Below the pieces are notes generated by a model. The model was not told where the DNA came from and did no database searches. It saw nothing but the letters and a program-made list of their open reading frames with translations. 64,000 nucleotides of DNA, from positions 4,320,001 through 4,384,000 of the forward strand of contig CM000153.2 of the NCBI GenBank assembly GCA_000004695.1, read 5' to 3'. This stretch comes from Dictyostelium discoideum. Taxonomy: Eukaryota. Made by a program: the position numbers and the translations under genes. Shown piece after piece: positions 1 to 64,000 of this stretch; within the stretch, counting starts at the first letter, position 1, and every line of letters begins with the position of its first letter.

Positions 1-64
1 TAAAAAAAAACATTGTAGCATTATTTTTTATCTAATTTCTTTTATTTTTATATAGTCTCCTTTA

Positions 65-818
65 ATGTCATCACCAACAATTCCATCACATGATTTGAGT
101 GGTTTATCAACCTTAATGAATATTGTAGACAGTCAACAAGGTGGTAACTCCAATAATCAACAATCACAACTCAACCAAAATCGTTCACCAACACAACAAC
201 CACTAATTCAACAACAAATACAGCAACAATTTCAACAATTACAACAACAACAACAACTACAACAACAACAACAACAACAACAACAGCAACAACAACAACA
301 ACACAATCCAATGCAACAACCACAAATTCACCAACAAATTCAACAACAATTCCAACAACATCAACATCATCATCAGCACCAACAACACCAACACCAACAG
401 CAACAACAGCAACAACAACAATATCAACAACATAATCAAAACCAACAACATAATCAAAACCAACAACATAATCAAAGCCAACATAATCAAAACCAACAAA
501 ATCAGTCATATCCATTCGATCCACAGTATTATTTACAAAGATCAACCCAACAACAAACACAATCACCTCCTGCACATTTAAATTACCAGTCACCACAGTA
601 TTATAATCAACAAAAACAGGAGGGTTTAGGTATTATTGAACAACAAAGAAGGATAATTGAACAATCAGGCCAACCATATTTTGGTAAGTAATAAAAAACA
701 TTGTAACTAAATTAAAAACATTGTTACCAAATCAAAAAACTAACCTTTTTTTTTTTATAATTTTATTTTTACTTTATATAATTTTTTAAAAATAGGAAAC
801 TATAACAATAATAAATAA
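65..818 (+). CDS. Gln-rich low-complexity protein. Exon 1 is 65..683; the 3' end is uncertain, and a candidate 23-nt terminal exon at 796..818 is one of two possible models.
   Basis: ORF 65-691 (208 aa) is dominated by in-frame CAA/CAG runs. A GTAAGT donor lies at 684-689, leaving phase 1. One model uses the acceptor aaaatag at 795 and gives the terminal exon GGAAACTATAACAATAATAAATAA. The alternative uses the stronger polypyrimidine+ttttag acceptor near 950 and gives EIEKRRFTIV... No conserved domain was recognised. Confidence 0.4.
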
Positions 819-1107
819 AAATAAACCAGATTATTTTGGTTTAAACATATATGTATAAAAAAAAAAAACAATAGAAAAGTTATTTTTGTTTTGTTTTTTT
901 TTTTTTGTTTGTTTATTTTTTTTTTTTTTGTTTTTTTTTTTTTGTTTTTAGAAATTGAAAAAAGAAGATTTACAATTGTGTAAGTATCATAACTAAAAGA
1001 GATTAAAGTTTCCATTCATTTGGCAAACTATTATTGTTTGGATCTATATACATTTGGTGGTCTTCTTTCTCTCAGAGTGCATGAATACATTCATGGATTA
1101 TAATAGG

Positions 1108-1704
1108 TTATAAATCACTACCAAAAGTATTTTCACCACTAAAAAATAGTAAAATTAAGAATAATATGTTAGAATTATAAGATTTGTAAATAAATAAAAA
1201 AAAGATAAAAAAAGAAATGCATACCTGTAAGTAATGTATAAAAATCCATCTTCATCCTTATAACGTTCATAAATTTGAGAAATTAAAGCAGCAGTTGGTG
1301 GGATAGTATTATTAACAAACAAATAAATGGCTTTTTCAGCACTAACTTTGGTCATATGCTTTCTAATTTCATAAACAAATTTACCAACAGTAATATCAGC
1401 TGGTACTAAGTATTTCTTTTTATCGATGTCTGGTGCATCTGATCTTGGAGCTTTCTCTACAATAACTGGAATTCTATCAAGATACTTTGATCTAATACGT
1501 TCAGCTACTTCTCTTCTTTTGTCTATATTTATTTTATTTTATTTTATTTTATTTTGTTTTATTTTATTTTATTTTATTTTATTTTATTTTTTTCAAAAAA
1601 AAATTAAAATAGTTAGTAATTTATTATACGTAAATATTACTGTATTAATTTATTTAAAACATACCGAGTGGGTGGTCGTTTTTAAAGCTTGATACATGAA
1701 CCAT
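1108..1704 (-). CDS. atg8: Autophagy-related ubiquitin-like protein Atg8 (GABARAP/LC3 family), 122 aa. Exons on the minus strand are 1704..1665, 1522..1225 and 1138..1108.
   Basis: The spliced translation is [122 protein letters not shown]. The introns are GTATGT...ATATAG (intron 1, which contains the (ATTTT)n repeat) and GTATGC...TTTTTAG. All phases are consistent and the total is 369 nt. This is the canonical Atg8 fold sequence, with the C-terminal Gly that is exposed by Atg4 cleavage. Confidence 0.9.
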
Positions 1705-2588
1705 TTTATATTGTATATATTATAGAGTAATAATTTAAAAAAAAAAAATAAAAATAAAAATAAAAATAAAAGTTATAAGAAAAAAAGTGATATTAAATGT
1801 TTGTTTTAAAAACTATGTATTTAGGAAATTAGCAATATATTAAAGAAAAAAAAAAAAAAAAAGGTTTATATATAAAAAATATTTGTGTGGGTGTGTTAGA
1901 AAGTTAATTTTATTGAAAAAATGAGAAAACAAAATTGAAAAAAAAATAAAATTGAAAAAAAAATAAAATTGAAAAAAAAAATAAAAAAAATTTAATTAAA
2001 AAAAAAAAAAATTTAATTAAAAAAAAAAAAAATTTTAAATAAATAAATATTTTTTATTAGCTGGTTTGGTATTATTAAAATGTAATAATATTAAAAAAAA
2101 AATTTTAAAAAATTTTATTTTTTAATTTTTTTTTAATTTATTTGATTTTAAAAAATTATTATAAGCAAAAAAAAAAAATAAAAAAATAAAAAAATTATCC
2201 CATGTACTACTTTCATTTTTTTTTACCAAATCTAATAACCCGCTGTGTTGGAAATTTTAAAATAATAATTATATTAAAATGAGATTGAAAAAATAAAAAA
2301 TTATCAAATATAGGTTTTGTCCTTAAATATTCTTAATTTTTTTTTTTATTTTTTTTTTTTCTTTTTTCTTCTTTTTTTTCTCTTTTTTTTTTTTTTTTTC
2401 TTTTTTTTTTTCCTTTAACGTAAATTTAAACAATTATTAAAGATTTTGAACTTTAGATATCCAGTTATAAATGCCAATGAATCTTAATTTATATACTATT
2501 TTTTTTTATTTTTTTTTTTATAATTATTTTTTTTTATTATAAATATTATTTTTAATTATGTACAAACGAGGTTTTTTAATTATTATTA

Positions 2589-2627
<39 letters not shown>

Positions 2628-2635
2628 GAAAATTT

Positions 2636-3120
2636 TCATTCCAAACCAAACTTTTGTTTTAATAAATCTAATTCTTTCTTTTTTGCTTGATGATCCATTT
2701 TCTTTTGTTGTTTTTGTTGTTGATAATATAATACTACTAAATATCTATTATTTACATTATAACCTGAAAGATGTTCACATGCATTTCTTGCGTCAAATAT
2801 ATCTTCATAAACAACAAATGCTGTACCCATTGTTTCTGTTGTATTACCTAACCTTATTTGTCTAATAGCTCCATAATTTGAAAATATACCATATAATTCC
2901 TCTGATGATATTTTAAATGGTAAATTTCTAGAATATTAAAAATAATTCAAAGAGAATAATAATTATTGTTGTTATTATTAGAATTAGTATGAGTGAGAAT
3001 AATAAAATGAATATTTAATAATTATATAAAATAGCAATTAATATAACTTTTTACATACTTTACATATAAAATTCTATTGATTTCTGGTGGTAATTTTGAT
3101 ACCTTTTTTAATGTGGTCAT
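2636..3120 (-). CDS. Pre-mRNA branch-site protein p14 (SF3b 14 kDa subunit, SF3B6), an RRM protein of 117 aa. Exons on the minus strand are 3120..3059 and 2927..2636.
   Basis: The translation is [21 protein letters not shown]|[71 protein letters not shown]... It aligns with human SF3B6 ([20 protein letters not shown]...[37 protein letters not shown]). The donor GTATGT is at 3058 and the acceptor ttctag at 2928; the phase-2 join is consistent. Confidence 0.85.
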
Positions 3121-3541
3121 TGTATTTCAAATAGTTTCTAAATCAAGAAAAAGAAACAAAAAAAAAAAAAAAAAAAAATTAAAAATAAAATAAAAATTCA
3201 AAAAAAAATTAAAAAAAATAAAAAAAAAAAGTTAAAAAATTTTTTTTTTTTTTTTTCCCTTAGTAAAATTCCTTAAAGGAAATTTTATTTAATAATCCAA
3301 ATATTTCTAAATTGGTTTAATTGTTTTGTTTTATATCTTTAAAAGTTCAAATATAAAGGGAATTTGGGGAAAAAAAAAAAATGTACAAATATAAAAAATA
3401 AAATAAAATAAAATAAAAATGTACAAATAAAATAAAAATAATAAGGTGTCTCAATTGTTAATTATTAAAGCAAAAACTTTTTTTCGAATTTAATTTTTAT
3501 AATAAATTAAATAAAATAATATTTTTTAATATTGAACAATG

Positions 3542-3593
<52 letters not shown>

Positions 3594-4088
3594 CAATCAC
3601 CGATATTGAATATATTGCTTATATTGATGACAGTTATTTAAAAAAAAAAAAGTTTCATTTAAAAACACTGACAAAACCGTTAAAAACTTTGTGGAGAAAA
3701 AAAAAAAAAAAAAATAAAAAAAAAGTTTAAAAAAAAAAAAAAAATTGGTTTAACGGTATAAATAATTTCAAATTTGAAAAAAAAAAAAAAAATATTTTAT
3801 TTTGTTAACACACCCCAAATAATTTATACATATTCGTTTCAATATAAAAAAAAATAAAAAAAATAAATAATAATAATAATAATAACAACAATAATAATAA
3901 TAATAATAATAAATAAATAAACAAATATATAATATAAATAAAAAAATAAAAATAAATAATAAATAAAAAAATAAATAAATAAATAGATAAATAAATAGAT
4001 AAAAAAATAAATAAAATAAATAAAAAAATAAGCAAACAAAAACAAACAAATAAATAAATAAATAATTAAAAACAAAAATAAAAATAAA

Positions 4089-5444
4089 ATGTCAGAAACA
4101 GAAAATAAAACCACAACTGAAACACCAACAACAACAGATAGTACTGTTACTACTAAAGAAGTTAAAGTACCAAAAGCAACATCAAAAGGAAATGATGATT
4201 ATTTCTTTGTAAAAAATGTTAAAAATCAATTATCAAACACACGTACTCGTGCAACTGTTGATCGTTTAGCACCAACACCACCATTATCACAAGCTGCCAA
4301 AAGAAAATTAATAGACACCAAAGAGAGAAAGGAAAAGAAGGAAAAGAAAGAAAAAGAACCAAAAGAACCAAAAGAACCAAAAGAAAAAGCTAAAAAGAAA
4401 GCAAAGACTGAAAAAAAGAAAGATGATGGTGATGAGGAAGAAGACGAAGAAAAAGAAGAAGACGAAGAACAAAAAGAAGAACAATCTCAAGAAGAAGATT
4501 CAGAGGAATCAGAAGAAGAACAAAACTCTGATGAAGATAAAAAGAAAAAGAAGAAACAAGCCAAAAAAGTAGCAAAGAAAGAAACTGAACCAAAAAAGAA
4601 AGAAGCCAAACCAAAGAAAGAAGCCAAACCAAAGAAAGAAACCACCAAAAAAGAAAAAGAAGCCACAACTACTAGTAGTGATTCTACTGAAAAGAAAGAA
4701 AAAGAAGAAAAACCAAAGAAAGAAAAGAAAATATCCAAAAAAGATCAAGCTGCTGCCGAAAAAAAAAAAGATGGTGATGATTCAACTACTACCACTGCCA
4801 CCGCCACCACCACTACTGATGATTCCACTGAAAATAAAGAAGAAAAGAAAGACAAAAAAACAACTAAAAAACCAGCCGCCGCTGAAAAAAAGAAAGTTAA
4901 AAAAGATGGTGATGATGATGAAACTGCTGCTGCTGCCACTGAGGAGAAAAAGGATGAAGAGAAATCTGAAGAAAAAGAGAAAAAAGAAACTAAAAAACCA
5001 GCTGCACCAAAGAAACCAGCTGCCGCTGAAAAAAAGAAAACCGCTGCAAATCCAACCGATAAAAAAGATGGTGAAAATAAAGATGTAACTCCATCTGATG
5101 ATAAACCAGCTGCTACCACCACCACCACCACCGCCGCCGCTGCAACCACCACTGAAGAACCAAAAGAAAAGATAACAAAACCAGCCGCTGATAAAAAGAA
5201 AGCACCAGCAAACAAAAAAGCTGAAAAAGACCAATCATCATCTGATGAATCTGCCAACAAAGAGACAACCACCGCCACCACTACCACCACTAACAAAGAT
5301 GCCACCGCTCCAACTACCACCACCAACAAAGATGCCACCGCTCCAACTACCACAACCACTAAAGATAATGTAGATGAAGCCTCAGTAAAAAAGACAGCCA
5401 ACTCAGCCCCAAAAAAGGAAGCAGCCAAAAATAAATCAAAATAA
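4089..5444 (+). CDS. Lys/Glu/Thr-rich acidic low-complexity protein, 451 aa, single exon.
   Basis: The reading frame is long and uninterrupted with normal codon usage. The protein has (KEKKEKKEKEPKEPKEPKE), acidic EEEDEE blocks and poly-Thr/Ala. No conserved domain was recognised; it resembles nucleolar or chromatin-associated protein composition. The antisense ORFs over this region are repeat artefacts. Confidence 0.55.
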   Translation: MSETENKTTTETPTTTDSTVTTKEVKVPKATSKGNDDYFFVKNVKNQLSNTRTRATVDRLAPTPPLSQAAKRKLIDTKERKEKKEKKEKEPKEPKEPKEKAKKKAKTEKKKDDGDEEEDEEKEEDEEQKEEQSQEEDSEESEEEQNSDEDKKKKKKQAKKVAKKETEPKKKEAKPKKEAKPKKETTKKEKEATTTSSDSTEKKEKEEKPKKEKKISKKDQAAAEKKKDGDDSTTTTATATTTTDDSTENKEEKKDKKTTKKPAAAEKKKVKKDGDDDETAAAATEEKKDEEKSEEKEKKETKKPAAPKKPAAAEKKKTAANPTDKKDGENKDVTPSDDKPAATTTTTTAAAATTTEEPKEKITKPAADKKKAPANKKAEKDQSSSDESANKETTTATTTTTNKDATAPTTTTNKDATAPTTTTTKDNVDEASVKKTANSAPKKEAAKNKSK

Positions 5445-6008
5445 ATCAATTAAACCAATTTAAACAGGAAAAAAAAAAAAAAGAAAAAAAAAAAAAAGAA
5501 AATAAAATAAAAAAAAAAAATAAAAAATTAAAAATTAAAAAAAAAAAAGAAATAAAAAAGTTAAATAAATAAATAAATATTTATATAAAAAAAAAAAGTA
5601 ATAATTATTTAATTTCCAAGAACAATTTTAAGTTATTATTTTATTATTATTATTTTTTTTTTTTTTAATATAAAAATAATTAATAAAAAAAAAAAAAAAT
5701 AAAATGAAATAATAAAATTATAAAACAATAAAATAAAAACTCATCGGATTGATTTGAAAAGTCGTATTTGCAATATCCTTAAAACTTTTTTTTATTTTTT
5801 TTATTTTTATTTTTATTTTTTTTTTTTTATTTTTATTTTTTTTTTTTTTTTTTTTTTTTTTTTGGTTTTTTTTGATTATTTTTAAACCACTCTTGTCCAT
5901 AAAAAAAAAAAACTTTAATACGAAAAAAAAAGAGAATAATAAAAAAAAAAAAAAAACAAAACAAAATACAAATAAACACTCAGTAATAATTAAATAAATA
6001 AAATTAAA

Positions 6009-7169
6009 ATGCTTAGTTTAAGTTCTTATGTGCTTAATCTAGTAGGATCAATACTGTGTTTAATTGGGTGTTTATTTATTATAGGTCACTTTTTTTGGAT
6101 ACCGTTACTACGTACATCATTATCAAGAATCATTATATATCCTACATTCATATTATTACTTTATGATATGGTTTCATTTCCATCATTTATATCAAAAACA
6201 GCAGACTTATATATAGAACGTTCAACAATTATTTGCAATTTTCAAGAAGCAATCATTCAATATTTAATATTATCAAACTTTATTTGGTCAGTTTGTATTT
6301 CAGTAAAGTAAGTTTTTTTTTTAATTTATTTTTATTTATAAATTATTTATTTACTATATAAACTAACCATTATATTTATATATGTATATATAAAGTTTAT
6401 TATATTTATGTTTTTCACCGAATAAGAATTTAAAAAAAAATGAACTTTTATATCATTTATGTAGTTGGGGTATTCCTTTAATTGTTGTAGTTATTACTAA
6501 AATACCTAATATGATAAGTGATAATGGTAATCAGTAAGTGTTATTAAATTTACTTTTTAATTTTTTTTTTTTTTTTTTTTCTATATAGAAATATACTAAA
6601 ATAAAATTTATAGGTGTAGATTTAAAAGTCCAAATTATATTAAATTTTATTTAGAAACAATATTGTTTATAGCGTTTATGTTATTTAATTTTATAGTTGC
6701 ATTTATTACAATTAAGCATATTATTAGTGGAAATTTAAGAGAATCAGAGACAACAACAACAAGTGTACTATTTGTAAATGAAAAGAAAATTACAACTAAA
6801 AAAATAGTTTGGAGATTATTATTATATCCAAGTATATTATCAATTTGTTATATTATGACTTTAGTTTTATCAATTTATCAATTTTCAACAGAATCTTATG
6901 GTAGTGGTGGTGCTTATGCTAATAGTATCAACAATAAAAGAAATGATAAAAATACAGAAAGTGGTAATAGTAATAATAATAATAATAGTTATATAGAAAT
7001 TTTATTATATATTTCAAAGGCAATATTCTTATTACAAGGTTTTTTCAATGCATTGGTTTATTTACGTTCTTCGAAATTAAGAGATCGTTATAAGAAAATA
7101 ACTATTTTTAGAAAAATATTTTGGAGGGATGAAGCTGATTATCAATCAATTAATGATGGTTTTAATTGA
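6009..7169 (+). CDS. Seven-transmembrane cAMP-receptor-like (Crl/cAR family) GPCR, ~307 aa. Exons are 6009..6307, 6465..6533 and 6614..7169.
   Basis: Seven hydrophobic helices are present. The exon-2 motif NWGIPLIVVVIT matches cAR1 CWGLPLISTIVM, and TM5/TM6 are collinear with cAR1. TM7 carries LLQGFFNALVYL. Donors GTAAGT at 6308 and 6534 leave phase 2, and the acceptors tatgtag at 6464 and tttatag at 6613 restore the frame. Confidence 0.6.
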
Positions 7170-7472
7170 TAAAATATAAATGATATTTACAATATATATA
7201 TATCATGGTAAAATAAAAAAAAAAAAAAAAAAAAAAAAACAAAACAAATTTTAGAAGTTTTTATCCAAAAAAAAAAAAAAAAAAAAAAAATAAGGTTAAT
7301 TCGTATTGAATTTTTATTTTTATTTTTATTTTTATTTCTATTTTTATTTTTTTTTTTTTATTTCTTTTTTTTTTTTTTTTTCAAAAATAAAAAAAGTTGA
7401 CCATTTTTTGTGATTAAAAATAAAATTTTAATTTTTTTTTTTTTTAAATTTTTTCAAAATCTGTTTTGTGGA

Positions 7473-7503
<31 letters not shown>

Positions 7504-7627
7504 AAAAAAAAAGAAAAAAAAAAAAAAAACAACACTCTCATCACACATTTAATTTTTTTTTTTTTTTTTTTTAACTTGTATATATCCTTTATTTTTATTT
7601 TCTTTTTTTCTTTTTCAATATTAAAAA

Positions 7628-9068
7628 ATGACATCATTGGAAACGTATAATGATAATGTAAAGACCGCTTTAATTATGTGTTTTTTAAGTGGTCTTTCAA
7701 CAGCCATTGGTAAGTATATAATTATAGCTATAATTAAATAAATTCCAATTATTTATTTAAATAATTCAATTCAAATTACTCAACCCAATCTTTTTTTTTT
7801 TATTTTTTATATTCACAACAATATTATAGGTGGATTATATGTAATTTTCATTAAACAACAATCTCATAAATTATTAGGTCATTTATTAAGTTTTTCATCA
7901 GGTGTTATGATTTATATATCATTTATGGATCTATTACCAGAATCAATTGCAGAAATTGGGTTTTATAATGCAAATATATGGGTATGATATCATTATTTTA
8001 TTTTAAACTTTTTTTTTTTTTTTTTTAATAAATCTAATTTTATTTCTTTTTTTTTTTTTTTTTTTTTTTCAAAACTATAGTTTTTTGTAGGTATTATATT
8101 TTTTGCAGTAATTTTAAGATTTGTACCACATGATCATGATGAAAGTGGTGATTCAAATCATGCTCACTCACATAATGGTGCAAGTATAGAGAAACATAGT
8201 AGTGAAAAAAAAGAAGTAGTGGATGATGATGATGATGATAATAATGGTAAAGATAAAAAACAAAAGCAACAAAAACAAAAACAACAAAAACAACAACAAC
8301 AACAAAAACAAAATATTGCAAAATCAAAGAATAAGAAAAAGAGTAAAGATGATTATTTAAATAGTGTTGGTATTGCAACAGCAATTGGAGTTAGTCTTCA
8401 TAATTTCCCAGAAGGTGTTGCAGTTTATTTGGCATGTTTAAAGGGTATTGATGTTGGTTTACCATTGATGCTTGCAATTGCAGCTCATAATATTCCAGAG
8501 GGTATGGCAGTTGCTGCTCCAATCTTTTCTGCAACTGGTAGTAAATGGAAAGCTTTTAAATATTGTTTATATAGTGGTCTTTGTGAACCAGTTGGTGCTA
8601 TTATCTTTGGTTTAATCTTTAAAGAATATATGACACCTTATTTAATTCAATCAATGTTAGCCGCTGGTAAGTTTATTTTAAATATTTATTTAAATATTTT
8701 CATTTAAAGTTTTACTAATTCAATTTTTCAATTTTTATTATGTTATTATTATTATTATTATTATTATAGTTGCTGGTATTATGGTATTTATGGTTATTAA
8801 AGAGTTATTACCAGCTGCATTTAAATATGTTTCAGTTGATGAATCTGCATTTTCAAATATTATTGGTATGATTTTCTTCTTCTTTTCAATTCATTTCTTA
8901 CATTCAATGTTACCGCATGACCATGGTGGTGCTGGTGATGGTGGCCATGGTCATTCACATGGTGGTCATGGCCATTCACATGGTCATGGTCATTCACATG
9001 GTGGACACTCTCATGATTCTCAACATGTTGAAAGTCCACAAAGTTCAAGTTTTAATGCATTTGCATAA
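7628..9068 (+). CDS. ZIP (Zrt/Irt-like, ZupT-type) zinc/iron transporter with a His-rich C-terminal tail. Exons are 7628..7709, 7830..7981, 8081..8666 and 8770..9068.
   Basis: The ZIP signature motifs HNFPEGVAVYLA and AIAAHNIPEGMAVAAPIF are present. An intracellular loop is rich in D, K and Q. The C-terminus reads HDHGGAGDGGHGHSHGGHGHSHGHGHSHGGHSHD. The introns are GTAAGT...TATTATAG, GTATGA...CTATAG and GTAAGT...TTATTATAG, with consistent phases. Confidence 0.8.
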
Positions 9069-9189
9069 GACCTTTTTTAAAAATTCCAGATTTTTTTTTT
9101 GGAAAATCAAAAAATCTATTCTTAGAAATAATAAAATATTAATAAAACTTTTTTTTTTTTTTTTTATCAATTTTTTGAAATTTTTAGCA

Positions 9190-9229
<40 letters not shown>

Positions 9230-9333
9230 TTCATTTTTAATAAAAGTAGTTGTAACTGATACACAATTAAATAAATATATAAATAAAATAAATAAAATAA
9301 TAAAATAAATAAAAATAAAAATTTAAAAAAAAG

Positions 9334-11840
9334 ATGACAACTACAATACCATTAAAAGAAGCAGTGGTTGTAATTTTAGATATAGGATTAGGTATGACAA
9401 GTAAAGATAGTGATGGAACAACAACAACAACATCATCAATTGAAGATGCATTAAGATCAGTTACATTATTATATCAACAAAAATTAATATATGGTAAAAA
9501 GGATCAATTAGGATTAGTTTTAATTGGAACAAAAGGTACAAAAAACAATTTACAAGATGATGGATATCAACATATTACAGTTGTAAGTGATATTGAAGAA
9601 CCATCAATTGAAACATTGAAATATTTAGAGAATTTAGCACCTGGTGAATCAAAAGGTGATGTCATTGATTCATTAATAGTTGCAATGGATATGTTAATTA
9701 GAAAAACTGAAAATAAAAAATATCAAAAACGTATTTTCCTTGTTACAAATGCAAGAGATCCAATTAATACTGAAGATTTATCAATTGTTAGAGATCAATT
9801 TAAAAAAATAGATGTAAAATTAAATATAATGTAATTATTATTATTATTATACTTTTTTAAATTTATTTTTTAAATGTATAAATTTTTATATTAATAAATT
9901 TTTATTATTATTATTATTATTATTTTTATTTATTTATATATAAAAAATAGAGGTGTTGACTTTTTAGAAGAAATAGAAGAAAATAATATGGATACAAGTA
10001 ATAATAATAAAAATAAAAGTTTAAAAGAAAAGAATGAAATATTTTTAAGAGAATTTGCAGAATCAGTTGATGGAGTATTAGTACCAGTTAAACAGGCATT
10101 AGAAATGATGAGCTTTTTTAGATCACAATCAGTAATGACTCGTACAAGTTTTAGAGGTGCATTAGAAATTACACCAGAATTAAAAATACCTGTATGGGGA
10201 TATTTAAAAATGAAACAACAATTATTACCATCCTTAAAAAAGATTTCATCAATAGCTCAACAACAAATTGAGCAACAACAACAACAACAACAACAACAAA
10301 ATAAAAATAAAAATAATGAAGATAATGAAGATAATGAAGAAGGTAAACCAAATATTACATTAGATGTTAATCAAGAAGTATCATATTATAGTATTACAGA
10401 TCCAGATAATGAAATTTTAAAACCAGATTTATTAAAAGGTTATAAATATGGTAAATCATTAATACCATTTTCAAAGATTGATGAGGATCAATTAAAATAT
10501 TCATCAAGTAAATGTTTGAAAGTTGTTGGATTCACAGATCGTAAATCAATACCAATCTATTATAATATGGGTAATACTGAAGTATTTGTATCACAACCTG
10601 GTGATAAACAATCAGAGGAAGCATTATCATCATTTATACATGCATTGGTTGAGACTGATCAAGTTATGGTGGTAAGATATGTAAAAACAATGAATGGATC
10701 ACCTTATCTTGGTTATATGATCCCACATGTAAAGAGTGATTATGTTTGTCTATATTATAATCATTTACCATTGGCTGATGATATTAGACAATATCAATTC
10801 CCACCAATTTCACCAAAGAATCCGTTAACTAGGAAATCAAATATACCAAATGCAGAACAATTGGAAGCAACTCAACAACTCATTGATTCAATGGATTTAA
10901 TGAAATCGGAATTCGATGAAGATGGTGACCCAATTCAAATGTTAAAACCAAGATTCACATACAATCCTTTACTTCAACATTTCTATCAATGTCTTCATCA
11001 TAGATCTTTACATCCAAATACTCAAATTCCAAAATTGGATCCTATAATAGCAGAGTATATTAACCCAGATCAAATCATTATGAATAAATCAAAACAATCA
11101 ATTAAAAACTTTGCAGATAAATTCCCCCTCACTAAAACCACTGTATTCTCTAAAACACCTGCTATCTCTGGTGGCAATACCAATGGCACAACATCCAATA
11201 CAAACAATACAATGATTGGTGGTGTAAAATATCATTGGAAAGATGGTATGTTAATTGGTGAGGAAATTAATTTAGATTCCTATGTCACCGATGATGGTTC
11301 CGAGGCTAAAAAGAGAAAGGTTAATGATTTCTCAGAGTTTTCATTGGATAAGTTGGTCTCTGGTTATGTTACAGAGGTTGGTACAATTAATCCTGTTCAA
11401 AACTTTAAAGATATGTTAAATAGAAGAGATATGGATCTTGTGGATAAAGCAATCACTTTAATGAAGGAAAGAATACTTCAATTGGTTAATGATTCACTTA
11501 GGGATCAATATTATCAAAAGGCTTTCGAATGTATAAAAGAATTAAGAGTTGGTTGTATTAGAGAATCAGAAGCTGAACAATTCAATGGTTTCCTCAAAGA
11601 TATGAGATCTTTATTTCAATCAAAGAAAAGAGATGACTTTTGGCAATATATCACTGCTGATGTAACTTCAATCCTTGGTGAGAAATCAATTAATTTAATC
11701 ACTCAAGATGAATGCGATTCTTCTGAAGTTACTCAAGAAGAGTTGGATCAATTTTTGGATAAAAAGGTTAAACAATTCAATCCTCCTCCAATTACAAATG
11801 TTAATACAGATTCGGTTGATGACTTATTCGATCAAATTGA

Positions 11841-11844
<4 letters not shown>
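9334..11844 (+). CDS. ku80: Ku80 (XRCC5), a non-homologous end-joining DNA-end-binding protein, ~784 aa. Exons are 9334..9830 and 9951..11844.
   Basis: The N-terminal vWA-like region (AVVVILDIGLGM...LVLIGTKGTKNN...VAMDMLIRK) and the Ku core (GYKYGKSLIPFSKIDEDQLKY...VVGF...ALSSFIHAL...VVRYV...PHVKSDYVCLYYNHLPLADDIRQYQF) are collinear with human Ku80 ([21 protein letters not shown]...ALSSLIHAL...IVRY...[26 protein letters not shown]). The donor GTAATT is at 9831 (phase 2) and the acceptor aaaaatag at 9950. Confidence 0.85.
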
Positions 11845-11884
<40 letters not shown>

Positions 11885-12005
11885 CTTAAAAAAAAAACAC
11901 TAAACAATTGGGTGATAATTATTTTTTATTTTTAACTTTTTTTTTTTTTTTCTTAAAATAGAATTCTATAAATAAATAAATAATTTATTTATTGTTTTAT
12001 TATTG

Positions 12006-12036
<31 letters not shown>

Positions 12037-12233
12037 ATTTATTTTTTTTTTTTGGAAAATTGAACAGGAAAAACAAAATTTAATTATTTATATATTCTAT
12101 GATTCCTTTAATTGATGAGTTTTGCAATTCATCTTGAGTTATTTCCACATTATTAATATAAAAAAAAAAAAAAAAAAAAAAACTTAATTATAGTACTAAA
12201 TTTTTTAAGAAATTGATTTTATTTTTATTTATT

Positions 12234-13250
12234 TTACAATTTTACCATCATTTTACCAGTATTTGTACCTTTGAATAATGCAAGAAAAGATGGCACCAAT
12301 TGATCGAAACCATTATTAATGGTGTGTCTATCTTTGAGTTGACCAGATTTATACCATTGAGCCAATTCTTTTAATGCTTCAGCATGTTTGCTTGCATAGT
12401 TTGCAACGATGAAACCTTGTAATTTTGAGGAAGTTTTCAAGAGATAACCTTCAATACGTGGGCCAACATCCTTTTCAGTAGAGTTGTATTGTGAGATTAC
12501 ACCGCATAGTGGAATACGGGCAAACTTATTCAAGTGTGGCCAAATTGCATCAGATACAACACCACCAACATTCTCCCAATATATATCAACACCATTTGGA
12601 ATTGCTTTTGCTATATCGTCTTTATAAGTTGGTGAATTGTAATTTACACCGACATCAAAACCTAATTCATCGACGATGTATTTTATCTTCTCTTCGGAAC
12701 CTACGATACCTACAACTCTGCAACCTTTGATTTTACCAATTTGACCGACCAATTGACCTACTGCACCGGCTGCAGCGCTGATTACCATGGTTTCACCTTG
12801 TTTTGGTTCTGCGATCTCTTTGAGACCGTGATAAGCTGTTAATCCGACCATACCCAAAACTGAGAGGAATGATTCCAATGGCGCTAATGTTGTATCGATT
12901 TTATTTGCATATGGACTGTTTGAATTGTAGATGAATTCAGATTGCCATGGTAAATGACCCATAATGTAATCACCTACTGAATACTTTGATGCTGAGCCTG
13001 CTTTTGTAACTTTACCAATAGCATATCCAACAATTGGTTTACCAATTTCAAATGGTGGGATATATGATTTACGTGTTGTCATACGACCTCTCATATATGG
13101 GTCTGGTGAAACTATCTCTAATTTTACTACTACTTCTTCATTTTTTAATTCTTCAATTGAAAATTCAAAAGTTTTCTCTTCAAAATCCTCCAAAGTTGGT
13201 GTACCACTTTCGATGTGATTTTTTAATACAATTTGTTTACTAAGAACCAT
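12234..13250 (-). CDS. NADP-dependent oxidoreductase of the MDR superfamily, PTGR1 (leukotriene B4 12-hydroxydehydrogenase / prostaglandin reductase)-like, 338 aa, intronless.
   Basis: The 338-aa ORF carries the Rossmann glycine motif AAAGAVGQLVGQIGK and shows full-length collinearity with PTGR1-type enzymes. It is a paralog of the gene at 15795..16934. Confidence 0.85.
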   Translation of the reverse strand: MVLSKQIVLKNHIESGTPTLEDFEEKTFEFSIEELKNEEVVVKLEIVSPDPYMRGRMTTRKSYIPPFEIGKPIVGYAIGKVTKAGSASKYSVGDYIMGHLPWQSEFIYNSNSPYANKIDTTLAPLESFLSVLGMVGLTAYHGLKEIAEPKQGETMVISAAAGAVGQLVGQIGKIKGCRVVGIVGSEEKIKYIVDELGFDVGVNYNSPTYKDDIAKAIPNGVDIYWENVGGVVSDAIWPHLNKFARIPLCGVISQYNSTEKDVGPRIEGYLLKTSSKLQGFIVANYASKHAEALKELAQWYKSGQLKDRHTINNGFDQLVPSFLALFKGTNTGKMMVKL

Positions 13251-13747
13251 ATTTTTTATTTTTATTTTATTTATTTATTTATTTATTATAAATAATTATT
13301 ATATTACTTTTATAATTAGTTTTTTATTTATTTATTTTATTTTATTTTTTAATCTTTTGTTGAGTGAAAATATAAAAAAAAAATAAAAAAGAAATCTTTT
13401 TTTATACTAAAAAAAAAAAAAAATTAAATTAAAAAAAAAAAAAAAAAATTAAATTAAAAAAAAACTTTTTGGATATTTTTATTTTTTTATTTTTTTTTTT
13501 TTCTAAAGGGTAAAAATTGTTGTCATTTTAAAATGACGATTTCCAAAAATATGAAAAAGTAAAAAAGATAAAGAACTAATCTTTCCCTATTCTTTAAAAT
13601 TTCATCACGGGTTAACATATTTATATATTATTCTTTGTGACAATAATTATTTTGTAGGCATTCTTTAAAAAAATGAAAAATATGGGATATTTTGGCATTG
13701 GAATGATAAAAAAATAAAAAATAAAAATGAAAATAAAAAATAAAAAT

Positions 13748-13779
<32 letters not shown>

Positions 13780-13785
13780 GTTTGA

Positions 13786-14112
13786 AAATCATTAATGCTG
13801 GGAAAAAGTAGGTGTGAATACTTTTTAAATTTCAAAAAAAAAAAAAAAAAAAAAAATAAAAATAAAATTTTTTATTTTTATTTTTTAAAAAGTATTAAAA
13901 AGTAGGAAGTATACTTTTTTTGACTTTTTTAAAATATCAATTGACTACTCTTGCAACTTTTTTGGTTCTTTTAATTTAAGAAACAAAAAAAAAAAATTGA
14001 AAAAATAAAAATAAATAAAAAAATAAAAAAATAAAAAAAAATATAAAAAAAAAAAAAATTTTCAAAATACTTTAAAAGTAAAATTTTCAAAATACTTTTT
14101 CCAGCATTGAAA
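13786..14112. mobile_element. Candidate small non-autonomous element (MITE-like), ~330 bp, bounded by imperfect inverted repeats.
   Basis: The left end is TGAAAATCATTAATGCTGGGAAAAAGTAGGTGTGAATACTTTTT (13786-13830). The right end is AAAATACTTTTTCCAGCATTGAAAATCAT (14083-14112), which is its reverse complement with core GCTGG(G)AAAAAGTA. A second internal copy of the AAAAAGTA(G)GAAGTATACTTTTT motif lies at ~13898. The internal sequence is AT-rich and non-coding. Confidence 0.3.
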
Positions 14113-14491
14113 ATCATATTATCTTAAATTATTAATAATAAATAAAAAAAAAAAAAAAAAAAAAGAAGTAAATTAATAAAATGACAAAAGATTAATTTTT
14201 TTTTTTTTTTTTTTCATTTGTTAAATTATTTTTATTTTTTTGGTATAAGAAAATATAAAAAAAACAATTTTTAATTTAAAAATAAAAATTCAATTGATTA
14301 AAAAAATAATAAAATTATTGAAAAAAGTAAAAGGTAAAGATTTGTTGGTAGTTTTTAAGATATTTTTAAAAAAAAAAAAATAATTTAAAAAATAGAAAAA
14401 AAAAAAAAAAAATCTAAAAAATGACAAAATAAAAGATTTTTTTTTTTTTTTTTTTTTTCCAATAATAACATATACAAACTTTCAAAAAATA

Positions 14492-15187
14492 ATGAAACTA
14501 TTTTTATTAATTATTAATTTAATTTATTTGATTAATTATTCAAATTGTTCAACTATATTATTTGCCAATTTTTTTTCATACGCAACAAGTGATTGTAGTG
14601 GAGAATCAATTGGATTTGGATATTCTTTAAAAATTGATGAATGTTTGGGTGCATTTCAACCATTTCAACAAGTTGATGATAATTTTTGGAAAATTGAATT
14701 TAATAAAGAATCAAATTCAATAATTACAACAAGATATAGTGAATGGAATTTTAATTGTAATGGTTCAAGTGATACTCAACAATTTATTATTGGAAATAAT
14801 GAATGTTCAATAATGCCAAATTTCACAGTGATTGAAACTGGTACAATCTCTGGTATGAGTGATATTTGGTATACTCGTGCTTCTATTAGTATTGGTAAAC
14901 CAGAATATACACCAGGTTCCTTATTATCAGTTAGAGAATATTATAATGATAATTCTAGAGGTAATTGTGATATGAATAATTTTCAAACTGCCGTTACCTA
15001 CTCTCAAAATTTAAAACTTTCCATTCAAGATACAAATGAATCAGAAACTTGGTTTTGTAAAAATAATGAAGCACTCGAAAACTTTTGTGATTTCAATGGT
15101 AAAAATTGTCAAATATTCGATAATACCATATCATGCAATCCTTCAGAACAATCTGGAAACCAAAATTGGTATTGTGTAACACCTTGA
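14492..15187 (+). CDS. Secreted Cys-rich protein, 231 aa, with an N-terminal signal peptide.
   Basis: The reading frame is uninterrupted. It begins with a hydrophobic leader (MKLFLLIINLIYLINYSNC) and has about 14 Cys in CxG/CxxC contexts (DCSGES, NCNGSS, NECS, FCKNNEALENFCDFNGKNCQ). No homolog was recognised. Confidence 0.5.
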   Translation: MKLFLLIINLIYLINYSNCSTILFANFFSYATSDCSGESIGFGYSLKIDECLGAFQPFQQVDDNFWKIEFNKESNSIITTRYSEWNFNCNGSSDTQQFIIGNNECSIMPNFTVIETGTISGMSDIWYTRASISIGKPEYTPGSLLSVREYYNDNSRGNCDMNNFQTAVTYSQNLKLSIQDTNESETWFCKNNEALENFCDFNGKNCQIFDNTISCNPSEQSGNQNWYCVTP

Positions 15188-15616
15188 TTTGCTAACTCAA
15201 ATAGGAAATAAATTAATTAATAATTTTTAAACCACATTATTTTTTTTTTTTTTACTTAAACACACAATTTTTTTTTTTCTAAATAATTTTAATTGATAAT
15301 AAGAATTATAATATATTTGATTTAATTTGATCAATAAATTTTTAAAAAGGGGAATAATTATAATTATTAAAGACTCATAAATATTAAATTAAATTCTCTA
15401 ACTGTATGATTAAAAAAAAATGTAAAATTGTAAATATCAAAGGAAATATGTTAAATAAAAATAAATAAATAAAAAATAAAAATAAAAAATAGATTTTGGT
15501 GAATTTCAAACCCCACACACCCAATCTATTTTTATAATAATTGTAATTATTTTTTTTAATTTCTCAACAAACCACATACAATTGTGTGTAATAAAAAAAA
15601 GTAACGAAAATAGAAA

Positions 15617-15640
15617 AGTGTGAATTCGAACCCCCACCCA
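15617..15640 (-). promoter_or_regulatory. B-box-like (tRNA T-loop-like) motif GGGGGTTCGAATTCAC on the minus strand. A weaker second copy lies at 15493..15517.
   Basis: The reverse complement of 15617-15640 is TGGGTGGGGGTTCGAATTCACACT, which matches the pol III B-box consensus GGTTCGAANCC at 9 of 11 positions. No cloverleaf could be folded around it, so it is not a tRNA gene. Confidence 0.2.
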
Positions 15641-15794
15641 TTTCGTTCAATTTAAATTTTATCTTTTTTATTTATTTAGTTTTACCTGTTTTTATTTTAT
15701 TTTATTTTTTTCATTATTTTTTAATTTTTTTTAAATTTCCTTTTTTTATTTTTATATTTATTATTTTATACAATTAAATAATTACAGAATAATT

Positions 15795-15965
15795 ATGACA
15801 AAAGTTAAATTTATTGCATTAAAAAACTATATCAAAGGTGGATATCCACAAGAAAAGGATTTTGAAACAAAAGAAGTAGATTTAGATGAAACATTGGGTA
15901 ATAATCAAATCCTTGTAAAATTGATTTACATTTCAGTTGATCCATATGTAATTATTAAAAATAAG

Positions 15966-16006
<41 letters not shown>

Positions 16007-16934
16007 ATTTAATTTAATATTAAAATTTATTTTATATTTTAAATTAATTTAATTTAAAAAGGTTCGTGGAAGAATGAGTGAAGGTAAATCATATATTGAT
16101 CCATTTAAGATTGGAGAACCAATTGAATGTGGTGGTGTTGGTAAAATTGAGAAATCAAATTGTAGCAAATGGAAAGTTGGTGATTACATTGCCAATAATC
16201 AATTCCCATGGAAAGAGAAATTTGTTACTGATGGTAATAACCCAGGTTGTTATAAAGCTGATAAGAACGCTGCTCCACTTCCATGTTATCTCTCTCTACT
16301 TGGTATGACTGGTATGACTGCCTATTGTGGTCTAACTGAAATCGGTGAACCAAAGAAAGGTGAAACATTGGTGGTGAGTGCTGGTTCTGGTGCCGTTGGT
16401 CAAATTGTTGGTCAAGTTGGTAAAATCATTGGTTGTAGAGTAATTGGTATTGCTGGATCGAAAGAAAAGTGTGATTTCATGACTAAGGAATTAAGATTCG
16501 ATGTAGGTATCAATTATAAATCTCCAACTTACAAAGATGATATTGCAAAAGCTGTTGAGAAAACTGGTGTCGATATCTATTGGGAGAATGTTGGTGGTGA
16601 AATAACTGATGCAGTTTTGCCACATTTAAACAAATATGCACGTATTCCACTTTGTGGTGTAATCTCTTCCTACAATAAAACCGAATTGGATGTTGGCCCT
16701 CGTATTCAAATTTATCTCTTGAAATCATCTGCAAAAATGCAAGGTTTCATTGTTTTTAACTACATTGATAAATTCCCTGCTGCCTCTAAACAATTGGCTG
16801 AATGGTATAATCAAGGTAAAATCAAAGATCAACATTCAATTAAAAAAGGCCTTGACCAAGTTGTACCATCATTCCTTTCATTATTTAATAGTGATCATCT
16901 TGGTAAAATGATTATTAAAATTGCTGATGAATAA
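15795..16934 (+). CDS. PTGR1-like NADP-dependent oxidoreductase (MDR superfamily), ~341 aa. Exons are 15795..15947 and 16062..16934. It is a paralog of 12234..13250.
   Basis: Exon 1 ends ...SVDPY with a GTAATT donor at 15948. The 114-nt intron contains an uninterrupted (A)42 tract. The acceptor aaaaag is at 16061. The translation DPY|VRGRMSEGKSYIDPFKIGEPI matches the paralog's DPYMRGRMTTRKSYIPPFEIGKPI. The cofactor motif AGSGAVGQIVGQVGK is present. Confidence 0.8.
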
Positions 16935-17462
16935 ATATTAAAATTTATTTTTAAAAAAAAAAAAAAAAAAAAAAAAGTGTGTTAAACCATTAATTTTATA
17001 ATTTTTTTTTTGTAATTAAATAATTTAAAAAGATAATTGTAAATGGGGAAAATTTATAATTCAAATAATTGTAATTATTTTTTTAATTTTTCCTACATCG
17101 TTTGCATTTTTCCCGCTGGGAAATTCCATTAAAAATAAAAAAATTCAAAAAAAAAATATCTAAATAAAGATATTATTTGGTTATTAAAAAATATTGGATA
17201 TTTTTTTTCAAAAAAAAAAATTAAAGTGTTAAAGGTAGTACAAAAAAATAAAGAAATCGATTAAATTGATATTTTTTTTTTTCATTAAAAACGAGTTTGT
17301 TTTTTTTTTTCCCACCCAGAGTGCGAAAGTTGGAAATATTTTTTTTTTTTTTTTTTTTTTTTTATAAGTTTAACTTTTTTTTTTTTTTATTTTCTTTTTA
17401 TTTTTTTCTTTTCATAATTTTTTTATATTTATTTATTTATTTATTTATTTTTTAAAAAAAAA

Positions 17463-20400
17463 AATGAAAAGGTTTTTCATTGTAATATTATTTATTTTAC
17501 TTGTCTGCATTTTTAATGTAAAATCAGAAGAACAATTGGGGGAGATCGAAATATCTAAAAATAGTTTTTCAATTGACACAAATGCCATCAATGTAAGTAT
17601 TAATAAAATAAATTGAAATTATTTATCAAAAACTGGCAAAAAATTAAGCCCTTTGTTTCATTTTTTATTAATTTTTATTTTTTTTTTTTGACTTTTTTCT
17701 TTTTTTTTTTTTTTTTTTTTAATCCCAAAGGCCGAAATTAATTATGTTATTGATAATAGTATAACCAAACCAAAATTAATAGTTACATTATTATCAGGGG
17801 ATGTAAATAGCATAGAAGATATAACATCAATTTCAAAAGATAAATCAACCTTGACATTTGGTGATTTTTCATCATTATCATTAGGCAATAAACAAAGTAA
17901 TAATAATAATAGAATTGTATTAATGATAGCGACAATCACAGGTTCTTTATTATTCATTAGATTTAATATTGGTTTTAATAAATCAACAACATTAATAATT
18001 TTAATTATTGGTACAATCTTTTTAATTGGGTCAAGTCATTCAATAACATTATCAGAAGTTTCAATTCGTATTGATATTAAAGTACCATCAACATTTAAAT
18101 TTGAAAAATTAGATTTGAAATTAGGTTCTGGTTCTTCAAATATTATTGGTTTATCTTCAAATTCAATCAATATTGATAGTTGTTTAAATTTAAAAGATCA
18201 CAAAATCAATTTATCAGACACAACAATTACATCAGCTTTAAATATTTGTTCAACTAAAAATATTGATATTAAAAATTTAAAACAATCATCAAATTCTTTA
18301 ATAAATTTAAAAACAAATTCAAATATTACTTTAAATTTTGGTGTAGGTAATTAATTATTATATATAAAAAAAAAAAAAATAATAATAATAATACATACTA
18401 AAAAAAAAAAAAAAATAGAATGGATATAGTGGTTTATTAGATATTTATAGTAATAGTTTAAAAATCGATGAAGCTTGTGATATTAAAGTGGATGGTTTAA
18501 ATACTACTGGTAGTTGTAATGAAGGTACTTCTTCTAAATTAGTTATCAATGCTAATGGAGTCACAATCACTGGTACTACTCCAACAACCACTCCAACAAC
18601 CACTCCAACAACCACACCAACAACTACACCAACAACTACTCCAACAACTACTCCAACAACTACTCCAACAACTACTCCAACAACTACTCCAACAACTACT
18701 CCAACAACTACACCAACAACTACACCAACAACAACACCAACAACAACACCAACAATAACTCCAACAACTACACCAACAACTACACCAACAACTACACCAA
18801 CAGATTCATGTCCAACAACATCAACATGGAGACCAACAATGGCATCATCAAGTTCACCAAGTTCACCATCATTTTCAAGTGTAACACCAATATTAGATTT
18901 TAATTTTGATAAAAGCAATTTAGGATTTAGATCAAGATATAAGTTCAATGAAAAAAGTATTTCAGATGGACCAAATGGTATTGCAAATTCATTTTCTATT
19001 AATTTTAATGAAACCTATTCACCAGATAGTAATTGGTTAATTTCAAAGATACCATCACCAGCATTAAGAGCCAACGTAAATTATGTATTCTCTTTTAATT
19101 TTAAATTGGGTCAGGCATTATCAAGTGATAATACAATTTCTTCAGTGACAATTTCATTTTATAGTCCAATTGATTTACCAGACCCAAATGTATTGGAATA
19201 TTTCGATCAACCAACTGCTTCACCATTATTTACAAAAACAATTACCACTGGTAGTTTCTCAAGCTCAACAACTTTTCAAGCAAATAGCATATCAATTAAA
19301 CCAACCACTGATATTGGTTTATCATTAATTGCAATTCAAATCATTCGTACCAAACAAAATAGTATTCCAATTAATTTATATTTTAGTGAAATGAAATTAA
19401 GCATTCCATCGAAATCAATTATTGATCCAACAACATTTTTAACTAAAGATTCAGAATTGATTAATATTCCAAAAGCATCAGCATCATTTGATTCACAAGA
19501 TCCATCAACATGTCCATATTTAGCAACTGATTTAGTTCATTGGCATGATAAATCCATTTGGAGTTCTGGTATTGTACCTTTACCTAACGCATCGAGTAAT
19601 ATTATTTTACCAGCTGGTAAAAGAGTTTTAATTAGTCCATGTTCAATTTCACAAACTGATATCTATAAAAAAATAACCATTCCACCAACAAGTGAATTGA
19701 TTTTTAGTGATGTCAATATGACAATGCATGTTCAAGATATCTATGTTCAAGGTAAATTCACTATGGGTACAAAAGAATGTCGTTACAATGCCTATATAAA
19801 TCTAATTTTTCATGGTACTAAAACCACCAGTGATACTATTGCCACCAATTTCGGTTCAAAAGGTATTGCAGTTGCTTCGGGTGGTTTCATTTCAGTACAA
19901 GGTAAACAATATCATAATACTTGGAGTAAATTATCAACCACTGCATGGTCTGGTGATTCTACAATCTATATTCAAGATTCTGTAAATTGGGAAGTTGGCC
20001 AACAGGTTTTAATAACAACAAGTGTCTACAAGGATGAATTGTACAATCAGAATGAGGTTTTAACAATTGCTGCAATCTCTGGTAAGAAAATTCAATTTAC
20101 AAGTGCACTTAAATATTACCATTATGGTGGTCAAGAATATCAAGCAGAGGTTGGTTTACTCTCAAGAAGAATCGTATTCCAAGGTGATCAAAGTTCATCG
20201 GATCCTCAACAATTTGGTGGTCATGTATTGGTTAGTGGTGAAGGTCAATTCTCGGGTTTATCATTGGTTCGTTTTGGTCAAAAAAATATTAAAGGTCGTT
20301 ATCCACTTCATTATCATTTGGCAAATAATGTTCAAAAATCTTATATCTCTGATTGTTCAGTTATTGATAGTTATTATCGTTGTTATACAATTCACGGTAC

Positions 20401-22099
20401 CAATGGTGTGACATTAACTAGAAATGTTGCATTCAATGCCATTGGTCATTGTTATTATTTAGAGGATGGTGTAGAAGTTGATAATACAATCTCTTACAAT
20501 TTAGGTGCTTTTGTTCATACCATTGGCACACCGGCCGCTGGTTACAATCAATATGGTCAAGATTTCCTACAATCATCCGATCTTACTCAACCTGCCGATT
20601 CAGCTGCTGCATGTTATTATATTACAAATGCAGCAAATTCTTTCATTGGTAATGCAGCATCTGGTGGTTGGTCAGGTTTCGCATTCCCAAATTTACCACG
20701 TCCAATAGGTAATCATCTTTCAGTTTCAATAGTACCATCACAATTTATTGCAAAAGTTTGGGAAGGTAATACAGCTCATAGTTCAGGTTATTATTTCGAA
20801 TTTGGTGCTTCAATTTATGTTGGTGGTTTATTAACTTATAATGATGCCACTGGTTTATTACAATATAGTAGTGGTAGAGAATCAAGAGATACCTATTTGA
20901 CTGGATATAACACTTCAGCAGCAGTTTGGATGAGATTTAACAATACTAAAGTTTATCTTAGCAATAGAGGTTTATCAATGTGGGGTGAAAGAACTGAGGC
21001 AGTCAATTTGGAGAGTCATGACTCTAGAAGACCTGCTTCATTATTTGGTGAAGCATGGTTATCAAATGCAATCGTCAATGGTCAATCGGGTAATATCTTA
21101 TCAGCAAGTGTCGAATACACTAGACAAGGTTTCCAATTTTATGATACTTACGTTCAGACCATCATTAGTAATATCATCTTTAGAAATTTTATAAAGTATC
21201 AAAATGCATCATCCAATGAAGAAGATAATAGAGTCATCATTAGTATGACACATAGTTCAGAATTCCTTCCACAAGGTATATCAGTATCAAAGAATATCAC
21301 AATTCAAAACACTGCTACCTCACAATTCATCGGTCATAATATTCCTGTCAATAGTACTGGTAGTAGTAGATTCTTTAATTTCATCGATTGGGATGGTAGT
21401 TTAACAGGTAAAAATGTTCCAACCCTAATTGGATCTCATGAGAAATTTTGGCAATTCGATAATACTTGTTCATTCAATTCAGATTGGAATTGTTATGTTT
21501 GTACTAAAGGTACAAGAGAGATTGCCAATGTTCAATTCTGGGTACCAGGTTTAATTTCAAGAGATGATGCTCAAAATAATGATGATTCAATTGGTAGCAT
21601 TTCATTATTTGGTGATGGAATAACTGATCGTCGTTCAACTAGAGTCATTCATACCGCTGGTATCACTGGTGTTAGTAATTCAGGTTGGTACCTTTATTTA
21701 ACCGATGGTACTCCAACTTATATGAAAATTTGGTTAGCTCAAGTAATTTACAATAATTATCTATTCATTGCAATTCCTTATCCAGCAACTACAACATTCT
21801 CTGTTAGTTCAGAGTATAAATATAATAGTAATTACAATTTCAATTTCACTCAAACATCTTCAGCTTCCGCAGTTAGAAGTGGTGATGGTAAGAAATATTA
21901 TTTCGATGGTACTCATTTATTCATTAAAGTCATTAACTTTAGATTAAATGGTACTGAAAGTTTTGATCGTGGTGGTGCAAAAGTTTACGATGTTTATTGG
22001 GAATTCCTCATTCATATCACTGCTTCAAATACAATAAAGCCACCAGTAAATGGTTTCTTTAAAGGGTTAACTGATACTTTACCATCTTCAAATTTGTAA
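17463..22099 (+). CDS. Secreted G8-domain protein with PbH1 (right-handed beta-helix) repeats, CEMIP/TMEM2-like, ~1,450 aa. Proposed exons are 17463..17516 (signal peptide), 17731..18342 and 18419..22099.
   Basis: The signal peptide is MKRFFIVILFILLVCIFN. A (TPTT)~24 linker occupies 18590-18800. The G8 region reads WHDKSIWSSGIVPLPNASSNIILPAGKRVLI...GKFTMG, and the motif GRYPLHYHL matches the GRYPIHFH of CEMIP/TMEM2. It is followed by TIHGTNGVTLTRNVAFNAIGHCYYLEDGVEVDNTISYNLG. Exon 2-3 joins use the GTAGGT donor at 18343 and the aaaatag acceptor at 18418 (phase 0). The exon-1 boundary is ambiguous (see findings). Confidence 0.7.
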
Positions 22100-22188
22100 A
22101 ATTAAAAATTAAAAATTAAAAATATAAAGTATAAAATAAAATAAAATAATAAATTTTATTTTTAAATTTTAATAATTATAATTGTAAA

Positions 22189-23063
22189 TTAATAAAAAAA
22201 AATTGAAAATAATAATAATAATAATAATAGTATTAAATTTGAAGATAGTTTTATAGATGAATTATTGTTATCATTATTATTGTAATTGTTATCATCATCA
22301 TTATTATTGTTTTCATTATTATTATTATTATTTGTATTTGTATTCGTATTAGTTTTAAATTGACAATCTTCACAAATTCTAAAAGAGTCACCTCTATCTT
22401 TACCAATAATTAACATTGCAACAGAATTTAATTGAAAAGCAGTTGGATTTTCCATTTGACATTCAATTGAATTAAATGTTGATTTCTTTACAAAACAAAT
22501 CTCTGTGTCTCCTGATGTTATTGAAATATCAGAGATATTATATGAGAAATATTTACCTTTAATTATTAGTTGATTTGATTTTAAAATTACATTTTTAATA
22601 TCTGGTTGTTTAGTTTTATCTGTTGAAAAAATGTAATCATTATTTTCAATTTCAATAATTAAAATATCAGGAACCGTTACATTTTCTGCATTCTTTGGCC
22701 AATTACTTTTAAATTGGTTCTTTGCTTTATCATATTTCCATTCTAATATAACTTTAACATTATTTTTTATATCAATACTACTATTAAATGATTCATTACC
22801 AATACCATCACCCCTTAATGTAAATGTTTTATTTGGTAATTTTTCATAATTTAAATTTGGAATTATTAAATCTTATTTAATAAATAAAAAATTAAAATAA
22901 AAATAAAATAAAATATAATAAAATAAAAAAGTGAATTAATATTAAGAATAATTTAATTATTATTATGTTTTTTTTTATTTTTTTTTTTTTAATCCAATTT
23001 ACTTTGTGATAAAACAAAATTAAAAAATAAAAATATTGAAATGAGTAGTATTAATAGTTTCAT
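22189..23063 (-). CDS. Small secreted Asn-rich protein of ~247 aa with a hydrophobic C-terminus (GPI-anchor-like signal). Exons on the minus strand are 23063..23003 and 22871..22189.
   Basis: Exon 1 (MKLLILLISIFLFFNFVLSQ) is a signal peptide. The donor GTAAAT is at 23002 (phase 1) and the acceptor aaataag at 22872. The mature region contains an RGD triplet, an N/D-rich spacer and the terminal SSIKLSSNLILLLLLLLFSIFFY*. Confidence 0.55.
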
Positions 23064-23760
23064 TATTTTAATTAAATAAAAAAATGAAAATTGAATAAAA
23101 GAAAAAAAAAAATGATTAGAAAAAAAAAAAAAAAAAAATATTATATATATAAACCCCAAAAAAAAAAAAATTCACACTTAAAACAATTATCCAAAACCGT
23201 ATCTGACTTTTTTTATTTTTATTTTTATTTTTATATTTTTTTTATTTTTTTTATTTTTATTTTTATTTTATTATTACAATTAGATAAATATAATATATAA
23301 AAAAGAGAAAGATGTGGGTTGTATGGTGTGGTAACATTAGTATTTTTACCAAAAGTAGTTATATTATATGAGAAAAAAATAATTTTGGTATTTTTGACAA
23401 TTATAATTCAATTTGTTAAATTCGATTTTCAGTTTTATTTTAAAATAATAATCCAAATCAAAGGTTCCAAAATTAGCTATCATAAAAAATATTATATTTA
23501 TTTTTTAAATCTTTTTTTTGTCCCACAAATTCAAGTTAAATCTTTTTTTTTGATCAAAAATAAAATAAAATAAAATAAAACAAAAAAAATAAAATAAAAT
23601 AAAATAAACATCATTTAATTTTTCCAAAAACCCTTTTTTTTGTTTTTTTTTTATTTTTTTTTATTTTTTATATTTTTTTTTTTATTATTTTTTTTTTAAA
23701 TTTTTTTTTTTTTTTACTTTTTTTTTAATTAATGAATGTGTGCCCACATAAAAATTAAAG

Positions 23761-24343
23761 ATGAATAAAGTTATATTATTATTCTTTTTATTTATAACAT
23801 ATAGTAGTAATCTTTTAGTTCAATCGCAAACTTTAACAAATATAACAAAATATCCAGATACATCGCAATTACAATACGATCAATCATACTTAAGAATATG
23901 TACAAATCTTTTTGAACAAATTGTCAATTTTAATACAACTTTATCTGTTGAATTTGTTTATGATGCATGTTATACTTGTGAATATCAAAATTTAGTTGTT
24001 TTGGAGTAAGTAAATAATATTGATATTAATAAAAAAATTGGGGGCACCAATTTACTTTTTTTTTTTTTTTTTTGTAAACTTAATCTAATTATAAAATGTA
24101 CAATTTTTTATAGTTCATCAAGTTCAAAATATATTATTATGCCAAGTACGTTTGGATATAAATTTAATATTAGTGTATTATATAATGGAAAAGCACAAGA
24201 TGATATATTATATTTATCATTTCATGAAACATTTGGTGAATATGGTATCTATGACATTAGTGTAAACATTTCTACAGTAAATGTAACAAAGTAAGTATAA
24301 ATATATAATAATTATTATTATTATTATTTTATTATTATTATTA

Positions 24344-24376
<33 letters not shown>

Positions 24377-25981
24377 AAAATTTATCATTCAGTTAAAACA
24401 TTAAAAGAACCAATTAATTCAGAGATACCAATTGCAGTATTATTTTCAATTTTAGTTGGTATGGCAATTTTATGGCCATTTATAGTTTATTTATATAAGA
24501 GAAGTAAAAGAGATTCATTAGAGTATCAATTGATGGCAAGTGTTGAAAGAGAGAATAGAAAAAAAGATAGATTAAGATCATTGGATGTATTTAGAGGATT
24601 TTCAATCACAATTATGATCTTTGTGAATTACGGTGGTGGTGGATATTGGTTCTTTAATCATAGTTTATGGAATGGTTTAACCGTTGCAGATTTAGTTTTC
24701 CCATGGTTTGTTTTCATCATGGGTATTGCAATGCCATTATCATTTCATGCCATGGAGAAAAGAGGTACACCAAAGAGAATCATCTTTCAAAAGTTATTAC
24801 GTAGATCAATCATTTTATTCGCGTTAGGTTTATTCATAAACAATGGTGTCGATTTACAACAATGGAGAATTTTAGGTGTACTTCAAAGATTTTCAATCTC
24901 TTATTTAGTGGTTGGTTCAATTATGTTATTCGTACCAATATGGAAATTTAGATCTTCACCAAATGATACTATAAATATTAATGATGGTAGTAGCGGTGGT
25001 GGTGGTGGTATTGGTATTCAATCACAACAACAGCATCAATCACAACAATATAATCATTCATCACAACAGTATAGTCAACAACAGGTATTTTTAATACCTC
25101 AAGAAGTGGTTGAACAACAATCAATTTTAAATGGACCATCAATGAATAATATTAAAGATACTGATACTTTTGTTAAAGGTAATATATATATGTCAATGAT
25201 ACAACATGAGACTGTGATTAGTAAATATTTTTCAGATATAGCTCCATATTGGATTCAATGGGTATTTGCTTTAATCATTTTTTCAGGTTGGTTCCTATTG
25301 ATGTTTTTAGTGCCTGTACCAGGTTGTCCAACTGGTTATTTGGGTGCTGGTGGTTTGGCAGATCAAGGTAGATATCAACATTGTACAGGTGGTGCTGCAC
25401 GTTTAATAGATTTGAAAATTTTCACTGAAGCTCATATCTTTCAAAATCCAACATGTCTTGAGGTTTATAAAACACCATCCTACGATCCAGAAGGTACCGT
25501 TGGTTATTTAACAAGTATTTTCCTTTGTTTTATTGGTGTTCAAGCGGGTAGAATCATTCTAACATATAAGTCAAATAGATCACGTTTAATACGTTGGATG
25601 GTTTGGTCAGTGGTACTATGTGGTATCGCTGCTGGGTTGTGTGGGTTAACTCAAAATCAAGGTTGGTTACCAGTTAATAAGAATCTTTGGTCACCATCTT
25701 TCATTTTGTTGATGGCTGGTTTTGGTTTCTTTGTTTTAACCGTAATGTTTATTTTGATTGATATCAAAAAGATTTGGAATGGTTCACCATTCATTTATGT
25801 TGGTATGAATCCAATCACCATCTATTGTGGCCATGAAATTTTGGGAACTTATTTCCCTTTCTCTTTCAATGTTACCTATCAAACTCATTCATTATATTTA
25901 CTTTCCAATTGTATTGGTGTTGGTTGTTGGTTATTAATAGCTTATCAAATGTATAGAAATAAATTATTTATTAATATTTAA
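23761..25981 (+). CDS. Heparan-alpha-glucosaminide N-acetyltransferase (HGSNAT/TMEM76 family), ~675 aa. Exons are 23761..24005, 24114..24290 and 24376..25981.
   Basis: The conserved block [58 protein letters not shown] matches human [58 protein letters not shown]. Multiple transmembrane helices follow. Donors GTAAGT at 24006 and 24291 both leave phase 2. The acceptors are ttttatag at 24113 and (A)nAG at 24375. Confidence 0.8.
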
Positions 25982-26350
25982 ATTAAATATTATTCTGAAA
26001 AAAAAATAAAAAATAAATAAAAAAAAAAAAATTATAAATAAAATAAAATTAAAAAATACAGCAACTCAATTTAAATTTTTAAATTATAATAAAAAGATAA
26101 TCGGTTTGGGAGAAAATTAAAAAAAAGTTTGGATTTATTTTTATTTTAAATCTTGGTTATTTTACAAATCTTTACTATTTTTTAAATAATTGTCAAGTTA
26201 AAAAAAAAAAAAAACAGAGTTTGATTGAAAAAATAACAAAGATATTAAGCATATATATGTGTTGTTATTTTTATTACTATTGCTTTTTTTTTAATTTTGA
26301 TAGTTGAATGTTAATTAGTTTATACTCTAAACTTTTTTTTTTTTTTTTTT

Positions 26351-26470
26351 TTAATATAATTAATTTTTTTAAATATATATATATATAATTAATTTTTTTT
26401 AATATATATATATAATTAATTTTTTTTAATATATATATATAATTAATTTTTTTTTTTTTTTAAAAATAAT
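26351..26470. repeat. Tandem repeat of ~26 bp, about 4.5 copies: (AATATATATATATAATTAATTTTTTTT).
   Basis: Direct repeats are visible at 26351-26470 in the intergenic region upstream of the cyclin gene. Confidence 0.6.
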
Positions 26471-26921
26471 TAATTTTTTTTTTTTTATAAATCTATTTAT
26501 CTATATTCATATTAAAAATAAATAAAATTAAATTAAATTAAATCATTGCTAAAATAAAATAAATGAAAAAAATGAAAAAAAAAAAAAATAAAAAAAAAAA
26601 AATAAAAAAAAATAAAAAAAAACGATTGAAAAATATGGAATAAAAAAAAGAAATAATTTTATAATGTATAAATTTAAAAAAAAAAAAGATTTACTTTATA
26701 ACTATTTATTTTCATGGAAGGTTATTAATTTTCATTTTTTGATTTTTATAACCCCACAAACAAAAAAAAAAAACTTTTTTTTTTTTTTCAAAAAAAAAAA
26801 TTTCAAAAAAGTTGGTTATAAATTTCAAAATTCTTCACTCATCGACAAATAAAAAAAAAAATTAGTTATTTTATTTTTTATTTATTTGTTTTTTTAAATT
26901 TTTTTTTTTTTTTCAACAATA

Positions 26922-27872
26922 ATGATGGTTTCTTTTGATAATAATAATAACAATAACAATAATAATAAAACAACACTCTCATTAATTAATTCAAATGAAT
27001 TTTTAATATTATGGCAAGATAAGAAAATTAGTGATGGTGATTCAATTGAATTTATAGTATCAAATTTATTATCAATATTAATTAATGAAGAAGAAGAGAA
27101 AGAAAGGAATTCATATGAAAATGGAATAAATTATAATAATGGATCAGGATATGAATATTTACATTCATTTTATAATCCAAAAGGATTTAAACCAAGTATT
27201 TCAATCACTGATTTCACTTATAGATTAGTAAAGTATTTAGGATGTAGTAAATCATGTTTTATAATTGCATTAATTTATTTAGATAGAATCATTGAATCTG
27301 ATAAATTTAAAGTACCAATCAATGGTTATAATGTACATAGAATTTATTTTACATGTATTTTAGTTTCAATTAAATTCTTTGATGATTATTTTTACCCATT
27401 AGATATTTATTCAAGAGTTTGTGGTGTATCATTAGAAGAAACAAGTAGAATGGAAAGACAATGTATAAAATTATTAGATTTCAATGTAAATATCAATTTA
27501 AATCAGTTTAATGATTATTTATCAATTTTAGATTATAAAGGTTTCATTCAATTCGAAATTGAAAATCAACCTTCTGATGAAGAAGATAATGAAGAAGAAG
27601 AAGAAGAGGATAATGAAGAGGAGGAAGAAGAAGAAAACTATAAAGAAGAGGAAGAATATCAAGAAAGTATTGATGATTATGAAAATAGAATTAATATTGT
27701 TGAAAAGGTTAGTTATAATCATAATGATGGAGACAATTATCATAGTGGTGGTAGTAATAGTAATAATTCAATGATTAACTCTCCTCAAGAAGTACCATTG
27801 AATTTACCACAAAGATTAATTAATAAAAGTAGAATTACAAAATCAGATACTCTTATTATAAACTTTAATAAA

Positions 27873-27927
<55 letters not shown>

Positions 27928-28214
27928 GCAATAATGGTAGTGAAAACAATAGTAATAATAGTAGTAGCGATAGTATACCGACTATTATGTTTGGTGGTAG
28001 TGGTAATAATATAAACAACTACCCATCAAGAGCAATAACAATTGAAAGTAGATTAAAAGGTAACACTTTAAGTCAAAGTTTAGATAGTAAAGATATATTC
28101 TTAAGAAATTCAACAAAACGTTTCCCATCTAAGTTTTCAATTTCACCAGATTTAAGATCAAAATTCATTATTAGTAAAAGTAGTAGTAGTGGTAGTAAAT
28201 CAATTAAAAAATAA
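26922..28214 (+). CDS. PHO80-like (Pho85-type / cyclin-U family) cyclin, 430 aa, single exon.
   Basis: The cyclin box LVKYLGCSKSCFIIALIYLDRIIESDKFKVPINGYNVHRIYFTCILVSIKFFDDYFY...ETSRMERQCIKLLDFNV is typical of PHO80/cyclin-U N-terminal cyclin folds. Poly-N/D/E flanks are present. Confidence 0.7.
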
Positions 28215-28547
28215 TTTATTTTTTATAAATAGATTTTATTTTAATTAATTATAAAATTAATGTTGTACAATATAATAATAAAAAAAAAAAAATAAAAATA
28301 AAAACTTATTTTTCAGAGTGTATCTTTTATTTTTTTTTTTTTTTTTTATTTTGCCCGGTTATTTTTTTTTATTATAAAAAAAAATAATAAAAAAAAAAAA
28401 AGATATTTTCCAAACCACCCCAACCTTTTATAATTTTTATTTTTATTTTTTTTTTTTTATTTTTATTTTTTTTTTTATTTTTATTTTTATTTTTTTTTTT
28501 TTTCTTTTTTCTGATCTACAAACGAGCCCAATAAATAATTAAAAAAA

Positions 28548-28953
28548 ATGAAATTATTATTTTTTTTAATCTTTTTTTTATTAATAAATTTTAATATTTT
28601 TGTTGAGTCCCTAAAAATTACTGATCTATCAACAAAATCATCACTCAATCAGTATTCAGATGGACCGAATCAAAATAATTTTCCAACATGTAAATTTGTT
28701 GTAGTATTATTTTTAGAATTGTCTGAAAGTACAAATGATATCCGTTTATTCCAACCAGAATATAGTCAACAAATCTATTCACATTCCACTTCTCCATCAA
28801 ACGGCAATAAAACTTTAATTTATCAAATTGAAAGCTGGGCCTCTGATTCAAAAAATGGTTTAATAGTTGGTAATTACACATTTGGCGAGATATATCCAAA
28901 TGGAACAATAGCAGTATCTAATATAAATAAAAACTTTTATTGTTCTGGTAAAT

Positions 28954-28984
<31 letters not shown>

Positions 28985-31900
28985 ATTATTTATAGTTTGA
29001 ATGTTGTATTAATTAATAAATATTAATATTTGAAAAATTAAAGCGCCACCATTACCAGAAAAAAATAATATTATAGCTACAGATTTTAGTTTATATGATA
29101 ATAAAATTATGATTAGTTATTTTTCAATTTATTCATGGAATAGAGCAAATTTAATATCATTATCATTTATTGATAATTTAAAATCAGATATATGTGATTC
29201 TGATTGTAGAATTGAAAAATCTGGTAATTATTATATGATTTATATGAAAATTAATAATTTTGATACAATGACATTTTCAATAAATTCAACATACCATAAT
29301 AATTTCAATTTTGCTCTAACTATTAATGGAATTTTTAAAAATACAAAAAGTAAGTATTTTCATTTTAAAAAATAACAATATAAAAAACTAAATATAAAAC
29401 AATTTATTAATAAATGAATAAAAAAAAAAAAAAAAAAAAAAATTTTAGAAGCTAATATGGTAATTCCAACAAACGTTAAATTTTATCCATCGGGTCCATT
29501 TATAAATAGATTTAGTGTTAATAGTTATAGCTATAGTTTAATTAATTTAGATTCAGATGAACCAATTAAATATTTATCATCAAACTATGTAAATTCAAGT
29601 GGTTTTGAAAAATTTGAAATTCAAATGAGTCAAATAATTTTTACAAATAAATTATCACAAGCATTTTTAAATCAAAATCATTTAATGAATGAAGCATATT
29701 ATGAATATAGATATTGGAATAATCAAACAATAAATAATAATATTAATCAAGTTAATAAAAATGAAAAGTTATTATCACCACTTTACCAAATTGAATCATA
29801 TATAAATGGAGATGTTGTATCGGGTCCTCCTTTTACTACATATACAGCTTCGATAGGTGCAATGGATTTTTTAGGTATTGGTTCAATAAATACTAAAACT
29901 CTTTCATTCCCAATGGTTTTAATGTATCCACAAATATCATTTACAAAGTATTATTCATTCCCATTTGGATGTAGTGTTGCAAATGAATCAACATATATAA
30001 CATCGATAACTCAACCAATGAGTAATGGTATTCAAGGAACTTTAAAAGTTTTTATTGGTGGATCAAATGTATATAGTGTAGATGCTAGTTCAATTCCAAA
30101 GGAAACTTTAATATTTTCATTGGAATTTATTTATATTGGTTTTAATAAATTCATGGTTAAAACTAAAATTGGGGGTGATTTTTATTTTATAACAAGTCAA
30201 AGTTATGATTTTGATTTTGCTGTTGTTAAAGCTACTGGTTATGATGGTGTTGGATCATATTCTAATATTTTTCAACCTTCATTTGGTCAATTTAAAGATT
30301 TTACAACATTCAGAGCATTTAGTGGTGATTTAAAAGAAACACAATTACCAAAACATTTATTACCAAGAATTCCAAATTTAAATGAAATCATTGAATCACC
30401 AATAATTAATTCATTAAAATTTGAAGTTCAATCAATGAATACAACCGATGTTGGTGGATTAAATACAGTTTATTTAGGTTTTAATAATTTTGACTTTAAA
30501 CATTCAATTTTTCATCATCCATCATTTATTTTATCACCTAAAAGTTTATCTTCAAATATTCATTTTCATAAAGCAATACCTTTCACTTTAATTGATGAAA
30601 ATAAAAAATTATTTAAAGCAGAATTTTATGTACCAGCTAATTTACCAACTGGAGAAGTTGATTATTCAATTGTAAATAATGTTGGTTATGAATATACTTC
30701 AAGTTATATTAAATCATATTTATTAAATAATCCATCAACTGATAGTAATGTGAATGATACATCGTCATTATATACTTATTCAGAATATGGTTATTCATTA
30801 CCACCAATAATTAAATCGTATTCATTTGAAAAAGAAATAGTTGAAATTAATGATTTACAAAATTTAAATAGAATTAATTTAACAATTCAATTACAACCAT
30901 CAAGAAATCAATTTGATAACGGTTTCATTTCAATTGAAAGTTCAAGTATTACTACATTTAGAAAGATGTATTTTAATTTTTCATTTACAAATGAACAATT
31001 AGTTGGCGGTACAAATGATACATTTACATTTGAATTGAAATTTCCATGTTTTACAAGTAAATATGAAATTATAAATGTTACATTGATTGATAAACAAGGC
31101 TATTTATCCTCATTTAATAAATATTCATATAATGGTGATATTACTACAACAATACCATTACCAATTGACCCATTCATGATTTTTAATACTGTGAAGGGAT
31201 TTAGTGTGCAATGCAATCAATTGGCAATTCTAGAATCATCTCCAATAATTACATCATTAACCGCAAATTTAAATTCAATAATAACTAATTCACCAATTAC
31301 AAAAGATTTACAATTTACTCTACAAGTTAAAGATCCAATTGGTTTAATGACAGAATCACAATTACCATTTATTTATTTAGTTGGTGGTTTAATTGATGAT
31401 ACTATTAGAATACCTTTTGAAATTTATCAATATAATGATACATTTGCGACTTTTAAATCGAATCCTATCACTGTCCCATTTGGTTTTGGTTTACCATTTT
31501 TATCAATTCCATTATCAGTATATGGTATTTGTAATAAAGTTGGTATTATTAGTGGATACAATAAAAATCAATTAAAAGGAATGAATAACACACAAATTAT
31601 CCATGAAATTCCAATTGTTTCAATAAATTTAACCAACATACCAATAATTTTAGATTCATCAGCATTCTATAGTATAGGTGGAAATTTAACATTATTTGGA
31701 AAGAATTTACAAGATGCTTTATCTGTTAACGTTTTAATTCAATCAACCCAATTATCATATCCAGTAATTGGAAATCAAAATGAAAGTTATTTAACAATTA
31801 ATTTACAACCAATTAATGAACCATTTTATGTTAATATAACCAATAGTAATTTATTTTTAATAGTTCCAATTCAAGTGCCCAATAAAGTTAATGAATATAA

Positions 31901-32984
31901 AATTGTACCATCAACACCAATACCAACAAATCCTCCTCAAAAATGTATTGGTAATCCACAATGTGGTGGAGCAACACATGGTACATGTACTGAATCAGGT
32001 TGTGTTTGTTTTTCACCATGGATTGGTGAATCATGTAATTCAAAAGTTTTAGTTATTACGCCACCAATTGTTAATCCAAATACACCATCAACTAATTTCA
32101 CATATCATGATAAAGATAGTGAATCTGAAATTGCAGGTATAATATCATTGGTTGAATTGAGAGAAATCGATTATGAATCAAAACCAATCAAACGTTATCC
32201 ATTCGATAAATGGATATTGACAAAGATTAATCCTAATGAAAATTTTTATACAACTTCAATTTTAGATAATAATAATAATAATTCAAAATTAATTTGTAAT
32301 GTAACTGTATCAAGTATTTGGTATGAACAACTTACAGTAATTACATTTGCGGATCAAAAGATTACTATGGATCCATCTACATTGAAATATAATATCAATA
32401 TAACTTCATACCCATTCTCAAATAAATTAAATACTCTTCAATTGGTAATTTCTGCAAGTGCAAAAGAAACAAATAATAATTCAAAATCAGATTATTGCTC
32501 ATCTAGTTCCTATGGTAATACAGTTTTAGATAATTCAAATTATTTAAAACTAACAATTAACTATCAAAGTATTTATGGTAAATTTATAAAAAGAGGTATA
32601 ATTGATTTTAAAACAATATCAATTGGAAATTCTCAATTAGCCTTAAATGATCCAATAATTGAAAATGATCATGGTGATGAGGCAATTACTTCAACCTTTC
32701 AAAAATCTTTTATTGCTATTAATATTCCATATTATATATTTCTTGCTCAACTTGATCCATCTTTTTCAGTTTTAGTTAATCCAAACTTAAATAATGATGA
32801 AAATTCAATTTGTAGTCAATCAAACGATCATTCTATTAATGAAAAACTTATCATTGGTATTGTTGTTGGTGTAGTTGGTTTTACAATTGCATTAGTGGTG
32901 GTTATTATTATAATCATAAAGAAAAAGCATCATTTAAGACGTTTACAATATAAAATTAAATTAAAAAAACAAAATAAATTATAA
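28548..32984 (+). CDS. Large type I membrane glycoprotein, ~1,413 aa, with a signal peptide, a single EGF-like module and a C-terminal TM helix. Exons are 28548..28947, 29044..29349 and 29449..32984.
   Basis: The signal peptide is MKLLFFLIFFLLINFNIFV. The EGF-like module is CIGNPQCGGATHGTCTESGCVCFSPWIGESC. The TM segment IIGIVVGVVGFTIALVVVIIIII is followed by the basic tail KKKHHLRRLQYK. Donors GTAAAT at 28948 and GTAAGT at 29350 both leave phase 1. The acceptors are ttaaag at 29043 and ttttag at 29448. Confidence 0.65.
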
Positions 32985-33050
32985 TAAAAATATTTTATTT
33001 ATTTTTAGAAAAATTTAAAAAAATATATGTATTATTTTATTTTATTTAAT

Positions 33051-33093
<43 letters not shown>

Positions 33094-33208
33094 TTTTTTT
33101 ATTTATTTATTTATTTTTATCAATAAAATAATTTACCTAAAAAAAAAAAAAAGGAAAGATAAATTTAATATTTAGTTTGTTATTTGAATAACTTTTTAAT
33201 AATTTTAG

Positions 33209-33246
<38 letters not shown>

Positions 33247-33998
33247 AAAATTGTAAAAAAAAAATTAATTTTGTTATTATTTTTTTTTAATTATTTTTAT
33301 CTCGTCTTGGTTTTAATTTTGACCAGAATGAAATTTTGTTTTTTTTTTTTGACTGATTTTTTTTTTTTTTTTTTTCATTAAAAACATGTTTATTAAAATC
33401 TTATATTGGGGAATTAAATCATATATATGAAATATTAATTAATTAATTAATTGGTTTTTTGATTGGTTTTTTTTTTTTTTTTTGTTATTTTTATTTTTTT
33501 TTTTTTTTTTTCAACCGAGCCAAAAAAAAACCAATCAAAAAAAAAATATCTTATTTTTAGCAATCTACAAATTTAGCAATCTACAAATTTTTAAAAAAAG
33601 TTTTTTCAAAAAATTTTAAAAAAAAAAAAAATAAAAAATAAAAAAAAAAAAATATTAATAGACTGTTTCTCGTGATCTTGAGGAAAAATTTTTTTGTGTA
33701 TTGGAGGTTTAAAATTGTTGTAAATCACATTCTTTGTAGTAGGGTGAATTGATTTAAATAATTATTATAATTAATGATTTACACACAAACAAATATAATT
33801 TATTTATTGAAATGAAAATCACAAAAAAATCTTTTTTTTAAAATTTTTTATTTTTGTTGAGAAGATACAAAAAAAAAAAAAAAATTAAAAATAAAAAAAT
33901 AAAAAAAAAAAATAAATAAAAAAAGAATTTAAAAATAAAAAATTAAAAAAAATAAAAAAAAAAAAAAAATTCGAGATTTTGGTTTTGATTTTATATTC

Positions 33999-34035
<37 letters not shown>

Positions 34036-35024
34036 AAAGAAAAAAGTTTTTTTTTTTTTTTTATTTTTGGCATTTTTAACAACAATAAAAGATAAATTCA
34101 TAAACTCACTCAAAGAGAGAGAAAGAGAGACACACACATACATTCTGTAGTTTGTAGCTCCAAAAAAAAACAATAACAAAGATACAATAATAGCAATAAT
34201 TATTAGTGCGCTCACACTGCAAATAATAATAAAAAACATTCAAATAAACTTTTTCATTAAATTAAACCCCCCAATACTGTTTTATTAATATAAAAAAAAA
34301 AAAAAAAAATCGAAAATTTTTTAAAAATAAAAAAAAAAACAATATCAGATATCTGTTTCTTTTTTTTTTTTTTTAAAAAAAAAACATTTTTGTTAAGATC
34401 AATCTCAGTTATAACGACACTTTTCAATTAATTAGCACACAAAGTTAATAAAAATAAAAGAAAAAAAAAAAAAAAAAAAAAAGAAATAAAAATAAAAATA
34501 AAATAACAACAACGTTTCTTCAAATAACCAAATTACACCCACCCACACAATTTACCACTTACTCACTATATTTGTTTATGTATAAAATCACTCTCAATCA
34601 ATCATTTATATTAATACAATAATTAAATAAATTAATATTTAAAAATAAAAAAATAAAAAATAAAAAAAAAAAAAAAAAAAAAAAAAATTTGTCATTAAAA
34701 CTCATTTTTTTTATTTTTTTTTTTTATATCTAGTATCTAATTTTAAAAACCCACATAAAAAAAAAAAAAAAAAAAAAAACTTTCATTCTTGTAAATAATA
34801 AAAATAAAAATAAAATTATAAAAAAATAAAAATAAAAAAATAAAAAAAAAAAAACCACACAATTTTATATATAACACACCATATACACTTACATATAAAA
34901 ACTATAAATAGTAAATAAATAAATAAAATTTTTTTTTTTTTTTTTAAAGTAAATAATTAAATAAATAAAAAAACCTTTTTTTTTGTAGAATAGTAAATAA
35001 ATAAATAAATAAAATAAAATATAA

Positions 35025-36796
<1,772 letters not shown>

Positions 36797-37069
36797 TAAT
36801 TAATTTTATTAACAAAAAAAAAAAAAAAAAAAAAAAAAATAGTCAAAAAATCAAAAAATTAAAAAAAAAAAAAAAAAAACTTTATACATTTTTTATTTAT
36901 TATTTTCTTTGGAAACAAATCAAATCAAAAACTAAACAAAAAAGAAAAAAAAGAAAAGAATTATTTTTTAAAAAAAAAAACAAAAAAAAAAAAACAAATA
37001 AAGTTTATTTTATAGTATTATTATCCATGGACAATCTATGAAATTCACAAATTGTTCTGCCTATATATT

Positions 37070-37168
37070 TTAAGATTGTTTATCTTCTATATTTGTTTTT
37101 CTTGTATTTCTTTGTTTTAAAGGTTTGTTAAATTTTAAGGTTATTTGAGGTGTTGGTTGTGGTGGTTC

Positions 37169-37261
<93 letters not shown>

Positions 37262-38184
37262 TAATGAAAATACACCAGATTTATTAAAAGATAAAACTGA
37301 TTCAAAATTCTTTGATGTTGATGGAATGGTTGGTGAAATTACATTTGTAAGGGTTATTGGTTTTTTATGATTTGCCATAGCTCTTTTTGTAATGTTTACA
37401 CTTTCTTCTTCACTATCGGCATCAGATACATCGGAATAGTCTTTTTCATCTCGTTTATTTTCATCATTATCTTTTTTATTTTTTTTATCTTTTTTATCTT
37501 TTTCATCATCACTATCTTTTCTTGTTGAACCAAATGCACTTTCAATTGGATCAACTGTTTGCCATTGTCCAATTATACTCTCACTTTGATCAACTTCTGA
37601 AGATTCTGATTCTGATTCTGATCCTGATCCAGATTCCTCTTCATCATCGTCATTATCATCACTCTCTTCACCTTCTTCACCTTCTCCACTTTTATTATTA
37701 TTATTATTATTATTAAGCTCATTTTCTTTTTCATTTGATTTATCTTTATTTTCATTATTAACACATTCATCTTTTGAAATTTTTGCTGGTATAGGTGAAT
37801 TTGTATCATCTTGTTTTCTCTTTTTTTGGTGCGAAGGTGATATTATTGTTGATGATGAGGAAGAAGATAATGTGTCAGTTGAAGAATCTAAACGTGATTT
37901 TAAAAGTGGTGATTCTGTATATCCATATAAACTTGTATTTAAAGGTGGTTCAGGTATTGGTTGATTACCTTCATTTTGATAGTAATCATATATTAATTGC
38001 TGTCTATCTTGATAATAGTTATAATAATCATTATTACTTAGTAGTTGTCTTTGTTGTTCTTGTATCTCTTTAAACTTTGAATCTGCGTTATCACAATTTT
38101 TATTTGAGGCTGTAGTATTAGTAGTAGTGGTAGTAGTTGTTGTGGTAGGATATTGTGGTTGGTGGTAATTATTATTATTATTAC

Positions 38185-38259
<75 letters not shown>

Positions 38260-38722
38260 TATTATTAAATATTCTTTGTTGTTGTTGTGGTTGTTGTGGT
38301 TGTTGTTGTGGTTGTTGTTGGTGTTTCTTTTCATCTAAAACTCTTGATAAATCTTTTTCTCTAAAAGATCTTGCACCTGTATTTTTTATTCTATTTATTT
38401 CTCTTTCAGCTTCTTTTTGGTCTCTTTCTTGATATTTTTTATCTCTATTTTGGGTAGATACAAATCTTGTAACATTGTTTTTATGTCTCCATCCTTCTTC
38501 ATGATTCTTTACGCTAATATTATCTTGAATGAATATTTTACAATATTTACACCAATGTTTATTGTTATCTTTTTTATTATTATTGTTATTATTATTACTC
38601 CTATGTTTATTATAATAATTAATTGTTAGTTAGTAATTTTATACAGAGGTGTTATTTTTTACATATCTCTTTTTTTTTTTTTTTTTTTTTTTTATACATA
38701 CATTTTACTCTGTAATTTTCAT
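37070..38722 (-). CDS. U1/matrin-type C2H2 zinc-finger protein related to WBP4/FBP21, ~515 aa, low-complexity with poly-N, poly-Q and acidic S/D/E tracts. Exons on the minus strand are 38722..38709 (a 14-nt first exon) and 38600..37070.
   Basis: The finger KHWCKYCKIFIQDNISVKNHEEGWRHKNNV matches human WBP4 KFCDYCKCWIADNRPSVEFHERGKNHKENV. Exon 1 is ATGAAAATTACAGA with a GTAAAA donor at 38708. The acceptor catag is at 38601 (phase 2). The frame from 38600 is continuous with the MANHKK ORF at 37378. Confidence 0.5.
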
Positions 38723-38788
38723 GAAAATGAAAAAAAAAAAAAAATAATTGTAGTTGTTTAAAAAAAGAAATTCAAAAAAATTTCTGAA

Positions 38789-38824
<36 letters not shown>

Positions 38825-38955
38825 AAAAAAAAAAAAAATATAAAAATAGATTCTACCAATTCCAACTTATTTTATTTTTTTATTTATTTTAGATATTTAT
38901 TTTAGATATTTTTTTTTTTTTTTTTATTGAAAATAATATGGTAAAAGTTTCTTTA

Positions 38956-38958
<3 letters not shown>

Positions 38959-39009
<51 letters not shown>
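38959..39009. repeat. Homopolymer (T)~51.
   Basis: An uninterrupted T run lies in the intergenic spacer. A similar (A)52 lies at 3540-3591. Confidence 0.8.
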
Positions 39010-39013
<4 letters not shown>

Positions 39014-39666
39014 ATGACAGAAATTAATAAATAAATAAAAAAATAATATTATATAAAAATTAGAAATTTAATGTTTAATTTTTTTTTTTTTTTTTTTTTT
39101 TTGTATTAGAATTAAAAACAAAATATTTTTTTTTTTTTTCTTTGGGACTCATTTTCATTATTTTCCTTATTATTATTAAAATATTTTTTTTAATAAAAAA
39201 TTTATTTTTTTGAAAAGCTCAAAAAAAAAAAAAAAAAAAGAAAAACGTGTATTGTTTTTTTAAGATATTTATTATTTTTAATTTTTAATTTTTTTTTTTA
39301 AATTTTCTTTGAAAAAATGTGATTAATTACTTATTTTTATCTTTGAGCGTTTCATACCAAAAATTATTTGAAATCGGTGAAAATTATACACCTAATTCTT
39401 ATTTTGGATATTTTTTTTTTTGAAAAAAAAAAAATAAATTTAAAAATAATTTAATGGTGGTATTATGGTGGAGAAAAAAATAATTTAAAATTTTAATTTT
39501 TTTTTTTTTTTTTTTATGATGGTATAATGATGGAGTAAAAATAGTATTTTATATAAATACCTTTTTTTTAATTTTTAATTTTTTATTTTTACTTTAATAA
39601 ATAATAATAATAACAATAATAAATAAATAAATAAATAAATAAATTAAAAAAAAAAAAAAAATCATC

Positions 39667-41014
39667 ATGGATAAAACAGTAATAATTATAGGTGGTGGTA
39701 TATCAGGACTTGCATTAGCACAAGGATTGTCAAATAATGGTATTAAATTTAAAATATTTGAAAGAGATGAAGCAATAAATTTCAGAGATCAAGGTTACAG
39801 AGTTCGTGTATCACCAGAAGGTTCAAATGCATTAAAAACGATGTTAAGTGAAGATTTATGGAATTTATTTAAGGATTCATGTGCACGTACAACATTTGGT
39901 ATGTCATCAATTAATGCAATCGATGGTAAACTTTTAAAAAGGGCACCTAATTTCTCACCAGTTGGAAAATCATCAATGGATGAAAATATGGTTTTCTCAG
40001 CCGACAGAACCAATTTAAGAAATCTCCTAACATTAACAATTGAAAATCATATTGAATATAATAAGAAATTCATTAGATATGAATTAATTAACTATGGTGG
40101 TGGTGGTAGTAAAGTTGTAGCACATTTTTCAGATGGTACAAGTTTTGAAGGTGACTTAATCGTTGGTGCGGATGGAGTGAATTCAAAAGTGAAAAAACAA
40201 TTAATACCACAATGTAAGACCTTTGATACCAATGGTAGATTCATATTTGGTAAAACTGAAATTAGTAATCATATTTTAGATACTTTACCAGCATCGGCAA
40301 TGGAATGGATAACAACTGTAAATGATGCTGAGAAGGGCTTGATGATATTTATGGAACCAATTAAATTCAAACCAATTAATAGTAAACTTCCAGATGGTTG
40401 TTCAAAATTCTCACCAGAAACTACGGATTACATCTATTGGGTATTATTAGGACAAGCTCAAGCATTTGAAAAATCAGATGAAGAACTCTTTAAAATGAGT
40501 CCATCTCAATTAAAAGAACATCAATTACATTTAGTTAGAAATTGGGACCCAAGATTTCAAGAAATTATTAAATCTTCATTTGATAATAAATCTTGTTATT
40601 TAGGTGTAACTTCATCATTTCCTGATATTTATCAATGGGAAACTAATGAAAATGTAACCTTAATTGGTGATGCAGTTCATAATATGTCTCCAACTGGTGG
40701 TGTATGTATTTTAAAAATTAATATAAATTATTTATTAGTATATCATTAAACTTTTAATTCTAATTTTTTTTTTTTTTTTTTTTTTCTTTTTTTTTCCCAA
40801 TTATTAAATTATATAGGCTGGAGCTAATACTGCATTACAAGATTGCCCAATTTTATTGGATGCTATTAAAAATGGTTTAAAAAAAGAAGATTTAAATCAA
40901 TATGAAGCTAAAATGAGATTAAATGCAAAACCAAATATCGAAGGAAGTTTAATGGGTGCTAAAAGATTATATAATTTTAAATCGATTGAAGAATGTAAAG
41001 TTATTGATCAATAA
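39667..41014 (+). CDS. FAD-dependent monooxygenase (salicylate hydroxylase / zeaxanthin epoxidase-like class A flavoprotein), ~410 aa. Exons are 39667..40701 and 40817..41014.
   Basis: The N-terminal dinucleotide-binding motif is VIIIGGGISGLALAQGL. The GD motif is LIVGADGVNSKV and the C-terminal motif is LIGDAVHNMSPTGG|AGANTALQD. The donor GTATGT is at 40702 (phase 0) and the acceptor atatag at 40816. Confidence 0.8.
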
Positions 41015-41113
41015 AATTTAAATAAAAAAATTATAAAAAAAAAAAAAATCTTAGAAATAAAAATAGATTTTTTTTTTTTTTTTAAATTACATTTTGAAAA
41101 AAAAGAAAAAAAA

Positions 41114-44082
<2,969 letters not shown>

Positions 44083-44168
44083 GAAAGAAAGTCTTTTTAT
44101 GAAAAAAAAAAAAAAAAAAAAAAAAATTATTTTATTTATTTATTTTTTTAAATAACTATAATATTACT

Positions 44169-45047
44169 TTATTCAATAGAGTAATACTTTTTAATTGTTT
44201 TATTAATAGATTGTATAAATTGAAATAGTTGAGGGGTTTGAATTATTTCATTTATTGTCAATGATTTAATTGATTTGTTTTTTGCAATCATTAATCCAAA
44301 TGTTTGAATAAATTGATCTGGTAATTTGTGTTTTTCAAATTCTCCAAGCGATTCTTTACATGTATGTTCAATTGAAATCGATTTTAATGTTTTATGATTT
44401 GAAATTGATTGAAATATATAATTCCAATAATATTTGAAATTTGAGTTTTTATTGTGTGGTTTATTGGTTTTTTTATTTCTTTCATCCTCTTCGTCATCGT
44501 CATCGTGTTCAAAACTACATTTACAAGGTTTTAATGATGCATTTCTATTTGATAAATGATATATTAGATTTTCAAAACATAAACCAATTGATAGGCCTTC
44601 TATTTTTGGACATCCTTTTAAAATGTAATATATTTGTTTGATAGATAAACTATCTGAATATGACAAATCATGTAAATAGTATATACTTTTATTTAAAGAA
44701 ATTTCCTTGAATGGAAAAATCCACTCATCATAATTTTCAACATCTATTGCCTTGATTTTACATCTTGAAAACAATTGCACTATTTCATTTGGTGGGAAAC
44801 ATGATTTTAAATGTATTCCTATTGAAAAAAAAAAAAAATAAAATAAAATAAAATTAATTAAATATGTGGGAGAGTGGGGTGTTAATAATTTTATAATATA
44901 CACAAATAAAATATTAATAATTCTATACATACCTCCGATTTGTTTTACATTATTTGTGATTTTGTTTATAAAACTTATACTATTATTAATATTAGAAAAT
45001 GGATAATACCCATTGTTTTTAGAATGAGAATAATTTATTGTTGATAA

Positions 45048-45121
<74 letters not shown>

Positions 45122-45764
45122 CATAATTCTTACTATTGTTATCATCAATTACTTTTATTTTAATATTTTCAAATTGGATATCACCCAATGTATCAAAATA
45201 AAAAGGTACATATAATTTTTTTAAATTTTTTAAATTTTTTAGAGTTGGATTTAATTTATTATTTATAAAATTAATATCATTAATTGGTTGAAGGTTTGTA
45301 ATTTTAAAATATTTTATATTTTCATATTGTAAAATACAATAATATGATGAATTAAAACAATTAAAATCAACAATAACATTCAATTCAGATTGTACCATAT
45401 GGAACCAATCCCAACAAACATTAGCAATTTGATTCTTAAGTCTACATAAATATTTTTTTTTTTCTATATTTCCGATGTTTGTTTTTATATTATTTGATTT
45501 ATTTATATATTTACACAAAATTTTAATTATAATACTTTGTAAATAAAATGGTATTGTATTTTGATTATCATCCACACAATTATTTTTATTTATATTGTTA
45601 TTTTTATTATTATCATTTTCATTATTATTATAATTTTTATTATTATTATTATTATTTGATATTTTAATTATCTTTTTTTCTTTATCATTTTCAATTAATG
45701 TTTGGGTTTCTCCTGTTCTTTTATTTTTTAAAACATTTTGATTAAATGAAGTTGATTTATAATT

Positions 45765-45770
<6 letters not shown>
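44169..45770 (-). CDS. Lineage-specific Asn-rich protein, paralog A, ~495 aa after removing an in-frame intron. Exons on the minus strand are 45770..44933 and 44818..44169.
   Basis: The ORF is open for 533 aa, but a canonical intron (GTATGT ... TTCAATAG, 114 nt, 44932..44819) lies in frame with no stop. Splicing gives ...NNVKQIGG|IHLKSCFPPNEIVQLFSRCKIK, which is collinear with paralog B (YTPIRIIELFKRCKIK). Motifs shared with 46711..49185 are YLQxxIIKxxC, WDWFHMV/KGWFHTV, YYILKGCPKIEGLS/YYVLMGADRIQQLS and C-x-CSF. Confidence 0.55.
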
Positions 45771-45812
<42 letters not shown>

Positions 45813-46710
45813 AAATATAAAATTATCATAAGAGAAGGAAAATTTTTTTATTAAAAAAAATTAAAGAAAAAAAAAAAAAAAAAGAAGGAAAAATTTAATC
45901 AAATCAAAAATAAGTATAAAAAAGTTTGAAAAAAATTAAAAAAAATTTAAAATTTGGAAAAAAAAAAAAAAAAAAAAAAAGAAAAAAATGGAACTTGTAC
46001 CAATAAGTAAGGGAAGAGGTTGAACTTTGACAATTTTTTTTTTAAAAAAAAAAAAAATAAAAAAAATTAAAAATAATTAAAAAATATTTTGAAAATTTAA
46101 AAAAAAATAAAAAAGCAAACAAACCGGGGTTCCTTTGAAAAATTATTTTTAGCTTGAATAAAAAAAAAAAAATAACAAATTAAAAATAGAAAAAAAATAA
46201 AAATTAAAAAAAAAAAAATAAAATAAAAAAAAATAAAAAAAAAAAAAGATATCGCCCCCATTTGAAAAATAAAATAAAAAATTAATAATAAATTAAAATT
46301 TAACAAAAAAAAAATAAATAAAAATAATGATAAAAATAAAAATAAAAACAGTGTGTTAACAATAAAACAGATATTAAAGAACGATATAATCAATATTATT
46401 ATTTTTTTTTTTTATTGGTGGTTGAAAAATAGATAATTATACGAATTGTAATTTGAAAAAAGATTAGATGGTTATATTTTTCTTTTTTTTTATTTAAAAT
46501 TATTTTTATAAAAATATTGGCAAAAATATTAAAAATAAAAAAATAAAAATAAACTTATTTTACTATTGAATTACCTGATTTTTTAATTGGTTGCTAATTT
46601 GTATTAAAAAATATTTTTAATTCAAATTTTTATTAGTTTATTTATTTATTTAATTTTTAAATTAATTTATTTAATTATTTTTTTTTTATTTTTTTTATTT
46701 AAACCAACTA

Positions 46711-49185
<2,475 letters not shown>

Positions 49186-49224
49186 TTTTTATGAATTATT
49201 TTTGATTAAAGGTTTCTTTTTTTC

Positions 49225-49255
<31 letters not shown>

Positions 49256-50018
49256 TTTTTTTTATTTTTTTTTAATAAAAAAAAAATAGTAATAAAAATA
49301 ATAGTAATCAATTATAAAATTTAATTTATTTGTTATCTATTTGTACTAATAGTACTTAAATAAATTGTTTTATTTTTTATTGTTATTTTATGAGTGTTGT
49401 TTTTATATAATTTTTTATTTATTTTTTTTTATTTTTTTTTTTATTTTTTGTTTTTGACACTTTTTTTTTTTAATTAATTACTATATGTGTATTTTTAATT
49501 TATTTTTTTTAATTTTTTTTTTTAATTTTGTTTTTTTTTTTTTTTTCTCCCTATCTCTTGTTACTTCATATTACCTTTTTTTATTACTTTTATTTTATTT
49601 TATATAATTTTATTTTGTTCTATTTTTTTATTCCGTTTTAATTTTACTTTTATTGGCCTGTTTATATAAACTTTTTTTATTTTTTTTTTCTTATTTTGGT
49701 TTTTTTTTGTTGTTTTGTTTTTATTATTTATTCTAATTTATTGTTTTTTTTATTTTTATTTTTAAATCTTTTTTTTATTTTTATTTTATTCTTTTTTTGG
49801 AAGGATTTAATTTGGTTTTTTTTTTTTTTTTTTTTTTAGTAAAAGAGGAGCATACAAAAATTAATTTTTTTTTTTTTCATGAAAAAAATTAAAAAAAGTA
49901 AAAAAAAATTTTATTTTTATTTTTATTTTTATTTTTTATTTTTTTTAAATTTTGACGCCTGATTTATTTTTGTTGCGTGGATTTGATTTTTTAAATTAAT
50001 TAATTAATAAAATTTTTT

Positions 50019-50050
<32 letters not shown>

Positions 50051-50398
50051 GAAAACTTTTGGGTGTTTTTGCCTGATCAAACCAAAAAAAAAAACCTGAT
50101 CAAACCACATAGCGACATATAAAAGAGGTTTAAACGGTTTTTAAATTTAATCATTAAATTTAAAGTTTTTTTTATTTTATTTTATTTATGGTTGCATTGG
50201 AACTAATCAAAAAAAATAAAATAAAATAAAAAAAAAAATAAAAAGAAAAATAAATAAGCGATGAATTTGTCACTAAACTTTTTTTTTTTTTATTATTAGC
50301 ACCAACTCGAAAAAGAAATTTCCAATTTTTTTTTATTTTTTTTATTTTTTTTTTTTATTTATTTTTTTTTTATTTATTTATTTTTTTTATTTATTTTT

Positions 50399-51121
50399 TT
50401 AAATGCCTAATAAGGTAAGGAGTGATGGTGATCTGGCACCTTCAGTTAAAAATTCTTCTCTAGAGATTAAATTGTTTTTATCTTTATCAATCTTTTCAAA
50501 TAATTTAACAATAAATAATTCGATATCTCCTGGTGATTTACCCAAAGACACACCAACATTTTTCATTAAAGCAATCATTTCATCAACTTCTTTTTTCTCT
50601 AAAATTCCAGACTTGTCTTTGTCATAAATATCAAAGAGAACCTTTAATTTATCTTCAGCTGAACCTAAGTTGGTTATAATAAAATTAGTTTTTTTTTTTG
50701 TTTTTGTTTTTGTTTTTGTTTTTTTTTTTCCTTACCTTTACCAATAATGGATAATGCAACAGTTAATTCTTTGAAATCAATTGTGTTACTTTTATCAGAA
50801 TCAAAAGCGTCAAATAATTTATTTAAATTATCTTCTGGATAGTTTGGAAGTTTACTTTTAAAGAATAAAACAAATTCTTTTCTATCAAAACTACCATTTC
50901 CGTCTTTATCAAATTTTCTAAAAATAGAATAAAAAAAAAAAAAAAATTAGTTTATAAATTTCTTTTTAAAGGCGCAAATAGTAAAAAAAAAAAAAAAAAA
51001 AAAAATAAGAATCATACTTGAACTCTCCATAGATATTGGCAACTTCTTCTTTTGAGAAATTTGAATTTTTACCGATAAACTCGATGTCACTCTTTGTTAA
51101 TTTTGAATTTTGTTGACCCAT
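50399..51121 (-). CDS. N-myristoylated EF-hand calcium-binding protein of the neuronal-calcium-sensor / calcineurin-B-like family, 183 aa. Exons on the minus strand are 51121..51018, 50917..50736 and 50664..50399.
   Basis: The N-terminus MGQQNSKL is a myristoylation consensus (Gly2, Ser6). The EF loops are DKDGNGSFDRKEF, DSDKSNTIDFKEL, DKDKSGILEKKEV and DKDKNNLISREEF. Donors GTATGA and GTAAGG and acceptors ttttag and cttag are used. The phases are 2 and 1, and the total is 552 nt. Confidence 0.75.
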
Positions 51122-51299
51122 TTATAAATTTTTCTGTGTTTGATTTCTTGTAATATGATGAAAAAAGAAAAAAAAAAAAAAAATTGATTTTTTTTTTTTT
51201 TTTTTTTATTTTTTTTTTGGAAAAAAAAAAATAAAAAATAAAATTTTATTAAATTTCCTTCCCAAAAAAGCTTCAGATCGTGGTGGTTTTTTTATAATG

Positions 51300-51333
<34 letters not shown>

Positions 51334-51371
51334 AAAAATAAATACTAATTTAATCCGATTAAAAAATATCT

Positions 51372-51384
51372 AACACCCGGTGTT
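51372..51384. promoter_or_regulatory. Palindrome AACACC-C-GGTGTT in a divergent promoter region.
   Basis: The 6-bp arms are perfect. It lies ~250 bp upstream of the NCS-like gene start (51121, minus strand) and ~710 bp upstream of the plus-strand gene at 52096. It is the only GC-rich element in an A/T-rich spacer. Confidence 0.3.
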
Positions 51385-52095
51385 TAACCTCTTTTTTTTT
51401 TTTTTTTAAAAATTTTTTTTTTTTACAAATAATATTTTATTATTTGTAAAATTGTGATAAAAAAAAAAAAAAAAAAAAAAAAAAATTATCAATCTATACT
51501 ATTTAAAAAGATAGAAAATTTTTTTTTTTTTTTTTTTAGGATAAATCGAGTATTTTTTTTAATTCCTTTTAAAAATCTTTGAGATTAATCTAATTTTGAA
51601 CTTTATATAAAAACAATATTTTAAAATATTGTTTTTATATAAAACAAAAAAAAAAAATTAGGTATTAATTAAGCAAAATAGATTATTAACAATGATTTAT
51701 ATAATTCAAAATCTTATACACGATGTTGTGTTAACATACACATAAAGAAATAAAAAAATTAAAAAAAATAAGATTCTTATATTAAAATAAGCATAATCAA
51801 TCATAAAAATTATTAAAAAGATTGTATTACCCCATACACTAAAATAAAAAAAAAAAAAAATAAATAATACTAAACAAATGAATAATATTAAAAATAATTA
51901 TTTCATATTATTATTTTTTTTTTTTTTATTAAAACATAAAAAAAAAAAAAAAAAAAAAAGTAATAAAAAGGTAAAAAAAAAAGAATAAGAATTATTATTT
52001 AATATTTGTTTACTAGTCATTTTAAGAAAAAATAAATAAAAAAAAAAAAAAAAAAAAGAATATTTATATTTATTTTTTATTTTTTTTATTCAATA

Positions 52096-53197
52096 ATGAT
52101 AATTAAAATGAAATTTAATAAAATAGTTTTAATTTTAATTTTAAATTTAGTTTTTTATTTTAATAATTTTATAATTTGTTTCAATGATGGTGGTAGTGGT
52201 GGTGGTGAAAATATTGAAAAAAATAATTATTGCCAAACATATTTATCAAATTATTTAAATGAAAAATGTGTTCAATTCTCAATTGTTGGAATTGATAGTG
52301 AAAATCTTAATCAAGAATCATTAAAAGGGAATTTAAAATTACTTGAAGATCAACAAATTTTAATTCCAGTTGGTAATATTATTAATTCATTAAATTCAAA
52401 TTTAAAAACATTTTGTAACAATAAAGGTTTATTACAACCAATAAGTGACCATTTAAAAATAAAAGATTTTAAATTATTAACCAATGGTACTATAAAAATA
52501 AATGATCTTTACTCTCAATTAAATTGTTTAAATCCTGATATTATAAATTTTAAATTAAATAATTTTTCTTATTTATTTTCTGTAAGTTATTAATTTTTTT
52601 TACAAAAAAAAAAAAAAAAACAAAAATAATATTAAACATATGTAATTTTTTAAAATAATTATTTAGTTAAAAGGGTTTCAAGAATGTCCAAGTATATTAA
52701 ATATTGGTGAACCATGTAATCAAAATAAAAATAATGGTGATGGTAGTGATAATGATGGTTTATTATCACCAATTTCTCAATCAAATTTACCAAAAACTTT
52801 ACCACTTTGCCAACCTCGTGATAATCCATTAGAGAGTAATTATTGTCCAGGTAGTTTTGAAACAATTGAAAAAAACAATGGTAAACCATTTGATATTTTA
52901 TTAAATGTTTCAATAGTATCTAAAGGGTTAGATAAATTTGGTGATAATTATTATCAACATAAAGTGATTGTAACAAATCATGAATCATATGGTGTAAAAG
53001 ATGTAAGAATTCACTCATTACAATTTTTACAATATGTTCCATACCATCCACGTTATCCAAATGGTGATTTTTTAGTACCAAAATCTTCATCTCTTTTAGG
53101 TTCTGGAAAAGAATATACTTTTATTTTTAATTGTACTCATCAATATCCATCATTATCTGTAGTTAATTTAGTTAGAGGTATACCACCACCACAATAT

Positions 53198-53203
<6 letters not shown>
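52096..53203 (+). CDS. Secreted protein of ~340 aa with a signal peptide. Exons are 52096..52581 and 52667..53203.
   Basis: The leader is MIIKMKFNKIVLILILNLVFYF. The donor GTAAGT is at 52582 (phase 0) and the acceptor atttag at 52666. The frame is continuous to the TAA at 53203. Cys-containing segments are present (EPCNQNK, LPLCQPRDNPLESNYCPGSF, IFNCTHQYPS). No homolog was recognised. Confidence 0.5.
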
Positions 53204-53244
<41 letters not shown>

Positions 53245-53321
53245 TTTGTTTTATTTAAATAAAAAAAATAAATATGGAATACATTTATTTAATAATTTTT
53301 CATTTTTATTAATAGAATATT

Positions 53322-58505
<5,184 letters not shown>

Positions 58506-58989
58506 AATAAAACTTTAAATGAAATTCTTGTTTTAGTTTTGTTGTTGTTGTGTTATTGTTGTTATTATAATTAAGAAAAATTAGGTTTATTATTAGTATT
58601 TATTAAATTAAAAAAAAAAAATTTATGTGAAAATGAAAAAAAAAAAAAAAAAAAAAAAAATTTAACCCAAAAAAAAAAATAAAAAGAAAAAAAAAAAAAA
58701 AACCATTTCGTTGTGGAAAAAAAAAAAAAAAAAAAAAAAAAAAAGGTTGAAAAGGGGTGAGAATTGTGGTTAACCCTGTGTTTGTGCACATATATTTATA
58801 AAAATAAAAAAAATGGATGCCATAAAAACCAAAAGGGATTCTTTTTTTTTTTTTTTTAATCTTTTGTGGAGAAACACAAGAATGTGTTTTTTTTTGTTGG
58901 TGCATTTTTTTTTTTTTTTTTCATCATAATTTTTTGTTGTTATTAATTATTTTTACTATTTTTGATATATCGGTTGTTTTTTTTATTAC

Positions 58990-59029
<40 letters not shown>

Positions 59030-60272
59030 TTTTTTTATTTTTTTTATTTTCTATCATTATTATTTTGTAGCTATTAATAGGATTCTGAACTTACATAGCT
59101 GATAAAAAAAAATAAAAAATAAAATAAAAAACAATATAAAAAACACACACACACTAAATTGTATATATGTTAGTTTTATTATTATTTTTTTGTAATTTTC
59201 TAAAGTGATGAATAATTTTTTTTTTTTTTTTAGTTTTTTTTTTTTTTATTATTTTTTTTTTTTAAATTAATTTTATTTTATTTTATTTTATTTTATTAAA
59301 TAATTTAAATGACAGAGTTTTAGCAAAAGGGAAATTATTTAATAATTAAGATTAGTCGCAGGGCTTGAGGGCAAATCGGGGTCTAATTTTAAAAAAAAAA
59401 ATTTAAAAAAAATTAAAAAAAAATAAAAAAAAAAAAATTCCTTCTTTGCAAAGAATTTAAAAATGAGGTGGACAATTTGCTTAAACTGAAAAAAAAAAAA
59501 AAAAAAAATTAATTATCAAACTTTTTAAAAATGTAAAATACTTTCACACAATTTTCGAAAAAAATAAAAAATAAAAAAAAATTACCAAAAAAAAAAAATA
59601 GTTACTAAAAAAAAAAAATAATTACAAAAAAAAAAATAATTACCAAAAAAAATAAAAATAAAAATAAAAATAAAAATTAAAATAATAAAAATAATTCCAT
59701 GTAATCATTTATTATTTTAATATTTACCCCACTTTAGGGCATAAAACGGTTTTATTTTGTGGTTTATTTTAATTTTTTTTTTTTTTTTTTTTTTTTATTT
59801 TTTAGAGGCTGGACCTTTACGTGCAATAATATATATAAAAAAAAAATAAAAAAATTTTTTTAAAGGTTTAGTAAAAAAGTATTTATTTATTTTTTTAAAT
59901 AAAAAAATTTCAAAAAAATTTCATAAAAAAGTATATATTTAAATTTAAATACTTGTATTTCATTAATTATTTTATTGCTTTTTTTTTTTTTTTAATTTTT
60001 TTAAAACTAACTGTCATTTGTGATTTTATTATTATTTTTTTTTTTTTTTTAATTTTTTTTTTTAATTTTTTGAAATTCACACACCAAAAAAAAAAAAAAA
60101 AAAAAAAACAAAATTTTTTTTTTTAAATTTTTTCTTTTATTAAATTTTTTTTTCCTTACTCAACATAATTTTAGATAACCCAACATTAATTATATAATTA
60201 ATTATTTTTTAATTTTTTAATTTTTTTTTTTGCTTCCTTTTCAAGTTTAACAACTAAAGCTACTCAAACAAG

Positions 60273-60590
60273 ATGACAACCACAACACAATACAAAGATA
60301 TTGAAACCAAATCCTATGAAGATATTACCAAGGCAGCCAAAGATCTTGATGTTTTCAAGAAGGGTAGAAAAACAAAGGATGCTTTAATCAAAAGAATCCA
60401 AAAGAAATTAGGTGAACCAGCAACAACCACCGCAAAACCAACTGCTAAAGCCGCCGCAAAACCAAAAGCCGTAGTCACTAAAGCTCCAACAACCACCGCA
60501 ACCAACAAATCAGCAGCAGCTAAAAAAGTCACTGATAAAAAGAAAAAAGAAGAAGAAGATAAAGAAGAAGATGACAAAGAAGAAAAATAA
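60273..60590 (+). CDS. Small Lys/Ala/Thr-rich basic protein, 105 aa, with linker-histone-tail-like composition and an acidic C-terminus.
   Basis: The ORF is [105 protein letters not shown]. It is compact, has an A-rich upstream region and good codon usage, and carries no recognisable domain. Confidence 0.4.
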
Positions 60591-60634
60591 ATCAATTATC
60601 AAATCAACATTTTAATCAATCAAAAAAAAATAAA

Positions 60635-60671
<37 letters not shown>

Positions 60672-60906
60672 AAGCAAAAAAGATAATAAAAAAATAATAA
60701 AAAATGTACATGTATTTCCAAATCAATATTCCATTTTATTTTATTTTATTTTTATTAAATAAAAAAATAAAATTATAAATCTTAAATAATAAAAACAAAA
60801 AATAAAAATTAAAAAAAAAACTATTACTAATATTTTCATTTTTTTTATTTTGTTTTTTTTTTTTAAATTATATTATTAGCTGTTGAAAGATTCTGTTAAA
60901 AAATTT

Positions 60907-60940
<34 letters not shown>

Positions 60941-61592
60941 CAAAAAAAAAAAAAGAAATCAAAATTAATTTAAATTGTTTTGTGTGATTTACAAACACAA
61001 TTTTTTAAATTAAAACTATAAGAGTTTAATTATTATCATTCATTTTTTGTAATTGTTTTTTATTTTGAGGAAAAACGAGAAAACTTATAAAAAAAACAAA
61101 TAAAAAAATAAACATAAATTCAATAATACCAAATCAATTTTTTTATTTATTTTTAAATAAAAATCTATTTTTTTAATAAAATTTATTTCATAAAAATTGT
61201 TCTATTCTTTTATTTGTTATTTCTCAAATTTATTAAATTATTATTTTTTTAGTTTTTTTTATAAGTTTAATTTCTTTGTTTGAGGTTTTCCAATGGTTTA
61301 TGATTGAAAAAAAAAAAAAAAAAAAATGGCTCCATTTATAAACTTATTGAGAATTATTTGATCAAATAATTCTCAATTTTTTTTAAGGATTTTTTAAAAA
61401 TAAAAATTACTAAGGAAAATAAAAAAGTAAAAATGTTTACTAAAAAAATTTCTAAAAATGAACAAAAAATTTTCTTCGAAATTGATTTTTTGTAAAAATT
61501 TTTTTTTTTTTTTCTTTTTTGTTTTTTTAATTTTTTATTTTTTATTTTTTTTTATTTTCAATTATCTCTCGTTTTTATTATTAAAAAAAAAA

Positions 61593-63192
61593 ATGTCAGG
61601 TCTCATATACAGGAAAATCTCAAACTTAGCAGGATTCTCATTATGTAATATTTTTGCATATGTTATATATGTTTCATCAATTAAACATAGTAAGTTTATT
61701 CTCAATATTGTATTTTTTTTTATTTTTTACTAATAATTTTTTTATTTTATATTTTATTTTTTATAATAATAACAATAGAGGGAAATAAAAATTTAGTTAC
61801 AATTATAGGATCAGATAATGATAAAGATATAATTAAAATCAATATTTTTTTTAGTGATAAAGATAAAGAATTTTTAGAGTCACTTACATTTGGAGCAATT
61901 GTAAAAGTTCAAAGATTAAAGATAACAAAAATCGAAAAAGAAAAGAATAGCAGTGTTGGTAAAGGTGATTTAGACGATCATGATAGAGGTTTTAATATAG
62001 TTTCAATAGCAACCCATTGTGATATAAAACGTGGAGATCTACCAACTTCAACAATCGAACATTTCACTTGGGATGAAGGAGAGAAGAAAATCTGTTTGGA
62101 TATGAGAGAGAAATGGAAAAATTATAGTTCTGTTTGGGCTGAACATTTAAAGAGTAGTTCTTATGGTATAAGAAATCATTCTGTTGTACAATCACTACCA
62201 CAACAACAAACAAACAATACATCTGGTGCAACAACAACAACAACAACAACAGGAAAAGTTAAATTCACATTTACAAGTATTGAAAATTTAAAACCAAATA
62301 CATTTGTTAGTTTAGTAGCAAAGGTTTTAGAGAAAACATTTACAGTTGGTAATGGGGGTAAACGAGCAACAATAAAATTATGGGATGGTACAGGTCAAGA
62401 TGTAATTTGGGTTAATGATCAACCTACTTTGGGTAATACTATCTTTGTAAATACATGGGAACAAAATTTAATCAATGATATCGATGGTTTAGAACAAGAT
62501 TCATGGGTTTCAATAACTGGTGCAAAAGTATCAATATACAAAGATATCTTAGAGATTAAATTATATAAAAATTCAAAGATCTTTCGTTTGGATGATAATA
62601 GTCAATTGGTTCAAACAATTTTAAAAAATTATAGAATAAAATGTGATATTGATACAAATGATAATGATAAAGTTAATAATGAAGATGCTGATGCTGATGC
62701 TGATGGTAGTGATGAAAAAAATAGAAAAAGAATGAAAACTGATGGTAGTGGTGGAAATGAAGGGGAGGAAGAAGAAGAAGAAGAATATGATCCAATTTAT
62801 CGTGATATTAAAGTAACTGAAACTCATTATCCTCATATAACAACCACCACAATTGCAGATGTTTTATCAAAAAATCAAAAAGTACCAAATAAATTTAAAT
62901 TAAATGTATCATTTTCTCAACATATTCCATTGAATGTTCAAGATTTCTCAAGAATTCATTGTAGAGTTTGTCAACATGCAGCAGATTACTATGATAGTTC
63001 AAATACAAATAGAGATCAAGAGTTAATTTCATGTTCTGCATGTGGTTCAAGCCAAACTGATTATATCTTTTTATTTAAATTTATTTTAAAAGATTCAACT
63101 GGTGAAATTCCAATAATATTTGCAAATCATGCAGTATGTATAATTATTATTAATAATTAATTTTTATTTTAATTTATTAATATCTTTTATTA

Positions 63193-63278
<86 letters not shown>

Positions 63279-63490
63279 TTATTATTATATAGAATTACTT
63301 TTTAAATATGATACCATGTAGTTTATATAATAATACAGATGCGTTATCTTCAATTGAATCAAAGTTAAAAATATTAAAGAAGCCAAATCTTACATTTGAT
63401 ATTTGTATAATGTCATATTATGAATCTGGAAAAGAAAGATTACCAGAAAACGTCAAATATCAAGCATTCGATACAAAATTAACAATTTAA
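61593..63490 (+). CDS. OB-fold ssDNA-binding protein of ~549 aa with a POT1-like N-terminal OB and an RPA70 DBD-C-like C-terminal zinc ribbon. Exons are 61593..61689, 61779..63133 and 63293..63490.
   Basis: The N-terminal OB segment ...LTFGAIVKVQRLKITKIE resembles POT1 OB1 (...YKNGDIVRFHRLKIQVYK). The central OB reads FVSLVAKVLEKTF...ATIKLWDGTGQDVIWVND...WVSITGAKVSIY. The C-terminal segment is RIHCRVCQHAADYYDSSNTNRDQELISCSACGSSQTDYIFLFKFILKDSTGEIPIIFANHAV, a C-x2-C-x21-C-x2-C ribbon collinear with RPA70 DBD-C (ACPSCNKKV...YRCEKC...[26 protein letters not shown]). Donors are GTAAGT (phase 1) and GTATGT (phase 0). Intron 2 carries a (TTA)~30 repeat. Confidence 0.65.
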
Positions 63491-63619
63491 TCGTATATTT
63501 TTAGAAGAAATAAATGATATAAATTGTTTTTACTTTTTTTTTTTTTTTTTTTTTTTTTAATTATAAATAAAAACTATAAATAAATAAACTTTAAATAAAA
63601 TTAAAAAAAAAAAAAGTAT

Positions 63620-63988
63620 TTAAATATGTTTTTTATTATTTATATTGTTGTTAACACTATTATTATTATTATTATGATGATCGCCAGGAGTAGAATTATT
63701 ACTACTATTACTTAATGATAAATTTTGAATTGTTAAAGTTAATGATGATAAAGTTAAAGATAAAGTATCTGTAATGGATTTTAAAACTGCAATTGATTCT
63801 TGTAACGATTCGTTGTTATTATTGTTATTACTATTGTTATTATTACTATTATTTTCTTTTTCTTTTTGTTGATATGGTTTTATACAATTTAAAATCTTTA
63901 ATCTTGCTCCCAATGTAGGAATACATAAATCTTCGATTAAATGCTTTTCTGTAAGAAATCCTAAATTATCTAAAGTAATATCATTCAT
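63620..63988 (-). CDS. SAM-domain-containing Asn-rich protein, probably partial at the window edge.
   Basis: The ORF MNDITLDNLGFLTEKHLIEDLCIPTLGARLKILNCIKPY... matches the C-terminal three helices of a sterile-alpha-motif domain (L..LGI...GHRLKIL..I). The ATG lies 12 nt from the end of the window, so an upstream exon encoding the first SAM helices cannot be excluded. Confidence 0.4.
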   Translation of the reverse strand: MNDITLDNLGFLTEKHLIEDLCIPTLGARLKILNCIKPYQQKEKENNSNNNNSNNNNNNESLQESIAVLKSITDTLSLTLSSLTLTIQNLSLSNSSNNSTPGDHHNNNNNSVNNNINNKKHI

Positions 63989-64000
63989 TATAAAATTATC

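What the first reader, a model, noticed from the sequence alone, without database searches (positions are those of the whole stretch)
12234..16934. Inverted pair of diverged PTGR1-like oxidoreductase paralogs, one intronless and one with an (A)42-containing intron, flanking a secreted Cys-rich gene
Copy A (minus strand, 12234..13250) is intronless. Copy B (plus strand, 15795..16934) is interrupted at the conserved ...DPY|(M/V)RGRM position by a 114-nt intron that is almost entirely a 42-nt poly-A run. The proteins are only roughly 55-60% identical, so this is an old duplication. The arrangement (tail-to-tail across ~2.5 kb, with a novel secreted gene and an IR element between them) is unusual. 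Intron presence in only one copy suggests either intron loss or retroposition of copy A.
Basis: partly seen in the sequence, partly recalled or inferred. Interest (0 to 1): 0.5.

Follow-up and report, generated by a model that had tools for sequence, protein, structure and literature searches.

The report
Divergent bacterial-type enone reductase gene pair
Two already-annotated, head-to-head Dictyostelium discoideum genes encode diverged copies of a bacterial-type NADPH enone reductase; one copy carries a single small intron, which looks like ordinary intron turnover, not retroposition.

Summary
The window is D. discoideum AX4. Copy A (12234..13250, minus, 338 aa, no intron) is Q54LY4. Copy B (15795..15947 + 16062..16934, plus, 341 aa) is Q54LY2. 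They are 58% identical and both are under purifying selection (dN/dS about 0.1).

Three details in the finding are wrong. The pair is head-to-head, not tail-to-tail. The longest A run is 39 nt, a third of the 114-nt intron, and five A/T runs that long occur in this window. The "novel" gene between them belongs to the known CfaA_B_C family.

Copy A shows no retrogene marks. D. firmibasis and D. citrinum have the same adjacent pair with the same intron states.

The proteins are closer to bacterial YfmJ/CurA-type reductases (49-56% identity) than to human PTGR1 or plant reductases (32-43%), and they fail the PTGR1 equivalog cut-off. This suggests an old bacterial acquisition, followed by duplication into three paralogues. 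The backbone of my trees is unsupported, so this is not proven.

Across the family I mapped 11 intron positions. Only three are shared between paralogues, and none between D. discoideum and D. purpureum. I favour, weakly, intron gain in B over loss in A.

Overall this is ordinary and already annotated. The horizontal transfer angle is modestly interesting.

The parts
12234..13250 (-). Copy A: intronless CDS including the stop codon, 338 aa. It is a YfmJ/CurA-type NADPH-dependent enone (double-bond) reductase, Q54LY4/XP_637847.
   Evidence: One ORF. Pfam ADH_N_2 + ADH_zinc_N. Exact match to the AX4 protein. Orthologues in D. firmibasis and D. citrinum are also intronless. dN/dS is 0.10-0.14.
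13252..13776 (.). Upstream region next to A (candidate promoter), conserved in D. firmibasis.
   Evidence: blastn: 70.8% identity over 552 nt to L006 9997..9498, directly upstream of the D. firmibasis A orthologue.
13794..14108 (.).
   Evidence: The core occurs once in the window. The exact core is absent from the 13 loci fetched by then, which include the D. citrinum and D. firmibasis spacers. The repeat finder shows only low-complexity repeats here. No Rfam match.
14492..15187 (+). Intervening gene DDB_G0286307: 231 aa, N-terminal signal-like hydrophobic segment, 11 Cys, counting-factor-associated CfaA_B_C family.
   Evidence: Pfam PF11912, E = 5.1e-33. Exact match to Q54LY3. Present in D. 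citrinum and absent from D. firmibasis.
15618..15632 (+). GTGTGAATTCGAACC element about 165 nt upstream of B's ATG. Similar strings lie upstream of B in D. citrinum and D. firmibasis, so it is a candidate cis-element.
   Evidence: Two matches in the window against 0.06 expected. Related strings are visible in the spacers printed.
15795..15947 (+). Copy B exon 1 (51 codons, ends ...VDPY).
   Evidence: Splice model reproduced exactly from the annotated protein.
15948..16061 (+). Copy B intron: 114 nt, GT..AG, phase 0, 97% A+T. It contains the A39 run at 15966..16004.
   Evidence: The same position and phase occur in D. firmibasis (75 nt, A run of about 29) and D. citrinum (92 nt, A8 only).
16062..16934 (+). 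Copy B exon 2 including the stop codon (begins VRGRM...). The whole protein is 341 aa, Q54LY2/XP_637849.
   Evidence: Pfam ADH_N_2 + ADH_zinc_N. dN/dS is 0.09-0.11.

Best explanation
A and B are two functional, divergently transcribed paralogues. They encode a zinc-independent, medium-chain NADPH-dependent alkenal/enone double-bond reductase of the bacterial YfmJ/CurA type.

Origin (inferred). A bacterial gene entered the lineage before the D. discoideum / D. purpureum split. It duplicated into an AB line and a C line (DDB_G0276545). The AB gene then underwent a local inverted duplication, which left A and B head-to-head over a short shared spacer, as still seen in D. firmibasis (799 bp). A CfaA_B_C-family secreted-protein gene later landed in that spacer in the D. 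discoideum / D. citrinum lineage, or was lost from D. firmibasis.

The intron difference is ordinary intron turnover, not retroposition. B most likely acquired its phase-0 intron after the A/B duplication and before the three close species diverged. A simply kept the intronless state at that site.

The A39 tract is an unstable homopolymer typical of this genome, with no evident function.

Shown here: the gene structures, the orientation, the paralogy, the conservation across three species, purifying selection, and the fact that the nearest relatives are bacterial.
Inferred: the transfer itself, the direction of the intron change, and the enzyme chemistry (hydride transfer from NADPH to the beta-carbon of alpha,beta-unsaturated carbonyls, with the conserved Tyr of CG-x-IS-x-YN assisting), which rests on family knowledge.
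For: Structure and identity.

Arrangement. The same Ku80 - A - B layout, head-to-head, occurs in D. firmibasis and D. citrinum. A is intronless and B has one intron at the same codon boundary in all three species.

Selection. dN/dS is 0.09-0.14 for both copies.

Enzyme features. The nucleotide-binding A/G-x-x-G-A-V-G segment and the Tyr in CGxISxYN align with PDB relatives.

Bacterial affinity:
- Apart from Dictyostelium entries, every named hit in the top 120 of three searches is bacterial, at 47-53% identity; the rest are unnamed metagenome or SRA-assembly sequences.
- A Dictyostelium-only profile still ranks Staphylococcaceae, Paraliobacillus YfmJ and Bacteroidales clusters first (415, 405 and 370 bits; the unnamed third-ranked cluster scores 371). 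Of the ten further clusters I could look up, the four eukaryotic ones scored 314, 295, 286 and 285 bits.
- The top unnamed hits lie on dense bacterial-type contigs.
- Identity to human PTGR1 and to the plant double-bond reductases (DBR) is only 32-43%.
- The one amoebozoan homologue found (Planoprotostelium) groups with plant-type DBRs, not with Dictyostelium.
- NCBIfam's best model is bacterial CurA at 333 and 344 bits; PTGR1 scores 222 and 202.

Intron map:
- I mapped 11 intron positions in six gene lineages.
- B's site is unique to B.
- D. discoideum and D. purpureum share none, even between the C orthologues.
- This matches the pattern Ma et al. report for the 16 accepted bacterial-origin genes: 9 introns in D. 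discoideum, 19 in D. purpureum, 14 of them at discordant positions (PMC4683709).

No retrogene marks.

Homopolymer frequency. The A run varies 39 / about 29 / 8 nt among the three species.
Against: Phylogeny:
- My trees are neighbour-joining with a simple distance correction.
- The backbone placing Dictyostelium inside bacterial diversity has negligible bootstrap support.
- Dictyostelium plus YfmJ-type bacteria versus the PDB outgroups gets only 60%.
- All-Dictyostelium monophyly gets 42-70%.

Sampling:
- I could name only four non-dictyostelid eukaryotic homologues.
- I could not check dictyostelids outside group 4.

Introns:
- One position (CPK|G, phase 2) is shared by D. purpureum 54199 (AB clade) and 91936 (C clade). 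If it is homologous, the AB ancestor already had introns, and the D. discoideum genes lost at least that one.
- Genome-wide, precise intron losses (441 in D. discoideum) far outnumber putative gains (40) (PMC4683709).
- D. purpureum 50359 has an intron 7 nt from B's site. This could be the same intron shifted.
- Whether A and B are sisters is unresolved (39-55% bootstrap).
Confidence: 0.55

Rival explanations
1. Copy A is secondarily intronless. The A/B ancestor carried the DPY intron, and probably others as in D. purpureum. A lost them all by gene conversion with a reverse-transcribed mRNA. B lost the 3' ones and kept only the 5'-most.
For: - Ma et al. found 441 precise losses against 40 putative gains in D. 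discoideum, with lost introns lying further from the 5' end (PMC4683709).
- B's only intron is 5'-proximal, at nt 153 of a 1026-nt CDS.
- The D. purpureum paralogues carry four introns each, with three positions shared between paralogues. One of these is shared across the AB/C split, so introns existed early in the family.
- D. purpureum 50359 has an intron 7 nt from B's site.
Against: - B's exact site is empty in all three D. purpureum paralogues and in C.
- With 12 D. purpureum introns on about 1020 nt, one falling within 7 nt of B's site by chance has a probability of roughly 0.17 (my arithmetic).
- Keeping the intron ancestral needs several independent losses.
- If the family is bacterial in origin, every intron is ultimately a gain, and most positions are specific to one lineage.
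Confidence: 0.35
2. Copy A is a processed retrocopy of B or of another paralogue, reinserted next to its parent.
For: A has no intron, while B and all D. purpureum relatives have at least one.
Against: - There is no poly(A) on A's sense strand after the stop. The tract at 12160..12182 reads as T23 in A's sense.
- The best flanking direct repeat is a 19-nt poly-T stretch, equalled or beaten by 24% of random AT-rich pairs.
- B, the copy with the intron, itself has an A24 run 19 nt after its stop, so such tracts tell nothing here.
- A lies immediately head-to-head with B in three species, and its upstream 525 bp are conserved.
- A is expressed-gene-like and under purifying selection.
Confidence: 0.03
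3. There was no horizontal transfer. The family is an old eukaryotic lineage of the leukotriene-B4-dehydrogenase/alkenal-reductase group, inherited vertically in Amoebozoa. It looks bacterial only because bacterial sequences vastly outnumber eukaryotic ones, or because bacteria acquired it from eukaryotes.
For: - Eukaryotic homologues do exist at 285-314 bits among the top 150 representatives (insect, Rigifila, Planoprotostelium, a fungus).
- Deep nodes of my trees are unsupported.
- The databases are heavily bacterial.
Against: - There is a gap of about 100 bits and 10-15 identity points between the best bacterial and the best eukaryotic relatives, even with a Dictyostelium-derived profile.
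- Only group-4 Dictyostelium appears among eukaryotes in three top-120 lists, although the collection includes EukProt, nr and UniRef.
- The amoebozoan Planoprotostelium protein is 48% identical to a plant DBR but only 38-42% to the Dictyostelium proteins. It clusters with the plant type.
Confidence: 0.25

Closest known systems
Bacterial YfmJ / CurA (YncB) NADPH-dependent curcumin/enone reductases (NCBIfam NF058644; MDR superfamily, leukotriene-B4-dehydrogenase family)
   Same: - The same two-domain architecture (ADH_N_2 + Rossmann ADH_zinc_N) and about the same length.
- 47-56% identity to Bacillota and Bacteroidota members.
- It is the best NCBIfam model.
- The nucleotide-binding motif and the active-site Tyr are conserved.
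   Different: - The genes are eukaryotic nuclear genes with Dictyostelium codon usage (GC3 about 0.2) and spliceosomal introns.
- They score below the CurA equivalog cut-off (333 and 344 bits against 440).
- The substrate is unknown.
Mammalian PTGR1 / leukotriene B4 12-hydroxydehydrogenase (TIGR02825; PDB 2Y05, 1V3T)
   Same: The same superfamily and fold family. The alignment is full-length, with E about 1e-57.
   Different: - Only 35-39% identity.
- 222 and 202 bits against a cut-off of 580.
- They are not each other's nearest relatives. 'PTGR1-like' is a superfamily label only.
Plant 2-alkenal reductase / double-bond reductases (AtAER 2J3H, Malus DBR 6YTZ, 7E4D)
   Same: The same family, at 228-245 bits. 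The chemistry is probably similar: detoxifying reactive alpha,beta-unsaturated carbonyls.
   Different: - Only 32-43% identity to the two DBRs I aligned, 6YTZ and 7E4D.
- The amoebozoan Planoprotostelium homologue groups with this plant type. The Dictyostelium genes do not.
Accepted bacterial-origin genes of Dictyostelium that later acquired introns (16 genes discussed by Ma et al. 2015, PMC4683709)
   Same: - The nearest relatives are bacterial.
- The genes are integrated in the chromosomes.
- D. discoideum has fewer introns than D. purpureum.
- Most intron positions are discordant between the two species.
   Different: - I found no paper naming this family as a transfer candidate, although I could not read the original list.
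- Its Pfam domains also occur in eukaryotes, so a screen restricted to bacteria-only domains would presumably not have flagged it (my inference).
- Support here is by similarity and weak trees only.
Processed retrogenes
   Same: Copy A lacks introns.
   Different: There is no sense-strand poly(A), no target-site duplication and no dispersal. The upstream region is conserved.

Membership tests
PTGR1 / LTB4 12-hydroxydehydrogenase (TIGR02825 equivalog) | Domain architecture ADH_N_2 (PF16884) + ADH_zinc_N (PF00107). | tested here: met
   A: E = 5e-24 and 2e-15. B: E = 1e-24 and 6.5e-17.
PTGR1 / LTB4 12-hydroxydehydrogenase (TIGR02825 equivalog) | Whole-protein score at or above the curated equivalog cut-off (579.85 bits). 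| tested here: not met
   A scores 221.9 bits and B 202.5 bits.
PTGR1 / LTB4 12-hydroxydehydrogenase (TIGR02825 equivalog) | Animal PTGR1 proteins are the nearest relatives. | tested here: not met
   35-39% identity to human and guinea-pig PTGR1 against 49-56% to bacterial YfmJ-type proteins. 196 bits to 2Y05 against 386 bits to the best bacterial hit.
PTGR1 / LTB4 12-hydroxydehydrogenase (TIGR02825 equivalog) | Activity on LTB4 or 15-oxo-prostaglandins. | not testable with these tools
   Needs enzymology.
Bacterial CurA/YfmJ NADPH-dependent enone reductase (NF058644) | Best-scoring curated model, and nearest named homologues are of this type. | tested here: met
   NF058644 is the top NCBIfam model for both proteins. 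Named hits are 'YfmJ', 'CurA' or 'NADP-dependent oxidoreductase' from Bacillota and Bacteroidota.
Bacterial CurA/YfmJ NADPH-dependent enone reductase (NF058644) | Score at or above the curated equivalog cut-off (440 bits). | tested here: not met
   333.3 bits (A) and 344 bits (B). They are relatives, not equivalogs.
Bacterial CurA/YfmJ NADPH-dependent enone reductase (NF058644) | Conserved NADPH-binding glycine motif and the active-site Tyr of CGxISxYN. No ADH_N zinc-ligand domain. | tested here: met
   G162, G165, Y255 and N256 are invariant in the Dictyostelium alignment and aligned in the PDB matches. Pfam reports ADH_N_2, not ADH_N.
Processed retrogene (copy A) | Poly(A) tract on the sense strand just 3' of the gene. 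| tested here: not met
   Downstream on the sense strand there is only an A6 run, then T23 at +52.
Processed retrogene (copy A) | Flanking target-site duplications. | tested here: not met
   The longest shared flank string is a 19-nt poly-T stretch. 24% of random AT-rich pairs reach that length.
Processed retrogene (copy A) | Inserted away from the parent gene, without the parent's upstream region. | tested here: not met
   A is adjacent to B, head-to-head, in three species. Its upstream 525 bp are conserved at 71% in D. firmibasis.
Bacterium-to-Dictyostelium horizontally transferred gene | The nearest relatives outside the recipient clade are bacterial, by a clear margin. | tested here: met
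   Top-120 lists. Profile search: 415 and 405 bits for bacterial clusters against at most 314 bits for the eukaryotes I identified. Bacterial gene context of the top unnamed hits.
Bacterium-to-Dictyostelium horizontally transferred gene | A genuine chromosomal gene of the recipient, not contamination. | tested here: met
   Flanked by Ku80 and Zip genes on Mb-scale chromosomes in several species. GC3 is 0.15-0.25. Spliceosomal introns are present.
Bacterium-to-Dictyostelium horizontally transferred gene | Supported phylogenetic nesting inside bacterial diversity. | tested here: inconclusive
   The neighbour-joining trees place Dictyostelium among bacteria, but with 0-17% support on the nesting nodes and 60% for the split from the PDB outgroups.
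Bacterium-to-Dictyostelium horizontally transferred gene | Absent from sister eukaryotic lineages. | tested here: inconclusive
   Only group-4 Dictyostelium species appear among the top hits. The Planoprotostelium homologue is of another (plant-like) type. Other dictyostelid groups could not be queried directly.

The most novel reading that the evidence does not exclude
The three-member reductase family of group-4 Dictyostelium (A, B and DDB_G0276545) descends from one bacterial YfmJ-type gene acquired by horizontal transfer, and has not been reported as such. Under that reading every one of its 11 mapped intron positions is a post-transfer gain. B's intron can then be dated to the interval between the A/B duplication and the D. 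discoideum / D. firmibasis split. That would make the family a small natural experiment on the rate and the sites of spliceosomal intron gain, and on later loss.
Probability: 0.45. Interest if true: 0.45.

Novelty: new member of a known kind. Interest (0 to 1): 0.25.

Why it matters
As written, the finding does not matter much. Both genes and the intron are already annotated in the reference genome. Head-to-head paralogue pairs are common, and long A tracts are a routine feature of Dictyostelium non-coding DNA.

The part worth keeping is that these 'zinc-containing alcohol dehydrogenases' are in fact zinc-independent enone reductases of a bacterial type. If the transfer is confirmed, they add one more bacterial acquisition to the short Dictyostelium list. 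They would also give a family in which intron gains can be counted against a guaranteed intronless ancestor. That bears on the long-running question of intron gain versus loss, though only as one more data point.

Functionally, such enzymes detoxify reactive alpha,beta-unsaturated carbonyls. That would be plausible for a soil amoeba feeding on bacteria, but nothing here tests it.

Tried and rejected
1. **Inversion or misassembly idea.** Locus tags in other assemblies put A and B 17-24 numbers apart. Fetching the DNA showed A and B adjacent in D. firmibasis and D. citrinum, so this was a numbering artefact.
2. **tRNA-like strings at 15500..15640.** ARAGORN finds no tRNA in the window and there is no Rfam match at 11800..17400.
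3. **The 'IR element' as a mobile element.** It has only a 16-17-nt imperfect core. It occurs once in the window and not in the related loci. I dropped it.
4. **Poly(A) and target-site-duplication test for A.** Negative, and uninformative in this genome anyway.
5. **Intron sliding between B's site and the D. purpureum 50359 site 7 nt away.** The sequences allow no simple shift, because there is no GT after TAT in 50359. The proximity is compatible with chance.
6. **Orthology of A and B to particular D. purpureum paralogues.** Neighbour-joining bootstraps are indecisive: A+B 39-55%, the D. purpureum pair 73%, B+50359 26%. There is no shared synteny.
7. **Literature.** No paper holds my guessed gene identifiers for A and B (DDB_G0286305 / DDB_G0286309), or DDB_G0286307 or DDB_G0276545. 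The genome paper's transfer table was not available. A further search on Dictyostelium, horizontal gene transfer, bacterial origin and oxidoreductase found nothing on this family.
8. **Supplement of PMC4683709.** It lists neither my two guessed identifiers for A and B nor DDB_G0276545 among scored intron losses.

Full report
**What is there**

The window is 21.8% G+C. Its three proteins at this locus match D. discoideum AX4 entries exactly:
- Copy A is XP_637847/Q54LY4.
- The middle gene is DDB_G0286307/Q54LY3.
- Copy B is XP_637849/Q54LY2.

Copy A is one uninterrupted ORF at 12234..13250 on the minus strand, 338 aa.

Copy B is 15795..15947 plus 16062..16934 on the plus strand, 341 aa. Its intron is 114 nt, GT..AG and phase 0, and falls exactly between ...VDPY and VRGRM....

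The two proteins are 58% identical, E = 4e-145. tblastn finds no further copy in the window.

**Corrections to the observation**

- *Orientation.* A's ATG is at 13250 on the minus strand and B's is at 15795 on the plus strand. The 5' ends therefore face each other, 2544 bp apart. The pair is head-to-head, not tail-to-tail.
- *A run.* The longest run is 39 nt (15966..16004), about a third of the intron.
- *How unusual it is.* Such tracts are routine here. The window has 121 A/T runs of at least 15 nt, 13 of at least 30 nt and 5 of at least 39 nt.
- *Stability.* The run sits at the same place in the orthologous introns but is about 29 nt in D. firmibasis and only 8 nt in D. citrinum. It behaves as an unstable homopolymer, not a conserved feature.
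- *The 'novel secreted Cys-rich gene'.* It matches Pfam CfaA_B_C (counting-factor-associated proteins) at E = 5e-33.
- *The 'IR element'.* It reduces to a 16-17-nt inverted core with one indel (13794..13810 and 14093..14108). It is unique in the window and absent from the related species.

**Surroundings in relatives**

D. firmibasis and D. citrinum carry the same Zip - Ku80 - A - B arrangement, head-to-head.

An apparent gap of 17-24 locus-tag numbers between A and B in several new assemblies first suggested an inversion. The DNA shows it is only a numbering artefact.

In D. firmibasis, A and B are separated by just 799 bp, with no trace of the cfa-like gene by tblastn. D. citrinum has that gene. 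So the secreted-protein gene entered, or left, what was a short shared divergent spacer. The 525 bp next to A (13252..13776) align to the D. firmibasis spacer at 71%.

Both enzymes are under purifying selection. dN/dS is 0.10 and 0.11 against D. citrinum, and 0.14 and 0.09 against D. firmibasis.

**What the proteins are**

Both have ADH_N_2 plus the Rossmann ADH_zinc_N domain and no zinc-ligand ADH_N domain. The GenBank name 'zinc-containing alcohol dehydrogenase' is therefore a generic label.

PDB relatives are all NADPH-dependent double-bond reductases:
- P. aeruginosa PA1648, 251 bits.
- The bacterial NADP-dependent oxidoreductase 5ZXU, 248 bits. I recall it as a CurA-type enzyme, but that is from memory and was not checked.
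- Plant double-bond reductases (DBR), 228-245 bits.
- Mammalian PTGR1, about 196 bits.

NCBIfam ranks bacterial CurA first, at 333 and 344 bits against a cut-off of 440. The PTGR1/LTB4DH equivalog comes second at 222 and 202 bits, far below its cut-off of 580.

The glycine-rich NADPH motif and the Tyr of CGxISxYN are conserved.

From family knowledge, the likely chemistry is hydride transfer from NADPH to the beta-carbon of alpha,beta-unsaturated aldehydes or ketones. The substrate is untested.

**Bacterial affinity**

- Three searches of the 5.8-billion-protein collection (queries A, B and the D. purpureum paralogue 91936) returned only group-4 Dictyostelium species among the named eukaryotes. 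Every other named entry in each top-120 list is bacterial (Bacillota such as Paenisporosarcina, Neobacillus and Listeria; Bacteroidota such as Pedobacter and Maribacter). The rest are unnamed metagenome or SRA-assembly sequences. Identities are 47-53% and scores 337-386 bits.
- That is nearly as close as A is to B.
- The best unnamed hits lie on dense contigs with typical bacterial genes.
- A profile built only from Dictyostelium sequences still ranked bacterial clusters first: Staphylococcaceae 415 bits, Paraliobacillus YfmJ 405 bits and a Bacteroidales genome 370 bits (the unnamed third-ranked cluster scored 371).
- Of the ten further clusters I could look up, four were eukaryotic: an insect, Rigifila, the amoebozoan Planoprotostelium and a fungus, at 314, 295, 286 and 285 bits.
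- In alignments, Dictyostelium proteins are 49-56% identical to the bacterial group. They are 32-43% identical to human PTGR1, plant DBR, Pseudomonas and 5ZXU.
- They are 33-42% identical to the four eukaryotes.
- The Planoprotostelium protein is closer to plant DBR (48%) and clusters with it.
- Neighbour-joining trees place a Dictyostelium clade among bacteria. Its monophyly gets 42-70% bootstrap, and the nesting nodes have almost no support.

I read this as probable, unproven, ancient bacterial acquisition.

**The family and its introns**

D. discoideum has a third paralogue, C (DDB_G0276545). D. purpureum has three dispersed paralogues: 54199, 50359 and 91936, of which 91936 is the C orthologue. 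The AB + 54199 + 50359 clade and the C clade each get 100% bootstrap.

| Gene | Introns | Positions |
|---|---|---|
| A (D. discoideum, D. firmibasis, D. citrinum) | 0 | none |
| B (same three species) | 1 | DPY\|V, phase 0 |
| C (D. discoideum, D. firmibasis) | 1 | ENVGGE\|V, phase 1 |
| D. purpureum 54199 | 4 | includes three positions shared with other paralogues |
| D. purpureum 50359 | 4 | one lies 7 nt downstream of B's site |
| D. purpureum 91936 | 4 | the annotated model includes a 5-nt microexon |

Only three positions are shared, and all three are within D. purpureum:
- SGAxGS|xVGQ, phase 0 (54199 and 50359).
- WPLL|N, phase 2 (54199 and 50359).
- CPK|G, phase 2 (54199 and 91936).

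No position is shared between D. discoideum and D. purpureum, even for the C orthologues.

Ma et al. describe the same pattern for the 16 accepted bacterial-origin genes: 9 introns in D. discoideum, 19 in D. purpureum, and 14 at discordant positions (PMC4683709).

**Direction of the A/B difference**

*Retroposition of A is rejected.*
- There is no sense-strand poly(A).
- No flanking repeat rises above background.
- A is adjacent to B and has a conserved upstream region.
- B itself has an A24 run right after its stop, which shows that such tracts say nothing here.

*Gain in B or loss in A cannot be settled.*

For gain in B:
- The family's likely intronless origin.
- The uniqueness of B's site.
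- The predominance of lineage-specific positions.

For loss in A:
- The genome-wide excess of precise losses (441 against 40 putative gains).
- The 3' bias of losses, which fits B keeping only a 5'-proximal intron (PMC4683709).
- The CPK|G intron shared across the AB/C split, which implies that early family members already had introns.
- The intron 7 nt away in 50359.

Whether A and B are sisters, or orthologues of different D. purpureum genes, is also unresolved: A+B gets 39-55% bootstrap.

I put gain in B at roughly 0.55, loss in A at 0.35 and retroposition at 0.03 or less.

**Verdict**

This is a real but ordinary and already annotated gene pair. Several descriptive details in the finding are wrong, and the favoured interpretation (loss or retroposition of A) is at best half right.

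The added value is twofold. The enzymes are reclassified as bacterial-type YfmJ/CurA-like enone reductases. The family is also a candidate, apparently unreported, bacterial acquisition with heavy intron turnover. That is another example of a known phenomenon rather than a new kind of thing.

Noticed in passing
window 14492..15187; L009 8714..9421; L006 9202..10000: The CfaA_B_C-family secreted-protein gene lies between A and B in D. discoideum and D. citrinum. It is absent from D. firmibasis, where A and B share a 799-bp spacer. This is a lineage-specific insertion into, or deletion from, a divergent promoter region.
   Followed up: partly
window 15618..15632 (also 15496..15520); spacers of L009 and L006: A GTGTGAATTYSAAAC-like, partly palindromic element lies upstream of B in all three close species. 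The window has two matches against 0.06 expected. It is a possible cis-regulatory site.
   Followed up: partly
window 13516..13539: The block TTTTAAAATGACAACAATTTT (in A's sense) lies about 270 nt upstream of A's ATG, inside the 525-bp region that aligns at 71% with D. firmibasis. In D. discoideum it forms a near-palindrome, TCGTCATTTTAAAATGACAA.
   Followed up: no
It occurs once in the window and not in the related loci.
   Followed up: partly
window 11843..11882 and 16953..16976: Long A tracts follow the stop codons of the Ku80-like gene (A40) and of copy B (A24). Poly(A) tracts after genes are common here, so they cannot mark retrogenes.
   Followed up: yes
paralogue C, elsewhere in the genome (P0244 versus P0242; L013 3001..4124): The AX4 model of DDB_G0276545 is 316 aa, while a newer D. 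discoideum annotation gives 343 aa with one intron at ENVGGE|V. The reference model may be truncated or mis-spliced.
   Followed up: no
L011 10001..11337 (D. purpureum DICPUDRAFT_91936): The annotated protein can only be reproduced with a 5-nt microexon (AATTG) between two introns at CPK|G and I|D. This could be a gene-model artefact or a sequence error.
   Followed up: partly
cluster members P0124 and P0129: The D. dimigraforme A orthologue is annotated as 679 aa, probably a fused model. One 'D. cf. discoideum' B orthologue is annotated as 236 aa, probably truncated.
   Followed up: no
L001-L005 (Logan contigs carrying copy A): Five independent SRA-run assemblies give contigs of about 1.12 kb. 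Their downstream ends fall at the T/A homopolymer beyond A's stop, and their upstream ends fall about 32 nt above the ATG in low-complexity AT-rich sequence. This illustrates how homopolymers fragment Dictyostelium assemblies.
   Followed up: no

Follow-up and report, generated by a model that had tools for sequence, protein, structure and literature searches.

Does a Dictyostelium discoideum protein that resembles the animal proteins TMEM2 (CEMIP2) and CEMIP/KIAA1199 act on hyaluronan or on a different glycan, and how far does its gene extend? The window analysed here comprises 64,000 nucleotides of contig CM000153.2 (4,320,001 to 4,384,000), and positions are counted from its first letter. 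The locus is a three-exon protein-coding gene of D. discoideum AX4, and its product belongs to the long forms of the dictyostelid ComF family (Table 1). Taking gene model and function together, we consider it likely that the product is tethered to the cell surface and that its beta-helix, carried on a Thr/Pro stalk, attaches to a polysaccharide outside the cell and probably also cleaves it; the glycan-binding or glycan-cleaving function is inferred.

Table 1. Features of the gene and its product, with positions in the window
Feature	Positions	Strand	Description
Exon 1	17464..17592	+	start codon, signal peptide (MKRFFIVILFILLVCIFNVKS...), first strands of the N-terminal module
Intron 1	17593..17730	+	GTAAGT...AG, phase 0; stops close the frame
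Exon 2	17731..18342	+	bulk of the N-terminal beta-solenoid module together with its hydrophobic hairpin
Putative membrane hairpin	17902..18027	+	two hydrophobic helices, spliced aa 101-120 and 127-142, short N/K loop
Intron 2	18343..18418	+	GTAGGT...TAG, phase 0
Exon 3	18419..22099	+	continuous ORF directly after the AG acceptor, TAA stop included
Spurious antisense ORF	18445..18948	-	167 aa, poly-VVGV, in the ORF list
(TTPT)19 array	18575..18802	+	12-nt period, spliced aa 300-375, one unit ITPT
CBM-like beta-sandwich	18881..19408	+	after the conserved CPxxxxWR motif; AF2 strands pLDDT 84-97
G8 domain (PF10162)	19559..19936	+	E=2.3e-31, profile positions 2-124 of 124
CEMIP-type beta-helix (PF24606)	20210..20785	+	E=4.3e-50, profile positions 1-207 of 212
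Invariant cluster	20300..20500	+	Y498, H501, H503 (RYPLHYH), H529, E552, G554, E556 (LEDGVE), N559, N564
CEMIP domain X-like segment	21692..21931	+	inside the C-terminal beta-sandwich region; PF24605, TMEM2 aligns weakly

A preliminary description had placed the gene at 18419-22099. This interval is indeed a single open frame from an AG acceptor to a TAA stop, but it represents the last exon only; the gene starts at 17464 and has two further exons upstream. The ATG of exon 1 has an A/T-rich region upstream of it, the GTAAGT donor follows at 17593, and the product of this exon aligns to the N-termini of the long-form paralogues (LGEIEIS...), with no gap across the intron 1 junction in the protein alignment to P0040 and P0045. 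For intron 2, only one donor/acceptor pair keeps the frame, and the resulting junction, NFG/NGYSG, aligns gap-free with QFS/NGFSG and KFY/NGYNG of the paralogues. An alternative donor that would retain the residues GVG (exon 2 end at 18348) was rejected, as there is no GT at this position and the paralogue alignment does not contain the extra residues. The 28 top-scoring dictyostelid homologues align to 98-100% of the exon 3 query, and the GC content of this exon is 0.28-0.43 as compared with 0.15-0.23 in the flanks. A model with exons 1-2 and exon 3 as separate genes was likewise discarded, since upstream of the repeat exon 3 offers no start codon that would be followed by a signal peptide, and the initial 52 residues of exon 3 extend the homology of the N-terminal module (N-module). 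The spliced product of 1473 aa consists of a signal peptide, the small beta-solenoid N-module, which is interrupted by the two hydrophobic helices, a (TTPT)19 linker of 76 residues, a CBM-like beta-sandwich, the G8 domain and CEMIP-type right-handed beta-helix, and C-terminal beta-sandwich domains.

With the full spliced protein as query, only low-complexity Thr/Pro matches were obtained, and the homologue search was rerun without the repeat. All 70 homologues contain G8 and the beta-helix, among them ComF (DDB_G0273257) and DDB_G0286897, with 59% and 63% identity, respectively, over 98-100% of the query. Across the ComF family, the body following the linker is collinear (55-67% identity, 98-100% coverage), with the same Pfam pair, the CPxxxxWR start, the CBM-like domain and a C-terminal LPSSxL end; this full-length homology and shared architecture place the protein in the family. 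It also has the N-module of the long forms, i.e. signal peptide, beta-solenoid, hairpin and four cysteines. Unlike in all other retrieved members, a Thr/Pro tandem array is present at the junction of N-module and body. ComF and D. firmibasis RB653_008572 are short forms, in which the signal peptide is directly followed by the CPxxxxWR body. About five paralogues are found per dictyostelid species, and relatives occur in algae and protists. In a simple neighbour-joining tree, calculated without support values, the body groups with the short-annotated proteins D. firmibasis 008572, T. lacteum 06555 and H. album 10671 and not with the other long forms.

The neighbouring ORFs at 12234-13250 (minus strand) and 14492-15187 (plus strand) are exact AX4 proteins, XP_637847.1 and DDB_G0286307. 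Protein database searches returned neither an exact copy of the 1473-aa product nor an orthologue with more than 67% identity, and the identity of the gene with DDB_G0286311 therefore rests on the neighbouring genes and the gene numbering. As the reference genome already lists the gene under a named family, its detection is ordinary and adds little. No functional study of comF, of the DDB_G loci or of CEMIP relatives in Dictyostelium was found in the open-access literature.

The motifs on which the preliminary description had based its assignment, WHDKSIWSSGIVPLPNAS...AGKRVLI and GRYPLHYHL, were both located, at about 19541-19632 and 20294-20320. The Pfam comparison it had proposed gave 108.7 bits for G8 (cut-off 22.9), making this a G8 protein, and 170.8 bits for the contiguous CEMIP_beta-hel profile (cut-off 27.3). 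The only sequence match in the PDB was TMEM2 (8c6i_A, E=5.4e-33), which was also the top fold match, with a resemblance to the TMEM2 ectodomain over about 770 residues. The original reading of a CEMIP/TMEM2-like G8 and beta-helix protein is supported. The AF2 model had a pLDDT of 94.5 and a pTM of 0.92. No Pfam family matched the region of the CBM-like sandwich; Foldseek aligned it with CBM4, CBM16 and related modules over 165-206 alignment columns (E about 1e-3, prob 1.00). The signal peptide, beta-solenoid, hairpin, CBM-like domain and absence of GG-type lectin domains had escaped the preliminary description, as had the fact that the Thr/Pro array is an insertion.

There are clear differences from the animal proteins. 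The identity to TMEM2 is 17-22%. The animal family has two GG-type (PANDER-like) lectin domains, the first of them inserted after G8; here no such domain matched in Pfam at E<=0.1, and the stretch of about residues 166-270 of the TMEM2 chain, which separates the two blocks aligned by HMMER, is without equivalent in the query. The CEMIP domain X profile (PF24605) scored 21.4-23.3 bits, below its cut-off of 27.6 bits, and some paralogues have a precomputed match. An N-terminal CBM-like sandwich is present here instead, and whereas TMEM2 is anchored by a type II N-terminal helix, the amoebal protein would be anchored by means of a signal peptide and an internal hairpin. The next fold matches were beta-helix enzymes active on polysaccharides: GH87 alpha-1,3-glucanases, the Klebsiella K1 capsule lyase, phage tailspikes, and alginate lyases and epimerases. 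With such beta-helix depolymerases, among which we also count the PL6 alginate and chondroitin B lyases, the identity is 6-13%; the likeness does not go beyond the fold, and there is no family-level sequence match.

The N-module is 44-49% identical to its long-form counterparts in pairwise BLASTP comparisons. A word-indexed search with the N-module alone gave zero matches, and an exhaustive HMMER search found it confined to long-form dictyostelid G8 proteins (three representatives). Its hairpin helices were found by a hydropathy scan and by structure prediction, the latter with moderate pLDDT values of 55-63. The position of the hairpin is kept in 17 of the 18 aligned long-form homologues, the segment being absent from P0065, while its sequence is not conserved; in the long-form alignment the connecting loop is rich in K/R. 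Four cysteines after the hairpin, C194, C216, C267 and C280, are invariant in long forms. According to the predicted topology, the signal peptide would be cleaved and the hairpin would anchor the protein in the plasma membrane, with the K/R-rich loop in the cytosol and both flanks outside.

An alignment of 53 homologues, with sequences from amoebae, algae and metagenomic relatives, has 17 invariant columns. They include the cluster residues listed in Table 1 and N654 (20768-20770), and these are conserved in human TMEM2 according to the HMMER alignment. The cluster is a putative active or metal site.

We propose that the beta-helix would bind, and probably cleave, an extracellular polysaccharide. 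Dictyostelium is not known to have hyaluronan or a hyaluronan synthase, which speaks against a true hyaluronidase, and because of this the likely substrate would be the amoeba's own matrix (slime sheath, spore or stalk wall) or the capsule or exopolysaccharide of bacterial prey. TMEM2 and CEMIP, for which hyaluronidase activity has been reported, are the closest solved structure and the closest named family, but hyaluronan cannot be assumed as the substrate from this likeness. The identity is low, and the GG lectin residues R265, D273 and D286 of TMEM2, which like CEMIP R187 are sites of inactivating mutations in that domain (PMC10206443), have no counterpart here. As the number of paralogues and the algal and protist relatives also argue for other substrates, we regard a hyaluronidase as extremely improbable. 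A soluble secreted enzyme, whose hydrophobic segments do not span the membrane or whose body is shed by cleavage at or near the linker, with the array as a flexible interdomain linker, would fit the modest pLDDT of the hairpin helices and the existence of the short forms, which indicate that the body can function without the N-module. This too appears very unlikely to us, since the stretches of about 20 hydrophobic residues are kept in position, vary in sequence and are joined by a basic loop, as is typical of membrane helices.

The weightiest alternative to a surface-tethered depolymerase is a non-catalytic glycan-binding receptor for adhesion or signalling, whose beta-helix and CBM-like domain would only bind a glycan of the matrix or the cell surface, in a family engaged in developmental cell-cell communication. 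One paralogue is called Communication mutant protein F, a name which reportedly goes back to the screen for communication mutants by Kibler et al. 2003 (cited in PMC4403905), and the fold neighbours of the two modules include beta-solenoid adhesins. In one study, no hyaluronidase activity was detected for TMEM2 and no active site could be assigned to its ectodomain (PMC10206443); a purified TMEM2 ectodomain was reported to be active in a later study (PMC10474455). The dispute over TMEM2 activity and the absence of the GG domain that bears the inactivating-mutation residues both weigh against the favoured reading. Against a purely binding role stand the 17 positions that are invariant from amoebae to algae and kept in TMEM2, with a His/Glu/Asn cluster on successive coils, a pattern that is seen more typically in catalytic or metal sites than in binding surfaces. 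The nearest folds outside the family are, in addition, mostly depolymerases. We therefore think a receptor without catalytic activity rather unlikely, and favour the surface-tethered protein that binds and probably cleaves a polysaccharide. The communication gene related to this locus is comF; comC, which was also considered, codes for an EGF-domain protein (PMC4931340).

One might speculate that the 17 invariant columns form a catalytic or metal-binding centre common to the whole CEMIP/TMEM2 superfamily, and that the Dictyostelium family could lead to an ancestral substrate other than hyaluronan; we consider this possible, though doubtful. This reading covers RYPxHxH, a stacked His, ExGxE and three Asn on successive coils of the beta-helix, all of them kept in human TMEM2. 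If true, a family of five paralogues, one of which has a glycosylated stalk of 76 residues, would allow the substrate search to be carried out in a genetically tractable system; in Dictyostelium, mutating the cluster and looking for substrates would both be easy. TMEM2 and CEMIP matter in medicine, and their activity has been contested. The value of the amoebal family is comparative and modest: it shares the G8/beta-helix core and the cluster and has no GG domains, and hence separates ancestral features from those specific to hyaluronan handling in animals.

The Thr/Pro array lies in a protein with a signal peptide and has folded modules on either side, as expected of a mucin-like stalk. Thr/Pro-rich O-glycosylated spacers are found in Dictyostelium surface glycoproteins, for instance as the spacer of PsA and the stalk of contact site A. 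Like these, the array is a short Thr/Pro tandem repeat between a membrane anchor, here predicted, and an extracellular globular part; it differs in that it links two folded extracellular modules and does not adjoin a GPI or transmembrane anchor, and its glycosylation is putative. Dictyostelium has a mucin-type O-glycosylation pathway in the Golgi, which uses O-GlcNAc (PMC3188802). The array may be O-glycosylated via the Golgi polypeptide alpha-GlcNAc-transferase pathway and could then form an extended, protease-resistant stalk, by which the CBM-like domain and the beta-helix would be held off the membrane. It had been described as 24 perfectly periodic copies of TPTT. TRF gave 19.0 copies (94% matches, 0 indels, score 344), and the list of units contains 18 TTPT and one ITPT, so that the copy number has to be corrected. 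The period of 12 holds throughout without indels, but the units are not identical, as they vary by synonymous changes at third bases. The two-unit pattern was expected 0.00 times in shuffles. Adjacent identical units occur in blocks, and the array may therefore have arisen by slippage or unequal exchange at the module boundary. It offers a clean case of a recent repeat insertion exactly at such a boundary. The antisense ORF, rightly called spurious in the preliminary description, is a by-product of the repeat, because the reverse complement of (ACN ACN CCA ACA)n is free of stops in all frames. An ORF in the +2 frame at 18549-18758, encoding LQQP repeats, has the same origin.

The window gene belongs to a named family and is annotated in a model organism, and its spliced product of 1473 aa combines a G8 domain with a CEMIP-type beta-helix, as the preliminary description had proposed. 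The motif WHDKSIWSSGIVPLPNAS...AGKRVLI used there to identify the G8 domain starts near 19541, GRYPLHYHL, named there with it as a hallmark of the CEMIP/TMEM2 family, is encoded at 20294-20320, and the Pfam comparison suggested there places G8 (E=2.3e-31) and CEMIP_beta-hel (E=4.3e-50) far over threshold, with a sub-threshold match to CEMIP_X. A search with the part following the Thr/Pro repeat yielded 70 proteins, all of which carry G8 and the CEMIP beta-helix. The top 34 are dictyostelid (45-67% identity), among them 'Communication mutant protein F' (ComF, DDB_G0273257) at 59% and DDB_G0286897 at 63%; remoter relatives come from algae and metagenomes. Dictyostelid species have around five paralogues each, with two architectures. 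In the short forms (~1100 aa), the signal peptide is directly followed by a conserved CPxxxxWR motif; the long forms (~1400 aa), to which the window protein belongs, have an additional N-terminal module. An exhaustive HMMER search through 1.84 billion representatives recovered this module in just three cluster representatives, all of them long-form dictyostelid G8 proteins. Two 'short' homologue models, P0038 (T. lacteum DLAC_06555) and P0039 (H. album PPL_10671), begin 6-7 residues before CPxxxxWR, lack a signal peptide and are probably truncated annotations without the upstream exons, so that the two classes are blurred in the clade nearest the window protein. The homologue P0053 (H. album PPL_10508, 1734 aa), a G8/beta-helix protein with additional PARG (PF05028) and PF20811 annotations, is probably a fused gene model and not a genuine architecture.

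The interval initially described, 18419-22099 (+), is a real, single open frame starting directly 3' of an AG acceptor, and its GC content (0.28-0.43) exceeds that of the flanks and the short upstream intron (0.15-0.23), but it is only the last exon, with two more lying upstream (Table). Residues 1-299 of the window protein share 44% identity with the N-terminus of DDB_G0286897 from D. discoideum (P0040) and 49% with that of P0045, a paralogue from D. citrinum. Both splice junctions are gap-free in these alignments, with NFG/NGYSG in the window protein aligned to QFS/NGFSG and KFY/NGYNG in the paralogues, and this homology supports the predicted three-exon gene model. Two separate genes, one comprising exons 1 and 2 and the other exon 3, were ruled out because exon 3 offers no signal-peptide start ahead of the repeat and opens with 52 residues that still belong to the N-terminal module.

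Table. Exon boundaries of the window gene and neighbouring genes
Feature	Position	Strand	Remark
Exon 1	ATG 17464	+	signal peptide of typical kind, MKRFFIVILFILLVCIFNVKS...
Donor 1, GTAAGT	17593	+	after codon 43
Exon 2	frame resumes 17731	+	directly after AG; to donor 2
Donor 2, GTAGGT	18343	+
Acceptor, TAG	18416-18418	+	upstream of exon 3
Exon 3	start 18419	+
Stop, TAA	22097-22099	+
Ku80-type gene	9988-11844	+	Ku, Ku_C, Ku_PK_bind
Zinc-containing alcohol dehydrogenase	12234-13250	-	exact match to AX4 XP_637847.1
DDB_G0286307	14492-15187	+	exact match to AX4 protein

The three neighbouring genes (Table) assign the window to D. discoideum AX4. In the AX4 gene numbering, the second gene past DDB_G0286307 would be DDB_G0286311, and from this neighbour we infer that the window gene is DDB_G0286311. 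No match above 67% identity was obtained in the protein search with the post-repeat part, although the collection includes numerous proteomes of D. discoideum, D. citrinum and D. firmibasis. Exact products were found there for two small neighbours, but not for the window gene or most of the large ORFs in the window. Either the index lacks the cluster or the annotations of those proteomes lack close orthologues.

The Thr/Pro array spans 18575-18802, with 19.0 copies of a 12-nt period, 94% matches and no indels (Tandem Repeats Finder, score 344). A unit-by-unit listing likewise gives 19 units, and not the 24 claimed previously: 18 encode TTPT and one ITPT (ATA for ACA), all other differences being synonymous. 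Identical units adjoin in runs, for example six consecutive ACTACTCCAACA, as slippage or unequal exchange characteristically leaves them. The two-unit pattern has 0.00 expected occurrences in shuffled sequence, and elsewhere in the window it matches only plain (ACA)n/(CAA)n arrays. When (ACN ACN CCA ACA)n is read in reverse complement, no frame holds a stop codon, so the 167-aa poly-VVGV antisense ORF (18445-18948), correctly called spurious at the outset, is a by-product of the repeat; the +2-frame ORF at 18549-18758 is another. No retrieved homologue of either form has a Thr/Pro array ahead of CPxxxxWR, and the array is therefore an insertion precisely at the boundary between N-terminal module and body. 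Long (ACA/CAA)n arrays at 41686-41747 and 42262-42341 (+) and at 55883-55971 and 56904-56950 (-), within large ORFs of 979 aa and 1486 aa, are usual Dictyostelium homopolymer tracts with no relation to the 12-nt array.

The post-repeat part (1096 residues) was modelled with AlphaFold2 from an alignment of 53 sequences (mean pLDDT 94.5, pTM 0.92). Its first ~200 residues form a beta-sandwich that matches no Pfam family and resembles CBM4, CBM16 and related carbohydrate-binding modules (Foldseek E ~1e-3, prob 1.00); this CBM-like domain between linker and G8 was missing from the layout first proposed. Apart from the signal peptide, the sole strongly hydrophobic stretches coincide with two predicted helices of the N-terminal module, conserved in position, not in sequence, in 17 of 18 aligned long forms (the segment is missing from homologue P0065). 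The loop between them is short and K/R-rich and is followed by four invariant cysteines. These sequence features support, without proving, a membrane hairpin with both flanks extracellular.

With CEMIP/TMEM2 the window protein shares G8, the beta-helix, a portion of the C-terminal region and a number of motifs; in the TMEM2 structure, G8 is part of the beta-helix (PMC10206443). Seventeen columns are invariant across all 53 aligned homologues, nine of them inside 67 residues: Y498, H501 and H503 (RYPLHYH), H529, E552, G554 and E556 (LEDGVE), N559 and N564. In the HMMER alignment, these residues and the invariant N654, farther along the protein, are also present in human TMEM2. As their spacing of ~25-28 residues corresponds to successive beta-helix coils in the AlphaFold2 model, they likely stack on one face. 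This cluster has comparative value for the CEMIP/TMEM2 mechanism and is the sole point that might merit follow-up. Pfam detected no GG-type lectin domains here, and in the HMMER alignment nothing in the window protein matches the TMEM2 stretch that separates the two aligned blocks; this stretch corresponds to lectin-like domain 1, which carries R265/D273/D286 (PMC10206443). The protein thus has a CEMIP-like core but is missing one of the features that define the animal family. The original interpretation is supported, with corrections to the repeat number, the exon count and the domain layout, in which the GG domains are absent and the CBM-like domain is added.

The open-access literature yielded no functional study on a family member from Dictyostelium; ComF was reportedly named after a screen for communication mutants by Kibler and colleagues in 2003 (cited in PMC4403905). 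In the best-supported combined reading, the window protein would be tethered at the cell surface, and its array would be O-glycosylated by the mucin-type pathway that exists in Dictyostelium (PMC3188802), forming an extended spacer between the membrane-proximal beta-solenoid and the CBM-like and beta-helix body, which would bind, and probably cleave, some extracellular polysaccharide distinct from hyaluronan. In the main rival reading, the protein would be a receptor that binds glycans and has no catalytic role. To our knowledge, no active site has been assigned in TMEM2. TMEM2's own activity is contested, as one study did not detect it (PMC10206443) and another did, reporting that it depends on calcium (PMC10474455).

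The extreme C-terminus of the window protein, LPSSNL (22079-22096, +), follows an LPSS-x-L pattern shared with 10 of the 18 aligned dictyostelid long forms, and also with ComF and the homologue P0037; the homologues P0060 and P0061 end in LPSI/LPSL. This terminus is no GPI signal, because it is not hydrophobic, and is possibly a sorting or processing motif. Around 7 kb downstream lies a ComC-like ORF (29457-32984, +; 1175 aa) with ComC_SSD (PF22933, E=1.9e-9), DUF7949, DUF7035 and a weak teneurin-like EGF match; the ComC-like and ComF families both take their names from 'communication mutants'.
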